Source of the DNA: Waddliaceae bacterium
GTDB lineage: Bacteria > Chlamydiota > Chlamydiia > Chlamydiales > SLFE01
Assembly: GCA_963771045.1 (NCBI GenBank)
Contig: CAVYRW010000004.1
Coordinates: 928,001-992,000, forward strand
Direction of reading: 5' to 3'
DNA: 64,000 nt
Of this stretch, positions 1 through 64,000 are shown piece after piece; the first letter of the stretch is position 1, and every line of letters begins with the position of its first letter. The notes beneath the pieces are model-generated. The model had not been told where the DNA came from. It ran no database searches and was given only the letters and a program-made list of their open reading frames with translations. Position numbers and translations under genes: made by a program.

Positions 1-151
1 AATTCGTAAAATAAGTCAAAATGAAAATTATAACAAGCACACTGAATATAAAGACGGGAAGATCAATTTAGGCGCTCATACTTTTAAGCATCTCAAACAA
101 CTAATCATTCGGTTAATCAGTAAAAAATTTCCTGAGCCCTTTTTCGAAAAA

Positions 152-625
152 ATGACTGTTAAAATTATTTCTTGTCCTAATGATTTCAATAAATTTATTA
201 AAAATTTTCTGTCTATTAGGATTATTTTTGAACAAATTAACCTGGGGTTGCTTTCCGAATTTTTGAAGTTTTGCTGTTCACTCATCCATTTTTCCGAAAT
301 TTTCCGTGATGACTTAAATGATAATCAGCTTCTTAAACGCATTCTTTTGAATGCTCAAGAAAATCTGAATCTGAAAGATATAACACTGGATCTTTCATTT
401 GATGGCAGATATTGTAAAGTTCGATTTGGAAAAACCTTAATGATTTCCAATTCTACTTTAATGGGGCCTTTCAATAGGCAAAAATTTTGCCGGGTTGATT
501 CCGAGGCGATAGAAAATATTTTGAGAAAAAAAACTCACAATTCTTACGTGACTACAATTCCTGTTCTAAAAGGCTGGGATTCCATGGGAATTGAGGTAGC
601 TAAATATTTGGAGGTAGCGATATGA
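152..625 (+). CDS. hypothetical protein (AT-rich)
   Basis: 157-aa ORF whose stop overlaps the next ATG; no recognisable motif. Confidence 0.4.
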   Translation: MTVKIISCPNDFNKFIKNFLSIRIIFEQINLGLLSEFLKFCCSLIHFSEIFRDDLNDNQLLKRILLNAQENLNLKDITLDLSFDGRYCKVRFGKTLMISNSTLMGPFNRQKFCRVDSEAIENILRKKTHNSYVTTIPVLKGWDSMGIEVAKYLEVAI

Positions 626-1221
626 TGAAATGTTGGTTAGTATTAATTTTATTTTGTTTAACGGTAAATTGTCAGGCTGAAATGCAAAACGAAAATAAAG
701 CATTGAAAAGGCTTAAAGAAGGAAATCAAAGATTTATAAACAATTCCTTTAAAGCCTTGTCTTCCTATCACATCAACCGTCTTTCAACCATTGAAGGACA
801 AAACCCTTTTGCCATTATTCTTGCTTGCTCCGACTCTCGAGTGGCCCCCGAGATTATTTTCGACGAAGGGATCGGCGATCTTTTTGTTATCCGAGTGGCA
901 GGCAATATTTTGGGCGAAACAGAATGGGAAACCATTAAGTTCGGCATCGAAATTCTCGGCGTCGATACGATTATGGTTCTCGGTCATGAAGCTTGCGGCG
1001 CTGTTCAGGCTACCATCGATAAAATAGACCTCGATATCCCCATTATTGCCGAACAGGTGACCAAGGGGATCGCCGGTCAAACTGATGTCAACAAAGCTGC
1101 TGAGGCAAATGTCCGGTATGTTGTGAAGCAGCTTCAATCCCGCTTAAAAGGAAAAACAACAACGACTGTCGGGGGATTTTATCATATCACAACAGGAGAG
1201 GTGGAATTCTTAACTTTGTAG
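622..1221 (+). CDS. beta-class carbonic anhydrase with N-terminal signal peptide
   Basis: CSDSRV, RVAGN and GHEACGA zinc-binding motifs; hydrophobic N-terminus; GGAGG SD upstream. Confidence 0.92.
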   Translation: MMKCWLVLILFCLTVNCQAEMQNENKALKRLKEGNQRFINNSFKALSSYHINRLSTIEGQNPFAIILACSDSRVAPEIIFDEGIGDLFVIRVAGNILGETEWETIKFGIEILGVDTIMVLGHEACGAVQATIDKIDLDIPIIAEQVTKGIAGQTDVNKAAEANVRYVVKQLQSRLKGKTTTTVGGFYHITTGEVEFLTL

Positions 1222-2163
1222 TTGTTTGATGTGCGAAACGACTGCAGACTGCAGCCCTTCTAAGTCATAGCCGCCTTCCAAAACCGAAATCAATTTTCCG
1301 TTTGAGTATTGTGCGGCTATAGTTTTTACTTGGCGCGTTAATTCAGCAAAATCTTCATCTTGTAGATTGAACATGCCCAGAGGATCTCCTTTGCGTGAAT
1401 CAAATCCCGCCGAAATTATGACCAGTTCCGGATGAAACTCCTTCATCATTTGGTTTAAGTCCTCTCTGACCAGTTTCAGAATTAATTGCCGAGCATTCAT
1501 GCCAAATGTTATCGGATAATTTCGCTTTGTGCCGAACGCCTTGCCATGCCCCATTTCATCTTTGAGGCCCGTACCGGGATAAGAGGGGAATTGATGCGTG
1601 CTGAAATAAAAAATAGTCGGATCGTCATCAAAAATCCTTTGGGTGCCGTTGCCGTGATGCACATCCCAGTCGACGATTAAAATATTTTTGATACGATACT
1701 GTTTTTGCGCATATCTTGCTCCGACTGCTGTATTGTTGAATAAACAGAATCCTTCCCCTTTATCTTGGGAGGCGTGATGTCCGGGGGGGCGAACAGCGCA
1801 AAACACATTTTCCGCTTTTTCCGTCATAACGGCATCGACGGCTTCGAGCACTCCGCCTACAGCAAGTTTTGCCGTATCATAAGATGCCGGACATATAGGA
1901 GCATCGCCTGTTGTCAGCATTTGGGATCCATCAGCTCTGCTCGCTTTTGCTTCTCTTTCTACCAGCCTGATATACTCGGGGCTGTGGCAAAGGGCGATTT
2001 CTTCTTTGGTTGCCATCCTGGGAGGTAAGAGATTGTTTTTATTCAGTATTTTTTCTTTTAAAAGGCGGCTGAGGATAACCTTTGCCCTTTCCGGCGTCTC
2101 CGGGTGGCCCGGCCCTGTCAAATGTTTTTGATACCTATCATCGGCTACGATCAATGTTTTCAT
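1210..2163 (-). CDS. histone deacetylase family (class II/AcuC-like) Zn amidohydrolase
   Basis: HPETPER, RPPGHH, GFCLFNN, DVHHGNGT, SAGFD and LEGGY motifs. Confidence 0.93.
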   Translation of the reverse strand: MKTLIVADDRYQKHLTGPGHPETPERAKVILSRLLKEKILNKNNLLPPRMATKEEIALCHSPEYIRLVEREAKASRADGSQMLTTGDAPICPASYDTAKLAVGGVLEAVDAVMTEKAENVFCAVRPPGHHASQDKGEGFCLFNNTAVGARYAQKQYRIKNILIVDWDVHHGNGTQRIFDDDPTIFYFSTHQFPSYPGTGLKDEMGHGKAFGTKRNYPITFGMNARQLILKLVREDLNQMMKEFHPELVIISAGFDSRKGDPLGMFNLQDEDFAELTRQVKTIAAQYSNGKLISVLEGGYDLEGLQSAVVSHIKQLQS

Positions 2164-2211
2164 TTTCGAAATCCTCGGTTTTCTTTAATATAAACATGAA
2201 GGAGAATAAAA

Positions 2212-3495
2212 ATGACACATCAGCCCAATACCAATCACTTATACCCTTTATTTACAGACGCTTTAACAAGGCTTGACAAGGCCGCCAAACATGTTGATGT
2301 CTCCGATGAGACTTTAGAACTTATGAAACATCCGTATCGTGCGATGCAAGTTGCCATTCCGATTAAAAGAGATGATGGAACTCAAAAAGTCTTCACGGGT
2401 TTTCGTGTGCAGCATAGTCTTTTAAGAGGCCCGGCAAAAGGTGGAATTCGTTTCCATCCCTCTGTTTCTCTGGACGAATGCATGGCTCTTTCTTTTTGGA
2501 TGACATGCAAATGCGCTGCTCTTAATATACCCCTGGGCGGAGGCAAAGGGGGGATAATTGTCAATCCTAAGGAGCTGTCTAGCCTTGAGCTTGAACGCTT
2601 GTCTCGAGGCTATATTCGACAACTTGCCGATATTCTGGGGCCCGATGTCGATATTCCCGCACCTGACGTTTATACCAATGAACAAATTATGGCCTGGATG
2701 ATGGATGAGTACTCGACCATCGTCAGAAAATTCTGTCCGACTGTCATTACCGGAAAGCCCCTTGCGCTTGGCGGCTGCCAAGGCAGGGCTGCCGCAACAG
2801 GACAGGGAGCCTATTTTTGCGTCAAAACCCTCGATCAAAAATTTGACTGGGGCGGCTCAGGACGTAAGACCGTTGCCATCCAGGGTTTTGGGAACGCAGG
2901 ACAAAGTCTTGCTGCGTCGTTATTCAGAGACGACTATCAAATTGTTGCTATCAGCGACTCCAAGGGAGCGGTTTATTCAGAGGGGGGCCTCGACATTCCT
3001 CGATTGATAGAATGGAAGAACGGTTTTAATAGTCTTGTTGATTTTCCCACTCAAAAAGGGCGCGAGATGAAAAGGCTCTCTAACGGAGAGCTCCTGACGC
3101 TAGATGTAGGCCTCCTTGTTCCCGCTGCTTTAGAAAAAGTCATCACCAAAGAAAACGCCGCCGATATTAAAGCCAGGATGATTTTAGAGCTTGCAAACGG
3201 TCCGATAACATCTGAGGCCGACGAAATTCTAAATAGCAGGGGTATTCATATAGTACCTGACATACTTTCCAATGCGGGCGGTGTCGTCGTGAGCTATTTT
3301 GAGTGGGTTCAGAATAAACAAGGCGAGTATTGGACTGAAGCAACCGTTGAAGGTAAACTTAAAGAAAAAATTACCGAAGAACTTGAGCAGATCTACATGC
3401 TGAAGCAACGGCTCAATGTTGATGTCCGCACAGCAACCTATGCTTATGCCCTTACACGGATTGATCAAGCTGCTAAGGCTCTAAACAATTTCTAG
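2212..3495 (+). CDS. gdhA: glutamate dehydrogenase (Glu/Leu/Phe/Val dehydrogenase family)
   Basis: GPAKGGIRF, GGGKGG, DIPAPD, QGFGNAG, ELANGP and NAGGVVVSYFEW motifs. Confidence 0.92.
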   Translation: MTHQPNTNHLYPLFTDALTRLDKAAKHVDVSDETLELMKHPYRAMQVAIPIKRDDGTQKVFTGFRVQHSLLRGPAKGGIRFHPSVSLDECMALSFWMTCKCAALNIPLGGGKGGIIVNPKELSSLELERLSRGYIRQLADILGPDVDIPAPDVYTNEQIMAWMMDEYSTIVRKFCPTVITGKPLALGGCQGRAAATGQGAYFCVKTLDQKFDWGGSGRKTVAIQGFGNAGQSLAASLFRDDYQIVAISDSKGAVYSEGGLDIPRLIEWKNGFNSLVDFPTQKGREMKRLSNGELLTLDVGLLVPAALEKVITKENAADIKARMILELANGPITSEADEILNSRGIHIVPDILSNAGGVVVSYFEWVQNKQGEYWTEATVEGKLKEKITEELEQIYMLKQRLNVDVRTATYAYALTRIDQAAKALNNF

Positions 3496-3549
3496 ATTGT
3501 TTATTGTAAGACCTATAGGAAATATTCGTAATTTTTCGAAGAAAACAGC

Positions 3550-3577
3550 TTGCATGAAATGTACTTTTCTCTATTAT
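3550..3577 (+). promoter_or_regulatory. putative sigma66/70 promoter of the rRNA operon
   Basis: TTGCAT-16 nt-TATTAT about 165 nt upstream of the 16S gene. Confidence 0.45.
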
Positions 3578-3741
3578 ATTTGGAGTTTCCTCAGCGCAAA
3601 AAGTTGATGAAAAGACCGGAGCTTAAAAGCTCGGAAATGATGTTTTGACAGTATAGACAAGGTAATGTGTGTGATACGCGAAGTTTGTGCGATGGTATAA
3701 CTACCGTCGAGAAATTTTTTTTCAACTTTTCAAAGTTTATT

Positions 3742-5305
<1,564 letters not shown>

Positions 5306-5571
5306 AAAGGACAGTTTTTACGGATTTTTTCCGTAAGACTAGGTTGAGCAAACTTTGCCCGCACACATTACCTTCTTTATACTGTCAAAGCTTTAATATT
5401 TGGACAGAAAGTAGATAAGTAAAGATTCAAGTCGCAATTTATTGATAAAAATTAGCGCTTGAAGAATCTTCTATAACGACGATCGTGGCTCAAGAGAAAC
5501 ACTAGCTTGACCCAAGACTTATTTTTTATATGAGCAGCATGCAAGCTGCTCTCCATTTATCATATAATTCT

Positions 5572-8520
<2,949 letters not shown>

Positions 8521-8651
8521 ACTTTTTTTTTAAAGCTAGTGGGCAACCGAGCTGCGAGTCTTATAGAAGAGACTTTAAGCGCTATTTTTTATCAATAAGA
8601 GAGGCTAGCAAAACTGTATTTTGCAAGTTTCTTAAAGAAAGAATCAATTTA

Positions 8652-8766
8652 TCCTGGCAGCAATAGAGGAGGGGAAATACCTGAACCCATACCGAACTCA
8701 GAAGTCAAGCCCTCCATCGCCGATGGTACTGCACGCAAGAGTGTGGAAGAGTAGGTCGCTGCCAGG
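8652..8766 (+). rRNA. rrf: 5S rRNA
   Basis: CCTGGCAG...CTGCCAGG terminal helix, CCGAACTCAGAAG and GATGGTACTGC motifs, 115 nt. Confidence 0.95.
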
Positions 8767-8952
8767 TTTTTTTTTTGTCGTTTTGTAATTTGCCGGCTTA
8801 GTTCTTGTCGCCAAATTCAAAATCTGAGCTGAACCGTCAAAGGTAAGCGTTTTGCTCTCTACATTTGTAAGCGTCAATTAAACCCATCTTCTTTCTGATT
8901 TTCTTTCCGGTTATTCTTTCCTCAAAACTCGATAAAGAAGAGGAGGAAAGAT

Positions 8953-9270
8953 ATGCACAATGAACTATCGGATACAGCTTTGGTTTGGAAAGATAGAATC
9001 CAAGATTGGCAGGCTAGCGGTAAGTCTTTAGCTCAGTGGAGCAGAGAAAATAATTTCGTCTATTCTCGCACCGTTTATTGGAAGGTGCGGTTCTTGGGAT
9101 CTCAAAGCGAGAAACATTCATCTCCGAAAGGATTCTTGGAATTAAAGGATGAGAGTCGACCCGATGCCGGAATCATTATCGAAACGGCTGCAGGCCGCAT
9201 CTATCTTTCAACTAACTTTGACCAATCTACGCTTGCTCGATGCCTGGAACTTTTAGGAAACCTATGCTGA
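8953..9270 (+). CDS. tnpA: IS66 accessory protein TnpA-like
   Basis: WxxRIxxWxxSGxS...YW pattern; first ORF inside the IS66 ends; SD GGAGG. Confidence 0.8.
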   Translation: MHNELSDTALVWKDRIQDWQASGKSLAQWSRENNFVYSRTVYWKVRFLGSQSEKHSSPKGFLELKDESRPDAGIIIETAAGRIYLSTNFDQSTLARCLELLGNLC

Positions 9271-9831
9271 CAATCACAGGAAATGCTCGTATTTTTGTCT
9301 TCGACGAGCCGGTTAACATGAGAAAGAGTTTCGAGGGTTTATGCGCTATCGTAGAGCAATCCTTGGAAGAGCCGACATCAGGCGCTTTCTTTGTTTTTCT
9401 CAATCGCCAGCGCAATAAAATGAAAGTGCTCTACTGGGATAATGACGGTCTTGCGATCTGGACTAATGGCAGCGTTGAAGTATTTTTGCGGCCTTATTCC
9501 TCATCTTAAAAACTATATTAAAAATCCTTTTGCCCATCTTGATAACAATGTTGCCGAACGAGCAATACGTCCCTTGGCAATCGGTCGTAAAAACTGGCTC
9601 TTTTTTGGAAGCGCTAATGGAGGGGAAGCAGCAGGAATCATATACTCCCTTATTCAAACATGCCGTGAACTTGGCATTAATCCCCATGAATATCTTGAAG
9701 ATGTCATGCGCAGTTTAATGGATCACCCCGCAAACAAGCTGTACGAACTTCTCCCCGATCGCTGGGCTAAGACAAAGGGGCTCTCGATCTCTAAAGAATC
9801 TGGAATAATTTTTCCAGATGGGCTTAAATGA
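9264..9831 (+). pseudogene. truncated IS66 tnpB joined out of frame to a 3' fragment of tnpC
   Basis: TnpB motifs PVNMRKSFEGL, FVFLNR, KVLYWDNDG end near 9461; TnpC C-terminal DNNVAERAIRPLAIGRKNWLF and YSLIQTC...INP follow in another frame. Confidence 0.88.
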
Positions 9832-9838
9832 CGCTTAC

Positions 9839-10294
9839 CTACATTTCTGCTTTTTTCAGAGGCTGAAAGGTGACGCCATTGATTTTTACCATTGCTGTAT
9901 TCCTGGCTTGCCTTAATTTTTTAATATTCTTCTCGGTAATGGAGCCTGCCAGAGTGAGTGTTTTAAGTTGATCAACTTTTATGATTAAAGGAATATCAGG
10001 ATCTAAACCATCACTCATTTCAATCGTTAAGTTCTCCAATTTTTTGAGATCTTTCAAATCGGATAAATTAAAAAGGATTGTACAATTGACTAATTTTAAC
10101 GACTTTAAATTTGTAAAAGACTGCTCAATTGCTCGTTTATGAGACTCCACAAGTGTCGCACTTTTCAAATAAAGTGTATTATTATGGGTGGTTTGTCTTT
10201 TCGACAAAACGTAGTGGAGTGCAAGATTGGGGGGTGAAAATTCAGTCAATGTTCTCTTCTTTGTCCTGCCTTGTCTTCTTACATTAAAACTCAT
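9839..10294 (-). CDS. hypothetical protein with LRR-like motifs
   Basis: NLKSLKL, KLENLTI and QLKTLTL motifs; SD GGAGG. Confidence 0.6.
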   Translation of the reverse strand: MSFNVRRQGRTKKRTLTEFSPPNLALHYVLSKRQTTHNNTLYLKSATLVESHKRAIEQSFTNLKSLKLVNCTILFNLSDLKDLKKLENLTIEMSDGLDPDIPLIIKVDQLKTLTLAGSITEKNIKKLRQARNTAMVKINGVTFQPLKKAEM

Positions 10295-10361
10295 AAGACC
10301 TCCGTTGTTGATTTGTGCAGATTAAAGTTTAAGAACGATTTATTCTCACTGCAAGAGTTTA

Positions 10362-10392
10362 GATTTGGAGGGAATTCATTTCCCTCCAAATC
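10362..10392 (-). terminator. hairpin downstream of the cyclophilin gene (likely terminator)
   Basis: GATTTGGAGGGAA-ttcat-TTCCCTCCAAATC perfect 13-bp stem. Confidence 0.6.
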
Positions 10393-10404
10393 ATGAGTGA
10401 TAAT

Positions 10405-10947
10405 CTATTTGACGGTAATTTTTAAAATCTTGACTTCGGCATTGGGTTTGTCAGAAGCATTGGTTTCGAGATTTTGGATTTTATCCACAATGTCGTAGCC
10501 TTCTGTCACTTCTCCAAATATTGTATGGCGCCCATTGAGCCAAGGTGTAGGAGTTGTCGTAATAAAAAATTGGCTTCCATTTGTATTGGGACCCCTGTTA
10601 GCCATGGCCAGTATGCCCGGTTTATCGAACGCGGCGTCAGAAGAAAATTCATCTTCGAATTCATTTCCCCAGATTGACTCTCCTCCAGTACCGTTGCCTT
10701 CAGGATCTCCGCCCTGTATCATAAAATCCTTGATAACCCGGTGAAAGACCGTCCCCTTGTAATACCCGTTTTTTGCGTGGGTGACAAAGTTTTCTACAGT
10801 TTTGGGAGCTATGCCCTGCATGAGGGTTAATTCAATATTTCCTTGGGTGGTTTCAAGTGTTACCACGGGATTTTTTGCCATTTCTGTCTCCTTAGCTTGT
10901 AAAAAAGTTAGTGATAAAACCGCACTTAACACGATAAATAGCTTCAT
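10405..10947 (-). CDS. ppiB: cyclophilin-type peptidyl-prolyl isomerase, exported
   Basis: [14 protein letters not shown] and [16 protein letters not shown]; start at MKLFIV with SD AGGAGG; signal peptide. Confidence 0.92.
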
Positions 10948-11089
10948 AATACCTCCTATTGGCGTCAATCTTGGGAAAGTACGATAAAGCATAATATCAT
11001 GGATTTGGCAGTAATTCCATGAAAAAAAGGGGATTTTGGTGCTTTGGCATGGAATTTTCTTATTCCCGAGCTAAATACGAGGGAAGTTT

Positions 11090-12160
11090 ATGCCGACAAC
11101 AAATCGTTCATTTAAGTTGTTCATTATAGGGGTGGTGCTAATTTTTGCCAGCCTCATTCCTTATTATTGGGGAGTCCATCAGGTGTCCACCAATACCGTT
11201 ATACGCGCCGCTCTCGATATTGGATCGGGTGCGACAAAACTGAGAGTTGCGGAAGTCGATCTCAATAAAAATAAAATTGTTAAAACAATTGTCAACACGC
11301 AGATTACCGTTCCCTATCAGCAGTCTTTGAGCAAAAGCGGCAGCCAGACGATAGATGAGAAAACCATGGAGCAGGGGATTGAGGCGATAAAAAAGTTAAA
11401 GAAATTGGCTGTAGAAAATCAGGCTAAAAAAATTATCGGAGTAGCTACCGCCTCGTTCAGAAATGCGCATAACAGTGAAGAATTCGCAAAAAGAATCTTT
11501 AAAGAAACCGGCGTTCCTATTTTTATAGTCGATCAGAAAGATGAAGGTGAACTCGGTTTTTATGCCGTTGAAGCGACAATACCTATTGATGAGCATAAAG
11601 TCATTGTTTGGGATATCGGAGGGGGGAGCTTGCAGCTAACGACGATGGACAAGGAGGGGAATATTATCGTCTATCGGGGGCACGAGGCGTCTGTCCCGTT
11701 TAGGCAATATGTTATTCAAAATATTCAGGGCCGGGATGTCAAAATTTACGATACTCCAAATCCCATGACTTTGGATGAGATGAATCATGCCGAAAAACAT
11801 GCCCGCCAGCTTGCTGCTAGTGTCGACCAGTTTTTCAAAGATAAGATTAACGACCCGAAAATAAGCGTTTATGGAATAGGCAGCATCTTTAGCTTGGGGA
11901 TTGAACCTCTGGCAAAGAAAAATCCATTTACAGCTCAGGACCTCACCGAGGCTGTCAAACCTCTAGCGGGGAAAACCGATGAGGAGATGGACGAGGGCGA
12001 GTTTGCGAGTGTAAAGGCCACAAATGCTCTTTTAATCGTCGGCTTTATGAAAGAACTCAATATCAAAAAAGTGACGGTTGTCGATGTTAATGTTGCCGAT
12101 GGAGCTTTTTTCGTCAAAAAGTTTTGGAAGCCTGATGAAGCTTTAATTCAAGAGGATTAA
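11090..12160 (+). CDS. Ppx/GppA-family phosphatase with N-terminal membrane anchor
   Basis: ALDIGSGATK, VATASFRNA, QKDEGEL and WDIGGGSLQ ASKHA motifs. Confidence 0.82.
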   Translation: MPTTNRSFKLFIIGVVLIFASLIPYYWGVHQVSTNTVIRAALDIGSGATKLRVAEVDLNKNKIVKTIVNTQITVPYQQSLSKSGSQTIDEKTMEQGIEAIKKLKKLAVENQAKKIIGVATASFRNAHNSEEFAKRIFKETGVPIFIVDQKDEGELGFYAVEATIPIDEHKVIVWDIGGGSLQLTTMDKEGNIIVYRGHEASVPFRQYVIQNIQGRDVKIYDTPNPMTLDEMNHAEKHARQLAASVDQFFKDKINDPKISVYGIGSIFSLGIEPLAKKNPFTAQDLTEAVKPLAGKTDEEMDEGEFASVKATNALLIVGFMKELNIKKVTVVDVNVADGAFFVKKFWKPDEALIQED

Positions 12161-12176
12161 ATCAAGGAGAAAAATT

Positions 12177-12806
12177 ATGGAAAATAAAGGGTTTTCTGTT
12201 GGAGAATTTGTAAAAAAGGGTTGGCATATGATGCGTGAGCACATGGCCTTTTTTATCGGATTCTTGATCGTATATTTTGTGCTGTCCTTAATTCCTAGTG
12301 TGATAGCCTCGATATATCCGCATATGCACCAAGGAATCCAGGCGGTCATTCATATTGTGTTCTTTATTTTGGCTTTTGTGGTGTGGATTGGATTTTTAAA
12401 ATCCGCTCTTAAAGTCGTCGATGGAAAAAGTCCTACATATGGAGACCTTTTCAGCAGTTTTCCGATAATAGTGCAATTTTTTATTGCGTGGGTGATCTAT
12501 GGGTTGATTGTCCTTGTCGGTCTTATTTTGCTTGTCTTTCCCGCTGCAATATGGGGATCGCGTTATTTCCTCTGGCCTTTTATTATCGTCGACAAAGGTG
12601 TTGGTCCGATAAAAGCTTTGGAAATGAGCGGAAAAATGACCATGGGAGTTAAATGGGATATTTTCATGCTCATTATCGCGACAACAATAATTGCTTTTCT
12701 GGGTGTCTTGTGCCTTTTTGTCGGTTGGTTTATCGCCTTGCCGGCTGCGACGATAGCTCAAGTCGCCACGTACAGAATGCTTGAATCTCAGCATCAAAAT
12801 GTGTAA
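12177..12806 (+). CDS. integral membrane protein (DUF975/YciC-like)
   Basis: 4-5 hydrophobic segments; GPIKALEMS motif; SD AGGAG. Confidence 0.75.
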   Translation: MENKGFSVGEFVKKGWHMMREHMAFFIGFLIVYFVLSLIPSVIASIYPHMHQGIQAVIHIVFFILAFVVWIGFLKSALKVVDGKSPTYGDLFSSFPIIVQFFIAWVIYGLIVLVGLILLVFPAAIWGSRYFLWPFIIVDKGVGPIKALEMSGKMTMGVKWDIFMLIIATTIIAFLGVLCLFVGWFIALPAATIAQVATYRMLESQHQNV

Positions 12807-12813
12807 ACTTGAT

Positions 12814-12851
12814 ATCGCAGCGGGTCGGTATAACCCGCCCGCTGCGATTTT
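12814..12851 (+). terminator. GC-rich hairpin with short T tail
   Basis: ATCGCAGCGGG...CCCGCTGCGAT followed by TTT. Confidence 0.5.
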
Positions 12852-12854
12852 CTT

Positions 12855-13760
12855 ATGAGCATGCCTTTAAAGATAGAACATCTGACAAAGAATTACGGTC
12901 CTTTGAGGGCCGTAAATAATGTGAGCTTTGATATCAAGGAAGGGGAGATCTTCGGTCTTTTAGGGCCCAACGGGGCCGGCAAGACTTCCATTATTTCCAT
13001 TATCACAACGCTTGAAGAGGCGACAGGCGGAACTGCCTCCGTTTATGGTTATGATACGGCTAAAAATCCCAAACAAGCTAAATATGTGACGGGATGCGTT
13101 CCCCAGGAACTGGTTCATCATGGTTTTTTTTCTCTAGAAGAGGTGCTGGCTTTCCAGTCGGGATATTATGGGAGGTGGGAAAACCGCGAAAGGATTGAAT
13201 TTCTCATAGATAAACTTGATCTTCAGGCCCATCGAAAAAAGAGAGTCAAAGAGCTTAGCGGAGGTATGAAGCGCCGGATGCTGATCGCCAAAGCGCTTGT
13301 TCACGAGCCCAGGCTTCTCCTTCTTGATGAGCCGACAGCCGGCGTCGATATCGAATTGAGATCGACTCTTTGGGATTTTTGCCGTGAGCTTCAAAAGGAG
13401 GGCGTGTCGATTCTGTTGACAACGCATTATCTCGAAGAGGCCGAAGCTCTTTGCGACAGAGTCGGCTTTTTAGACAATGGAGAGCTCAAACTTCTTGGAA
13501 AACCGAAAGATCTGATCAATGAGCTTACAGAAAGAGAAGTTGTTATGGTCTTAAAAGCACCTGTTGCCCCTGTGGTGCATCCTCATCTGGTCAGCCAGTC
13601 CGACCACCAGCTAACTTTCAGGTTTGCATCCACAAAGAGCATGGGCGACCTGATTGCCGAACTTCCCCTGGATATTCGAGGCGTACAGGACTTCATTATT
13701 CGAGAAGGAAAACTTGAACAAGCATTCGAACGGATTATTTATAAAAAATATGGATATTAA
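12855..13760 (+). CDS. ABC-2 exporter ATP-binding subunit (YadG-like)
   Basis: GPNGAGKT, LSGGMKRR, LLLDEPT and TTHY motifs. Confidence 0.93.
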   Translation: MSMPLKIEHLTKNYGPLRAVNNVSFDIKEGEIFGLLGPNGAGKTSIISIITTLEEATGGTASVYGYDTAKNPKQAKYVTGCVPQELVHHGFFSLEEVLAFQSGYYGRWENRERIEFLIDKLDLQAHRKKRVKELSGGMKRRMLIAKALVHEPRLLLLDEPTAGVDIELRSTLWDFCRELQKEGVSILLTTHYLEEAEALCDRVGFLDNGELKLLGKPKDLINELTEREVVMVLKAPVAPVVHPHLVSQSDHQLTFRFASTKSMGDLIAELPLDIRGVQDFIIREGKLEQAFERIIYKKYGY

Positions 13761-14541
13761 TACCGCGTTTATACCTTTTGCGACTTTGTTTTCTCGTGAA
13801 GTGAAACGCTTCATGAGAGTGATTTTTCAAACGATTGCCACACCTTTGATCAGCACAAGTTTGTATCTGTTGATTTTCGGACTTAGCCTCGGAGGCAGCA
13901 TCAGGGTCCTTCCGGGAGTTTCTTATCTGGCATTTCTGATTCCCGGTCTCATTATGATGGGGGCTCTGAGAAATGCTTTCGACAACGCTGTCGGATCAAT
14001 CGTTACATCAAAATTTGTCGGCGAGCTTGAAGATTTAAAAATTGCGCCTTTGAGCCCCTTGCAAATTATTCTGGCGATGGGGCTTGCCGCGACCCTCCGA
14101 GGGTTTATCGTGGCAGGAATCACTCTGCTTATCGGATATGGCTTCTTTTGGGTGGCTGAGGAGACTATTTTAATGATTCACCATCCTTTTATTCTTATCC
14201 TTTTTTTATTTGTCGGTTCTATGGCCTTTGCCAATTTAGGGCTCGCAGTTTGTATGATGGCGACAAATTTTGAACAGGTCAACGCCATGAATACCTTCAT
14301 TTTGCTGCCTTTGATTTATTTGGGAGGAGTATTCTTTTCTCTAAACCAGCTGCATCCAATCTGGCAGGTCATCTCTCAATTTAACCCGCTGCTTTGGATG
14401 GTCAACGGTGTTCGGTATGGAATTTTAGGAATTTCCGACGTTAACGTTGCCGCTGCTTTTGCCGTTACTTTGGCGACCTGGATTTTGTGTTTTCTAGGTG
14501 CCTTGTGGAGTCTTAAGAAAGGGTCTTATCATCGCTGGTAG
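13750..14541 (+). CDS. ABC-2 exporter permease (YadH-like)
   Basis: REVKRF, FLIPGLIMM, YLGGVFFS and NPLLWMVNGVRY; start taken at MDINT, which overlaps the ATPase stop. Confidence 0.9.
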   Translation: MDINTAFIPFATLFSREVKRFMRVIFQTIATPLISTSLYLLIFGLSLGGSIRVLPGVSYLAFLIPGLIMMGALRNAFDNAVGSIVTSKFVGELEDLKIAPLSPLQIILAMGLAATLRGFIVAGITLLIGYGFFWVAEETILMIHHPFILILFLFVGSMAFANLGLAVCMMATNFEQVNAMNTFILLPLIYLGGVFFSLNQLHPIWQVISQFNPLLWMVNGVRYGILGISDVNVAAAFAVTLATWILCFLGALWSLKKGSYHRW

Positions 14542-16117
14542 CTGCTTTCGCTTTGCTTTTATACTGGATAAACGCCATAAAAATGAGAGAGAGAACCAAG
14601 CTAATGATGAGAGGCAGGGTATAAGAAAAACCCGCATGGCTGCCGCTCATGAATCCGGCTGCTAAAAACCCTATGGAGCTAGCCGCAAAAGGGGGGATGG
14701 AATAAAGCCATTGCGTTTTGAAATGATCCACGGGATGACATTTAGCCCCTGCCGATGACAAGATTGTTGAATCGGAAAGCAAAGAAATGTGATCGCCGAA
14801 AGCGGCGCCTGAAAGGATTGCGCCTAAAGAAGGAAGTAAGATTGGTATCTGGTCGAGTGTTGCCGGGGCGGCGACTCCCTGCATTCCCAATACTGTTGGA
14901 GTGATGAGGGGAAGAAAGATAGCCGCCGTTCCCCAGGATGTTCCGAGAGAGGCCGCTACAAACGAGCTTAGCCAAAAACAGATAAGAGGCAAAAAGGCGA
15001 TTGAAATTGATTCTGAAATCAACGAGGAAATTTCATTGCCCAGTTTTAGATCGAATTTTAGAATATCGGCTAAAGTCCAGGCCAAAACAATGATCAAGAC
15101 GCTTCGGAAGCTGCTTTTGCAGCTTTTGACAATAACCCCAAGTGATTGCCTTATTTTGAATCTTCCCGAGAGCCGAAAATACCAGACAGAGACAATAAGC
15201 GCTGATATCGAGGAGACAAACAGGACAAAAGATATCGGAGTGCGAGTCATGATCTGCCAGACTGATGTGCTCCCTTTATCCATGATAAAAACAAAAACGA
15301 CAATAAAAAAAGGGAAAAGCAAGATAGGGATGAAAAAATCCGCAATCTTTGCAGATGATGAATTTTGAGACGAAATGAAGGATTCGTCAATAGGAGGATT
15401 TTCATATTTTTTCATTAATTTCAGCGACATGCGCGATCTGACTATCATCCAAAGAGTCGCGATTATTGTTAATGAATAGAGAATATAGGGGATCGTTAAA
15501 AAGTAGATCGAATTGGGGTTTTCTAAAAGGATAGTTCCTTTTTCCATTTCCGGATGTACGCCGTTATTGCTGAGTAGTCCGATAATTAAAGCGGTAAAGC
15601 AGGAAAAGGGGCATATCGTCACAAGAGGTCCCGACATTGAATCGGCTAGAAAAGCTGTTTTGACTCTGGGAACTTTAAAACGGTCGAGGATGGGTCTCAT
15701 AATCGAACTTACTGTAATACTGCTCAGGCTCCCGTCTATAAACAACCCGTGGGACAATAAAAGCGAAGTCGTTTCGGCACCTCTGGAATCTTTAATTCGG
15801 CGGCTTGCTAAAGAGGCTAATGCTTTGATTCCATCGGATTTTTTTACGAGTGTAAACAAAGCGCTCGAAGCAAAAATAAATCCGACAATAAATAACTTAG
15901 TGCTGCATGTGAACGAGTCCCAAGAAGACCACTTATCGGTCTCGCAATTCATCAATAATCGATGCGCAATTAGGCTCAAAGAGCTAAGAACCGAGCCGCT
16001 TGTGGCAATTAAACCGCCAAGTAAAATTCCAATTGAGAGCGATGGAATAATTCTGTGCGAGATAACGCCGACAACAAATACTACCAGGGCCGGAAGAAAT
16101 GGGAGAAGCTCGTTCAT
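14513..16117 (-). CDS. NhaC-family Na+/H+ antiporter-like transporter
   Basis: about 12 TM segments; GTSWGT, GAAFGDHIS and DSTILSS motifs. Confidence 0.82.
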   Translation of the reverse strand: MNELLPFLPALVVFVVGVISHRIIPSLSIGILLGGLIATSGSVLSSLSLIAHRLLMNCETDKWSSWDSFTCSTKLFIVGFIFASSALFTLVKKSDGIKALASLASRRIKDSRGAETTSLLLSHGLFIDGSLSSITVSSIMRPILDRFKVPRVKTAFLADSMSGPLVTICPFSCFTALIIGLLSNNGVHPEMEKGTILLENPNSIYFLTIPYILYSLTIIATLWMIVRSRMSLKLMKKYENPPIDESFISSQNSSSAKIADFFIPILLFPFFIVVFVFIMDKGSTSVWQIMTRTPISFVLFVSSISALIVSVWYFRLSGRFKIRQSLGVIVKSCKSSFRSVLIIVLAWTLADILKFDLKLGNEISSLISESISIAFLPLICFWLSSFVAASLGTSWGTAAIFLPLITPTVLGMQGVAAPATLDQIPILLPSLGAILSGAAFGDHISLLSDSTILSSAGAKCHPVDHFKTQWLYSIPPFAASSIGFLAAGFMSGSHAGFSYTLPLIISLVLSLIFMAFIQYKSKAKAATSDDKTLS

Positions 16118-16208
16118 AACTTCATAAAAGCGTAAATTAGAATAATTTAGAATATGTTTTCTAAATATTTAAAATTTAATAAAATGGCCTTATAAGGGAG
16201 GTAATTAT

Positions 16209-16415
16209 ATGGTTACTCGGCAGCTGAATTGGATAGTGACGCTGGTCATGTCGATTTTATTCGGAGGGCTTGGCGTTGATCGCTTTATGATGGGACATAT
16301 CTGGCTTGGAATACTTAAGTTCCTAACAGCCGGAGGTTTTGGTGTTTGGTGGCTTGTGGATATTATTTTAATCGCGACAAAGTACCCCTTCACAGGGGTA
16401 GAGTGGGTTACCTAA
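16209..16415 (+). CDS. TM2 domain membrane protein
   Basis: LFGGLGVDRFMMG...GILK..T.GG.GVWWLVD; strong SD GGAGGT. Confidence 0.88.
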   Translation: MVTRQLNWIVTLVMSILFGGLGVDRFMMGHIWLGILKFLTAGGFGVWWLVDIILIATKYPFTGVEWVT

Positions 16416-16437
16416 TGATAACGTTTCAAAAGCTTTA

Positions 16438-16560
16438 ATGACTGGTACGGTCTTGATGTGTCTTTTGGCAGTCTCATCTTGCGATCGGAGCGGAGGCAAT
16501 ATTAAAGAGATTGAGGAGCCGGAGACTGATTCTCAAGGGGATATCATTCAGGATGATTGA
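16438..16560 (+). CDS. candidate 40-aa lipoprotein (missed by the ORF track; possibly frameshifted)
   Basis: MTGTVLMCLLAVSSC-DRSGG lipobox followed by an acidic tail. Confidence 0.4.
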   Translation: MTGTVLMCLLAVSSCDRSGGNIKEIEEPETDSQGDIIQDD

Positions 16561-16563
16561 TTT

Positions 16564-16640
16564 TATACTGCGGCCGGCATCAAGCTCTGATTTTTGCCTT
16601 GCTAAGTCAACAATCAGAGCTTGATGCCGGCCGCAGTATA
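16564..16640. repeat. TA-flanked palindromic MITE-like element overlapping the 3' end of miaB
   Basis: perfect 29-bp IR TATACTGCGGCCGGCATCAAGCTCTGATT (16564-16592 / 16612-16640) with a 19-nt partly paired spacer. Confidence 0.85.
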
Positions 16641-17959
16641 TCTCCAAAGAGCGTTTGGTTGTTATAGCCGTGCAATTTGACGTTGACGAGTTCTCCGACA
16701 TCCTGCTCGGATCCGGGGAATAGGACGTTTTTCCAGCAGCGTGTACGCCCTTTAACTAGATTCGGATCTTTGGCATTTACTGTTTCTACGAGGATTTCCA
16801 CCGTCTCGCCCAGCATTTTCTGCCTCTGCTTGGCGTAGATCGTATCTTGCAGTTCCATAAGGCGGCGGAGCCTTTCCTGCTTGACCTCTTCGGGGATATC
16901 GTCTTTCCATCTCATGGCCGGTGTGCCTTTACGGGCGCTGTAGGCAAAAAGAAACGCGACAGAGTACTCAATTTCTTTGAGGGCATCATAGGTCATTTGG
17001 AATTCTTCTTCGGTTTCCGTAGGAAAGCCGACGATAATATCGGTCCCTAAAGCGACATTGGGAACTATTTTCCTGAACATCGCGATTTTTTCTATGTATT
17101 GTTCAAGGGTGTAGATGCGGTGCATTTTCCGTAGAATGCGGCTTGAGCCTGCTTGAATCGGAAAGTGGACAAATTCACAAAGAGAGTCCAGGTCGCGGAC
17201 CGCCTCCATCAGTTCGCGAGTGATATCGACAGGGTGGCTTGTCATGAATCGCACGCGTTCTATGCCCTCGATCTTGTCAATGTGATAAAGCAGGTCGTGA
17301 AAAAGGCAGCCCATTTCCGGCTTGTCCTTCCCAAAACTGTTGACATTTTGTCCAAGCAGAGTGACTTCCTTGTATCCCTGATCGGCCAAAAGCCGGCATT
17401 CATTGATAATGTCTATATGATCCCTGGAAACTTCAGGTCCTCTTGTATAGGGCACAACGCAGTAGGTGCAGTATTTGTCGCATCCTCGTATGATCGATAT
17501 ATACGCTTTGACTTTGTCGTCCCGTTTGGCCTTTGTATAGTCAAGTTCGAATGTGAATTGATCGTCGGTTTTAAACGATTGCCTTCCGGTGGAAATAACC
17601 TCGTCAAGGACGAAATTCAAGTCGTGGATATTGTTAGTCCCGAGGACAAAATCTATATGGGGGAGTTTGCGAAATAGAGAGTCCTTTTTTGCGTTTGCCA
17701 TGCAGCCTGTGACGCCTATGAGGGGGGTTTTCCTCTTTTTTCTTCCGAGTTGGCCGATTTTGCCCATGACCTTTCTCTCGGCCAGGTCCCGGATGGAGCA
17801 GGTATTATAAATAAGGAGGTCTGCTTCATTTTCTAAGAGGGTTCGTGCCAGACCCCGCTCTTCCAGGATGCCTACCATGATTTCGGTGTCGAGTTCGTTC
17901 ATCTGACACCCGTAGGTGCGGATGTAAAAAGTTTTTGGATTCCTGTTGAGCTTTTCCAT
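16607..17959 (-). CDS. miaB: tRNA-2-methylthio-N6-isopentenyladenosine synthase
   Basis: TYGCQMN, NTCSIR, GCDKYCTYC radical SAM motif; C-terminal TRAM domain. Confidence 0.95.
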   Translation of the reverse strand: MEKLNRNPKTFYIRTYGCQMNELDTEIMVGILEERGLARTLLENEADLLIYNTCSIRDLAERKVMGKIGQLGRKKRKTPLIGVTGCMANAKKDSLFRKLPHIDFVLGTNNIHDLNFVLDEVISTGRQSFKTDDQFTFELDYTKAKRDDKVKAYISIIRGCDKYCTYCVVPYTRGPEVSRDHIDIINECRLLADQGYKEVTLLGQNVNSFGKDKPEMGCLFHDLLYHIDKIEGIERVRFMTSHPVDITRELMEAVRDLDSLCEFVHFPIQAGSSRILRKMHRIYTLEQYIEKIAMFRKIVPNVALGTDIIVGFPTETEEEFQMTYDALKEIEYSVAFLFAYSARKGTPAMRWKDDIPEEVKQERLRRLMELQDTIYAKQRQKMLGETVEILVETVNAKDPNLVKGRTRCWKNVLFPGSEQDVGELVNVKLHGYNNQTLFGDILRPASSSDC

Positions 17960-18076
17960 GGGATTTAGGATAAATGATCTCCAACTTTTAGGAAAGAGGA
18001 TTTTTTTCTTGGCAAAAAGCTGTTAAAACGTTAATATATGTGCTTTAAGCGACAAAAAATTTAAGGTTATCCGACA

Positions 18077-18535
18077 ATGAAACAACATAACAAAGCTAAA
18101 ATTCAAAAAACTTTTTTAAAGCGTAAAGAGGATGTCAACCGGAAATGGTTTATCCTGGACGCGGCCGGAAAAACGCTTGGTCGATTTTGTTCGGAAGTTG
18201 CCAACATATTGCGCGGCAAGCACAATCCCGAATTTACCCCGCATGTCGATTGCGGCGATGGAGTTATTGTCATTAACGCTGCTCAGATCCGGTTGACCGG
18301 AAATAAGGAAGCACAGAAGGTTTATCGCCGTTATACGGGCTACATAGGGGGTTTGCGCGAGACCGATTTTTATACGCAGATGGAGCGCGACCCTACGTTT
18401 GTCATCCATCATGCAGTCAAAGGCATGCTTCCCAAAAAGTCGAAGATCGGAAGAAGCCAGGCGACCCGCTTGCGCGTCTATGCGGGCGAAAGCCACGATA
18501 TGCAAGCCCAGAAACCGGTAAAAGTAAATATTTAA
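18077..18535 (+). CDS. rplM: 50S ribosomal protein L13
   Basis: LRGKHNPEFTPHVDCGD and AVKGMLPK motifs. Confidence 0.97.
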   Translation: MKQHNKAKIQKTFLKRKEDVNRKWFILDAAGKTLGRFCSEVANILRGKHNPEFTPHVDCGDGVIVINAAQIRLTGNKEAQKVYRRYTGYIGGLRETDFYTQMERDPTFVIHHAVKGMLPKKSKIGRSQATRLRVYAGESHDMQAQKPVKVNI

Positions 18536-18546
18536 GGTGATTAAGA

Positions 18547-18954
18547 ATGGCAAAAAAAGAAGAAACAATTGAAGAATATATAGCCACTGGACGGAGAAAA
18601 ACGGCTGTTGCCTCAGTGAGGCTTCGACCGGGTTCAGGCAATGTCGATATTAACGCGAGAAAATTTGAAGACTACTTCCCAAGCGAATTTCAGCGAGGCA
18701 ATGTTTTGTCGCCGTTGGAAAAAGTTGTGGGGAATAATAAATATGATGTTGTCGTTCGAGTCAAGGGAGGGGGAATTGAAGCCCAGGCAACAGCGATCAG
18801 GCTGGGCCTTTCCAGAGCGTTAGTTTTGGAAGACGAAGACCGCCGGCAACTTTTGAAGACAGAAGGGTATCTGACTCGCGATCCCCGTAAGAAAGAACGT
18901 AAAAAATACGGTCTTGCCGGAGCGAGGAAACGTTTCCAATATTCAAAACGATAA
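18547..18954 (+). CDS. rpsI: 30S ribosomal protein S9
   Basis: TGRRKTAVA and TRDPRKKERKKYG...QYSKR. Confidence 0.97.
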   Translation: MAKKEETIEEYIATGRRKTAVASVRLRPGSGNVDINARKFEDYFPSEFQRGNVLSPLEKVVGNNKYDVVVRVKGGGIEAQATAIRLGLSRALVLEDEDRRQLLKTEGYLTRDPRKKERKKYGLAGARKRFQYSKR

Positions 18955-18970
18955 TTCTGACACTGAATTC

Positions 18971-19007
18971 AAAGAACCCTGGCTATTTAGCTTAGGGTTC
19001 TTTTTTT
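18971..19007 (+). terminator. rho-independent terminator of rplM-rpsI, overlapping the ssb stop
   Basis: AAAGAACCCT...AGGGTTCTTT stem followed by a T run. Confidence 0.7.
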
Positions 19008-19390
19008 GCACTTAAAGATTGGCTTTTGACTTTTTGTGTTTGCCCGTCGGTCCTGTCGCTCTTTTTATCCAGAAATTGAACCCTTTCAGCTGCAACTCTA
19101 AGTTTGCACCTTTTATCGCCGTCTTTTGAATACCAAACGTCAAGTTGCAAACGACCTTCAATGAGAACAGATGAGGAGACAGACAAAGCTTCGGCGCACG
19201 TCTCGGCTTGTTTTCCCCAGACAACGACATCAACAAAGCAAGCTTCTTGTTGTTTTTCTCCATGCAGATTAATGTAGTCGCGATTTAATGCTACCAGTAA
19301 ATCCGTAACCGCTACGCCATTTGGAGTTTTTCTTAGCTCGGGCTTTTTTGTGAGACGCCCTGCAATTATAACCTTGTTAAGGGATGCCAT
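18992..19390 (-). CDS. ssb: single-stranded DNA-binding protein (short form without acidic tail)
   Basis: MASLNKVIIAGRLT..PELR.T, VVVWGKQAE, IEGRLQ, VQFLD. Confidence 0.9.
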   Translation of the reverse strand: MASLNKVIIAGRLTKKPELRKTPNGVAVTDLLVALNRDYINLHGEKQQEACFVDVVVWGKQAETCAEALSVSSSVLIEGRLQLDVWYSKDGDKRCKLRVAAERVQFLDKKSDRTDGQTQKVKSQSLSAKKEP

Positions 19391-19589
19391 CTGATCCTCA
19401 AATAGTTAATTAATCTTTCTAACCCGACCTTATCAGAAAAAATTTTTATGACAAACAAAAAATACATTTAAATTAAATGTTTTCTAAATTATTAAAGTTC
19501 AATTTATTATAAAACAATGGTTGGCTATTTAAAACTTTGCCCTTTCATGCCTTGAGCTAACCGGCAGATCAGGTGTTTTTCTTTGAAAA

Positions 19590-19646
19590 TGAGCCATTAA
19601 CGATGTGAATGCTTTTTAAAAAAGCATTCACATCGTTAATGGCTCA
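19590..19646. repeat. perfect 57-bp palindrome between divergent ssb and rsbV
   Basis: 28-bp arms TGAGCCATTAACGATGTGAATGCTTTTT with a 1-nt centre. Confidence 0.9.
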
Positions 19647-19659
19647 AAATAAACAAGTG

Positions 19660-19689
19660 TTGACAGGCGTCTTATATCAAGCGTATAAA
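19660..19689 (+). promoter_or_regulatory. putative sigma66 promoter of rsbV
   Basis: TTGACA-18 nt-TATAAA. Confidence 0.55.
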
Positions 19690-19720
19690 GAAGTTAACAT
19701 TGAGGAACTCCGAGGTCTCT

Positions 19721-20065
19721 ATGGACGAGTCAGTCGCTATTGAAGAAAAAATCAATGGAAATGTTTTAATATTGTTGATCAAAGGCAGGTTGGATGCCAT
19801 ATCTTCGATTGATGTAGAGAAGCAAATATTCAACTATATTACTGAAGGGCATCACAATCTCATTCTGAATTTTTCTGAAGTGGACTATCTCAGCAGTGTC
19901 GGGATGCGGCTTTTGCTCCGAACAACAAAAAAGCTAAAGATGCTTTCAGGTAAATTGGTGGTTTGTGAGATTAACACAAATGTTATGGATATTTTGAAAA
20001 TGTCGGGATTCGACCATGTCATAGAATTTTGCAAAACTGAACCAGAAGCTTTGAAGAAATTTTAG
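19721..20065 (+). CDS. rsbV: anti-sigma factor antagonist (STAS domain)
   Basis: GRLDA, VDYLSSVG (phosphorylatable Ser), MSGFD; SD GAGGT before ATG 19721. Confidence 0.9.
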   Translation: MDESVAIEEKINGNVLILLIKGRLDAISSIDVEKQIFNYITEGHHNLILNFSEVDYLSSVGMRLLLRTTKKLKMLSGKLVVCEINTNVMDILKMSGFDHVIEFCKTEPEALKKF

Positions 20066-20226
20066 TGCTCTGTCAAGTTTAAATTGATGGTATCTTACCA
20101 CATATTTTTTCTTCTTGCTTTGCGCTCGCCCTCGACAACTTATTCAAGTTGTTTTCGGTCTTCGCGCTTCCCAAGAATAAAAAATCTGCGGCGATCTACT
20201 ATCAATTTAAACTTGACGGAGCACTA
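20063..20226. mobile_element. TA-flanked rod-like MITE-like element
   Basis: 30-bp terminal IRs TAGTGCTCTGTCAAGTTTAAATTGATGGTA (28/30 match); interior also pairs imperfectly up to an apical ACAACTT/AAGTTGT stem. Confidence 0.8.
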
Positions 20227-20276
20227 GCGCTGAATTAAACTCGACTTCAAAATGTTAGAACAAATAAGATGATCTT

Positions 20277-21311
20277 GTGAACAGCGGAATTTCATGCGGT
20301 AAAGATATATTAGAAAGATTGACATCGGGGAGCGCCCATGTTCAGGAACAGCTGACTTTTCCTCCAACAAAAGAAAAAAGGGCTAAAGTGATTGTGCTGG
20401 CAGGACCGACCAGCTGCGGCAAATCGGCCCTTTCCATGATGCTTGCCGGCATGATTTCCGGTGAAATCATATCCGCCGATTCTCTACAGGTCTATAAAGG
20501 GATGGACATCGGAACAGCCAAGGCTTCTAAAAGGGATAGGATTGAAGTTCCTCACCACATGATTGATATTCGGGATCTTTGGGAGGATTTCAATGTCGTC
20601 GATTTCTATCACGAATCCAAATTTTGTATCGATGCCATCCATAGCGCTCAGAGAGTGCCTATAGTTGTCGGAGGATCGGGATTTTATATTCATTCACTGC
20701 TGTACGGCCCCCCAAGCGGCCCTCCATCGGTTCCCGAGGTTAGAGAGAGGCTGGAAGCACAATTTGACCGTTTAGGGCCCGATGCCATGTTTGAAAGGCT
20801 TTCGCAGCTGGATATCGATTATGCGAAAACGATCACCCGTCATGATCGGCAAAAAATCATCAGAGCTTTAGAAATTATTGAAATCACCGGCTCAAAAGTG
20901 AGTCAGTTTAGCTGGAAGAATCGGAGGATTCCAAAGAATTATGATTTTCGATGCTGGTTTCTCAACAGGCCTAAAACCACCCTTTACCATAGAATTGAAA
21001 AGAGATGCGATAAAATGCTTTCCCATGGATTGTTAGAAGAGGTGTCCAGGCTCGAAAAGACAGGGCTTAGAGAAAACCCTTCTGCCTCCCAGGCCATAGG
21101 ATATCGTCAAAGCCTTGACTTTTTAAATGGCAAGCAGGATAAGCAGCATTACCTAGAATTTGTAGATAATTTCATGAGGGATTCAAGGCGATATGCCAAA
21201 AGGCAGCTGACCTGGTTCAGAAGAGAGCCCATGTTCCAGTGGCTTGATCTGGATCTGCACGACCCTGAGACCGCGATTGATTTGATTATAAACGATCTCG
21301 AGGCAAGATAA
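20277..21311 (+). CDS. miaA: tRNA dimethylallyltransferase
   Basis: GPTSCGKS, SADSLQVYKGMDIGTAK, VGGSGFY and YAKRQLTWF. Confidence 0.95.
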   Translation: MNSGISCGKDILERLTSGSAHVQEQLTFPPTKEKRAKVIVLAGPTSCGKSALSMMLAGMISGEIISADSLQVYKGMDIGTAKASKRDRIEVPHHMIDIRDLWEDFNVVDFYHESKFCIDAIHSAQRVPIVVGGSGFYIHSLLYGPPSGPPSVPEVRERLEAQFDRLGPDAMFERLSQLDIDYAKTITRHDRQKIIRALEIIEITGSKVSQFSWKNRRIPKNYDFRCWFLNRPKTTLYHRIEKRCDKMLSHGLLEEVSRLEKTGLRENPSASQAIGYRQSLDFLNGKQDKQHYLEFVDNFMRDSRRYAKRQLTWFRREPMFQWLDLDLHDPETAIDLIINDLEAR

Positions 21312-21408
21312 AGGGAAATTGTATAGTTTCTTCTTTGCATAAATTGCCTTTTTGGGTTATATTTGTGGATAATGTTAGTCTAAATACTTACAAGTAAAGA
21401 GATAGCCG

Positions 21409-23091
21409 ATGGACCAGCCTGATGAACAAAATACCGAAACCGTTTCTTGCTTGGAAGCTAATGAAAAAGAGGTGAATCAGGATATAGATATTATGCCCGA
21501 ACCAGCGAAAGAGGAAGATAAGACCGAAGAATCACAAACTCCAGCTTCGCAGAAAAAGGGGGGGTATGATGAATTTTTAACAGACCTTAAAGGACAAGAC
21601 GCTCCCGAACAAAAAATTGCTTATGTACTCGAATTTATGGAAAAGGCCATTTCTCAAGGGGGGGCTCCATCTTTTAAAGAATTTTGGGATGCTAGGAAGC
21701 TTTGCCTGTCCCTTTTCAAAGAAGAAACTCTCTCTTTTTCCGTACGTTCGCATCTGTGGAACCGTTATGTGGAATTGTCAAAAGAAGCCCATAGATTGAA
21801 AGAAGTCTTGGATGAACAAAGCGCGTTTGCCGCCGAACAGATCGACCTGGCAATAAAGGCCCTTGAAGATGATATCGAAAAACTCGCCGAAACAGGAAGC
21901 ATGCAGCAGGAAATCACATTCGATCCTCCTTCTAAATTTCTCGAATCCCGAATCTCGGAATATATCAAGATACAAACTGAATTGTCGCTTCTTAACGCTT
22001 TCGCCGCCAAAATCAATTCCTTGCGAAAAGAGCTGATAAAGACCGAGATGCGCATTCGGTTTAAAAATAAATTCTTTCAACGCTTGTCTATTGCCGGAGA
22101 CAAAATTTTTCCCCGCCGCAAGGACTTAATCAAATCGATTAGTCAGTTATTTATCGATGATGTTATCCGTTTCATTGATGAAAATTTCACATCACCCAAA
22201 ATCAACCAGCCATTTTACTTTTTAAGGGATGAGATTAAAGCTCTTCAAAGCGCAGCGAAAGTTTTGACTTTAAATACACAGGCTTTCAATCAAACCCGCA
22301 TGAAACTCAGCGAGTGTTGGGATAAAATTAAAAAAATTGAAAAAGAAAAGAAAAAAGAGAAAGCCAAACTTAAAGCTGTTTTTAAGGAGGGTGCCGATTC
22401 TGTCGAAGAAAAAATTAAGGAATTGGAATCTCAATATGAAAACGGCGCTTTTAGCGACGCTCAAGCTTCTACCCAAGTTTATGAAATTTCCCAATTTATG
22501 CGCCAGGTTCAATTGGGGCGTGATGATATCAAGACTTTTCGCGATCGTTTGAACCGTATTAAAGCGGACATCAACGCCAAAGCCGCGGCAGCAGAGCAGA
22601 AAAGATTGAAGCAAGAAAAGCAGCAGCAGGAGCAAATCGCCCTGCAGGCTGCTAAGCTGATCGAGCAGCTGGAGTCTCTTGCAGCGGAAATTGAATCCAA
22701 GTCCATCGAGGAGGTTAACGAAGAAATTGGCCGCCTGACTCAAGAAATGAGCCAGCTGAACCTCGCAAAATCTCTTCAAAATGATTTTGACCGGCATTTG
22801 CAGGTTCTCCAGGATAAGATCTCTGAACTAAAAATTCGCAATCTTCCAAAAAATGATCAGGATGCTTATGAGCAATTGAAAATTTTCTTGAGCGACAGTA
22901 AAAATAGAAGAAAAGAAATTAAGGGAAAATTAGAGTCTTATCGCAAGGCTACAGGCGCCTCGGGTCTCGATATGGAACAGGCGCTGAGGCAGCGGGAGCT
23001 TCTTGAGCATGAAAAGGAGCGCCTGGAAAAAGTCGACGAAGAGATTCTGCAGATCAAAAGTAAAATCAGGGATTTGGAACAAGCTACCTGA
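21409..23091 (+). CDS. conserved chlamydial coiled-coil protein (CT768-like)
   Basis: 560-aa helical ORF with FWDARKLCL and TRMKLSECWD blocks; position between miaA and rsfS. Confidence 0.7.
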   Translation: MDQPDEQNTETVSCLEANEKEVNQDIDIMPEPAKEEDKTEESQTPASQKKGGYDEFLTDLKGQDAPEQKIAYVLEFMEKAISQGGAPSFKEFWDARKLCLSLFKEETLSFSVRSHLWNRYVELSKEAHRLKEVLDEQSAFAAEQIDLAIKALEDDIEKLAETGSMQQEITFDPPSKFLESRISEYIKIQTELSLLNAFAAKINSLRKELIKTEMRIRFKNKFFQRLSIAGDKIFPRRKDLIKSISQLFIDDVIRFIDENFTSPKINQPFYFLRDEIKALQSAAKVLTLNTQAFNQTRMKLSECWDKIKKIEKEKKKEKAKLKAVFKEGADSVEEKIKELESQYENGAFSDAQASTQVYEISQFMRQVQLGRDDIKTFRDRLNRIKADINAKAAAAEQKRLKQEKQQQEQIALQAAKLIEQLESLAAEIESKSIEEVNEEIGRLTQEMSQLNLAKSLQNDFDRHLQVLQDKISELKIRNLPKNDQDAYEQLKIFLSDSKNRRKEIKGKLESYRKATGASGLDMEQALRQRELLEHEKERLEKVDEEILQIKSKIRDLEQAT

Positions 23092-23107
23092 TTGTCAATT
23101 ATCTATA

Positions 23108-23201
23108 TACCACAGAGATCGCAAAAATCCACAGAGAAAGGTTTTTTCTTGAGATTTTCTTTTGAAAGTTCTCCTCTGTGATTTTTGAGGGCTCAGCGGT
23201 A
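23108..23201. repeat. degenerate TA-bounded inverted repeat
   Basis: TACCACAGAGATCGCAAAAATCCACAGAG ... CTCTGTGATTTTTGAGGGCTCAGCGGTA. Confidence 0.55.
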
Positions 23202-23321
23202 AAAGATCCCGGCGGGAACTGCTGGCTTAGACCGAGTTTTGTGTTAAAGATTTTCATTGCATCTTAGTCGCATATTGGCGATATTGTTTTTTTTAGATGG
23301 ATTTTAAATTTAGGTAAGCAA

Positions 23322-25445
23322 ATGAATTCGGAAAGATTTGGTGTTCATGTATTTAATCGCACAATAATGCAGAGAACCCTTCCTCCTAAAATTTTTCTCA
23401 ATCTCATTGCTGCGTCTAAAGGAGAGGAACAAATCCGTCCCGAATATGCAGATACAATTGCTGTTGCAATGAAAGAGTGGGCCGTAAGCCAGGGAGCGAC
23501 ACACTTTACCCATTGGTTTCTCCCGTTGACAGGTGCTTCGGCTGAAAAGCACGATTCCTTTATCGAGTGGAATCCGGCGGAGGATAAGATCATCGAAAAA
23601 TTCACCGGCAAACAACTGCTGCAAGGGGAACCGGATGCTTCATCATTTCCATCCGGCGGGCTCAGAAGTACTTACGAGGCCAGAGGTTATACCGGTTGGG
23701 ATCCGTCTTCTCCCGTGTTCATCTGGAAGGGGGGCGATGGCGTTACCCTATGCATACCCTCGGTGTATTTTTCTTGGACAGGGGATGTTCTCGATTCAAA
23801 GATCCCTCTTCTTAGATCCGAAAAAAAGTTAAACGACGCTGTTTTGCGCCTTTTGAAATTAACAGGCGTCAAAGCCAATTATATTTTTACAACTCTTGGC
23901 CTTGAGCAGGAATACTTTGTTGTCGACCGCAGCTTGAGAAACCTGCGCCCGGACCTGGTTTTAACCGGGAGAACGGTTTTAGGGGCTCCTTCGCCGAAAG
24001 GACAGGAGCTTCAGGATCATTATTTTGCTTCGGTCAACGACCGCATCTTGAGTTTCATGCACGACTTTGAGTCCAAAGCTCTTGAAGTGGCCATTCCGGT
24101 CAAAACAAGACACAATGAAGTGGCTCCATCCCAGTATGAAGTCGCCCATGTTTTCGAAAGTTCCTCTACTGCCGTTGATCACAATATCCTGATGATGGAA
24201 TTAATGAGGCAGACTGCCGAAAAACACGGCCTGTCATGCCTTCTCCATGAAAAACCCTTTCATGGCCTGAACGGATCGGGCAAACACGCTAATTGGTCTA
24301 TCATGACTGACTCCGACATCAACTTACTGGATCCGTCCGACCTCCCGGAAAATAACTTACTATTTCTCATCTTGCTCAGCTCTATTTTAGATGCCATCAA
24401 TCAACACGCTGTATTGCTTAGGGCGTCGATCGGATCGGCTTCCAATGACTACCGTTTAGGAGGGCATGAGGCGCCGCCGGCGATCATTTCCGTATATCTG
24501 GGTGAAGAACTCGAATCTCTTCTCAACAATATTGAAAAATCAGGGGCGCATAAAACCGCCAAACGTCTGGATAAATACAATCTGGGTTTGTCAACGCTTC
24601 CCGATCTTTCCAAGGATAATACCGACCGTAATAGAACTTCGCCATTTGCGTTTACCGGAAATAAATTCGAATTTCGAGCTGTAGGATCCTCGTCTAACCC
24701 TTCATTTGCCATCACGGTGTTGAACGCGGCTGTTGCAGAGAGTCTCAATAAAATCATTGACGATATTGAAAAAAAATTAGGAAAAACGAAGATCTCGGAC
24801 AAAAAGGGCGTGGCTCAGGCAACGATAGGTGTTCTTCAAAAAAGCATCGCGAATTCAAAAAATATTCGGTTTTCCGGCGATAACTACAGTCCTGAATGGG
24901 TTGCGGAAGCTAAGAAAAAACATCTTCAGAATATAAAGAAATCACCTGAAGCTTTTAAAGCCCTTCTGGATAAAAAAACCGTTAACGCGTTTCGCGGCAT
25001 TCTCCTAGAGCACGAACTTGAGAGCCGCTATGAACTTATGATGGACCATTACATTCAAACGATTGAAATCGAAATTAAAGTCATGCTCGAAATGTTTAGG
25101 ACCCAACTACTTCCATCAGCATTAAAAACCCAAAAAGACTTTGCCGAGAGTCTCTCATTGCTGAAACAAACGTTGCCTTCTTCAAAGAAATTCTCTTCTC
25201 TAAAGTTGGGGCTCGAGAAGCTGGCAGGAGCCATTGAAACTGCTTTGAAGCTGGCAGAAGAGCTGGATGCCGTTCGCAAGGAGGCGTCAAAACAGACAAA
25301 TATAAACCGAAAGGGAAATGCGTTTGCCAATAAGGTTCTTCCCATGTCCGATAAGTTTCGAGCAGCCGTCGACGATATGGAAGCTCTTGTTGACGATGAG
25401 TATTGGCCTATTCCTAAATATAGAGAAATTTTATTTCTAAAATGA
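23322..25445 (+). CDS. glnA: glutamine synthetase type III
   Basis: 707 aa; THFTHWF, AEKHDSF, GEPDASSFPSGGLR, HNEVAP, NGSGKH, RLGGHEAPP, DRNRTSPFAFTGNKFEFR. Confidence 0.95.
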   Translation: MNSERFGVHVFNRTIMQRTLPPKIFLNLIAASKGEEQIRPEYADTIAVAMKEWAVSQGATHFTHWFLPLTGASAEKHDSFIEWNPAEDKIIEKFTGKQLLQGEPDASSFPSGGLRSTYEARGYTGWDPSSPVFIWKGGDGVTLCIPSVYFSWTGDVLDSKIPLLRSEKKLNDAVLRLLKLTGVKANYIFTTLGLEQEYFVVDRSLRNLRPDLVLTGRTVLGAPSPKGQELQDHYFASVNDRILSFMHDFESKALEVAIPVKTRHNEVAPSQYEVAHVFESSSTAVDHNILMMELMRQTAEKHGLSCLLHEKPFHGLNGSGKHANWSIMTDSDINLLDPSDLPENNLLFLILLSSILDAINQHAVLLRASIGSASNDYRLGGHEAPPAIISVYLGEELESLLNNIEKSGAHKTAKRLDKYNLGLSTLPDLSKDNTDRNRTSPFAFTGNKFEFRAVGSSSNPSFAITVLNAAVAESLNKIIDDIEKKLGKTKISDKKGVAQATIGVLQKSIANSKNIRFSGDNYSPEWVAEAKKKHLQNIKKSPEAFKALLDKKTVNAFRGILLEHELESRYELMMDHYIQTIEIEIKVMLEMFRTQLLPSALKTQKDFAESLSLLKQTLPSSKKFSSLKLGLEKLAGAIETALKLAEELDAVRKEASKQTNINRKGNAFANKVLPMSDKFRAAVDDMEALVDDEYWPIPKYREILFLK

Positions 25446-26038
25446 AGAAAATAGGGCTTTACGGCGGAACTTTTGATCCTATACATTTCGGCCATCTGAA
25501 TCTGATTATGCAGATAAAGGAGATGCGCGGCCTTGAAGAGGTATGGCTGGTCCCTACAGGAGTCAATCCTTTCAAAATAGACAAAAAGGTATCTGAGGCA
25601 AAGTATCGTTTAGCCATGACCCAGGCGGCGATTGAACCCTTTTCCCACCTCAAGGTCATGGACAATGAGATTCGGCGTGAAGGGGTTTCCTATGCGATCG
25701 ACACTTTAAAGCAATTTTTTGAATTTCAAGAAGATCATGAGTATGCCATTATCATCGGCGATGATGCAGCTGAAGGTTTTTTTCGGTGGAAAAATGTCAA
25801 AGAAATAATTCAAATGGTTCCTATATATGTGGGGAGACGAGCCTGCGATTTTAAAATTGAAAGCCTGGCAGGGGATGCCGATGTGCTCAATACGTTGAAA
25901 AAAGGGATGACAGACACGAGAATTATCGAAATTTCCAGCACAGACATTCGCGAAAGAGTGTCTCGAGGGCTCAATTGTTGTCACCTTGTCCCTTCAAAAG
26001 TCATGGACATAATATATAAAAATGATTTATACTCTTAA
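25442..26038 (+). CDS. nadD: nicotinate-nucleotide adenylyltransferase
   Basis: GGTFDPIHFGH, IIGDD and ISSTDIR. Confidence 0.93.
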   Translation: MKKIGLYGGTFDPIHFGHLNLIMQIKEMRGLEEVWLVPTGVNPFKIDKKVSEAKYRLAMTQAAIEPFSHLKVMDNEIRREGVSYAIDTLKQFFEFQEDHEYAIIIGDDAAEGFFRWKNVKEIIQMVPIYVGRRACDFKIESLAGDADVLNTLKKGMTDTRIIEISSTDIRERVSRGLNCCHLVPSKVMDIIYKNDLYS

Positions 26039-26042
26039 TTAT

Positions 26043-26408
26043 ATGGAGAAGAAAGACTTAGATCTTATTGCGCAGACAATTTTCGATAAAAAAGGAACTA
26101 ATATTTTCGTTTTGGACGTTCGGGGCCTAACCTCAATGGCCGATTATTTTGTTTTGGCTGAGGGGAATGTCGACCGGCACGTTAAGGCTATAGGGGACGC
26201 TGTTTTGGATTCGATGGAAAAATCAGGGCGCGAAGCTCTCCGCGTAGAGGGGAGTCAGTTTGCTGATTGGGTGGTGATTGATTTCGGCGATATTTTTGTA
26301 CATCTGTTCACTCCCGGAGTTCGAGAAAAATATGGTTTAGAGTCTGTTTGGAGCAAAGGAAAAATTGTCGATGTTTCCATAGATATTTCGAAAAAAATAG
26401 CAGGTTAA
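26043..26408 (+). CDS. rsfS: ribosome silencing factor (Iojap)
   Basis: DKKG, DYFV, WVVIDFGDIFVHLF and R..Y.LE..W. Confidence 0.92.
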   Translation: MEKKDLDLIAQTIFDKKGTNIFVLDVRGLTSMADYFVLAEGNVDRHVKAIGDAVLDSMEKSGREALRVEGSQFADWVVIDFGDIFVHLFTPGVREKYGLESVWSKGKIVDVSIDISKKIAG

Positions 26409-26410
26409 CT

Positions 26411-27655
26411 ATGACAAAAAAAAGAGTAGTCATCACCGGCTTGGGGGTTGTTTCCTGTTTTGGAAATGATGTGGAAGGCTTTATTGATGCTTTAATGGCC
26501 GGAAAAAGCGGAGTGAAAACGATCACTGAATTTCCTTGCGATGATTTCCCTACACGATTTGCAGCTAAAATTTCAAATTTCGACCCAAGCGGATATATCG
26601 ACAAAAAGCAGGCAAGAAGGGTCGACAACTTTATCGCCTATTCTCTGGTTGCGGGGAAAAAAGCGCTTGAATCGGCACAAATTGACAAGGAAAGCAAACT
26701 GGACAAAAAACGATGCGGGATCCTGATTGGTTCCGGAATGGGCGGACTCAATATGTTCTCTAATGCCGTTGAAACGCTTAAAGATAAAGGCATCGGCCGC
26801 ATGTCGCCATTTTTCATTCCCTACACGATCACGAATATGGGAGGGGCGCTGTTGGCTATGGAATATGGATTTATGGGCCCCAATTATTCGATTTCGACTG
26901 CTTGCGCGACAGGCAACTACGCCATTGTCAGCGCTCTTAAGCATATTCGTGATGGCGAAGCGGATTTAATCGTATGCGGTGGAGTTGAAGCCCCGATCAA
27001 CGCGGTTGGTCTGGCCGGATTTTGCGCATGCAAGGCTTTATCGACAAGAAATGACGCCCCTGAAAAGGCTGCCCGGCCATGGGATAAAGACCGGGATGGC
27101 TTTGTTATGGGCGAAGGAGCGGGCGTGCTGGTTCTCGAATCCTTCGAACACGCAAAAGCTCGTGGAGCCAGGATTTATGGAGAGGTTCTTGGCGGAGCTT
27201 TCTCCTGCGATGCCCACCACATGACTATGCCCCGCGAAGACGGAGAAGGAATCGCCCTCTGTATAGACAAGGCGCTCAAGAATGCCGATGTTTCCCCCTC
27301 TGAAGTGAATTACATCAATGCTCATGCGACTTGCACTCCTCTTGGGGATATGGCGGAAGTGAATGCAGCGAAAAAGATTTTCAAAGACCCTTCTAAAATT
27401 TACATGAATGCAACAAAATCCATGATAGGGCATGCCCTGGGAGCGGCGGGAGGCCTGGAGGCCGTCGCGACTGTCATACAGATGCAGCGTAAAGAAATTC
27501 ATCCCACTATTAATCTGGACAATCCCGAAGAGGGGCTCGATTTCATGACCCCGACAAAAGCAACAGATTGCGACATTCAAGTCGCAATATCTAACTCTTT
27601 TGGCTTTGGCGGCCACAACGCCAGTGTTGTTTTTAAGTCTTACAAGGAAAAGTAA
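26411..27655 (+). CDS. fabF: beta-ketoacyl-ACP synthase II
   Basis: [26 protein letters not shown] and NSFGFGGHN. Confidence 0.95.
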
Positions 27656-27656
27656 G

Positions 27657-28076
27657 ATGGAACATTCCTATGGAATTATCCCTTTGAGGCGGCGCGGAGA
27701 GGATTGGTATGTCTTTATTGTTCATCGGATAAAGTCCGGGGGATTTTGGGAGTTTCCCAAGGGGCATATTGATGAAGGGGAGACCTCTCTTGATGCCGCT
27801 GAAAGAGAGCTGAAAGAAGAGACAGGTTTAACGATCGATCGCATGCTCGAATTTAATCCCGTCACTGAATATTACGAATATGAATGGCATGGGAAAGTCA
27901 TTCCTAAGGAAGTTCATTATTATCTGGCACTTGTCGGAGGAGAAATTGCCTTGCAGCCAAAAGAGGTCGATGAGGGCAAATGGATTCTCCTAAGAGAGGC
28001 GGAAAACTATGTGACTTATGATACAAGCCGTTCTCTTTGCAGAAAGGCCGCTTCGCTGCTTCTTAACTCAAGATAA
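27657..28076 (+). CDS. NUDIX hydrolase (Ap4A hydrolase-like)
   Basis: SYGIIP and the Nudix box [25 protein letters not shown]. Confidence 0.9.
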
Positions 28077-28299
28077 TTTTCCATTTTTCATAAATCGAAA
28101 AATTCATAAAAAGTAATGCAACAGATCTTACCACGCTCAATTTTTGATTATTAGGATCAGGCAGAATATTTCGTTTATCCAATAATTCTACGTATATCAT
28201 TAATTCTTTGTCGACATCTTTGGATAAATGGGCAAAATCGGTTAAAAGAGATTGGAATGTATCTTTTTCAAGATCATTCAGAGTTGAATTTTTTGTCAA
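28063..28299 (-). pseudogene. possible 5'-truncated gene remnant abutting the IS end
   Basis: AT-rich ORF with a weak TTG start 5 nt from the IS terminus. Confidence 0.3.
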
Positions 28300-28304
28300 A
28301 GTTG

Positions 28305-29407
28305 GGGTGTGTTGCCTAATTCCTTATGAAAAAGTGAAAAAATTAGCTAAGATCAAAATTGAGACTTGATAGGAGAAAAAAACAGGGGTAAACTCTTTTT
28401 TTGCACAAAGGAGGATACCCCATGAGCCACAAAAAACGTGACTGGTTTGAGTATAACAAATCCCTGGTAAATCGTGGAAGTCTAACTTTCTGGATTCACA
28501 AAAAAGCCATCGAATCTTGGAAGGCAAAGGCTCAAAAAGGGAAAAAAGGAGCACCTTTCATCTTTTCAGATACAGTTATTGAAACTGCGCTGACCATCAA
28601 ATTTATCCTCAAACTTTCTTACCGTGCTCTGGAAGGGTATCTTAGATCTTTGATTAGAATTTTAGGAGTTGATCTTCCCGTACCATGTTACACTCAAATA
28701 TCTAAGAGGATGAAAAAACTTAAGTTTCCCAAGCATCTTCTAAAAAATAAAGCTGTTAAACATGTTGTCGTTGATGCTACAGGGCTTAAGATGTACGGAG
28801 AGGGTGAGTGGAAAGTCAAAAAACATGGACCCGGCAAAAGACGTGAATGGCGAAAATTGCACCTTGCAGTTGATGAAGAGACTCAAGAAATTTTGTTTGT
28901 AGACCTGACAAAAGAATATGTAAGTGACACGTCGTTTGTGCCCGAAATTATAGAAAAACGAAGAAGGATTGAAAGAATTCTTATGGACGGTGCAGCTGAT
29001 GTTGAAAGTCTTTACAAGCTGGCTTACGAGTCGGGAATTGATCTTTTAACACCGCCGAAAAAGAATGCAAAAAAGCGGGATGAGCCATGGATGCAAGATC
29101 GAACTAGAAGGCTGCTTGAAATTATTGGTTTGGGAGGTGGCAAAGAGGCCAAATCACTGTGGGGGAAACTTACGAGCTACAGCAAAAGGGCTACGGTTGA
29201 AAGCGCTATAGCGAGGTGAAAAAAGTTATTTACAGGGTATTTGGAAAGTCGATGTGAACGAAGACAACGGACTGAAGTATATCTCAAATCTCTAATATTA
29301 AATGACATGAAAAGGTTCGAAAAATCGATAGCTTGAGTGGGTTAAGTGTGGCAAGTCGTAGTCAAATCACTAATTCCTTTCAATATTTCGAATTAGGCAA
29401 CACACCC
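28305..29407 (+). mobile_element. IS5-family (IS903-like) element
   Basis: perfect 18-bp IRs GGGTGTGTTGCCTAATTC (28305-28322 / 29390-29407); no target duplication visible. Confidence 0.9.
28422..29336 (+). pseudogene. IS5-family transposase with in-frame TGA at 29217-29219
   Basis: YNKSLVNRGSLTFW, DATGLKMYGEGEWKVKKHG, WRKLHLAVD, MDGA and RATVES; the frame continues 38 codons past the TGA (KKLFTG...). Confidence 0.85.
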
Positions 29408-29810
29408 GCTGTAGATGATTGGCCTCATTGGTTATTATGATTTTCTTTAAAAATGGAGGAAATCATGATCAATCAAGTTATTACTATATTCTCAAGAGAC
29501 AAATAGAATGCTTTGTTCAGAAAAAAATAAAATTGAAACGGTTTTTCAGTAGCATTGTGAGTCGGATGCCAAGATATATTCGTGCAAGAACGGAGTCCGG
29601 TTTTTGCTTGAAAGTTACATTTTTTATCCTGGCCTATATGGTAAACTTATCTTATCCATTGGGATAATCGTCCCCCTCAGTGATTTTAGCAATCCATCTG
29701 CAAACTTACCCTCCTCGGTAAGCTCTAAAGAGCTTACCCTTCGTCACGTAAGTTTGCAGATGGATTGCTAAAATCACTGAGGCGAACGAGATTAGGTTAC
29801 AATCACGGGT
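29408..29810 (+). mobile_element. internally deleted IS982-like remnant
   Basis: SD GGAGG plus MINQVITIF start at 29465; frameshifted KIETVF / SSIVSRMPRYIRARTESGFCLKV C-terminus ending at 29667; right end reads ACCCG on the minus strand. Confidence 0.6.
29668..29789. repeat. long palindromic element
   Basis: perfect 35-bp arms CCTCAGTGATTTTAGCAATCCATCTGCAAACTTAC around an inner GGTAAGCTCT-aa-AGAGCTTACC hairpin. Confidence 0.9.
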
Positions 29811-29865
29811 TATACTGTTTGAATAATTTTCTGGAAATTAATTTCAGGATAACTATATTGAGGAC

Positions 29866-30321
29866 ATGCTTAAGGAGTTTAGAGATTTTGCCTTAAAAGG
29901 GAATGCCCTGGATATGGCGATCGGCATTATTATCGGAGCAGCTTTTAGCACTATTGTGAACTCGCTGGTTAATGATATATTGATGCCTCCAATAGGGCTT
30001 TTGCTTGGTCACGTGGACTTTTCGAATTTGTTCCTGACCTTAAAAAGTGGAACACCTCCGGGGCCATATGCTGCGGCGAGTGCGGCAAGCGCTGCAGGGG
30101 CGGTGACAATCAATTATGGTGTTTTTATCAACAGCATCATTTCATTTATCATTGTTGCGTTTTCTGTATTTTTGGTTGTGAGGAATTTCAACAAAATGCG
30201 CGACAAGTATGCCGGAAAAATTGAGGCAAATGTCAAAGAATGCCCCGAGTGCTGCAGTCAGATACCTCTGATGGCAAAAAAGTGCCCGAATTGCACATCC
30301 CTCTTAGGATTAAGTAAGTAG
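29866..30321 (+). CDS. mscL: large-conductance mechanosensitive channel with C-terminal Zn-ribbon
   Basis: [21 protein letters not shown] and NYGVFI; C-terminal CPEC...CPNC. Confidence 0.93.
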
Positions 30322-30390
30322 ATTTTCCTCTGATAAAAATAGCTGATACATTATATATGGCATTAGAAGGGTATCTTGGAGGTATCAGTC

Positions 30391-30564
30391 ATGTTATATT
30401 GGGCTTTTGTGTTTTTTATTATCGCTTTGATAGCGGCATTTTTTGGTTTTGGCGGTATCGCGTCCGGAGCCGTGGGCATTGCGAAGATTTTATTTTTTAT
30501 CTTCGTGATATTATTTGTTATCAGTTTAATAGCCGGGCTTATTCGAGGAAGACCCCCGGTTTGA
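30391..30564 (+). CDS. DUF1328 (YtjA-like) small membrane protein
   Basis: [24 protein letters not shown]...IAKILF; SD GGAGGT. Confidence 0.88.
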
Positions 30565-30581
30565 GGATTAGGAGGTAAGTT

Positions 30582-30857
30582 GTGAATTTTAAAATTTTAA
30601 CCTTATTGTCTTTATTGTCGTTGGTTTTCGCTGGATGCGAAACGGAAGGGCCAGCAGAGAAGGCTGGGAAAAAAATTGACGAATCAATCCAAAATCTTAA
30701 AGAGAAAGCTCATGATGTGATGGAAGATCAGGGACCTGCCGAAAAAACTGATGAAAAAATTGATCAGGCAGTCGAAAATGTCAAAGAGAAATCGCAGGAC
30801 TTAAGGGATCGTTTACAGGAAAAGCTCCCTAACTTGCAGCGATCGCCAAATGATTAA
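30582..30857 (+). CDS. small lipoprotein
   Basis: lipobox FAGC; internal repeat GPAEKAGKKIDE / GPAEKTDEKIDQ; SD AGGAGGT. Confidence 0.8.
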   Translation: MNFKILTLLSLLSLVFAGCETEGPAEKAGKKIDESIQNLKEKAHDVMEDQGPAEKTDEKIDQAVENVKEKSQDLRDRLQEKLPNLQRSPND

Positions 30858-30877
30858 TTTCGAGTGCTCCGACAAGT

Positions 30878-33709
30878 TTAAATTGGCGGAGCGCTGGTAA
30901 TAACCCCTGCCTTTTCCAGCATCTTTTCAGCCCCAAACTCTGTTAGCAGGAATTGTGTCCCTGTAATTAGCCAGGCCTTTTGCAAATCCTTATCATTAAT
31001 CAAGTCGTTAAGACTGTTATAAAGTTTGTCGTCTGCAATGATTTGTCTGTTAACAATTTTGCAAAAATGGCTGATCAGTTTTTCTGGTGTCAGGTGTCTA
31101 AAAAAGGCTTTGTAGACTTCTTTAAATGAGCGCTTGATCAACGTATCTGTAATAAGGTCTGTGTGCGCGTCAAAAATGAGTTGATGTTTCAGTCCTAGAC
31201 TTTTACCGATAAAATTTTTCAGATATGTGGTTTGAGAAGCCAGCTCTCCAGTTGAGGGTTTTTTGCCTGTCATTTCAATGACAAAGTCAGATTTTGTAGA
31301 CAAAATATCGTGAATGACCGTTTGAAGAACACTGCGGACAGCCTCACTTTCATTGGAAATGGTATAAAGGGACCCCTGTGACTTCAGTGGAAGACCATGA
31401 AAGGCATAAGAGATTCCTCTTTGGCTGATTAAAGCTAGAGTCTGAATAAGGTGTTTATAAAATGTTTCATATTCCAGCTTTCTGAGATAATCAATGATCC
31501 AGGAAAATTGGTAGGCTTTAATTGAGACTTGTTTCGTTTGATTAAGCAGGTCAAATAATGACCTGTTTTCTTTCAATCTCTTTTGTATGATTGACAAAGG
31601 GAACCCAAAAATGTTTTGAAACTGCTTATCGTCAAATGGGCAATTTTCAATCATTTCATCAAGGACTTTAGAGTTGATCCTTTTAGGTAGATGTTTGCTT
31701 GTCGGCAGTTTGGAAACTTGCGAGAAAGCCTTGGTATTTAACATGAGTCCCTTCGGAGATGGGGTGAGATTTATTGAAGTTTGTTCATGTTGATTTTGTG
31801 TTAATCGACTGAATACCGAATACATGTTCTTGGAAGAGGCTGGCTTAAGAGTATCAATTATATGCTTAAGAGCTCTTTGGATTATCGGGTCCTTGTCACG
31901 AAGTTTAAGAAATTCACGGTTATGGAAAATATATTGAGAAAGAAAATAAACTTCATTCTTATTTTCTAAAGTTGCAAGCTTAAAATTGCATATCGAAAGA
32001 AATTTACTTTTAAAGTGTTTTTTACGAGAGTGCTTGATTTTCAATGCCTCATCGACTATTTGGAAAATTATTTTTATTTCCTTGAAACCACAATCACCCA
32101 AGATAAAAGGGATCGCATGTTTAAGAATTCTTTTGTCAATATCTTGTACTTGTAAAAATTGCGACAGCTTGAGAATTAACGCTAGGTTGCAGTGGTTTAA
32201 ATATGACGTTTTTAAATCAATTGCCAAATTAACAATTTTTATTCTTTCCTCTTCCTCTTCTAGAGCTCTTAAGTTAAAAAAAAGATGATCTATTGTCATT
32301 ATGCCAATAGGATTTTTTTCCAATGCTAATAGTGGTTTTGCCAGATAGGCTGATTCCTTGCGTTCTTTGGGATCTTCGATTACTGCTAATGTCCTGCAAA
32401 GGTACCTTATGTCATTAACATTCATTTCGGGTGTTTTTAGTTCATTTGTTAGATTGACAATTTGCTGTCTTTCTTCTCTATTTTTGATATTTGCCAAAAA
32501 TTTCATAAAAAATTGCAGAACAAGAAATTGCATCTCTGGAGTTTTTAAAGAAATGACCTGGTCTGTAATTTCTCTAATTTCATCTGCATCTTCAATATTA
32601 TAAAATGCCTGATGAATCGTTTTTATTGCATTAGCAGGAAGATCCGATAGCTGCAAGGAGCTTATCACGCTTGTATATATCCTACGTTTTTGGGTATCTT
32701 CGATTTCAGCCAAATCTTGAAGAATCATTTCTACATGGCAAGGATACATTTTTGGTGTTTTTAAACAATTTGCTAGATTGGCTATTTCCTTGCGCTCCTT
32801 GGGATCTTCGATTTTTATCAGATTTTTCAGAATTGTCATCCAGGTGCTATCCCAATTTTCTGTGATTTTTAAAGAATTGAAGAGATCAACACACTCTTTT
32901 CGTTCCTCAGTGTTTTTGAGTTGTGCTAATGTCTTAATAAAACTTGAAATATCCCAACTATCTGCGCCTGATGTTTTTAAAGAATTGATTATCTCAAGAA
33001 ATTCTATTCGTTCCTTAGTGTTTTTGAGTTGTGCTAATGTTTTAATAATACTTGGAATATCCCAATTATCCATGCCTGATGTTTTTAAAGAATTGATTAT
33101 CTCAAGAAATTCTATTCGTTCCTTAGTGTTTTTGAGTTGTGCTAATGTTTTAATAATACTTGGAATATCCCAATTATCCATGCCTGATGTTTTTAAAGAA
33201 TTGATTATCTCAAGAAATTCTATTCGTTCCTTAGTGTTTTTGAGTTGTGCTAATGTTTTAATAATACTTGGAATATCCCAATTATCCATGCCTGATGTTG
33301 TTAAAGACTTTGTTAATTTGACTATTTTTCCTCGCAGCTTTGAATCTTTTATCGCTGCCAGAGCATGCCCAATGTTTCCTAAATCAACGCCGTTTGCTCC
33401 TGAAGTTTTTAAAGACTTTGTCTGGTTGACAATTTCTCTATAGTTGCCTCTATCCAAAAGCGTTATCATCTTTATAAGATATTCAATGCTTGATTCGGAT
33501 TCGTTTTCATTGACGAGAATTTTTACTGAATTAAAGAGTTCTTTGAACCGTTTATTGAATAGAGTTCTCTCTTCCGGCAACGCCTTTTCAAGGCGCTCTG
33601 CATGTAAAAAATTATTGACAACTTTGGTGATTTTATCGTTAAGTTCACTGTTGGTTTCTTTGCGATGAGTACTTGAGTGCAATTGACTTTTTTCAGTAAT
33701 TGGTTGCAT
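30878..33709 (-). CDS. large helical-repeat protein, candidate secreted effector
   Basis: 943-aa AT-rich ORF with about 10-12 36-aa repeats beginning LKT. Confidence 0.8.
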   Translation of the reverse strand: MQPITEKSQLHSSTHRKETNSELNDKITKVVNNFLHAERLEKALPEERTLFNKRFKELFNSVKILVNENESESSIEYLIKMITLLDRGNYREIVNQTKSLKTSGANGVDLGNIGHALAAIKDSKLRGKIVKLTKSLTTSGMDNWDIPSIIKTLAQLKNTKERIEFLEIINSLKTSGMDNWDIPSIIKTLAQLKNTKERIEFLEIINSLKTSGMDNWDIPSIIKTLAQLKNTKERIEFLEIINSLKTSGADSWDISSFIKTLAQLKNTEERKECVDLFNSLKITENWDSTWMTILKNLIKIEDPKERKEIANLANCLKTPKMYPCHVEMILQDLAEIEDTQKRRIYTSVISSLQLSDLPANAIKTIHQAFYNIEDADEIREITDQVISLKTPEMQFLVLQFFMKFLANIKNREERQQIVNLTNELKTPEMNVNDIRYLCRTLAVIEDPKERKESAYLAKPLLALEKNPIGIMTIDHLFFNLRALEEEEERIKIVNLAIDLKTSYLNHCNLALILKLSQFLQVQDIDKRILKHAIPFILGDCGFKEIKIIFQIVDEALKIKHSRKKHFKSKFLSICNFKLATLENKNEVYFLSQYIFHNREFLKLRDKDPIIQRALKHIIDTLKPASSKNMYSVFSRLTQNQHEQTSINLTPSPKGLMLNTKAFSQVSKLPTSKHLPKRINSKVLDEMIENCPFDDKQFQNIFGFPLSIIQKRLKENRSLFDLLNQTKQVSIKAYQFSWIIDYLRKLEYETFYKHLIQTLALISQRGISYAFHGLPLKSQGSLYTISNESEAVRSVLQTVIHDILSTKSDFVIEMTGKKPSTGELASQTTYLKNFIGKSLGLKHQLIFDAHTDLITDTLIKRSFKEVYKAFFRHLTPEKLISHFCKIVNRQIIADDKLYNSLNDLINDKDLQKAWLITGTQFLLTEFGAEKMLEKAGVITSAPPI
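32966..33299. repeat. three identical 108-bp tandem units plus 10 nt
   Basis: unit GCCTGATGTTTTTAAAGAATTG... starts at 32966, 33074 and 33182, with a partial copy at 33290. Confidence 0.95.
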
Positions 33710-33838
33710 AGGAATTCCTTATTTTTTTAAAGATATAATTTTATCTCAATCGGCACTTTATGACCATATGTGAAATTTTTATTGAATTGAATGAGCTAAA
33801 GACGTAAAATCAACTGCTTAATTTGGGGGGAAGTTGAA

Positions 33839-34906
33839 ATGCTGCAGCCTTTTTTGGAACTATTTCTTTCTTCAGGGTCAATCATCAGTCTCGACCATGA
33901 ACGTTTGCTTATCGGATTCGGCGAAAGAGTATGGATGAAAGAGATAGAGGATGAGTCGAGGCCCGCTTTTTATTTTCCCGATTTTTTTTTGGAGACAAAT
34001 GCCCCTTGGTTTCAGCAGGAGTTTTGCTTTGAAGTGAGCGCAGCTTCTTTTTTGGAAGAGCTTTGCCATAGAGCCGACCACTCCTGTTCGCTGATGTGGA
34101 CGCCTCCTGACTGCAGCGTATTTCAATGGGGCTTTAATGATCTTAAAAAAAGATTTTCTCAAGGAATTTTATCCAAAGGGGTCCCTTACGTTTTTGAAAC
34201 GTCAAAAGATGCCGTTGGGTCTTCTCAGATTCATCATTTCCTTGTGAGTTTACTTCGCTTCGCTTTGATTCATCCTGTCTATTGTTATGGTTTTTGGGAG
34301 GATAGCGAAGGAATTCTCGGAGCCTCTCCCGAACTTTTATTTAAGATGGAGAAGAGCAAAATTCCTAAGTTGAAGACTGTCGCTTGCGCCGGGACTTTGG
34401 GGCGGCAGGAAACAAGAGAAGCTTTTAAAAACGATCCAAAAGAACTCGACGAGCATGCACAGGTGATTGAGGGAATTAGGGAGTCGCTAACGCCGTTTGG
34501 AAAGGTGAACGTCGGAAAGATGGAAACCCTTGATCTGGGTTCTCTGGTTCATTTATTGACGCCTATTGAGGTTGAATTAAATGGGCACTATGATTACGAA
34601 GCTGTTGTCAAAGCCCTGCATCCAACTCCCGCATTGGGAGCATTCCCCAGAAAGGAGGGTGGTGGGTGGCTTTTAGACTACTGCCAAAAAGCCAAAAGAG
34701 GACGCTATGGAGCTCCTGTCGGATTCGTCCGGGGAGGAGGCGATGAGGCAGGGTTTTATGTTGCAATACGAGGAATGCAGTGGAATAAGGAGGGAATTTC
34801 CATAGGGGCCGGTTGCGGCGTGGTTCCGCAAAGCGATTTTGAGAGGGAATGGGAGGAGGTTAGTCGAAAGATTCGGTCGGTCAAGGAGGTCTTTTCTCTT
34901 GTTTGA
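33839..34906 (+). CDS. menF: isochorismate synthase
   Basis: GASPELL, ACAGT, KELDEH, LHPTPALG, RGRYGAP, VAIR and AGCGVV. Confidence 0.85.
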   Translation: MLQPFLELFLSSGSIISLDHERLLIGFGERVWMKEIEDESRPAFYFPDFFLETNAPWFQQEFCFEVSAASFLEELCHRADHSCSLMWTPPDCSVFQWGFNDLKKRFSQGILSKGVPYVFETSKDAVGSSQIHHFLVSLLRFALIHPVYCYGFWEDSEGILGASPELLFKMEKSKIPKLKTVACAGTLGRQETREAFKNDPKELDEHAQVIEGIRESLTPFGKVNVGKMETLDLGSLVHLLTPIEVELNGHYDYEAVVKALHPTPALGAFPRKEGGGWLLDYCQKAKRGRYGAPVGFVRGGGDEAGFYVAIRGMQWNKEGISIGAGCGVVPQSDFEREWEEVSRKIRSVKEVFSLV

Positions 34907-36449
34907 ACAATGGCTGGGGCAAATTCTGCAGGAGATTGTTAAGCGAGGTGTGGAAGAGTTCTGTGTTTGCCCCGGCAAACGGAATGCGCCGTTGATCCAG
35001 GCTCTTGCCCAGTATCCTGAACTTGAGCAGCATCATTGGTATGAAGAGAGGTCGGCGGCTTTTTTTGCTTTGGGAAGGGCGAGGCGGACCGGCCGGCCTG
35101 TCGCTGTTGTGACCACAAGCGGAACCGCGGCTGGCGAGCTTCTTCCCGCCGCGATGGAAGCGCATTATTCGGGGGCTGCACTGCTATTAATAACGGCCGA
35201 CCGGCCGAGGAGATTTCGAGGATCCGGGGCTCCGCAATCGGCAAATCAAGTGGGAATTTACAGCAATTTTACCTCTTTCGAACAAGATTTGGAAGAGGGA
35301 GAGGCTTGCGGCTTGCAACACTGGAATAAAAGAGATCCTGCCCATCTCAACATTTGTTTCGAAGAACCAAAATCGACATTCGATTGCCGCCTTCCTCCAT
35401 TGAAGAGAGAAAGAGGCTGTTACGCAGCGCCTCTGCCTGTGGACCTGGAGTCTCTGCAGGAATTCCATTCTTTTCTGGAATCCGCCAAGCGCCCTCTTGT
35501 TGCTCTCGGAACGCTTGCCGAGGAGGCAAGACAACCCGTGTTGGATTTTCTGCTCAAATTACAAGCCCCTGTCTACTGTGAAGCGGTGTCGGGATTGAGA
35601 GAGCGGGAGGAGTTGGGAATTCTTAGGGTCCGGGATACTGAAGGATTGTGGGAGCAGCCGATTGATGCAATTTTGCGCATCGGTGGAGTGCCGACATTTC
35701 GCGGCTGGCGCGATTTAGAGGACATGCAAGGAAAAATAGCGGTATGTTCTGTAAGCGAAGCGCCCTTTTCGGGTTTGAGCTGGGGTTCGGCGATCCAGAC
35801 GTCCCTCAAGGATTTTTTCCCAAAAACTGCTGCGGGTAAAACTTTTAAGTGGAGTCCATGCTTTGCCGATCCTACGGAGCTATTTGCTAAGTATCCGAAA
35901 GCCGAGCCTTCCTTAATTCATGAACTTTCCAAAATCATTCCGAAAAACAGCAGAGTTTATCTCGGCAACAGCCTTCCCATAAGAGAATGGGATCTGGCAG
36001 CCGCAGGCAATGCGGCAAGCGATGTCTGGGCCAGTCGGGGACTGAACGGAATCGACGGACAGCTGTCTACATTTTTCGGTCTATGCGACCCTGAAAAGGA
36101 AAATTGGGCTATTGTGGGGGATCTGACAGCCCTCTATGATCTTTCAGCCCCGTGGATTTTATCCGAAATGAGAGATTACAGGGTGAAAATTGTTGTGGTG
36201 AACAATGGGGGAGGGATGATCTTCTCCCGGCTTAAAATGGGAGAGAAGTTTCTCCATAGGCACAGCTATGACTTTTCCCATTTCGCTAAAATGTGGGGGC
36301 TGGGCTATGAGGCGTGGATGTCTGTCCCTAAAACCATTGATTGCCAGCGGCAAAGTTTGATTGAGCTTAAGCCCCATGAACAGGAAACGGAAAAATTTTG
36401 GAGGAGCTATCGAGATTTATGCGCTTCACGGCTTCTTGGGACGGCCTAG
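34899..36449 (+). CDS. menD: SEPHCHC synthase
   Basis: CPGKRNAPL, EERSAAFFALG, TTSGTA, ITADRP, NSLPIR, RGLNGIDG, GDLT..YD and NNGGG; TTG start with SD AAGGAGGT. Confidence 0.92.
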   Translation: MFEQWLGQILQEIVKRGVEEFCVCPGKRNAPLIQALAQYPELEQHHWYEERSAAFFALGRARRTGRPVAVVTTSGTAAGELLPAAMEAHYSGAALLLITADRPRRFRGSGAPQSANQVGIYSNFTSFEQDLEEGEACGLQHWNKRDPAHLNICFEEPKSTFDCRLPPLKRERGCYAAPLPVDLESLQEFHSFLESAKRPLVALGTLAEEARQPVLDFLLKLQAPVYCEAVSGLREREELGILRVRDTEGLWEQPIDAILRIGGVPTFRGWRDLEDMQGKIAVCSVSEAPFSGLSWGSAIQTSLKDFFPKTAAGKTFKWSPCFADPTELFAKYPKAEPSLIHELSKIIPKNSRVYLGNSLPIREWDLAAAGNAASDVWASRGLNGIDGQLSTFFGLCDPEKENWAIVGDLTALYDLSAPWILSEMRDYRVKIVVVNNGGGMIFSRLKMGEKFLHRHSYDFSHFAKMWGLGYEAWMSVPKTIDCQRQSLIELKPHEQETEKFWRSYRDLCASRLLGTA

Positions 36450-37086
36450 CGACTGGTCGTTTTTACCTGAAGCTCATGCCCCCGATCTCTTTTCGGAAGA
36501 ATCGCTAGAGCATGAAAATTTTACCGAATGGGCGAAATGGTTCAACAGGAAAACAGACCACGTCTCACCGAAACTGCTGATCGGGTACTCGCTTGGAGGC
36601 CGGCTGGCGTTGCAGGCGCTTATCGATTGTCCGGAAATGTGGGACGGCGCTGTGATCATTTCTGCTCATCCCGGATTGCTTTCAGGTAAAAAAGAGAGGC
36701 TCGAAAACGACGCCTGCTGGGCAAAACGCTTTATGAACGACTCGTGGGACTGCCTCATGCAGGACTGGAATAGCCAGCCGGTTTTCAAAAATGAACAGCA
36801 TCATCCGGTTCGCCTGGAATCCGACTTTAAACGAAAGAGCTTGGCAAAAGCACTTAGGCAATGGTCGCTGGGCAGGCAGGAAAATTTGCGCGGGGGGCTG
36901 TCCGGACTCAATATCCCGCTGCTTTGGGTATGTGGAAAGCATGATCAAAAACCCGCCCCTCTTTTTCATCCAAAATCCAAAATTTGCATTGCGCCGCAAG
37001 GGGGACATCGATTAGTATGGACACATCAAGCATTGCTCAAAGTGGAAATTAAAAGGTTTAAGGAGTCATTATGCCGGCAGTATTGA
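36376..37086 (+). CDS. menH: SHCHC synthase (alpha/beta hydrolase); start uncertain
   Basis: LHGFLG, GYSLGGR and GGH; position in the men operon. Confidence 0.85.
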
Positions 37087-37901
37087 CAGAAGAATGGACT
37101 GAGGTCAAAACTTACGAAGATATCGAATTTCATCGCATGGGAGCGGTTGCGAAAATCACGATCAACCGTCCTGAGATTCACAACGCTTTTCGTCCTCTGA
37201 CTGTCGATGAAATGCAGGATGCATTTGCTAAGTGCCGCTACGACGATTCGATTGGCGTTGTTGTTCTCGCAGGAAAAGGAAGCCAGGCATTTTGCTCGGG
37301 AGGGGATCAAAGCATTCGCCAGCATGCCGGTTATGTTGACGGCGACGGCATGCCAAGGCTCAACGTGCTCGATTTGCAAAAGCAGATTCGAAATCTTCCT
37401 AAGCCTGTCATTGCGATGGTAGCCGGCTATGCCATCGGCGGGGGGCACGTCCTGCATGTCGTTTGCGATTTGACGATCGCCGCCGACAATGCGGTCTTCG
37501 GCCAGACCGGGCCGAAAGTCGGGTCGTTCGACGGGGGACTGGGAAGCAGCTATCTCGCCCGTATCATCGGCCAGAAGAAAGCGAGGGAGATATGGTTCTT
37601 GTGCCGGCAATATTCGGCCGCAGAAGCTCTTGAAATGGGCCTTGTCAATGTGGTTGTCCCTTTGGAGGATTTGGAAGGCGAAACGCTCAAATGGTGCGAT
37701 GAAATCCTTCAGCACTCTCCTATGGCTCTTCGCTGTTTAAAATCGGCAATGAACGCCGATTGTGATGGGCAGGCAGGGCTCATCGACCTGGCAGGCAATG
37801 CTACGCTGCTTTATTATATGAGCGAAGAGGCAAAAGAGGGGCATTCGGCCTTCAAAGAAAAGCGAAAACCCGATTTTTCAAAATTCAAACGGTATCCTTA
37901 A
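37071..37901 (+). CDS. menB: 1,4-dihydroxy-2-naphthoyl-CoA synthase
   Basis: [22 protein letters not shown] and [12 protein letters not shown]. Confidence 0.96.
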
Positions 37902-37904
37902 AAA

Positions 37905-38801
37905 ATGACCAAATATACAGGGAAGTTTCGTCACTGGATATTGGCTATTCGTCCTAAGACATTGACCGTGGCTTTTGTTTCTGTTTTGGCTGGGACCTCT
38001 TTAGCATGGTCTGTGGTCAGTGTAGATTGGCTGATTGCATTTTTGGCTCTCGTTTGTTCGCTTCTCATACAGGCGGGTGCCAATCTAATCAATGATGCTG
38101 CGGATTTCAAAACAGGGGCAGATACCGAAGAGCGGATTGGATTTCCTCGGGCGGCTCAAATGGGATGGCTATCCTATAAGCAAGTCTACTATGGCGGACT
38201 TGCGGCGTTTGGTCTGGCGTTTCTACTCGGCATCCCGCTTATCATTAAAGGAGGGGTTCTCATACTTTTTCTCCTAATTGTGTCAATCCTGTCTGGCTAC
38301 GGCTATTCGGCGGGCCCCTATCCACTTGCGTATCATGGTCTTGGCGAACTTTTTGTTATGATCTTTTTTGGTTATGTATGTACAACCGTTCCCTATTATT
38401 TGCAAACAGGGGTTATAGATGAAAAAATTCTTTTGGCCGCAACACAAATCGGTATTCTCTCGACACTTCTCATAGCCATTAACAATACAAGGGATATTGA
38501 AGGGGATAAAAAAGCTAATAAAAAGACGCTTGCGGCAACTTATGGACTGAGGTTCGGAAAGCTTGAGATATCTTTCACCTTGCTCATTCCTTTTTTGCTC
38601 AACTTATTATGGGTGTTGATCAAATACCCGGTCGCAGCATTTCTACCCTTGAGCCTCCTACCTCTCGCATCAATCATTGCTCAGGGTATCTGGAAGTTTA
38701 ACCCCGGAAAAATTTATAACGGCTATTTTGTATTGTCAGCATTGTTGCATTTGGTTTTTGGCCTGCTGCTATCGCTGGGATTTATTCTTCAGGTGTTATG
38801 A
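37905..38801 (+). CDS. menA: DHNA polyprenyltransferase
   Basis: RPKTL, NLINDAADF, AYHGLGELFV and NNTRDIEGDKKANKKT. Confidence 0.93.
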   Translation: MTKYTGKFRHWILAIRPKTLTVAFVSVLAGTSLAWSVVSVDWLIAFLALVCSLLIQAGANLINDAADFKTGADTEERIGFPRAAQMGWLSYKQVYYGGLAAFGLAFLLGIPLIIKGGVLILFLLIVSILSGYGYSAGPYPLAYHGLGELFVMIFFGYVCTTVPYYLQTGVIDEKILLAATQIGILSTLLIAINNTRDIEGDKKANKKTLAATYGLRFGKLEISFTLLIPFLLNLLWVLIKYPVAAFLPLSLLPLASIIAQGIWKFNPGKIYNGYFVLSALLHLVFGLLLSLGFILQVL

Positions 38802-39730
38802 GGGAATGGCAGAATTCTGGCAGACCGTTTTTTGGTTCTTTCACCGATCTTTACCATCAAATCTTTTTCCATAACTATCGGCTTTCTAGAAGAAGCGGAG
38901 CTCTATTAAAAGTGATCTTTAGAGATGGTTTGACTGGCTATGGCGACTGCCATCCCTGGCCTGAGCTTGGTGACCTCCCTCTTAAAGAACAACTCAATTG
39001 TCTTGTCGATAATCGGACGACGAAACTCACGAAGCAGTCGTTAAAATTTGCACGAATAGACGCCGAAGGACGCGGCGAGAAAAAGAATTTGCTGCGATCG
39101 CTTAATGTGCCTAAAAGTCATTATCTTTTAATGAGTCTCGGTAAAAATTCGCAAAAAGAGCTTGAACAGGCTTTGAGCGAGGGATTCGAACATTTTAAGG
39201 TGAAATTAGGTGCAAATCTTGTAAAAGAGTTGAAGATTTTGAGTCCAATGCTAGAGACTCCTCGAACTCGCTGGCGTCTTGATTTTAACAATCAACTTAA
39301 GCAATTAACTTTATTGAAAAGTTTAGAAAACGATACAATTGAATTTGTCGAAGATCCCTTTCCTTATGATAAAAGGTGGTATGAATTTCCCTTCGCGATT
39401 GCCTTCGATCGCCAGGAAAATCCTCCAGAAAATGCTTATCAATACAAAATCGTCAAGCCTGCCATTGAGGCAATGATGGAGAGTTGCAAACCTCTTATTG
39501 TCACATCGTACTTGGGTCACCCACTCGGGCAGGCGGCAGACGCCTATGCCGCTGCAAACCTTGCAAAACAATGCGATGTTCGGGTTTGCGGGCTTTTGTC
39601 TCACAGAGTTTACCCTCGCAATTTGTTCAGCGAGCGGCTATCATGGCAGGGACCCGACTGGAAACATCCGGAAGGAACCGGTTTCGGTTTTGATGATTTG
39701 TTAGAGGGGATAAAATGGCATAAGTTATGA
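38798..39730 (+). CDS. menC: o-succinylbenzoate synthase
   Basis: enolase-superfamily KVK, RLDFN, EDP and FD motifs; position in the men operon. Confidence 0.8.
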   Translation: MREWQNSGRPFFGSFTDLYHQIFFHNYRLSRRSGALLKVIFRDGLTGYGDCHPWPELGDLPLKEQLNCLVDNRTTKLTKQSLKFARIDAEGRGEKKNLLRSLNVPKSHYLLMSLGKNSQKELEQALSEGFEHFKVKLGANLVKELKILSPMLETPRTRWRLDFNNQLKQLTLLKSLENDTIEFVEDPFPYDKRWYEFPFAIAFDRQENPPENAYQYKIVKPAIEAMMESCKPLIVTSYLGHPLGQAADAYAAANLAKQCDVRVCGLLSHRVYPRNLFSERLSWQGPDWKHPEGTGFGFDDLLEGIKWHKL

Positions 39731-40827
39731 CTTTTGAATGGAACAGCGATGATACATATGTCTTGATGAATCCTCGAATGCCAGGTAAGGATCTTTATAC
39801 TCACAAACTCCACGACATCGGGCTTAAAGGACATGTTTGGCTGGCTACCTCGGGGACTACCTCTATCAAATGGGTCGCTTTGTCTAAAGAGGCGATTCTC
39901 CACTCGGCACGGTCTGTTGGCGAGCACTTGGCTATGTCGCCTGAGGATATCTGGGTACACGTTCTTCCGGATTTTCATATCGGGGGGCTTGCAATTTGGG
40001 CCAGAACTTTTGTTATGGGCGCCAAAGTTATCGACTTCAAAACCCAATCGAAATGGGATCCCAGCGCTTTTCGCGATTGTCTGGCATCGTCGAACGGCAC
40101 ACTTACATCTCTTGTTCCGGCTCAACTCTACGACCTGGTCTGTCTTCAGCTCGAGGCGCCTCCGGCTTTACGCGTCGTCCTTATCGGGGGAGGGAGGCTT
40201 GACTCCTCTCTTTACTCCAAGGCTATGAATCTTGGATGGAAATGCTTGCCGACTTATGGGATGACTGAAACAGCTTCGCAGGTAGCGACCGCAAAGCCGG
40301 AGAGCAAGGCGGACTTGGAGCTTTTGCCGCATGTGAAAGCAAAAATTGATGACGATGGATTAGTTTGTATAAAATCACCATGCCTCCTGACATGTTATGC
40401 AGAAGTCGGCATCAAAACGGTTATCACCGATCCTAAAAAAAATGGTTGGTTTTGCACTGATGACGTAGGATCAATTAAAGACAAAATAATCAGAGTGATG
40501 GGGCGCAAGTCCGATTTTCTCAAAATCGGTGGTGAAAGTGTTTCTCTCACTCTTCTTGAAAGTCTGTTTGAAACTCTCAAACTTGAATATGGCGTCACAG
40601 AAGATATGGCATTAGTGGCGTTTCCCGATGAGAGGCTCGGTCATGTGATTCACCTGGCCACTACGCACGAATCTCTCAGGCTTTTAACCCTTGTCGAGGA
40701 ATTTCAAAAGAGGGTGCATCCTTTTGAGAGGATTAGGCAAATTCACCGGGTAGCGAAGATTCCAAGAGGACCGTTGAACAAGCTCATCAAGCGCGATTTG
40801 GTTACTTTGATTTCTGCGCCGATATAA
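39727..40827 (+). CDS. menE: o-succinylbenzoate-CoA ligase
   Basis: TSGTT, SLVPAQL, TYGMTETASQ, TDD.G and GRK...KIGGE. Confidence 0.88.
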   Translation: MTFEWNSDDTYVLMNPRMPGKDLYTHKLHDIGLKGHVWLATSGTTSIKWVALSKEAILHSARSVGEHLAMSPEDIWVHVLPDFHIGGLAIWARTFVMGAKVIDFKTQSKWDPSAFRDCLASSNGTLTSLVPAQLYDLVCLQLEAPPALRVVLIGGGRLDSSLYSKAMNLGWKCLPTYGMTETASQVATAKPESKADLELLPHVKAKIDDDGLVCIKSPCLLTCYAEVGIKTVITDPKKNGWFCTDDVGSIKDKIIRVMGRKSDFLKIGGESVSLTLLESLFETLKLEYGVTEDMALVAFPDERLGHVIHLATTHESLRLLTLVEEFQKRVHPFERIRQIHRVAKIPRGPLNKLIKRDLVTLISAPI

Positions 40828-41536
40828 GTGTAGCGATTCCCCCGAAAAGAGGCTTGATTGTCACATGTGTAAAGCCGGTTTTGACTAGATCGTCTGCTAC
40901 GCTGCCTGGCGAAACGAACTCATGAATGCTGTTGCACAGGTATTTGTAGGCTTCTTTATTGGATGTGGCGAGTTTGCCGAGAAGAGGAAGAGCGGTATTG
41001 AGATAAACATGGTGGCCAAAACGAAGAAATCTGTTTTGCGGTCTGGTGAGTTCAAGAATCCCGAAATGACCTCCGGGTTTTAGAATCCTTAAAGTTTCCT
41101 GAAAACATAGGAAAGGATTTTTGATATTACGTATGCCATAGGCTGCAGTTGCGGCATCGATGACATTACTTTCTAGGGGAATCGACTGAGCGTCGGCCTC
41201 AAGATAGTGAATATCGTGGTGATCGATTTTTAGGTTTCGTGCTTTTTCTTGAGCGCAAGAGAGCATTCCCTCGGAAAAATCGAGCATATAAGCGGTAATG
41301 GGATCTTTTTGACGTCGGAGATAAGGAAAAGCAATATCTCCTGTTCCACAGCAAAGATCCAAAATTGTTTTTGGCTTGTTAGCTGAATAAATATTTCGGA
41401 TCAGTGCGCGATTCCACAATCGGTAGGTTTGAAACGAAAGAATGGCGTTGCCCTTTTCGTAATTAACAGCAATATCATTGAACAGCGCCTTGATAGACTC
41501 AGGATTTTGTTTACCATAGGGGAGGGGGCTATTCAT
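40802..41536 (-). CDS. ubiE: demethylmenaquinone methyltransferase (UbiE/MenG)
   Basis: LDLCCGTGD, DFSEGML, YGIRN, RILKPGG and YKYLCNSI; start taken at MNSPL. Confidence 0.92.
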   Translation of the reverse strand: MNSPLPYGKQNPESIKALFNDIAVNYEKGNAILSFQTYRLWNRALIRNIYSANKPKTILDLCCGTGDIAFPYLRRQKDPITAYMLDFSEGMLSCAQEKARNLKIDHHDIHYLEADAQSIPLESNVIDAATAAYGIRNIKNPFLCFQETLRILKPGGHFGILELTRPQNRFLRFGHHVYLNTALPLLGKLATSNKEAYKYLCNSIHEFVSPGSVADDLVKTGFTHVTIKPLFGGIATLISAQKSK

Positions 41537-41753
41537 CTTCAGGCTCTTTCTCTTTTTTTTCTTCTGTTTTTTTGCAGATTTCACAACTGATCTCTCGACC
41601 GCAACGCTCATCGCGGGCTTTATTGGGGTCCATTCCGCATGCTCCCCGAATGATACGCGCCTTGCCGGTGATCAGAAAGCCGATTCCAAGAAGCGTGCAC
41701 GCGACTATAATCACCCCAAAAGCCAGTAAAACTGTGATGACAATAGGATCCAT
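41529..41753 (-). CDS. small membrane protein, NqrM/DUF539-like
   Basis: single TM helix followed by IRGACG...C...CEIC and a charged tail. Confidence 0.6.
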   Translation of the reverse strand: MDPIVITVLLAFGVIIVACTLLGIGFLITGKARIIRGACGMDPNKARDERCGREISCEICKKTEEKKEKEPEDE

Positions 41754-41785
41754 AGTGACCTCATTCACATATTATAACACTTTTT

Positions 41786-44125
41786 CTAATCATAGTCTAC
41801 CCGGCAATGCGGGGTTAAGGGGGTAGCCTGGCAGGTAAGAATTTTACCCATTTCCGCTTCGCTGTCGCTAAGTGCCTGATGCTTATTCATAACAATTTTT
41901 CCCGAGTCAAGCTGGGCTATACAGGTGCTGCAAATGCCTTCTCTGCAGGAAAATGGAGGATTGAGATTTTCCCGGATAGCGGCATCGAGGATGCTTTCGC
42001 CGGCATGGCAGCTAATTTGGGTTTCGCGGCCATCAATTTTCACAGTAATAGCTTTTGTTTCCGTATTTTCTGCTTCCTTTCCCTCGCCGACAATTAATGG
42101 CTCGGCAGCAGCAGCTCCATGAACTTCCTCAAATGGCTCTGCAAGGGAAGTAAATGTTTCCACATGGATATTTTTCTCGGAGATGTTTTTCTTCTTGAGT
42201 GTCTCTTTTACCAAGGAAAGCAGCCCTTGGGGGCCGCAGAGATAATACTCGGCATTGGGCGGACATGTATCTAAAATTTCATTGACTTTTTCGGCATCCA
42301 GCCGCCCGATAACATTTTTTCTGGAAGAGTTGTTGACAGATAGGCTGTGGATGACTGCAAATTTTTGACTGAATGCCTCTTGCAGCTTTTCCAGGTCATT
42401 GCCAAAAATGATCGAGCTGCTGTCGTGATTGGCAAATATGAGTTTGACCTGTTCGACATAAGGCTTTTTGAGCAGTGTGCGGATGAGGGACATAATCGGC
42501 GTGATGCCGCTGCCGCCAGCGAACATTACATGATGAGCAGCATCCGGTTTTGCGATAAATTGTCCGGCAGGGGGAAGAACCAGAACTTCATCGTTTTCCT
42601 TGAGTTGATCGATCAGATCATTGGAAATGAGTCCATTTTTGATTCTTTTTACGGTGATTCTGAGGTGTTTATCTTCTCCGGGATCGCTGGACAGGGAATA
42701 GCAGCGTTTATGCAATTGTCCATCATCTAGCAAGCGAAGCGTGATAAACTGGCCGGGTTTGTAGCTGAATTCGTGCTTCAAATGATGTGGGATTTCGAAA
42801 TAAAAGGAGGCGGCCTCTTGAGTTTCTTCAAGAACTTTAGCTACTTTTAACATATAGTAGCGGTGTAATTTGCCATAATCAGACTGATATTGAAACGATG
42901 AGCAGTCCACATCCAGTTTTTGCGTCCCCATGGCCATCATCTTCATAATTTTCGGAGTAACATATTTTTGGACAAAGGGAAAAATCAAACCTCTGATTTT
43001 TTCAAGAATGGGATTGTGAATGCTAAAAATAGCTTTTCCAAGAAGCCTTTGCATACGGAATATTTTTTTTGCTTCCGTTTTTCTTTTTGTGACAAATTCT
43101 TTAAGGTGATAGCTTCTGACAATGCCGTGATGGCTTTTTAATGTTTGTACGATCAAGGGATGAGCACAAACAGCATCCTGAATGGCTAGCTTGTTGCCTT
43201 GAGCGCCGATAGGCGATGCGATATGAGCGGCATCGCCAATTAGAAGCAGCCCGTCTTTAGCCCATTGCTTGGCAATGGCAATTTTAACATCGAGGTAAGA
43301 GCATTGATCGAAGCTTAAAAGCACTTGCGGCAGTATGTCCTTAAGAATCGGCTTTGTCTCAATGAGGCGTTTGCAGAACGCATCGATTCCTCCTTGTTTA
43401 AGCTCGGGATACTCTCCTTTCGGCAGAATCCAACCGACTCGGATATGTCCTTTTTCTTGAGGGATAAAAACAACCATTCCATGCTGTGAGATCTCAAGGC
43501 CGAGTTGATATTTTTCCGCTTGGGATATCGGGAGATCAAACCAGACAACATCAAATTGATCTTTTGATTTGTGAAGTTCAATTCCGGCAGCGCTGCGAAG
43601 GGTCGAGAATCGCCCGTCGGCTGCGACAACAAGCCTGCTGCTGATCATCTGTTCTTCATTGTCAATTTGAACTTTCACGCCCGACACCATTCCGTTGTCA
43701 AAAGCAAGATCTGCAGCTGGGGTATTGCCAAGAAAGGTAAGGTTGGGAAATTCCGAAGCAAGTTGTATGATTTTTCTTAAAAACGGTCCTTGCTGCATGG
43801 CGAGGGCATAGTTATAAGGTTTGTCCAGTATATTCAAACCAAGCGTTATAAGAGGCTTTTCGTTGTCGGTGATTTTAAACTCATACATTTTGGAATGATC
43901 GACCAATAAAATCTCATCCAAGATACCCATCTGGTCGAAATATTTGACAATAGACGGCTGATAGGCCGGACCTCTGAATTCTCTTTTAAATGATGTGTCG
44001 CGTTCAATCAGGAGAACATCGATTCCGCTCCTTCCCAAAAGATAGCTGAGAACAGCTCCTGCAGGCCCGGCCCCGACAACAATAACGTCGTATTGGGGTT
44101 TTGATGAGGAGCTTTTTTTATTCAT
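41786..44125 (-). CDS. FAD-dependent monooxygenase fused to an FNR-type reductase and a 2Fe-2S ferredoxin
   Basis: GAGPAG, AADGRFS and IGDAAHIASPIGAQG; then PGQF, RCYSLSS, AGGSGITP, YLCGP; then CREGICSTC...C. Confidence 0.88.
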   Translation of the reverse strand: MNKKSSSSKPQYDVIVVGAGPAGAVLSYLLGRSGIDVLLIERDTSFKREFRGPAYQPSIVKYFDQMGILDEILLVDHSKMYEFKITDNEKPLITLGLNILDKPYNYALAMQQGPFLRKIIQLASEFPNLTFLGNTPAADLAFDNGMVSGVKVQIDNEEQMISSRLVVAADGRFSTLRSAAGIELHKSKDQFDVVWFDLPISQAEKYQLGLEISQHGMVVFIPQEKGHIRVGWILPKGEYPELKQGGIDAFCKRLIETKPILKDILPQVLLSFDQCSYLDVKIAIAKQWAKDGLLLIGDAAHIASPIGAQGNKLAIQDAVCAHPLIVQTLKSHHGIVRSYHLKEFVTKRKTEAKKIFRMQRLLGKAIFSIHNPILEKIRGLIFPFVQKYVTPKIMKMMAMGTQKLDVDCSSFQYQSDYGKLHRYYMLKVAKVLEETQEAASFYFEIPHHLKHEFSYKPGQFITLRLLDDGQLHKRCYSLSSDPGEDKHLRITVKRIKNGLISNDLIDQLKENDEVLVLPPAGQFIAKPDAAHHVMFAGGSGITPIMSLIRTLLKKPYVEQVKLIFANHDSSSIIFGNDLEKLQEAFSQKFAVIHSLSVNNSSRKNVIGRLDAEKVNEILDTCPPNAEYYLCGPQGLLSLVKETLKKKNISEKNIHVETFTSLAEPFEEVHGAAAAEPLIVGEGKEAENTETKAITVKIDGRETQISCHAGESILDAAIRENLNPPFSCREGICSTCIAQLDSGKIVMNKHQALSDSEAEMGKILTCQATPLTPHCRVDYD

Positions 44126-46076
44126 TGTTGCTGTCGTCGACTTTGACGGTTTTTTCTTTTGAGCTTTTAGCGCTTTTTTTTAACTCCTTTTTTGGAGCAG
44201 TGATATCGATCCAAATAGGAGAGCTCCATGCCATATGCCCGTCTTCCTGGGTCACTCGTAGATAGTAATAGGCAAAAGGGGTTTGTTTATCCCCCCCTTT
44301 GAGGGAATTTATTTCCAAGGGCGTCATGTCGTCATATTCAAAGTCGGCATGATAATTCTCGGGATGTATTGTGTGGATCACATCTCCGTTTCGAATAATC
44401 TCTATTTTATTGAGGTTTGTGGTTCCGGCGACATAGCCTGAAATGTGCCTGTTGACGAGTAGGCCGGGTTTTTCCGATGTGTCGATTTCGGTTCCCATAA
44501 GCTCTCCGGCAATCGACAGTCCGACAATAATCCTTTGACCTGTCGTTGCGTAGCAGCGGCGGTTGTATAGGGCTTCGAATATTGACTCTTTCGTATGGTT
44601 TTTGGTGAACACCGCAGTAAACCCTGGAGGGTATTGCGTTTGTTCGTGATCAAAAAAATCGTAATAAATCCCGCGGTCATCTAGTCCGCCGGCGACAAAT
44701 CCAAACCGGCAGTTGTTATTGAGGGCATTTTGGATGGATCCTTCGGCCGTTTCAGTGACACCATTTTTTGGGGAGGGGGCAATTGGGCAAGGATTCCCTT
44801 CTTTTTGGGTGCTCTCGGACGACCCCCAGGCATTGTAAATTTCGACAACGCGCTCAAATTCGGGATTCCAGTTTTTAAAATTATATTGATACCCATTTCC
44901 CATGGTAAAAGTCGGTATGGAAAGCATTTCTTTGGGGGAATAGGATTTATAGATTTTATTCAGGGAGTTGTATTTGGTGTCTTTTTTTCTCATGATTTGT
45001 TTTTGTTCTTTGGCAAAGATGAACTGCCGCACTCCTTCTTTTCCCGGCTCTCCTTCCCACTGAAATCCCGAGAAAGTCGAAAATCTGTCTTCCTCGTTAA
45101 ATTCCTGCACATTGCTTGCTATAAGTTTCCAAATTTCATTAGAAGTTTCCTCGGAATTCTGGCTGGGCGAGACGCCGTAGAAGTTGTAGGCCAGCTCATC
45201 TCTAAAGTGCCTGAGGCAGCTTTCAATGTTTTCTGTCGAGTCGACCCTTTCGGATTCTCCATGGAGCGTGCCCCACAAAAGTTGTTCTTCAAGATCGGCA
45301 AAACATTTCATAGGAGGAGAAAAATAAATATTTTGCGTGGACATATTTTTTAGCTGCACAGTGTAGACGCCGGGATCATTAAAATATAGATTGGGGAGAG
45401 TTATATAACCGGTTTCGGGAATAAACAGCTTCCAGCTAAGGTTTTCCCTCAAGTGTTCATGGGTGAGTTCAATGAGCGTGTTTTCGCTGTCAGTTGTGCT
45501 TGTCAGGTTTCCAAACCGGTCTTCAAAACGAATCACGACATCAAACCGTTTATTTTTGGAAACGAAAGAGGGTGTGATAGCTTTTATATTATCGAGCTCG
45601 TTGCCTTTGACATCCATGGAAAAGACTTCGGGATCAGTGAACTTTCCTTTTCCGGCAGGATCGACATAGAGATAAAAAGCCCTGCGCCTTTGCGCGTTGG
45701 CCTGGGCTTGAGTCCCTTTGGGATTCGGCCCCCATTTTTTTTCTTTGGGGTCCCCTACGTAGATAGTCATTGGCTCTCCAGCAGGAACTTTAGCCGGCAG
45801 TTTGAACTGATATTTGGGAATGATATCATTAGCTCCGAAAATTTCTTCCGGGAAAAATGGTTTGTTTTTTCCCACTTTGGCGTATATAACGTTTTCTTCT
45901 GCTTCCATGTCTGTTGCCGGGGCCTCCCAGTCAATAGGCCTGCCGTTGCTCATTATGTCGAACAGCAGCAGCGTTCCCTGAGGGAGCGCGGAAGAGGGGG
46001 TATAAATGAATTTCCAGGTTTTAAATTCCCCAGCATAAGCGACTGGGGGTTCACAAGCACAAATCGACCGGCGCAT
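44118..46076 (-). CDS. DUF3604-type conserved chlamydial protein (CT425-like)
   Basis: WGTLHGES, VEIYNAWG, GFVAGGLD, RRCYATTG and YYYLRV..EDG.MAWSSPIW. Confidence 0.75.
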   Translation of the reverse strand: MRRSICACEPPVAYAGEFKTWKFIYTPSSALPQGTLLLFDIMSNGRPIDWEAPATDMEAEENVIYAKVGKNKPFFPEEIFGANDIIPKYQFKLPAKVPAGEPMTIYVGDPKEKKWGPNPKGTQAQANAQRRRAFYLYVDPAGKGKFTDPEVFSMDVKGNELDNIKAITPSFVSKNKRFDVVIRFEDRFGNLTSTTDSENTLIELTHEHLRENLSWKLFIPETGYITLPNLYFNDPGVYTVQLKNMSTQNIYFSPPMKCFADLEEQLLWGTLHGESERVDSTENIESCLRHFRDELAYNFYGVSPSQNSEETSNEIWKLIASNVQEFNEEDRFSTFSGFQWEGEPGKEGVRQFIFAKEQKQIMRKKDTKYNSLNKIYKSYSPKEMLSIPTFTMGNGYQYNFKNWNPEFERVVEIYNAWGSSESTQKEGNPCPIAPSPKNGVTETAEGSIQNALNNNCRFGFVAGGLDDRGIYYDFFDHEQTQYPPGFTAVFTKNHTKESIFEALYNRRCYATTGQRIIVGLSIAGELMGTEIDTSEKPGLLVNRHISGYVAGTTNLNKIEIIRNGDVIHTIHPENYHADFEYDDMTPLEINSLKGGDKQTPFAYYYLRVTQEDGHMAWSSPIWIDITAPKKELKKSAKSSKEKTVKVDDSNNE

Positions 46077-46124
46077 AGACAATTCTCCAAATCTTCAAAT
46101 AAGAACATTATGACTAAAAAAAGA

Positions 46125-47684
46125 TTAAACCGCAAACTCAACGGCTCTTTTTTCCCGAATTACAGTAACCTTGATTTTACCCGGGTATTTCATCTCTTTT
46201 TCGATTTTTTTGGAGAGATCGCGCGCCAAATTGAGAATGCCGTTGTCATCGACCATGTCGGGCATGACGACTATTCTCACTTCGCGCCCTGCCTGCATCG
46301 CGTATGCCTGTTCAATTCCGGGAAATTCGTAGGCGAGATCTTCGAGTTTTCGAAGACGTTTAAAGTATTCTTCGGCAGCTTCGACTCTCGCCCCTGGTCT
46401 TGAGGCGGAAATTTTATCTGCCGATTCGCAAAGGGACCCTTCAACTGTGATTGGCTTGATTTCGCCGTGATGGCAGCCGATTCCGTTTGCGATCTCTTCT
46501 GTTTCTTCATATTTGAGGGCAAGATCCCGTCCGATCAGAGCGTGGGTGCCTTCAATTTCGTGGGTCGCTGCCTTTCCGATGTCGTGGAGCAGGCCGATTC
46601 TTCTTGCCAGCTCGTCATTGAGCCCCAATTCCGAAGCCATAATCCCCATAAGATAAGAGACTTCAAGGGAATGTTCCAGAACGTTTTGCCCGTAGCTGTA
46701 GCGGAATTTTAATTTTCCGAGAAGGTCGATCAGTTCGGGGTGCAAATTGATGATGCCCGCTCTCATTGCAGCGTCTTCTCCACACTTTTTTATTTGTTTT
46801 TGAGTTGACGATTTAGCTTTTTCCACAGCCTCTTCAATTCTTGTAGGGTGGATTCTGCCATCGGAAACCAGCTCTGAGAGTGCCATTTTGGCGATATTTT
46901 TCCGCACCGGATCAAAGCCCGAAATAATCACGATTCCCGGGGTTTCATCGATAAGGAAATTGACCCCGGTGAGTCTCTCCAGCGTCCTGATATTACGGCC
47001 GTCCCTGCCGATAATCCTTCCTTTCATGTCGTCATGAGGAATGGAAACGGTAACCGTGGCCGTCTCCGATACTGTCTCAACTGCCAGCCTGTTGATCGCA
47101 GTCGCTAAAATACCGGCTGCCAGTTTTTCACTCTCTTCTTCGACCTCTTTTTGCGACCGTCTAATCAATTGAGCCGCATCTGACTTGATTTCATCCTTAA
47201 CTTTTTTAAGCAACTCATTTTTAGCTTCTTCCAATGATAATTCCGAAAGGCGCTCCAATTCACTTATAAGAAGATTTTGCTTTTGTGAAAGGCTTTTTTT
47301 GTCGTCTTCGAATTGTTCGCGCCTGGCTTGAAGGATGGCTTCTCTTTTATCGATGTCCTGCAGTTTCTTTTCAACGAGGTTCATCCGCCTTTCAAGTTTA
47401 TCTTCCCGCTCTTTCAACCTTTCTTCCCGTTCGCTTTGTTTGAGCTTTTCTTTCTGCAGCTGTTCTTCGGTGCGGCGAACCATTTCTTCTTGCTTTTGCT
47501 TGATTTCAAGGTCGGAATTTTTCCCCACGATTTCAGCTTTCATTTCGGCTTTGCTGATAATCTCCTGTGCTAAAGTCTTGAACTGACCGATTTTAATTCG
47601 ATAATATACCCACATGGAGAAGAGGCCGACAAGGGCGCCAAAGAGGGAGAAAAGCAGGATGGAAATAATTTGATCGATACTCAT
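46125..47684 (-). CDS. rny: ribonuclease Y
   Basis: N-terminal TM, coiled coil, KH motif KGRIIGRDGRNI, HD motif LLHDIGK, AMQAGRE and YPGKIKVTVIRE. Confidence 0.96.
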   Translation of the reverse strand: MSIDQIISILLFSLFGALVGLFSMWVYYRIKIGQFKTLAQEIISKAEMKAEIVGKNSDLEIKQKQEEMVRRTEEQLQKEKLKQSEREERLKEREDKLERRMNLVEKKLQDIDKREAILQARREQFEDDKKSLSQKQNLLISELERLSELSLEEAKNELLKKVKDEIKSDAAQLIRRSQKEVEEESEKLAAGILATAINRLAVETVSETATVTVSIPHDDMKGRIIGRDGRNIRTLERLTGVNFLIDETPGIVIISGFDPVRKNIAKMALSELVSDGRIHPTRIEEAVEKAKSSTQKQIKKCGEDAAMRAGIINLHPELIDLLGKLKFRYSYGQNVLEHSLEVSYLMGIMASELGLNDELARRIGLLHDIGKAATHEIEGTHALIGRDLALKYEETEEIANGIGCHHGEIKPITVEGSLCESADKISASRPGARVEAAEEYFKRLRKLEDLAYEFPGIEQAYAMQAGREVRIVVMPDMVDDNGILNLARDLSKKIEKEMKYPGKIKVTVIREKRAVEFAV

Positions 47685-47908
47685 AAAAATTCAAATTATC
47701 AGAATCCTGAGAATTAGAAAACAAAATTTTCTCTTTATTCAAAACTTGCTTAATAGTTTTTCAAATAAAAGAGTCATTATAAAGCGGCGGGTCAGACACA
47801 ATGGTGTCAAGTACAGGTTTTTCTTAAATTGACCTTTGGGGTGATTAGAAATCTTTATGTATTTTATCAAATCAGTAAATTATGTATCATATTTAATGAG
47901 GTATCATT

Positions 47909-48586
47909 ATGAAATATTTTATATTAGTTTTTGCAGTATTACAATTTCATTCGAGCTATGGATCGTTCAGTGATTTTGAAAAGAAATTTTTGCAGCAACC
48001 AGAAAAGCTGGAAGCATGGCATGTATTGTCCGATGAAGTGGATCTATGGACCGATAGAATTGGCATGCCCATAGACGAGAGAATTAAGGAAACTGTAATT
48101 GTCCTCAATCTTATGGGTTTTACAACTAGCGCTTCTTGCGAAGGGCATATTGATTGGGGCTTGCCTTATCCCTGGATCGATTTTGCCGTCAATGATAAAG
48201 AATTCTTCAATATACAAAATGAGCTGATGGAGATCCAGAAGCAAATTAATGGTTATGGCGACTTTAAGGATCTAACTGACGAAGAACTGCAGGAAGTGAG
48301 TAATTTAAACAAGCAACGTTTAGCATTATTTTCGGAGCTTTACCGCAATACCCAAACTAAACTCCTTCCCATCTATGCATTGCTGGAAAAATTCTATTCA
48401 AAGAAAAAGAAGCATTACGATTGTGTTATATGTTTTCCCGACAAATATCTTTCTAGGATGCAAAGTCTTGGGGGACAATGGAAATATGTTCGTACTCCTG
48501 AACAAAAAAAGAATAAGTTAAAAAAGTATCAGGAAGAAATGAGCCAATTCACTGACTTTTTAATCAGGGAGTATTTGCGCCAATAA
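47909..48586 (+). CDS. hypothetical exported protein
   Basis: signal peptide; PIDERIKETV..LN..GF.T..SCEGH block; SD GAGGT. Confidence 0.75.
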   Translation: MKYFILVFAVLQFHSSYGSFSDFEKKFLQQPEKLEAWHVLSDEVDLWTDRIGMPIDERIKETVIVLNLMGFTTSASCEGHIDWGLPYPWIDFAVNDKEFFNIQNELMEIQKQINGYGDFKDLTDEELQEVSNLNKQRLALFSELYRNTQTKLLPIYALLEKFYSKKKKHYDCVICFPDKYLSRMQSLGGQWKYVRTPEQKKNKLKKYQEEMSQFTDFLIREYLRQ

Positions 48587-48589
48587 ATG

Positions 48590-48744
48590 CGGGTTAATCG
48601 ACTTTACTGAAGGAAAGTAGTCATTTTGATTCTCCAAGTCAGCAGCAGAACGTTACCAAGCCATTCAGACGTGCTGACCCGGGAAGTCAACGCTTTTTGA
48701 AATATGGGTAATCGTAGTTTTTTCTATCCTGAGAATTAGACCCG
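48590..48744 (-). ncRNA. candidate structured RNA (6S-like?)
   Basis: 19-bp stem (17 pairs on the minus strand, including G-U) at 48626-48690 plus a possible closing stem CGGGTCTAAT/ATTAACCCG. Confidence 0.2.
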
Positions 48745-48900
48745 TGATTGTAACCTAATCTGAGGCCAATCATCTACAGCTGAAGGTCATCTTTCGATAA
48801 ATTTCCCCTCCGGCATGTCTTAAGACATGCCTCTTGTCAAAATTTTCTCTTTATTCAAAATTCGGGAAATTGTATAATTTTCCAAAAAATAGGTAAGGTA

Positions 48901-49248
48901 ATGCATCCAGATTATTTTAATGACTATGACAGGGGATTAAAATTATATAACAAGAGCAATTATTTTGATGCAGCTATTTGTTATTGGACAGCTTATAACA
49001 AGATTCATCAGATTCCAGGTGGTCAAAGGCCCAGCTTTATGCAGAAGGATCTTACTGAGATCGTCACGGCCCTAATTAGGGCTCAGCTTGGGCTTATCCC
49101 TTCAATAAAGTGTTCCAGGCTACGGGCTCACCAATTAACGGTGATCAAAAAGCTTATTGAGAAAGATATTAAAGAAGAAGAAAAACCCCTCGACCCCTTT
49201 ATTGAAAAAGTTTATTTATATGTAAACAAAGGAGATACTGTTTCATAG
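48901..49248 (+). pseudogene. hypothetical helical (TPR-like) protein truncated by IS1
   Basis: the TAG stop is formed by the IS junction; the frame resumes after the TSD and runs to 50134. Confidence 0.65.
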
Positions 49249-50074
49249 GTGTCCATAACATGTAATGCTCAATTTTTTGAATTGATATTGATTTTCTTGT
49301 GCGTTTTCCTTTGTTTCTAAAACGAATGGAGGACCCAAATGACACCCACTTGTCCTAACTGTAAATCCACCAGTATCAAAAAGAACGGCCATATTCACAG
49401 TGGAAAGCAAAATCATAGGTGTTTGTCTTGTGGAAGGCAATTCGTCATCGATCCTCAGCAAAAAATAATATCAGATGAGACAACATCAAGAGTAAGACAG
49501 GCATTGCTTGAACGCGTTTCTCTCGAAGGTATTTGTAGAATCTTTGACGTCAGCATGCCCTGGCTTTTGAATTTTATGAACAGAATAATCGAAGATCTTC
49601 CAGAAGATTTGAATGCGGATGTCACTGGAGAAGAAGAGTTTGAGGTAGCTATACTTGAGCTTGATGAACAGTGGAGCTATGTAGGAAAGAAAAAAAATCC
49701 AATATGGCTTTGGCTCGCATTTCATTCAGGTACACGACAGGTATTAGCTATGCATGTAGGAAAAAGAAATAAGCAAGCAGCAGAATCCTTATTAGCGAAG
49801 CTCCCCGAGGACTTAAAAAAAAAAGCCGTCTTTTATACGGATAAGTTCTCAATCTACTACGAAGTCCTTCCTTGGGAACAACATCGTCCAGTCGGAAAGG
49901 AGTCAGGTAAGACAAGCTACATTGAGAGATTTAATAACACGCTCAGGCAGCGATGCTCAAGGCTAGTGAGAAAAACCCTTTCATTTTCAAAGAAAATTGA
50001 GAACCATATTGGCATGATAAAATATTTTATATGTGACTATAACCAGAGAAAAGCATTACAAGTTTAGGACTACC
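49248..50074 (+). mobile_element. IS1-family element
   Basis: IRs GGT-GTCCATAACATGTAATGCT and (reverse complement) GGTAGTCCTAAACTTGTAATGCT; 8-bp TSD GTTTCATA at 49240-49247 and 50075-50082. Confidence 0.92.
49339..50067 (+). CDS. IS1 transposase (InsA-InsB in one frame)
   Basis: CPNC...KNG...QNHRCLSC zinc finger; ELDEQWSYV, YTD and IERFNNTLRQR..RLVRKTLSFSK. Confidence 0.92.
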   Translation: MTPTCPNCKSTSIKKNGHIHSGKQNHRCLSCGRQFVIDPQQKIISDETTSRVRQALLERVSLEGICRIFDVSMPWLLNFMNRIIEDLPEDLNADVTGEEEFEVAILELDEQWSYVGKKKNPIWLWLAFHSGTRQVLAMHVGKRNKQAAESLLAKLPEDLKKKAVFYTDKFSIYYEVLPWEQHRPVGKESGKTSYIERFNNTLRQRCSRLVRKTLSFSKKIENHIGMIKYFICDYNQRKALQV

Positions 50075-50149
50075 GTTTCATACTCTATGATCACTGGGGG
50101 CTCTTTGGTAAAAAATCACAGCGGGAACTGCTGACCGAAGATTAATTTT

Positions 50150-51472
50150 TTAATTGATGTTCCCTTTTTTAGGGGTGATTTTAACTCTTTCAACACCGCG
50201 ATCATTAGATTTGATCACTTCGATTTTAAAGTTGTCGTGATCTATAACGAATCCCTTCGAAGGAATTGTTCCTGTACGGTGGTAAATATAGCCGCCCAGG
50301 GTGTCGTAATCAGTGTCTTGGGGAATGTTAATGCTTAGCTTCTCCTCCATATCGAGGATGCTCATTTTTGTGTCGACTAGCCAGCTTCCATTTGCAAGAG
50401 GGGAAAAGAGCTCGGTGTCTTCGTCATACTCATCGGCAATCTCTCCGACAATTTCTTCTAAAATGTCTTCTATTGTGACAATACCTTCGGTCCCCCCATA
50501 CTCATCCACGACGATGGCCAGATGAAGCTGCTTCTTCCGAAACTCCTGCAATAGATGGGAGATTTTTTTTGTTTCGGGAGTGTACATCGTTTTCTTTACT
50601 ATCGACTCAATAGGAGTTTCCAGGATTTCCGGATTGCCAGGATTTTCGGCAAATTTCATGTATTCGAGCAAAATGTCTTTATACATGAGAATTCCGATGA
50701 TTTCGTCGACATTATTTTTATAAACAGGGATGCGGCTGTAGCCTTCTTCGATGATCTGATTGGCTGCGTCTTTTACAGAAGTTTTCCCATTTAGGGCAAA
50801 AACATCGACGCGGGGAACCATAACTTCCCGAGCAATGCGGTTTCTAAAGGTAACTACCGATTCGATCAGTTCTTTGTCTGTGTTGTCCAGAGCTTCTCCG
50901 GTATCCGCTTCCTGGATCATTTCGATGAGCTGCTGCTTTACCCTCATTTGAGGTTCGGAGAGTTGATTGGAAAAATTGGTTTTTGAGAGGGATTTGAATA
51001 TCAGCAGCATCGGAAAAGAGAGCGGAAGCAGCAGTAGAATAAATGGAGATGCAAGAGGGGCCAGGTAGATCAGCGATTGCCTGGGATAACGGGAGCCTGC
51101 CGTTTTAGGTATCAGCTCCCCTAAGATAAAATAGATAATGATAAAAATTAAAGTCAGGATAATGAACCAGGGCAAGTTGTATGCCGATAGGGGAAACAGG
51201 TTCAGGGCGTAGAGAAGGATCACAGCAAAAAAGGCATAGAGGAACCTCATAATGCTCAGAGTGCAAAGAACGACAAAATAAACAGAATCAAATTCGTGCC
51301 CCGAAAAGATGCGCTGATGAATGAAACGGATAAAAAAAATGCGCCTTAGGCTTTTTTGGTATTTACTGGGTTCTCGTCGAAAAAACCTTTTCAGGGCAAA
51401 ATTCGTAGCTGTCAATGTGAAAAGGGCAATGACGATCAGAATAAGGATGCTGATGGTGATTGCGATGGTCAT
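50150..51472 (-). CDS. hemolysin/CorC-family CNNM-CBS domain protein
   Basis: GELIPK, REVMVPR, YSRIPVY and VVDEYGGTEGIVTIEDILEEIVGEI. Confidence 0.92.
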   Translation of the reverse strand: MTIAITISILILIVIALFTLTATNFALKRFFRREPSKYQKSLRRIFFIRFIHQRIFSGHEFDSVYFVVLCTLSIMRFLYAFFAVILLYALNLFPLSAYNLPWFIILTLIFIIIYFILGELIPKTAGSRYPRQSLIYLAPLASPFILLLLPLSFPMLLIFKSLSKTNFSNQLSEPQMRVKQQLIEMIQEADTGEALDNTDKELIESVVTFRNRIAREVMVPRVDVFALNGKTSVKDAANQIIEEGYSRIPVYKNNVDEIIGILMYKDILLEYMKFAENPGNPEILETPIESIVKKTMYTPETKKISHLLQEFRKKQLHLAIVVDEYGGTEGIVTIEDILEEIVGEIADEYDEDTELFSPLANGSWLVDTKMSILDMEEKLSINIPQDTDYDTLGGYIYHRTGTIPSKGFVIDHDNFKIEVIKSNDRGVERVKITPKKGNIN

Positions 51473-51487
51473 AATCTTAATTATAGC

Positions 51488-51940
51488 TTATTTCAATCTA
51501 AGGTCAAGATCGAGGTTTTTGAGGTTGAGAAGGTGCCGCTTTTCGGCATCCCGCATTTTGAGGCGGTCCTCTTCAGAGATGTCATCATAACCCATAAGAT
51601 GTAGCAGCCCGTGGATCATGTAGAGGAGGGCTTCGTCATAAGGATCGCAGCCCGTGTCATTTGCGTATTTTACAGCAGCAAAAGGGCAGACAAATACTTC
51701 ACCCAGAACATGATAGGATTCTTGAGCTCCCGAATCTATAGGAAACGAGATACAGTCGGTCAGACTTGCGTCGTTAAAATATTTTTTGTGGAGGCTGCAA
51801 ATTGCAGACTGGTCGACAAAATTCACCGATATTTCATCGGTCTTTACACCTTCCGATGAGATGATTTCCCGCACAATCACGGGTACAGCTTCATCATCGA
51901 GGGGCAAGTCAATTTGCTCGTTGGCGACTGCGATTATCAA
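51488..51940 (-). CDS. ybeY: rRNA maturation endoribonuclease YbeY
   Basis: TDCISF, LGEVFV and HGLLHLMGYD. Confidence 0.9.
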   Translation of the reverse strand: MIIAVANEQIDLPLDDEAVPVIVREIISSEGVKTDEISVNFVDQSAICSLHKKYFNDASLTDCISFPIDSGAQESYHVLGEVFVCPFAAVKYANDTGCDPYDEALLYMIHGLLHLMGYDDISEEDRLKMRDAEKRHLLNLKNLDLDLRLK

Positions 51941-51942
51941 AC

Positions 51943-52101
51943 TTAGATATTCGGTGTTTTGGGCAAACCTGTAACGCGTTTGTTTTCACCTTTTTTCCAA
52001 AAACCGAGCTTTTTCAACACCTCGATTCTCTCGTAGCGTTTCAGAACATTCCTTTTGACGGCGCCTTTATTAGACTTTCCAAAACTTTTATGTCTAGACA
52101 T
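51943..52101 (-). CDS. PVC superphylum signature small basic protein (missed by the ORF track)
   Basis: MSRHKSFGKSNKGAVKRNVLKRYERIEVLKKLGFWKKGENKRVTGLPKTPNI. Confidence 0.9.
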   Translation of the reverse strand: MSRHKSFGKSNKGAVKRNVLKRYERIEVLKKLGFWKKGENKRVTGLPKTPNI

Positions 52102-52113
52102 TGTTGATTACCC

Positions 52114-52287
52114 TTATTTAATCTTTGGAATGAATACGTTATTTGCCAAATCTCCCTCGACAGCGTTGCCATGTTCCTTGAACCCTTTGGGAAGATTGTC
52201 TTTTTTAGATCCGGTTTTTTTGGCAGGTGGCAGCGGCCTTTTAGGAGAGACCGCTCTTCGTTTTGATTGCTTGCTCATTCGTGTCAT
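52114..52287 (-). CDS. small basic chlamydial protein (CT421.1-like; missed by the ORF track)
   Basis: MTRMSKQSKRRAVSPKRP...VFIPKIK, 57 aa; SD AGGAG. Confidence 0.75.
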   Translation of the reverse strand: MTRMSKQSKRRAVSPKRPLPPAKKTGSKKDNLPKGFKEHGNAVEGDLANNVFIPKIK

Positions 52288-52436
52288 GGATATTCTCCTG
52301 ATTTATACCACAAATTATAAAGATGCAGGGGGTTTAGAGCAATGGAAATTTTGAGGAGATTTGTTAGGTTGATAAGAATACTGCGCGCCCGTACCCGAGG
52401 TTGTTAATGGGGAAACTTAAATTATTAAAGAAATTA

Positions 52437-52466
52437 TTGACAAATATAGGGAAAATTTATTATAAT
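52437..52466 (+). promoter_or_regulatory. consensus sigma66/70 promoter
   Basis: TTGACA-18 nt-TATAAT, 27 nt before ATG 52494. Confidence 0.7.
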
Positions 52467-52493
52467 TTAACAAACTTTTATTAAAATGGAATT

Positions 52494-53582
52494 ATGAATC
52501 CCACAGATAGCATTACTTCATATCCCGGCGTGCATCAAATTCATGACACAAATCCGGGTAGCCCCGGGGCCGAGAGGCAGGAAAAGCTGCCGAAAGATGT
52601 GCTGGAGGCCCTGGAGGACAATGATCTTGAACGGGCAATGGCCTTGCTTAGGCAGTATGAGAATGAAGGCGCTGAGGAGGTCAATAAATTTTTAGACAAA
52701 TTGATGAATATGCTTATGAGCGCGATAACTTTCAAATTTATCGTCGCCAAACCCGCCAAGGGGAAAGTCAAAAAAACTCAAAATCAGCGAATAAGCGTTA
52801 AAATAAGAGCTCTGGCTCAAAAGTTCATTAGCATGCTGGCATCTCCTATAAGAGGTTTGGAAAAGGCCTTGTTTAAGGGATGGAAAGCTCTTTCCGGGAT
52901 GAGCCGTGCGGCAAGCCGGCATTTGATTATGCCTGCTGCCCGATTTGTTGCCGCTCCATTTATCAAGTCATACCGTACAATTAAAGAGCGTTTCGGCCGG
53001 ATCGCCGAGAAAGTTACAAATAGAGTGAAAAAACGTTTCCAGGAAATCAGGGAAAAAGCATCGGGAAAGATTGAAAAAGCGGTCCATGAAATACGCGAGC
53101 TGGCAAAGCCGATTAAAGTGTGGCTGTCTCATAAATTCAATGAATTTGTCGACAAGCAGCAATGGCTGAAGGAAACTCTAGGGCAGCAAATGCAGCCAAT
53201 TGTTCATACCGCCCATGTCCTCATCAATCTTATGGCGGTTGCGCTTGTCCCCTTTGCCTTCGGGACGCGGCAAATACGGAAAGGAGGCAAACTGATTCAA
53301 AAGGGGATCAATAAAGTTAAAGGGGCTTTTAATCGAGCTAAAAATTGGGTCAAAGGCAAATTCAAAAAAGGATATGGCTATATACAAGTGGTTGTTCAAG
53401 CTTGCGTTTTAGCAATCGAGCGTGTCTGGCTTTTGATTTTTGAGAAAATGCTGCAATTATTGAAAAAGCTTTTGAAATGGCTCTTAACTCCTTTTAGGCT
53501 TCTTGCAAGGATTCTCGTCCGAATCGCAAATCATTTACAAAAATTTATTTATCGTTTATATAGTCAATCTTTTGGAGATTGA
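52494..53582 (+). CDS. hypothetical basic amphipathic-helix protein
   Basis: 362-aa ORF with an upstream consensus promoter. Confidence 0.75.
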   Translation: MNPTDSITSYPGVHQIHDTNPGSPGAERQEKLPKDVLEALEDNDLERAMALLRQYENEGAEEVNKFLDKLMNMLMSAITFKFIVAKPAKGKVKKTQNQRISVKIRALAQKFISMLASPIRGLEKALFKGWKALSGMSRAASRHLIMPAARFVAAPFIKSYRTIKERFGRIAEKVTNRVKKRFQEIREKASGKIEKAVHEIRELAKPIKVWLSHKFNEFVDKQQWLKETLGQQMQPIVHTAHVLINLMAVALVPFAFGTRQIRKGGKLIQKGINKVKGAFNRAKNWVKGKFKKGYGYIQVVVQACVLAIERVWLLIFEKMLQLLKKLLKWLLTPFRLLARILVRIANHLQKFIYRLYSQSFGD

Positions 53583-53585
53583 TCT

Positions 53586-53924
53586 GTGGATAACAAGACT
53601 TATCTTGTCGAATTGTTTAAAATGGAATTTGCCATCATCGGTGGTGCTTTGTGCCTCGCTGCGGCGTTAAGGAACTCGGGTAAAAATAAAATTAGCCGCA
53701 GTGATGAAATGATCAGTCGATTGTGCAGGGCTATTCTCGGAAACTTAGGGGGCATATTTCTTTTCAAAGTCGTTTATGCAATTCTCCCTGAAAAGACGGA
53801 TAAACAAAAATTTTTTAAAGCGAAATATGGAACTTTGCTCGCTTATGCGATACCGGCATCAACATTTATGGGTGCGATGTTCAAAGATGCTCATCAGTCA
53901 TTAAATGGGCCAAAAGCCCAGTAG
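53586..53924 (+). CDS. hypothetical small membrane protein
   Basis: GTG start 3 nt after the previous stop; three hydrophobic segments. Confidence 0.55.
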   Translation: MDNKTYLVELFKMEFAIIGGALCLAAALRNSGKNKISRSDEMISRLCRAILGNLGGIFLFKVVYAILPEKTDKQKFFKAKYGTLLAYAIPASTFMGAMFKDAHQSLNGPKAQ

Positions 53925-54597
53925 CTGTTATTGCAGCGGTTTCCGTTCTTAAGACATTAAGGTTTAGTTTGACTCCTTGCGCTCCTAAGATCTCAAGCTT
54001 TTCGGTTTCAGAATTTTCAAATCCGCTCTCCGGTCCCACGAAAAATCCGGATTGGGCATACGGTTTCCAGACTGCTTGAAGAAATGGGGCCGATTCTCTG
54101 ATATCGCCGAAATAAAATGGCACTTCAAGCCTTGTCCATTTTTCCAATTCAGGCTTTATCGTGAGATTTGGCAGCCATAGCCTTCCGCACTGCTTCAAGG
54201 CTGAAATGCAAAGAATTTTTAACCGCTCCAGCTGAGCGGGCTTTATCTCTTTCCTGTCGCTTTTTTTTCCGGGGAAAAGCCAAAATTGTGTGATTCCGAG
54301 TTCTGTCCCTTTTTCGATAATAAAATCCAATTTCTGAGGACGCGGAAAGGCTTGGGCCAGGATAATCTCTTTAATGGGTTTTTCATATTGTTTTGCAGAG
54401 GCAATATCCAATACTGCCTGTTTTTTTTGAATCTCTTTAACGACGGCTTTAGCCAGCGCTCCCTGCCCGTTTATAATCTCGACGGCATCTCCGGGTTTCA
54501 CCCTCATCACATTGGCCAGATGATGGAATTCCTTATCCCGAATTTCAACAGATGCGCCTTCAGTTAACGGGCGGTCTATAAAGAAGCGGTCAATCAT
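53881..54597 (-). CDS. rsmE: 16S rRNA m3U1498 methyltransferase
   Basis: HHLANVMR, EKGTELG, KQCGR, VGPESGF and LRTETA. Confidence 0.93.
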   Translation of the reverse strand: MIDRFFIDRPLTEGASVEIRDKEFHHLANVMRVKPGDAVEIINGQGALAKAVVKEIQKKQAVLDIASAKQYEKPIKEIILAQAFPRPQKLDFIIEKGTELGITQFWLFPGKKSDRKEIKPAQLERLKILCISALKQCGRLWLPNLTIKPELEKWTRLEVPFYFGDIRESAPFLQAVWKPYAQSGFFVGPESGFENSETEKLEILGAQGVKLNLNVLRTETAAITATGLLAHLMTDEHL

Positions 54598-55889
54598 TTT
54601 TCTTTGACGACTATTTTATGATCGTTAATGGAGATATCAAGCTCCAAGCGTTGGTGTCGACTCTTATACAGCCGAATTTTTTGCATGAAGTTCCGAAAAC
54701 GGTTTCGCCATTTCTCTTCATTGCTGGTATCAGGAAGGCCTCCATGAGGAGAATTTTCACGATATTGTTTACTGAGAAAGGCGACATAACGGTCTTCTAA
54801 AATTTGCGGTTGGATGAATTCGACGCTCCATTTGAGGCTGGTTCCATTTTCCTTCGGCAGCGCAATGATGGAAATTTCCATATAATCTTTGACGATTTGA
54901 ATAAATAATTGGCTCACTTCATAAGCGAATAAATTCATATTCAGGAAAGGGATGCCGTCTTTAATATCAATCAATTCATTTGTTTCCAGGCTGAATGTTT
55001 CAGGGTTAACGTGTCCCAGATTTTCGGTCGGATAGTATACATGAATGGGGAGGGGAGTCTCAAGGGAGATATATTTCTTGCGTAAAAATTCAATCCACAT
55101 TTGCTCAGCATTGGGGTCGTTAATCGGCTGGAATGGAGGATTTAGATAGGGAATATAGACTTTCTTCCAGCTTGTTGGAACTTTGAAATAAATGACATCG
55201 TCGGAAAACGTCCCCGTTTCCGGCGGCTTAAGGCTGGCGAGATCTTCTTTAGTGATGTTGTTGAGATTGAATATCAGCTCCAGCCCTTCAAGTTTGACCT
55301 TTTCTACCTGTTCTTCGGGACCGCTTAAAGTTTGCATAAGTTTTTCCGGCCAAATTCCGAGAAACATGTAGGATCTGGGTATATTTCCCACGGGCTGCTC
55401 GACCTTGATAGGAATTTTTGTTGTGACGAATTTGCTTAATTTGATGATAAATTCCTGCGAAGAGGTATTTTTAATACTTTTCGAAAGGTCGATATTGGGG
55501 TTTAGGCTGATGATATTTTTCTTGCTGATTTGTACAAGCCACTCATTAGGGGCGTTGTCGGCATCGAGAATGACTTCGATATCTCCGGGCTCCAAGCTTT
55601 CAATGACTTTTTTCGTGCCCGTCACTGTAATGGTTGCCCGCCTTTTGAGAATTCCGTTCGGAAGAAGTCCGTCAATGGTTTTATTGGGTTGGAGGTTGAT
55701 GATGCGTATAGGTACGCCGACAAGTGTTTTTGTTTCATTGATCGACTGATTGACAAACCACCAGGCAAGAGCGGCAATGACAATGGCGATAAGCTTTTGC
55801 TTCCAATGATTCGCTATTAATTGCGAGAAAGATTTACTCAATTCTATACCACCGTTTGAAACGTTCAAGGAGGTTGAAAGATTTTTCAA
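54594..55889 (-). CDS. YbbR/CdaR-like regulator (true start probably near 55840)
   Basis: W..KLIAIVIAALAWWFV anchor; lies directly downstream of dacA. Confidence 0.75.
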   Translation of the reverse strand: MKNLSTSLNVSNGGIELSKSFSQLIANHWKQKLIAIVIAALAWWFVNQSINETKTLVGVPIRIINLQPNKTIDGLLPNGILKRRATITVTGTKKVIESLEPGDIEVILDADNAPNEWLVQISKKNIISLNPNIDLSKSIKNTSSQEFIIKLSKFVTTKIPIKVEQPVGNIPRSYMFLGIWPEKLMQTLSGPEEQVEKVKLEGLELIFNLNNITKEDLASLKPPETGTFSDDVIYFKVPTSWKKVYIPYLNPPFQPINDPNAEQMWIEFLRKKYISLETPLPIHVYYPTENLGHVNPETFSLETNELIDIKDGIPFLNMNLFAYEVSQLFIQIVKDYMEISIIALPKENGTSLKWSVEFIQPQILEDRYVAFLSKQYRENSPHGGLPDTSNEEKWRNRFRNFMQKIRLYKSRHQRLELDISINDHKIVVKEK

Positions 55890-56628
55890 ATTTCATTTGA
55901 GGAGGATTGAAAATGCTGCCTAGAATTCCTTTAAACCTGTCCATTTTCACGCCTCTTGTCATGATGCCGTCCCTCGCAATCGCAACTCTCCCTGTTTCTT
56001 CGGAAACGACGATCACAAGAGCGTCCGATAGTTGGCTGATACCCAAAGCGGCCCTGTGGCGGGTTCCCATTGATTTGGAAAGCTGAGAAGTGTCGTCGGA
56101 AAGGGGAAGAATCGTAGAGGCGGAAATAATTCTTGTTCCGCTTATGATGACCGCTCCGTCATGTAGAGGTGTGCTTGTTGAAAAAATCGTTTCCAGAAGT
56201 TCAGGAGAAAAGGTGGCATTGACGAGGACGGCTTTTTGAGCATACTCATCAAGGGAATCTTGATTTTCCAGCAGGACGATAGCGCCGATTTTTTTTTCTG
56301 CCAGCCGATAGATGCAATGGGTGATTCCGTTGAGGAATTTATCAAACTCTGTCAATTCCCGATATTTTTTTCCTTTGACGCTCAATTTTGATAAGGCCAG
56401 CCTAAGCTCGGGCTGAAATATGATTAGCAGAGCGATTACGGCTACATTGACAAAATAATACATCAGTTTTTGAAGGACAGGAAGCTGGAGCCAATAGACA
56501 ATAGCATAAAGGGCCAGAAACGCGAGAATACCGTAGAGGAGATCCATTGCCCGAGTGTTCCAGAAAAAGGAAAGCAAGTAATAGATGATCAAAGCGATGA
56601 TGAAAATTTCTAAAAACGATATAAACAT
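55834..56628 (-). CDS. dacA: diadenylate cyclase
   Basis: three TM segments; IFQPELR, PLHDGA, GTRHRAA and VSEETG. Confidence 0.95.
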   Translation of the reverse strand: MFISFLEIFIIALIIYYLLSFFWNTRAMDLLYGILAFLALYAIVYWLQLPVLQKLMYYFVNVAVIALLIIFQPELRLALSKLSVKGKKYRELTEFDKFLNGITHCIYRLAEKKIGAIVLLENQDSLDEYAQKAVLVNATFSPELLETIFSTSTPLHDGAVIISGTRIISASTILPLSDDTSQLSKSMGTRHRAALGISQLSDALVIVVSEETGRVAIARDGIMTRGVKMDRFKGILGSIFNPPQMKFEKSFNLLERFKRWYRIE

Positions 56629-56782
56629 CTTATTTTCCGCTACTTAAGGGCTTCCTGGCAATCTGTTAGTTGAATTTGAAAGAAACCCCGGCTCAGTCTG
56701 ATATTGGCTGATTACCGGATTATTATCAACGTTTTACTTGAAGCTTTCGAGGTTCTTGAGTTATGATCAATTGCTTGAAGAC

Positions 56783-57790
56783 ATGAAGTACACAAATTTT
56801 AAATCTTTTGTCAAACATCTGGAATCGGCCGGTCCCGACCATTTTGCGCCGGTTTATCTGCTTTTGGCTAAAGATTCTTTTGAAACGCAGTCGGCCATGC
56901 AGCAGATACAAGAGAAGGCTTTGACTTGTGAACCTCAGAAAAGCTTTGATTCGACGCATGCAGTCGAGGCTGTCAGTGCCGAGCTCAATTCATTTTCGAT
57001 GTTCGGCGGGCGAAAGATCATCGTGCTCCACGGGGTTGACAAGGCATCCGCGCCGCTAAAGAAATTGATCGAATCCTATCTTGAAGACCCGGCAAGCAAA
57101 GTGATTTTGGTGCTAACTGCAAGCTCTCTTGCGGCAAACACCAAATTTTACAAAGTTTTGGAAAAAAAGGGAGTAGTTCTCAATTTAACCGGACCGGAAA
57201 AGCCTTGGGAAAAAGCAGGTCGTATGGTTGACTGGGTCAAAGAGCAGGCGGGCAGGTCTGATAAGCAGCTGGATGGAAAAGCGGCCGAGGCGCTGATCTG
57301 CCATTTGGGAACGGATGTGTCTTTGCTTCATAGCGAGCTGGAAAAGCTTATCTGCTATGTGGGAAGCCGCCTGCAGATAACCGAGGAAGACATCAACACC
57401 TTGTGCCCTGCTGTCAATCAAGAGACTGTCTGGCAGCTGGGAGAGGCTATTTTCCGTTCGGATGCGTCAAAAGCTATCCGTATCGGAAAAGATCTGCTGA
57501 ATAATCAGGTTCCGCTGATTGTCTTGCTCAGGCAAATCCGCAAGCAGTTTCAAACCGGCTGTTTTGTCGGCTCTGTTTTAGCAAGTAGATCCGACCAGAC
57601 AGAAATAACAAAAGCGTTTCCGTATATGAGGGGCCGCATCCTGCAGCAGCATATTCAAACGGCAAAAAACTATGGGGCCAGGCGCTTTGCAAAAGGGATT
57701 GCCGCTATTGACCGCGCAGAGGTTGAAGCGAAAAACAGCTCGGCTGCCGACGGGGCGCTCCTTGAACTTTTAATCGCCGGGCTGACATGA
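56783..57790 (+). CDS. holA: DNA polymerase III delta subunit
   Basis: VYLL, SMFGGRKII and ELEKLICY; size fits. Confidence 0.82.
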   Translation: MKYTNFKSFVKHLESAGPDHFAPVYLLLAKDSFETQSAMQQIQEKALTCEPQKSFDSTHAVEAVSAELNSFSMFGGRKIIVLHGVDKASAPLKKLIESYLEDPASKVILVLTASSLAANTKFYKVLEKKGVVLNLTGPEKPWEKAGRMVDWVKEQAGRSDKQLDGKAAEALICHLGTDVSLLHSELEKLICYVGSRLQITEEDINTLCPAVNQETVWQLGEAIFRSDASKAIRIGKDLLNNQVPLIVLLRQIRKQFQTGCFVGSVLASRSDQTEITKAFPYMRGRILQQHIQTAKNYGARRFAKGIAAIDRAEVEAKNSSAADGALLELLIAGLT

Positions 57791-58497
57791 TGAAGGGTAA
57801 ACTTTTACTCCTTCCTAATGTTTTAGGCGAAGTGCCGCATCATGAAGTCTTTCTTCCTCCAAGTGTAGACAAGGCGGTTTCGACGCTTGACGGCCTCATC
57901 GCCGAAAGTGAAAAAGGGGGGAGGCGCTACCTTGGACGTTTTCAGACGAAAAAAAGTCCCAGGGATATTCCTATTGCGCTGCTCAACAAACACACACAAG
58001 ACTATGATTTTCTTCTCGAACCTGTGAAGGATGGAGAAATCTGGGGAGTTGTGTCCGACGCCGGCCTTCCCTGTATCGCCGATCCGGGATCACATCTGGT
58101 GGCCAGGGCAAAAACACTTGGTCTCAAAGTGCAAGCTTTTGTCGGGCCCTCGTCTTTAATGCTGGCTCTGATGCAATCGGGGCTGACAGGGCAGCAGTTT
58201 TACTTTCAGGGTTACTTGCCGAAAGATCCGAAAAGGCGCAAAGAGCGCATTGAAGTGCTGGAAAGGCAATCGAAGCTAGAGGGAGCTACCCAAATTTTCA
58301 TTGAGGCTCCTCATCGCAATCTGCACACTTTGGAAACCCTTCTTGAGGTCCTGTATGAAAAAACACTTCTTTCAGTCGCATGGGAACTCACTTTGCCAAC
58401 ACAAGGAATACTCACTCAAGAGACAGCTATTTGGAAGAAGAGTCCACTGCCTGCTATTGAAAAGAAACCGGCAATCTTTCTCTTCAACGCGGGTTAG
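57787..58497 (+). CDS. tetrapyrrole-methylase (RsmI-like) SAM methyltransferase
   Basis: VSDAGLPCIADPG, GPSSLMLALMQSG and FIEAPHR. Confidence 0.85.
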   Translation: MMKGKLLLLPNVLGEVPHHEVFLPPSVDKAVSTLDGLIAESEKGGRRYLGRFQTKKSPRDIPIALLNKHTQDYDFLLEPVKDGEIWGVVSDAGLPCIADPGSHLVARAKTLGLKVQAFVGPSSLMLALMQSGLTGQQFYFQGYLPKDPKRRKERIEVLERQSKLEGATQIFIEAPHRNLHTLETLLEVLYEKTLLSVAWELTLPTQGILTQETAIWKKSPLPAIEKKPAIFLFNAG

Positions 58498-59585
58498 ATT
58501 AATTCCGAGGCGATAGTGTCGTAATGGAGGATGCCGAGGGGAGTCAGCTTGACTGTGCTGTTTTCGATGGAAAGCAGTCCGTCTTTGACAAGGGCATCCA
58601 AGACTTTAAGATCCGGGCAGCGGTTGATCTTGACGCCGCTTAAGAGTCGGAGATTGATGACAAAACGTTCCCGAAGGGAGGCTGAAAGTTCGAGCTTTTC
58701 TTCAAAGTCCGACGGCCGTTTATTTTCTTCAAGGAGGCGGCAGTATTTATTTAAGTTGGCGATATTGCGAAAGCGGCAGCCTCTCCAGTAGCTGTATGCT
58801 GACGGGCCAAGCCCTAAAAACGGCCTTGCTGTCCAATAACCTAAGTTGTGCTGTGATTCGTATCCCGGTTTGCAGAAGGCCGAAATTTCATATTGGTAAA
58901 AACCGGAATCGTGCAACGCTGTTTGGGCAGTTTCGTACATTTTTCGGCTAGTGACATCATCGGGGACTTGAGGTTGAAGGTTTTTTTTCTCTTTGTCAAA
59001 AACAGTATGGGGTTCAAAAGTCAGATTATAGAGGGAAATGTGGTTGACGGGAAGAGAGCAGGCTGTTTGCAAGGTGCTTTTCCATTGAGAGAGGGATTGA
59101 CCGGGGATATCATACATCAAATCTATCGAAATATTGGCAATGCCGGAGCTTGCAAGCGTCTCGACGGTCCATGCGGCCTTTTGAGAAGAGTGGGTTCTTG
59201 AAAGCGTTTGCAGAAGGGAGTCATCGAAAGATTGGACCCCTAGGCTGACCCGATTGATTCCCGAACGGGCATATTTCAAAATGAGCTCTTTAGAGACACC
59301 GTCCGGATTGACTTCAAGGGTGAGTTCAACTTCCCCGGGATTGATCCAGTTAAGAATTTCAGCAATCCGCTCCGGGCCGAAAAGGGAAGGGGTGCCCCCG
59401 CCAAAGTAGATAGATACGAGTTCTTTTGCTTCAGAGATCTTTTTAATGCGCTGCCATTCTTTTCGCAACCCTTCAAGAAGCTGATCTTTATAAGATTCTT
59501 TATCGGGAAGGACAAAAAAATGGCAGTAATCGCATTTCTTTTTGCAAAAAGGGAGATGGAAATAAAGTGAATAATCACCAATCAT
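58494..59585 (-). CDS. hemW: radical SAM heme chaperone HemW/HemN-like
   Basis: HLPFCKKKCDYC, YFGGGTPS, RVSLGVQS, YEISAF and HNLGYW; start taken at MIGDY. Confidence 0.88.
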   Translation of the reverse strand: MIGDYSLYFHLPFCKKKCDYCHFFVLPDKESYKDQLLEGLRKEWQRIKKISEAKELVSIYFGGGTPSLFGPERIAEILNWINPGEVELTLEVNPDGVSKELILKYARSGINRVSLGVQSFDDSLLQTLSRTHSSQKAAWTVETLASSGIANISIDLMYDIPGQSLSQWKSTLQTACSLPVNHISLYNLTFEPHTVFDKEKKNLQPQVPDDVTSRKMYETAQTALHDSGFYQYEISAFCKPGYESQHNLGYWTARPFLGLGPSAYSYWRGCRFRNIANLNKYCRLLEENKRPSDFEEKLELSASLRERFVINLRLLSGVKINRCPDLKVLDALVKDGLLSIENSTVKLTPLGILHYDTIASELI

Positions 59586-60036
59586 CGGCGTCCGGGTCGA
59601 TGATGCCGCCCCGTTTCCATCGATTCTTGTCGCTGAAATAAGACTCTTCCTCGACAAAGCTTTCTTCCTTTTCATTTTCGGAATCGTCATCTTGCCCGCT
59701 GTCGGTTTTTTCAAATGCGACCGACTGTGTGTCTTCGGACTCGGATTCAAAGCCCGCTCCCGTTTCAGCCATATCGATATCGGGAATAGTGGGCATTTCG
59801 GTAAAGCCCGCCCGTGTGGCAGTTCTTTTGGGGGCGATATATTCTTCGACTTCACCGCTTTCTTTAAGAATTTGAAGTCTTTCCTTCTCTTCTTTGATTT
59901 TTTCTCTAACACCAAGAATTTCTTCTTTATGCTTTTCTACGTCTTTTTTGGGCACCAGACCGAGCTTTAGCCACTGCTCCAAGTCTTGTAGTTCCGCCTC
60001 CAACTTTTTTAAACGTTCACTTTTTATTGTTCTCAT
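59575..60036 (-). CDS. conserved hypothetical protein (coiled coil with acidic C-terminus)
   Basis: 153-aa ORF overlapping the hemW start. Confidence 0.75.
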   Translation of the reverse strand: MRTIKSERLKKLEAELQDLEQWLKLGLVPKKDVEKHKEEILGVREKIKEEKERLQILKESGEVEEYIAPKRTATRAGFTEMPTIPDIDMAETGAGFESESEDTQSVAFEKTDSGQDDDSENEKEESFVEEESYFSDKNRWKRGGIIDPDADDW

Positions 60037-60190
60037 TGATCCCTTAAATTTGTTTGTGCTAATAGTTTTGGGAACTTCTGATTAATAGAAGCCATTCCTC
60101 CAACTTGATTTTAACTATAATTAATAGCTAAAATCAAGAAAATAGATCAACTATTACTGAAGGATTACGAATCATAAATAAAACGCGGTT

Positions 60191-61759
60191 TTAGGACAAG
60201 GGTTTTTTTGGGGATTTTTGTCTTCTTAAACGAAAAAATAGCATAAAGAGAGCAAAAAAGAGCTCAAAACCGGTAAAAATCGCATAGATAAGTTCTCCTC
60301 CTTGTCCAAAGCCGTAGCTGTGAAGCCCGACTCCTAATATATAATTGACGCCGTACCAAGTAAATGTAATGAACTGAAGACCGATTATAGAACCGACTGC
60401 GAGCCCGAGAGCGCCAATTTTTCTGAAATAGTGAGCATGGATGATCACCAAATAGACAGCGCTGGAAATAAATGCCCAGGACTCTTTTGGATCCCAGTCC
60501 CAGAATCTCCCCCAACTCTGTGCTGCCCATATCCCTCCCAGAATTGTTCCTGTAATGAGGAGGGCTGTTCCCATGTATAAGCTTTGCAGAATCATCTTAG
60601 GCATTTGCTTTGGGGAGGCGGCAAGATATATATGAGATAGAATGCCGGATAAAATAAAGGCTCCGTAGCTTCCCACGACCATCAGTACGTGAACAGTGAG
60701 CCAAAACTGCGAATTGAGCACAGGGCGGACTGTTTCGAGTTCATGACTGCTATAGGCGGTTTGATTGAGCGTCAGCAAGATCACTGCCGCCCCCGCCGAA
60801 GCGGCAAGGGGAATCCGATTTTTCAAAATGAAGGCAAGCAGGCAAGAGAAAACAGCAGCAACCCAAGGAACATAAAGTATGGTTTCCGACATATTTGAAA
60901 CGGGCGGCCGTCCCAAAATCAGACATCTCATGGCAAGAGTTGTTGTATGAAAAGCAAAAGCGGGCACAAAGCACCAGAGTCCCCATTGAGGTTTTGCGAA
61001 AAAGAATACTAAAGAAAGGGCATAAAGAATCATTGTGATCCAGACTAAAGGGAGCCGGTAATAGAAGTTTTCTAATTTTAGCTGCAGTAGTGAGGGGAGT
61101 TTTAATGTGGTGTGCGATCCTTGCAGTATCGTTTTGCCGGCTATCGTCTGATAATTGCGGGCTAAAAGGTTTGTCAACTCCTTTTGGAGTTGAATGGATT
61201 TTTGATAATCGTCGTTTTTAAAAGAGCGGAGAAGCTTTGAGTAAGCATTTTTAATTTTAGCAAACTCTTCATTGGAAAAGGCGGTCGGATTTTCTTCAAG
61301 GGAGGACAAAGATTTTAGAGGAAACCAGATTCCCGGATCACTTGCGGAGGGGAGCATTTTTAAATCGAAAGCGCTAAGGTGGAGGGGGATTTCGGGATTT
61401 TCACGGTAGGTACCAAACAGTTCATAGAGCTTTATCCGACTAGATAGCGGTTCTTCAAGTTTCTGTGATTTCAATTCGTCATAGGAGAATCTTGTGCCTC
61501 CGGAATAAAATAGGGGGAAGGAGTCGAATGGCTTGTGGCCGAGGAAATGCAAAGCCCAAATCAGCTCGCCGGCGCTGTTGATCGGCAGCGGCAAATAATC
61601 ACGATGCTCTTTTTTTATGGTGGAAAGGTGATAAATTTCAGACAGCCAATCTTTTGAATACGCGGTGAACGGCCTGATACGGCCGTTATCATTGATTGGC
61701 GCGTCGCCGCCAAATAGGAAACAGGGGATGAGCGCATAAGCGAACAGCAAAAATCGCAT
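60191..61759 (-). CDS. ccsA: cytochrome c biogenesis protein, system II
   Basis: PVSNMSE, PVLNSQFWLTVHV and the WWD motif WAAQSWGRFWDWDPKESW; GLHSY. Confidence 0.9.
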   Translation of the reverse strand: MRFLLFAYALIPCFLFGGDAPINDNGRIRPFTAYSKDWLSEIYHLSTIKKEHRDYLPLPINSAGELIWALHFLGHKPFDSFPLFYSGGTRFSYDELKSQKLEEPLSSRIKLYELFGTYRENPEIPLHLSAFDLKMLPSASDPGIWFPLKSLSSLEENPTAFSNEEFAKIKNAYSKLLRSFKNDDYQKSIQLQKELTNLLARNYQTIAGKTILQGSHTTLKLPSLLQLKLENFYYRLPLVWITMILYALSLVFFFAKPQWGLWCFVPAFAFHTTTLAMRCLILGRPPVSNMSETILYVPWVAAVFSCLLAFILKNRIPLAASAGAAVILLTLNQTAYSSHELETVRPVLNSQFWLTVHVLMVVGSYGAFILSGILSHIYLAASPKQMPKMILQSLYMGTALLITGTILGGIWAAQSWGRFWDWDPKESWAFISSAVYLVIIHAHYFRKIGALGLAVGSIIGLQFITFTWYGVNYILGVGLHSYGFGQGGELIYAIFTGFELFFALFMLFFRLRRQKSPKKPLS

Positions 61760-62035
61760 GTAAAAAAAATACTGGATCGTTGAATCCCTGTCAATTGTTA
61801 ATCAAAGGATCTCAGCCTCTATAAAAATGCGTATCAGCGCAAGTCCTGAGGAATTAAACCCGCAGGCGGCAAAAGAGGTGATCGAGCTGATACTGGAGAA
61901 TAATTTGCGGGTTCCTCGTAAAGATATTCGATTTTATGTTTCCTCCGCAGCCGCCACAGGACAAAAAAAAATGGCTCAAATGTTTTTAGATAAAGTCCGG
62001 GAATGATATAGTGATATATTTAGAGAGGCAATAAA

Positions 62036-63898
62036 ATGGAAAACCGTTGCTTGGGCGACTATCAGATTATCAAACAAATCGGGCAGGGGACGCTGGGACG
62101 CGTTTACTTGGCAGAGCACAGGTTCATGAAGCGCCAGTTTGTGATCAAAGTCCTGCCGGCGGAGCTCGCCTCGGATAGGGGGTTTGTTCAGCGTTTTGAG
62201 GAAGAGGTGAGCATTTTATCCACGCTCGACCATCCCAATATCGTTAAAATCCACAATGTTTCTTTTGCCGAGGGCATGTATTTCCTCGTTTTGGATTGCG
62301 TCGTGGACGAAATTGGAGAAACAACGAATCTGACAAAATATGTGACGGGCCTGCCTATCCCTATAAAAGAAAACGACCTCTTCGATCTTTTGAATCAAAT
62401 CGCCTCTGCCCTCGATTTTGCCCATCAGAAAAAAATCGGCGGCAAAGGCGTTGTCCACAGATGCCTGAAGCCCAATAATATTTTAGTGTCGAAAGGCAGT
62501 CAGGGACCCCTCCTTAAAATTTCCGATTTCGGCCTGACAAGAATCATCGGCATCGGCTCGGTGCTTACCAGAACGTTTCAGGCTGTTGCCGAGGCGATGG
62601 AAATCGCAACCGACAACTTCTCCGGAGGGGAAAAAGAACCCCTTAAATTGACATCGCTGCACGGTTCTTTTCTCCAGAACCTCGCATTTTTATCACCCGA
62701 ACAGAAAAATATTGAAGATTCGCAAAAAGTCGATATTAAAACCGATGTTTTCGCTTTCGGAGTCCTTGCCTATTTTCTGATGTTCCGCTCATATCCCGAA
62801 GGCGTGTTTCCCCTCCCTTCCTTACAAGGATGGGGGTATAAGGGCGACTGGGACAGGCTGCTGGATCTGACTCTGCGGAAATCCCCCGATGAGCGCCCTG
62901 AAAAACTAACGGAGCTTCTTGAGGAAATTACTAAGCAGAAAAAGGAACCGGCCACTGCGGTCAAAGAGAGCGCGCTTGCCGAAAAGATGCAAGTTAAAGT
63001 ACCCAAACAGGAAAAAGTTCTCGCGAAAGCGACAGCATCGGAAAGCCTTAAACCGATCATTCACTCTTCTCAAATTGACCGTCCGCAAATCGATCACGAC
63101 CCGGCTACTGCCTTTCAAGTCGATTCGACAGTCAAGGTTTACCAACCCGAAGAACAGGAAGTGAGAAACATTCAGCCCATCATGACCGACATGGTGATCG
63201 TAAAAGGGGGAACGTTCTGGAGAGGAAGCAAGGATGGCAATCGCGATGAACAACCGCTCCATCAAGTCTCTCTTGGAAGCTTTGCCATCGACATACATCC
63301 TGTCACGAATGAGCAGTTTGTCCGCTTTTTAGAAGTCATGGGGGGCGAAAAGGATTGCAATCATAACGATATAGTCAAATTGAAAGAGTCGCGGATTAAA
63401 AGGGTGGCCGGGAAGATAAGCATCGAATCTGGATACTCCAAGCACCCTGTTGTAGGAGTTACCTGGTACGGTGCTGTTGCCTATGCCAAATGGGTCGGCA
63501 AGAGGCTTCCCGCCGAGGCAGAGTGGGAGATCGCCGCCCGCGGCGGAATAGACGGCGCTCTCTTTCCCTCGGGCGAAGATATCGAAAAAACACAAGCCAA
63601 CTTTTTCAGCTCTGACACGACCGCCGTCATGAGCTACGCTCCCAATGGATTCGGCCTTTATGATATGGCCGGCAATGTTTATGAGTGGTGCCACGACTGG
63701 TATGGCTATAATTATTACGACACCTCGATGCAAGAACCGGAAAATCCCAGAGGTCCTATTCAGGGGGTTTACCGCGTTCTTCGGGGAGGGTGCTGGAAAA
63801 GTCTGAAAGAAGATTTAAGGTGTTCCCGCCGCCATCGGAATAATCCCGGAACTGTCAATAGCACTTATGGATTCCGCTGCGCAGCGGATGTGGAATAA
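62036..63898 (+). CDS. pkn1: Ser/Thr kinase with C-terminal FGE-sulfatase domain (Pkn1)
   Basis: IGQGTLG, VIK and SDFG; RLPAEAEWE, GLYDMAGNVYEW, RGGCW and GFRC. Confidence 0.9.
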   Translation: MENRCLGDYQIIKQIGQGTLGRVYLAEHRFMKRQFVIKVLPAELASDRGFVQRFEEEVSILSTLDHPNIVKIHNVSFAEGMYFLVLDCVVDEIGETTNLTKYVTGLPIPIKENDLFDLLNQIASALDFAHQKKIGGKGVVHRCLKPNNILVSKGSQGPLLKISDFGLTRIIGIGSVLTRTFQAVAEAMEIATDNFSGGEKEPLKLTSLHGSFLQNLAFLSPEQKNIEDSQKVDIKTDVFAFGVLAYFLMFRSYPEGVFPLPSLQGWGYKGDWDRLLDLTLRKSPDERPEKLTELLEEITKQKKEPATAVKESALAEKMQVKVPKQEKVLAKATASESLKPIIHSSQIDRPQIDHDPATAFQVDSTVKVYQPEEQEVRNIQPIMTDMVIVKGGTFWRGSKDGNRDEQPLHQVSLGSFAIDIHPVTNEQFVRFLEVMGGEKDCNHNDIVKLKESRIKRVAGKISIESGYSKHPVVGVTWYGAVAYAKWVGKRLPAEAEWEIAARGGIDGALFPSGEDIEKTQANFFSSDTTAVMSYAPNGFGLYDMAGNVYEWCHDWYGYNYYDTSMQEPENPRGPIQGVYRVLRGGCWKSLKEDLRCSRRHRNNPGTVNSTYGFRCAADVE

Positions 63899-63900
63899 AT

Positions 63901-64000
63901 ATGATGAGAGTATTGTTTGTTTGCCTCGGGAACATTTGCCGCTCGCCCGCAGGAGAGGCAATTTTGAGGCACCTTATCGGAAAAGAAGGCCTCGCGGGAA
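63901..64000 (+). CDS. low-molecular-weight protein tyrosine phosphatase (cut by the window end)
   Basis: MMRVLFVCLGNICRSPAGEA P-loop motif. Confidence 0.88.
   Translation, partial: MMRVLFVCLGNICRSPAGEAILRHLIGKEGLAG

Follow-up and report, generated by a model that had tools for sequence, protein, structure and literature searches.

The window, by which we mean the whole analysed stretch of 64,000 nucleotides from a Waddliaceae bacterium, contains a gene that joins a flavin monooxygenase domain to an FNR-type reductase and a [2Fe-2S] ferredoxin in one polypeptide chain (Table 1). The gene is tightly packed with its neighbours. Its start overlaps the stop codon of the DUF3604 gene by 8 nt, and 32 nt separate its own stop codon from the ATG (41753) of the ORF for a 74-aa Cys-rich membrane protein, whose stop codon in turn overlaps the in-frame ATG of menG (41536). 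menG converges on menE with an overlap of 26 nt. Within the menaquinone cluster, menF and menE were called by Pfam and menB, menA and menC by NCBIfam, while the calls of menD and menH are based on sequence and gene order.

Table 1 Coordinates of the fusion gene, its parts and its neighbours in the window
Feature	Position	Strand	Evidence
Fusion ORF, 779 aa: flavin monooxygenase - FNR - [2Fe-2S] ferredoxin	41786..44125	-	Pfam, homologue clusters, AlphaFold2
PHBH-fold flavin monooxygenase domain, aa 8-414	42884..44104	-	Pfam FAD_binding_3, E 2.6e-41
GD motif with altered flavin-contact helix start, G310-N311-K312 replacing G-(M/L/I)-N	43184..43237	-	
FNR-type flavin-binding barrel, aa 427-523, RCYSLSS	42557..42847	-	Pfam FAD_binding_6
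FNR-type NAD(P)H-binding domain, aa 534-639, GGSGITP and YLCGP	42209..42526	-	Pfam NAD_binding_1
Linker of about 30 residues, low model confidence, E666 and G680 near-invariant	42056..42148	-	
Plant-type [2Fe-2S] ferredoxin domain	41819..42043	-	Pfam Fer2
DUF3604 protein, upstream neighbour	44118..46082	-	DUF3604 in 39/41 genomes searched
74-aa membrane protein, four Cys, widespread behind chlamydial DUF3604	41529..41753	-	
menG/ubiE methyltransferase	40802..41536	-	NF001244 232 bits and TIGR01934 205 bits, each above its cut-off
Promoter-like site TAGACT-17-TATAAT, TG before -10	41771..41799	-	Consensus match only
Classical menaquinone cluster menF-D-H-B-A-C-E, convergent on menG	33839..40827	+	

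The initial annotation had described this gene as a 779-aa fusion, and all motifs named there were recovered with their spacings, as were the four Pfam domains in the proposed order (FAD_binding_3 spans aa 12-330 and Fer2 aa 695-769). The ORF is a single frame with zero internal stops. The oxygenase half carries GAGPAG (18), DGRFSTLR (170) and GDAAHIASPIGAQGNKLA (297), the reductase half RCYSLSS (474), GGSGITP (537) and YLCGP (628), and the ferredoxin CREGICSTC (727) and LTCQA (763). The AlphaFold2 model of the protein is confident (pLDDT 85.9, pTM 0.87). A stop or frameshift at the junction would have spoken against a true fusion; two short-read contigs, which may derive from the source study, cross position 42884 without any difference or gap. 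Together with the at least 32 full-length fused clusters described below, these contigs rule out an assembly or frameshift artefact. The GC content of the gene (0.445) matches that of the genome (0.446) and thus gives no hint of a very recent arrival.

The fusion family is real and rare. A homologue search, in which 7994 candidates were scored and the best 120 of 367 matches listed, yielded at least 32 full-length fused clusters, whose coverage of the protein is 89% or more, and at least four partial ones. The named full-length clusters among the matches listed belong to Chlamydiia/Chlamydiota MAGs, to Ca. Nitronauta litoralis and to one Nitrospinaceae MAG. Among 1.84 billion representatives, the profile search detected nine full-length members, all of them already part of the query alignment, and none further. 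Within the phylum, 7 of the 400 scored genomes encode the fusion (G035 was left out of the scoring), among the family of the window it is 5 of 6, and the sixth genome of that family is 79% complete. A scan with the family alignment, which used generic motifs, found at least one full fusion among the 80 genome-contig loci listed. The scan of metagenome contigs with the Nitronauta protein as query gave no match, none of 1910 matching plasmid records covers 80% of the fusion protein, and the search of sequencing runs listed no RNA run as holder of the sequence. No description of the fused architecture was found in the literature, as far as titles, abstract openings and one targeted search go, with most subscription papers outside this scope.

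At a mean pairwise identity of about 46% between the oxygenase halves and 42% between the reductase halves (32 full-length members among the matches listed), the checked cofactor motifs of both halves are kept in all 32 of these members. The GxGxxG motif is present in 29, and the remaining three are sequences without N-terminus; the cysteines C727, C732, C735 and C765 are invariant throughout (32/32). Phylogenies were built from thinned sets of 88 rows, 92 rows (reductase halves) and 35 rows (oxygenase domains). All 33 fused reductase halves fall into one branch (FastTree support 95), together with two rows of other or split proteins and two fragments, which indicates that the pairing of oxygenase and reductase is old and has been retained. 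The fused oxygenase domains group with unfused proteins from Bacillus, Paenibacillus and haloarchaea in a well-supported clade (99/97), within which the support for their own monophyly is only 52/63.

The C half has the PaaE layout, namely an FNR barrel, an NAD domain and a C-terminal four-Cys ferredoxin, and the PaaE model TIGR02160 matches it over its whole length (E 1.7e-83) with a score of 280.4, below the cut-off of 420.8. PaaE/KshB-type reductases are similar to this half, but here the module is fused and flanked by neither paa nor Rieske oxygenase genes; the Pfam and NCBIfam models gave no paa genes among the immediate neighbours. The nearest free relatives among the matches listed are 31-39% identical. 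Folded alone, the C half finds its best structural match in the reductase-ferredoxin part of the full-length CYP116B46 (Z 29.5, rmsd 4.0, 314 residues), and this part gives the same match with Z 28.6 when taken from the whole-chain model. In the model, the ferredoxin rests against the FNR part, an arrangement shared with CYP116B46, and the low-confidence linker lies in between. From this position, the ferredoxin would have to move or to bridge a long path in order to reach the oxygenase flavin.

The structural matches of the C half also comprise FNR-fold flavin reductases (1QFJ, Z 24.1). It could thus be argued that the reductase half is a flavin reductase that supplies the oxygenase half with free reduced flavin, with the cluster being of secondary importance, and passages of PMC7248105 report that the dark activity of PqsL is supported by the flavin reductase HpaC. 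We consider such a shuttle highly improbable, since it would not need the four cluster cysteines that are invariant among the full-length members listed.

The N half exhibits the features of a class A flavin monooxygenase, i.e. the GxGxxG, DG and GD motifs and the PHBH fold over the whole domain. Its closest solved relative is the B. niacini FMO (PDB 8UIU/8URC/8URD; Z 46.4, rmsd 2.5, 399 residues, sequence match E 1.4e-53), which however is a stand-alone enzyme with about 31% identity; HspB, PnpA and PHBH follow with Z 38-40 (PHBH Z 38). The B. niacini enzyme has a role in nicotinate breakdown and uses NADH. According to the PDB title its structure was solved with (2,6)DHP bound, which supports a small aromatic compound as the substrate class; an identity of 31% does not fix the substrate. 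The top NCBIfam models for the N half are those of FAD-dependent oxidoreductases named PRK06185 (262 bits against a cut-off of 500, 222 against 601 and 220 against 488), a name that no paper in the literature searched contains. The models TIGR01988 (UbiH/UbiF/VisC/COQ6; 113.5 against 224.65) and TIGR02032 (geranylgeranyl reductase, GGR; 77.5 against 158.8) score far lower, and all of these values lie below the respective cut-offs. Of the lineages considered in the initial annotation, UbiH and MenJ/GGR are thus much more distant from the N half than the B. niacini FMO and the PRK06185 models.

This comparison also bears on the idea that the N domain is a GGR/MenJ-type reductase, which saturates an isoprenoid double bond with electrons from the ferredoxin. 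Both groups share a common fold family (the GGR structures 3ATQ and 3OZ2 match with Z 27.9 and 31.9), and ferredoxin-driven archaeal GGRs exist. However, the whole-chain model matches a monooxygenase far better (Z 44.6), the GGR model stays below its cut-off, and YxWxFP, the GGR motif, is absent from the fusion sequence. A GGR-type function is hardly probable at all.

The closest unfused relatives from Bacillus occur as pairs of a TetR regulator and a monooxygenase, and in both plasmid cases examined (2/2) the gene lies behind TetR. No annotated reductase was found beside unfused relatives in four plasmid loci (PLSDB tables, which are incomplete), an observation that speaks against a ferredoxin-fed oxygenase, as does a G016 copy in which the oxygenase domain is kept and which is readable no further than about aa 550.

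There are clear differences between fused and unfused oxygenase domains, and they group around the flavin. K312 is found in 34 of 35 fused domains and in none of 39 unfused sisters, K281 in 31 of 35 versus 0 of 39, and E224 in 32 of 35 versus 0 of 36. These residues may simply reflect shared ancestry. In PHBH, Leu299-Asn300 belongs to the GM(L)N helix start that contacts N1/O2 of the flavin, as described in passages of PMC3546652. K312 aligns with this Asn300, and 34 of 35 fused domains read G-N-K instead of the class A GM(L)N, whereas 46 of 56 distant relatives have N at the equivalent site. The B. niacini FMO likewise departs from GM(L)N, with G-S-T. Judged from its position and not from the direction of the side chain, the positive charge of K312 could favor an anionic flavin semiquinone. 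K281 corresponds to Arg269 of PHBH by a plain offset of +12 from the PHBH numbering, in which indels are not considered; this arginine binds NADPH according to parts of PMC6315137, and the B. niacini FMO has Arg at the equivalent position. K281 could serve NAD(P)H or a ferredoxin. This residue fits a direct use of NAD(P)H, which counts against a ferredoxin-fed oxygenase.

The initial annotation saw the gene in an apparent operon with menG and suggested a quinone or another aromatic or lipid substrate. Within the family of the window, G001, G003 and G004, and partly G002, indeed have the genes arranged as rny - DUF3604 - fusion - small ORF - menG, and the same context from rny/DUF3604 to menG recurs, as far as the DNA reaches, at 6 of 8 metagenome loci. 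The link does not extend beyond this family. The fusion lies directly behind DUF3604 in only 4 of the 30 DUF3604 loci examined (drawn from the 39 genomes in which DUF3604 matched), all of them from the family of the window. In G322 it is found directly behind a TetA-like MFS efflux gene and in G348, where the gene is frameshifted, directly behind a DHA2-like MFS gene, so that the efflux link covers two genomes of one family. In two Nitrospinae-type contigs it is adjoined by a branching enzyme gene or has no close neighbour. Conservation of the men neighbourhood therefore holds for the family of the window but not for G322, G348, G016 and the Nitrospinae-type contigs.

Vice versa, the surrounding block also exists without the fusion. 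The small Cys ORF follows directly behind DUF3604 in 7 of the 26 other chlamydial loci (five identified by BLAST, one by pattern, one by eye), and in the same 26 loci menG is found behind DUF3604 in two and an mqnE-like gene in four (one by HMM, three by eye). CT426-CT428 of Chlamydiaceae is an operon of this DUF3604-region/quinone-gene type, as passages of PMC3937554 state. Since this unit occurs without the fusion, it is most likely the older one, into which the fusion came by insertion, and the place of the fusion beside the menaquinone (vitamin K) genes is probably an insertion accident in one family. The promoter-like site behind the fusion (Table 1), judged by its consensus match, could let the small ORF and menG be transcribed independently of the fusion, which weakens the operon with menG as originally suggested. 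Of the 11 fusion loci, 9 have the corresponding TAnAAT ahead of the small ORF, versus 0 of 5 non-fusion loci, although these related genomes are not independent, two of the 11 loci have the same sequence, and the script did not find the small ORF in 4 of 20 loci. The small Cys protein itself gave no Pfam or NCBIfam match over the cut-off for any member. Its nearest named Atlas cluster is NqrM (0.83), which gives a weak lead only, and PF04400 matches nothing in the genome.

Nevertheless, the fusion might be a ferredoxin-fed modifier of menaquinone or of a precursor in the manner of COQ6, placed in the menG unit for this reason. Every family member or family-like contig with downstream DNA (G000-G004; L142-L144, L146, L147) has the order fusion - small ORF - menG, the frequent quinone genes behind DUF3604 in Chlamydiae are compatible with such a role, and the four further chlamydial carriers or near relatives that were tested all have menB or MqnA/D-family genes (MqnA/D-family genes, with no menB match, in G322 and G348). 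We regard this as quite unlikely. No men gene lies within the 10-20 kb read around the copies of G322, G348 and G016 or on the two Nitrospinae-type contigs (4-5 kb), the small ORF - quinone block exists without the fusion and has its own promoter-like site, and the N half is far from UbiH/COQ6 and GGR. Furthermore, no UbiB was found over the cut-off in the genome (90.6% complete), and the classical men cluster is already complete without the fusion. The second UbiA-family gene of the genome presumably encodes a heme O synthase. Very doubtful, too, is the scenario of a first natural single-chain class A/FNR-ferredoxin enzyme that was recruited into the menG unit and makes an undescribed hydroxylated menaquinone. 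Caution is advisable in this respect: the function should not be read from the menG neighbourhood, which here most likely reflects an insertion into an older gene unit.

In our view the fusion protein is best understood as a self-sufficient, ferredoxin-fed hydroxylase of a small aromatic substrate, to which we assign a probability of roughly 0.5. The ferredoxin-fed part of this reading is plausible because the fusion is conserved with intact motifs, because COQ6 sets a precedent and because the module is CYP116B-like. The initial annotation had taken it as established that class A monooxygenases accept NAD(P)H directly and need no reductase. This premise is too strong: according to passages of PMC7615680 NAD(P)H does not support activity of the class A enzyme COQ6, which receives its electrons via FDXR/FDX2, and PqsL is reported, in the part of PMC7248105 concerned, not to accept NAD(P)H in the dark.

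By analogy with the known families, NAD(P)H would reduce the FNR flavin and then the [2Fe-2S] centre. From there, electrons might pass to the oxygenase FAD in two one-electron steps. The ferredoxin domain might swing on its linker and so aid the transfer, during which Lys312 might stabilize the anionic flavin semiquinone. The reduced flavin would then react with O2 and hydroxylate a ring that is probably a small phenol or pyridinol. The efflux-type MFS neighbours and the TetR-paired unfused relatives, although these are few loci, point to the handling of small aromatics, and the physiological role would accordingly be detoxification or breakdown rather than menaquinone synthesis.

The partners of COQ6 constitute an adrenodoxin-type system. 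The proposed logic is the same as in COQ6 with FDXR and FDX2 (Coq6, Arh1, Yah1), where a class A hydroxylase is reduced by a [2Fe-2S] ferredoxin (passages of PMC7615680). These are, however, three separate proteins of the ubiquinone pathway, whereas here one chain with an FNR-type reductase is found, and its oxygenase half scores below the UbiH/COQ6 cut-off. The order catalytic domain - reductase - C-terminal [2Fe-2S] ferredoxin is known from CYP116B P450s and from PDR-fused catabolic reductive dehalogenases (PMC7260179, PMC10463259). In those enzymes heme or cobalamin/Fe-S accepts the electrons; in the fusion this part would fall to a second flavin. The protein shares with CYP116B the N-terminal fusion of a catalytic domain to a PDR-like module, but it is a flavoprotein and has no P450 heme domain. 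We infer that the same wiring as in the CYP116B/PDR fusions, with flavin as the acceptor, would be the most economical reading. The fusion is thus proposed to work like COQ6 with its ferredoxin while being built like CYP116B, and would belong to neither group.

It is also conceivable that the chain combines two activities, i.e. that the oxygenase takes NAD(P)H directly while the FNR-ferredoxin part feeds another enzyme or re-reduces a quinoid substrate or product. The basic residue K281 at the putative NADPH-contact site and the retention of the oxygenase part alone in G016 agree with this, and a candidate for the other enzyme would be a membrane fatty-acid desaturase: the genome has two FA_desaturase genes, and no reductase ORF was recognised from the printed N-termini in their 3.7-3.8 kb loci. 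On the other hand, a free ferredoxin is also encoded in the genome. Moreover, the fusion has been held across Chlamydiae and Nitrospinae along with its specific flavin residues, which internal coupling explains more easily, and we consider two separate activities unlikely.

Little is understood of the way in which two single electrons pass from a ferredoxin to a PHBH-fold flavin, a route that human COQ6 uses with separate partners. If the ferredoxin-fed reading is true, a soluble bacterial chain with oxygenase, ferredoxin and reductase would open docking and semiquinone chemistry to direct tests by cryo-EM and stopped-flow, and it would stand beside the self-sufficient CYP116B biocatalysts as their flavin counterpart. 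A further comparison concerns PqsL from Pseudomonas aeruginosa, which has the PHBH fold, lacks intrinsic NAD(P)H activity according to passages of PMC7248105 and is the second-best Foldseek entry. It differs in being unfused, an N-hydroxylase and only about 20% identical, and VIA-align ties it with many other PHBH-fold enzymes.

The FNR-ferredoxin module of the fusion (flavin monooxygenase, FNR reductase and [2Fe-2S] ferredoxin) also has relatives in other protein contexts. Two proteins, P0133 and P0149, carry a related module fused C-terminally to a ferric-reductase-like membrane domain, and in the tree the module of P0133 branches beside the Nitrospinae-type fusions, which share the fused architecture outside Chlamydiae. 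The module has thus been reused across different fusions. Two other chlamydial genomes, G016 and G348, carry fusion copies damaged in the reductase half, and the frameshift in G348 is possibly a sequencing error.

Features in the window and elsewhere in chlamydial genomes
Feature	Position	Strand	Remarks
Repeat protein, 943 aa	window 30878-33709	-	low GC; several near-identical ~35-aa repeats
Small Cys-rich protein	window 41529-41753	-	one helix; 3' of DUF3604 in many chlamydial lineages
DUF3604 protein	window 44118-46082	-	
Two uncharacterised ORFs and IS1-family transposase	window 47909-50067		between rny and CBS-domain gene; transposase on opposite strand
Fusion copy	G016:C44:1786-3441 (L015)		truncated in reductase half
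Fusion copy	G348:C1 (L105:9102-11350)		frameshifted in reductase half
Second FAD_binding_3 monooxygenase gene	G000:C4:1177709-1178760 (L149, L151)		split into two frames; adjoins transposase
Membrane-anchored Rieske protein, then cytochrome b-like ORF	G000:C3:51921-52094 (L148)		65-kb contig

The DUF3604 gene is nearly universal in chlamydial genomes (39 of the 41 searched). It usually lies downstream of rny or of a hemolysin-like CBS gene, and quinone genes often come next; its product weakly matches CehA/McbA metallohydrolases. No family model was found for the small Cys-rich protein, which is also encoded at the loci L111, L116, L118, L130, L132, L134 and L135. Among the named Atlas clusters it lies closest to NqrM (0.83, 25% of members), a maturation protein of the Na+-NQR [2Fe-2S] cluster (PMC12174285). 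It could be the NqrM of chlamydiae or could serve the quinone genes travelling with it.

The interval between rny and the CBS-domain gene, with its two ORFs and transposase in the window, holds a single ORF in the related genome G001 and none in G003 and G004, which points to a recent insertion site.

The Rieske and cytochrome b-like genes of G000, a genome of the window's chlamydial family, probably encode a bc-type complex, to our knowledge unusual for chlamydiae, and their contig could be mis-binned. The 943-aa protein matches no Pfam family above the cut-off; it looks like a lineage-specific repeat protein, and G001 has a paralogue (40% identical) at the same position.
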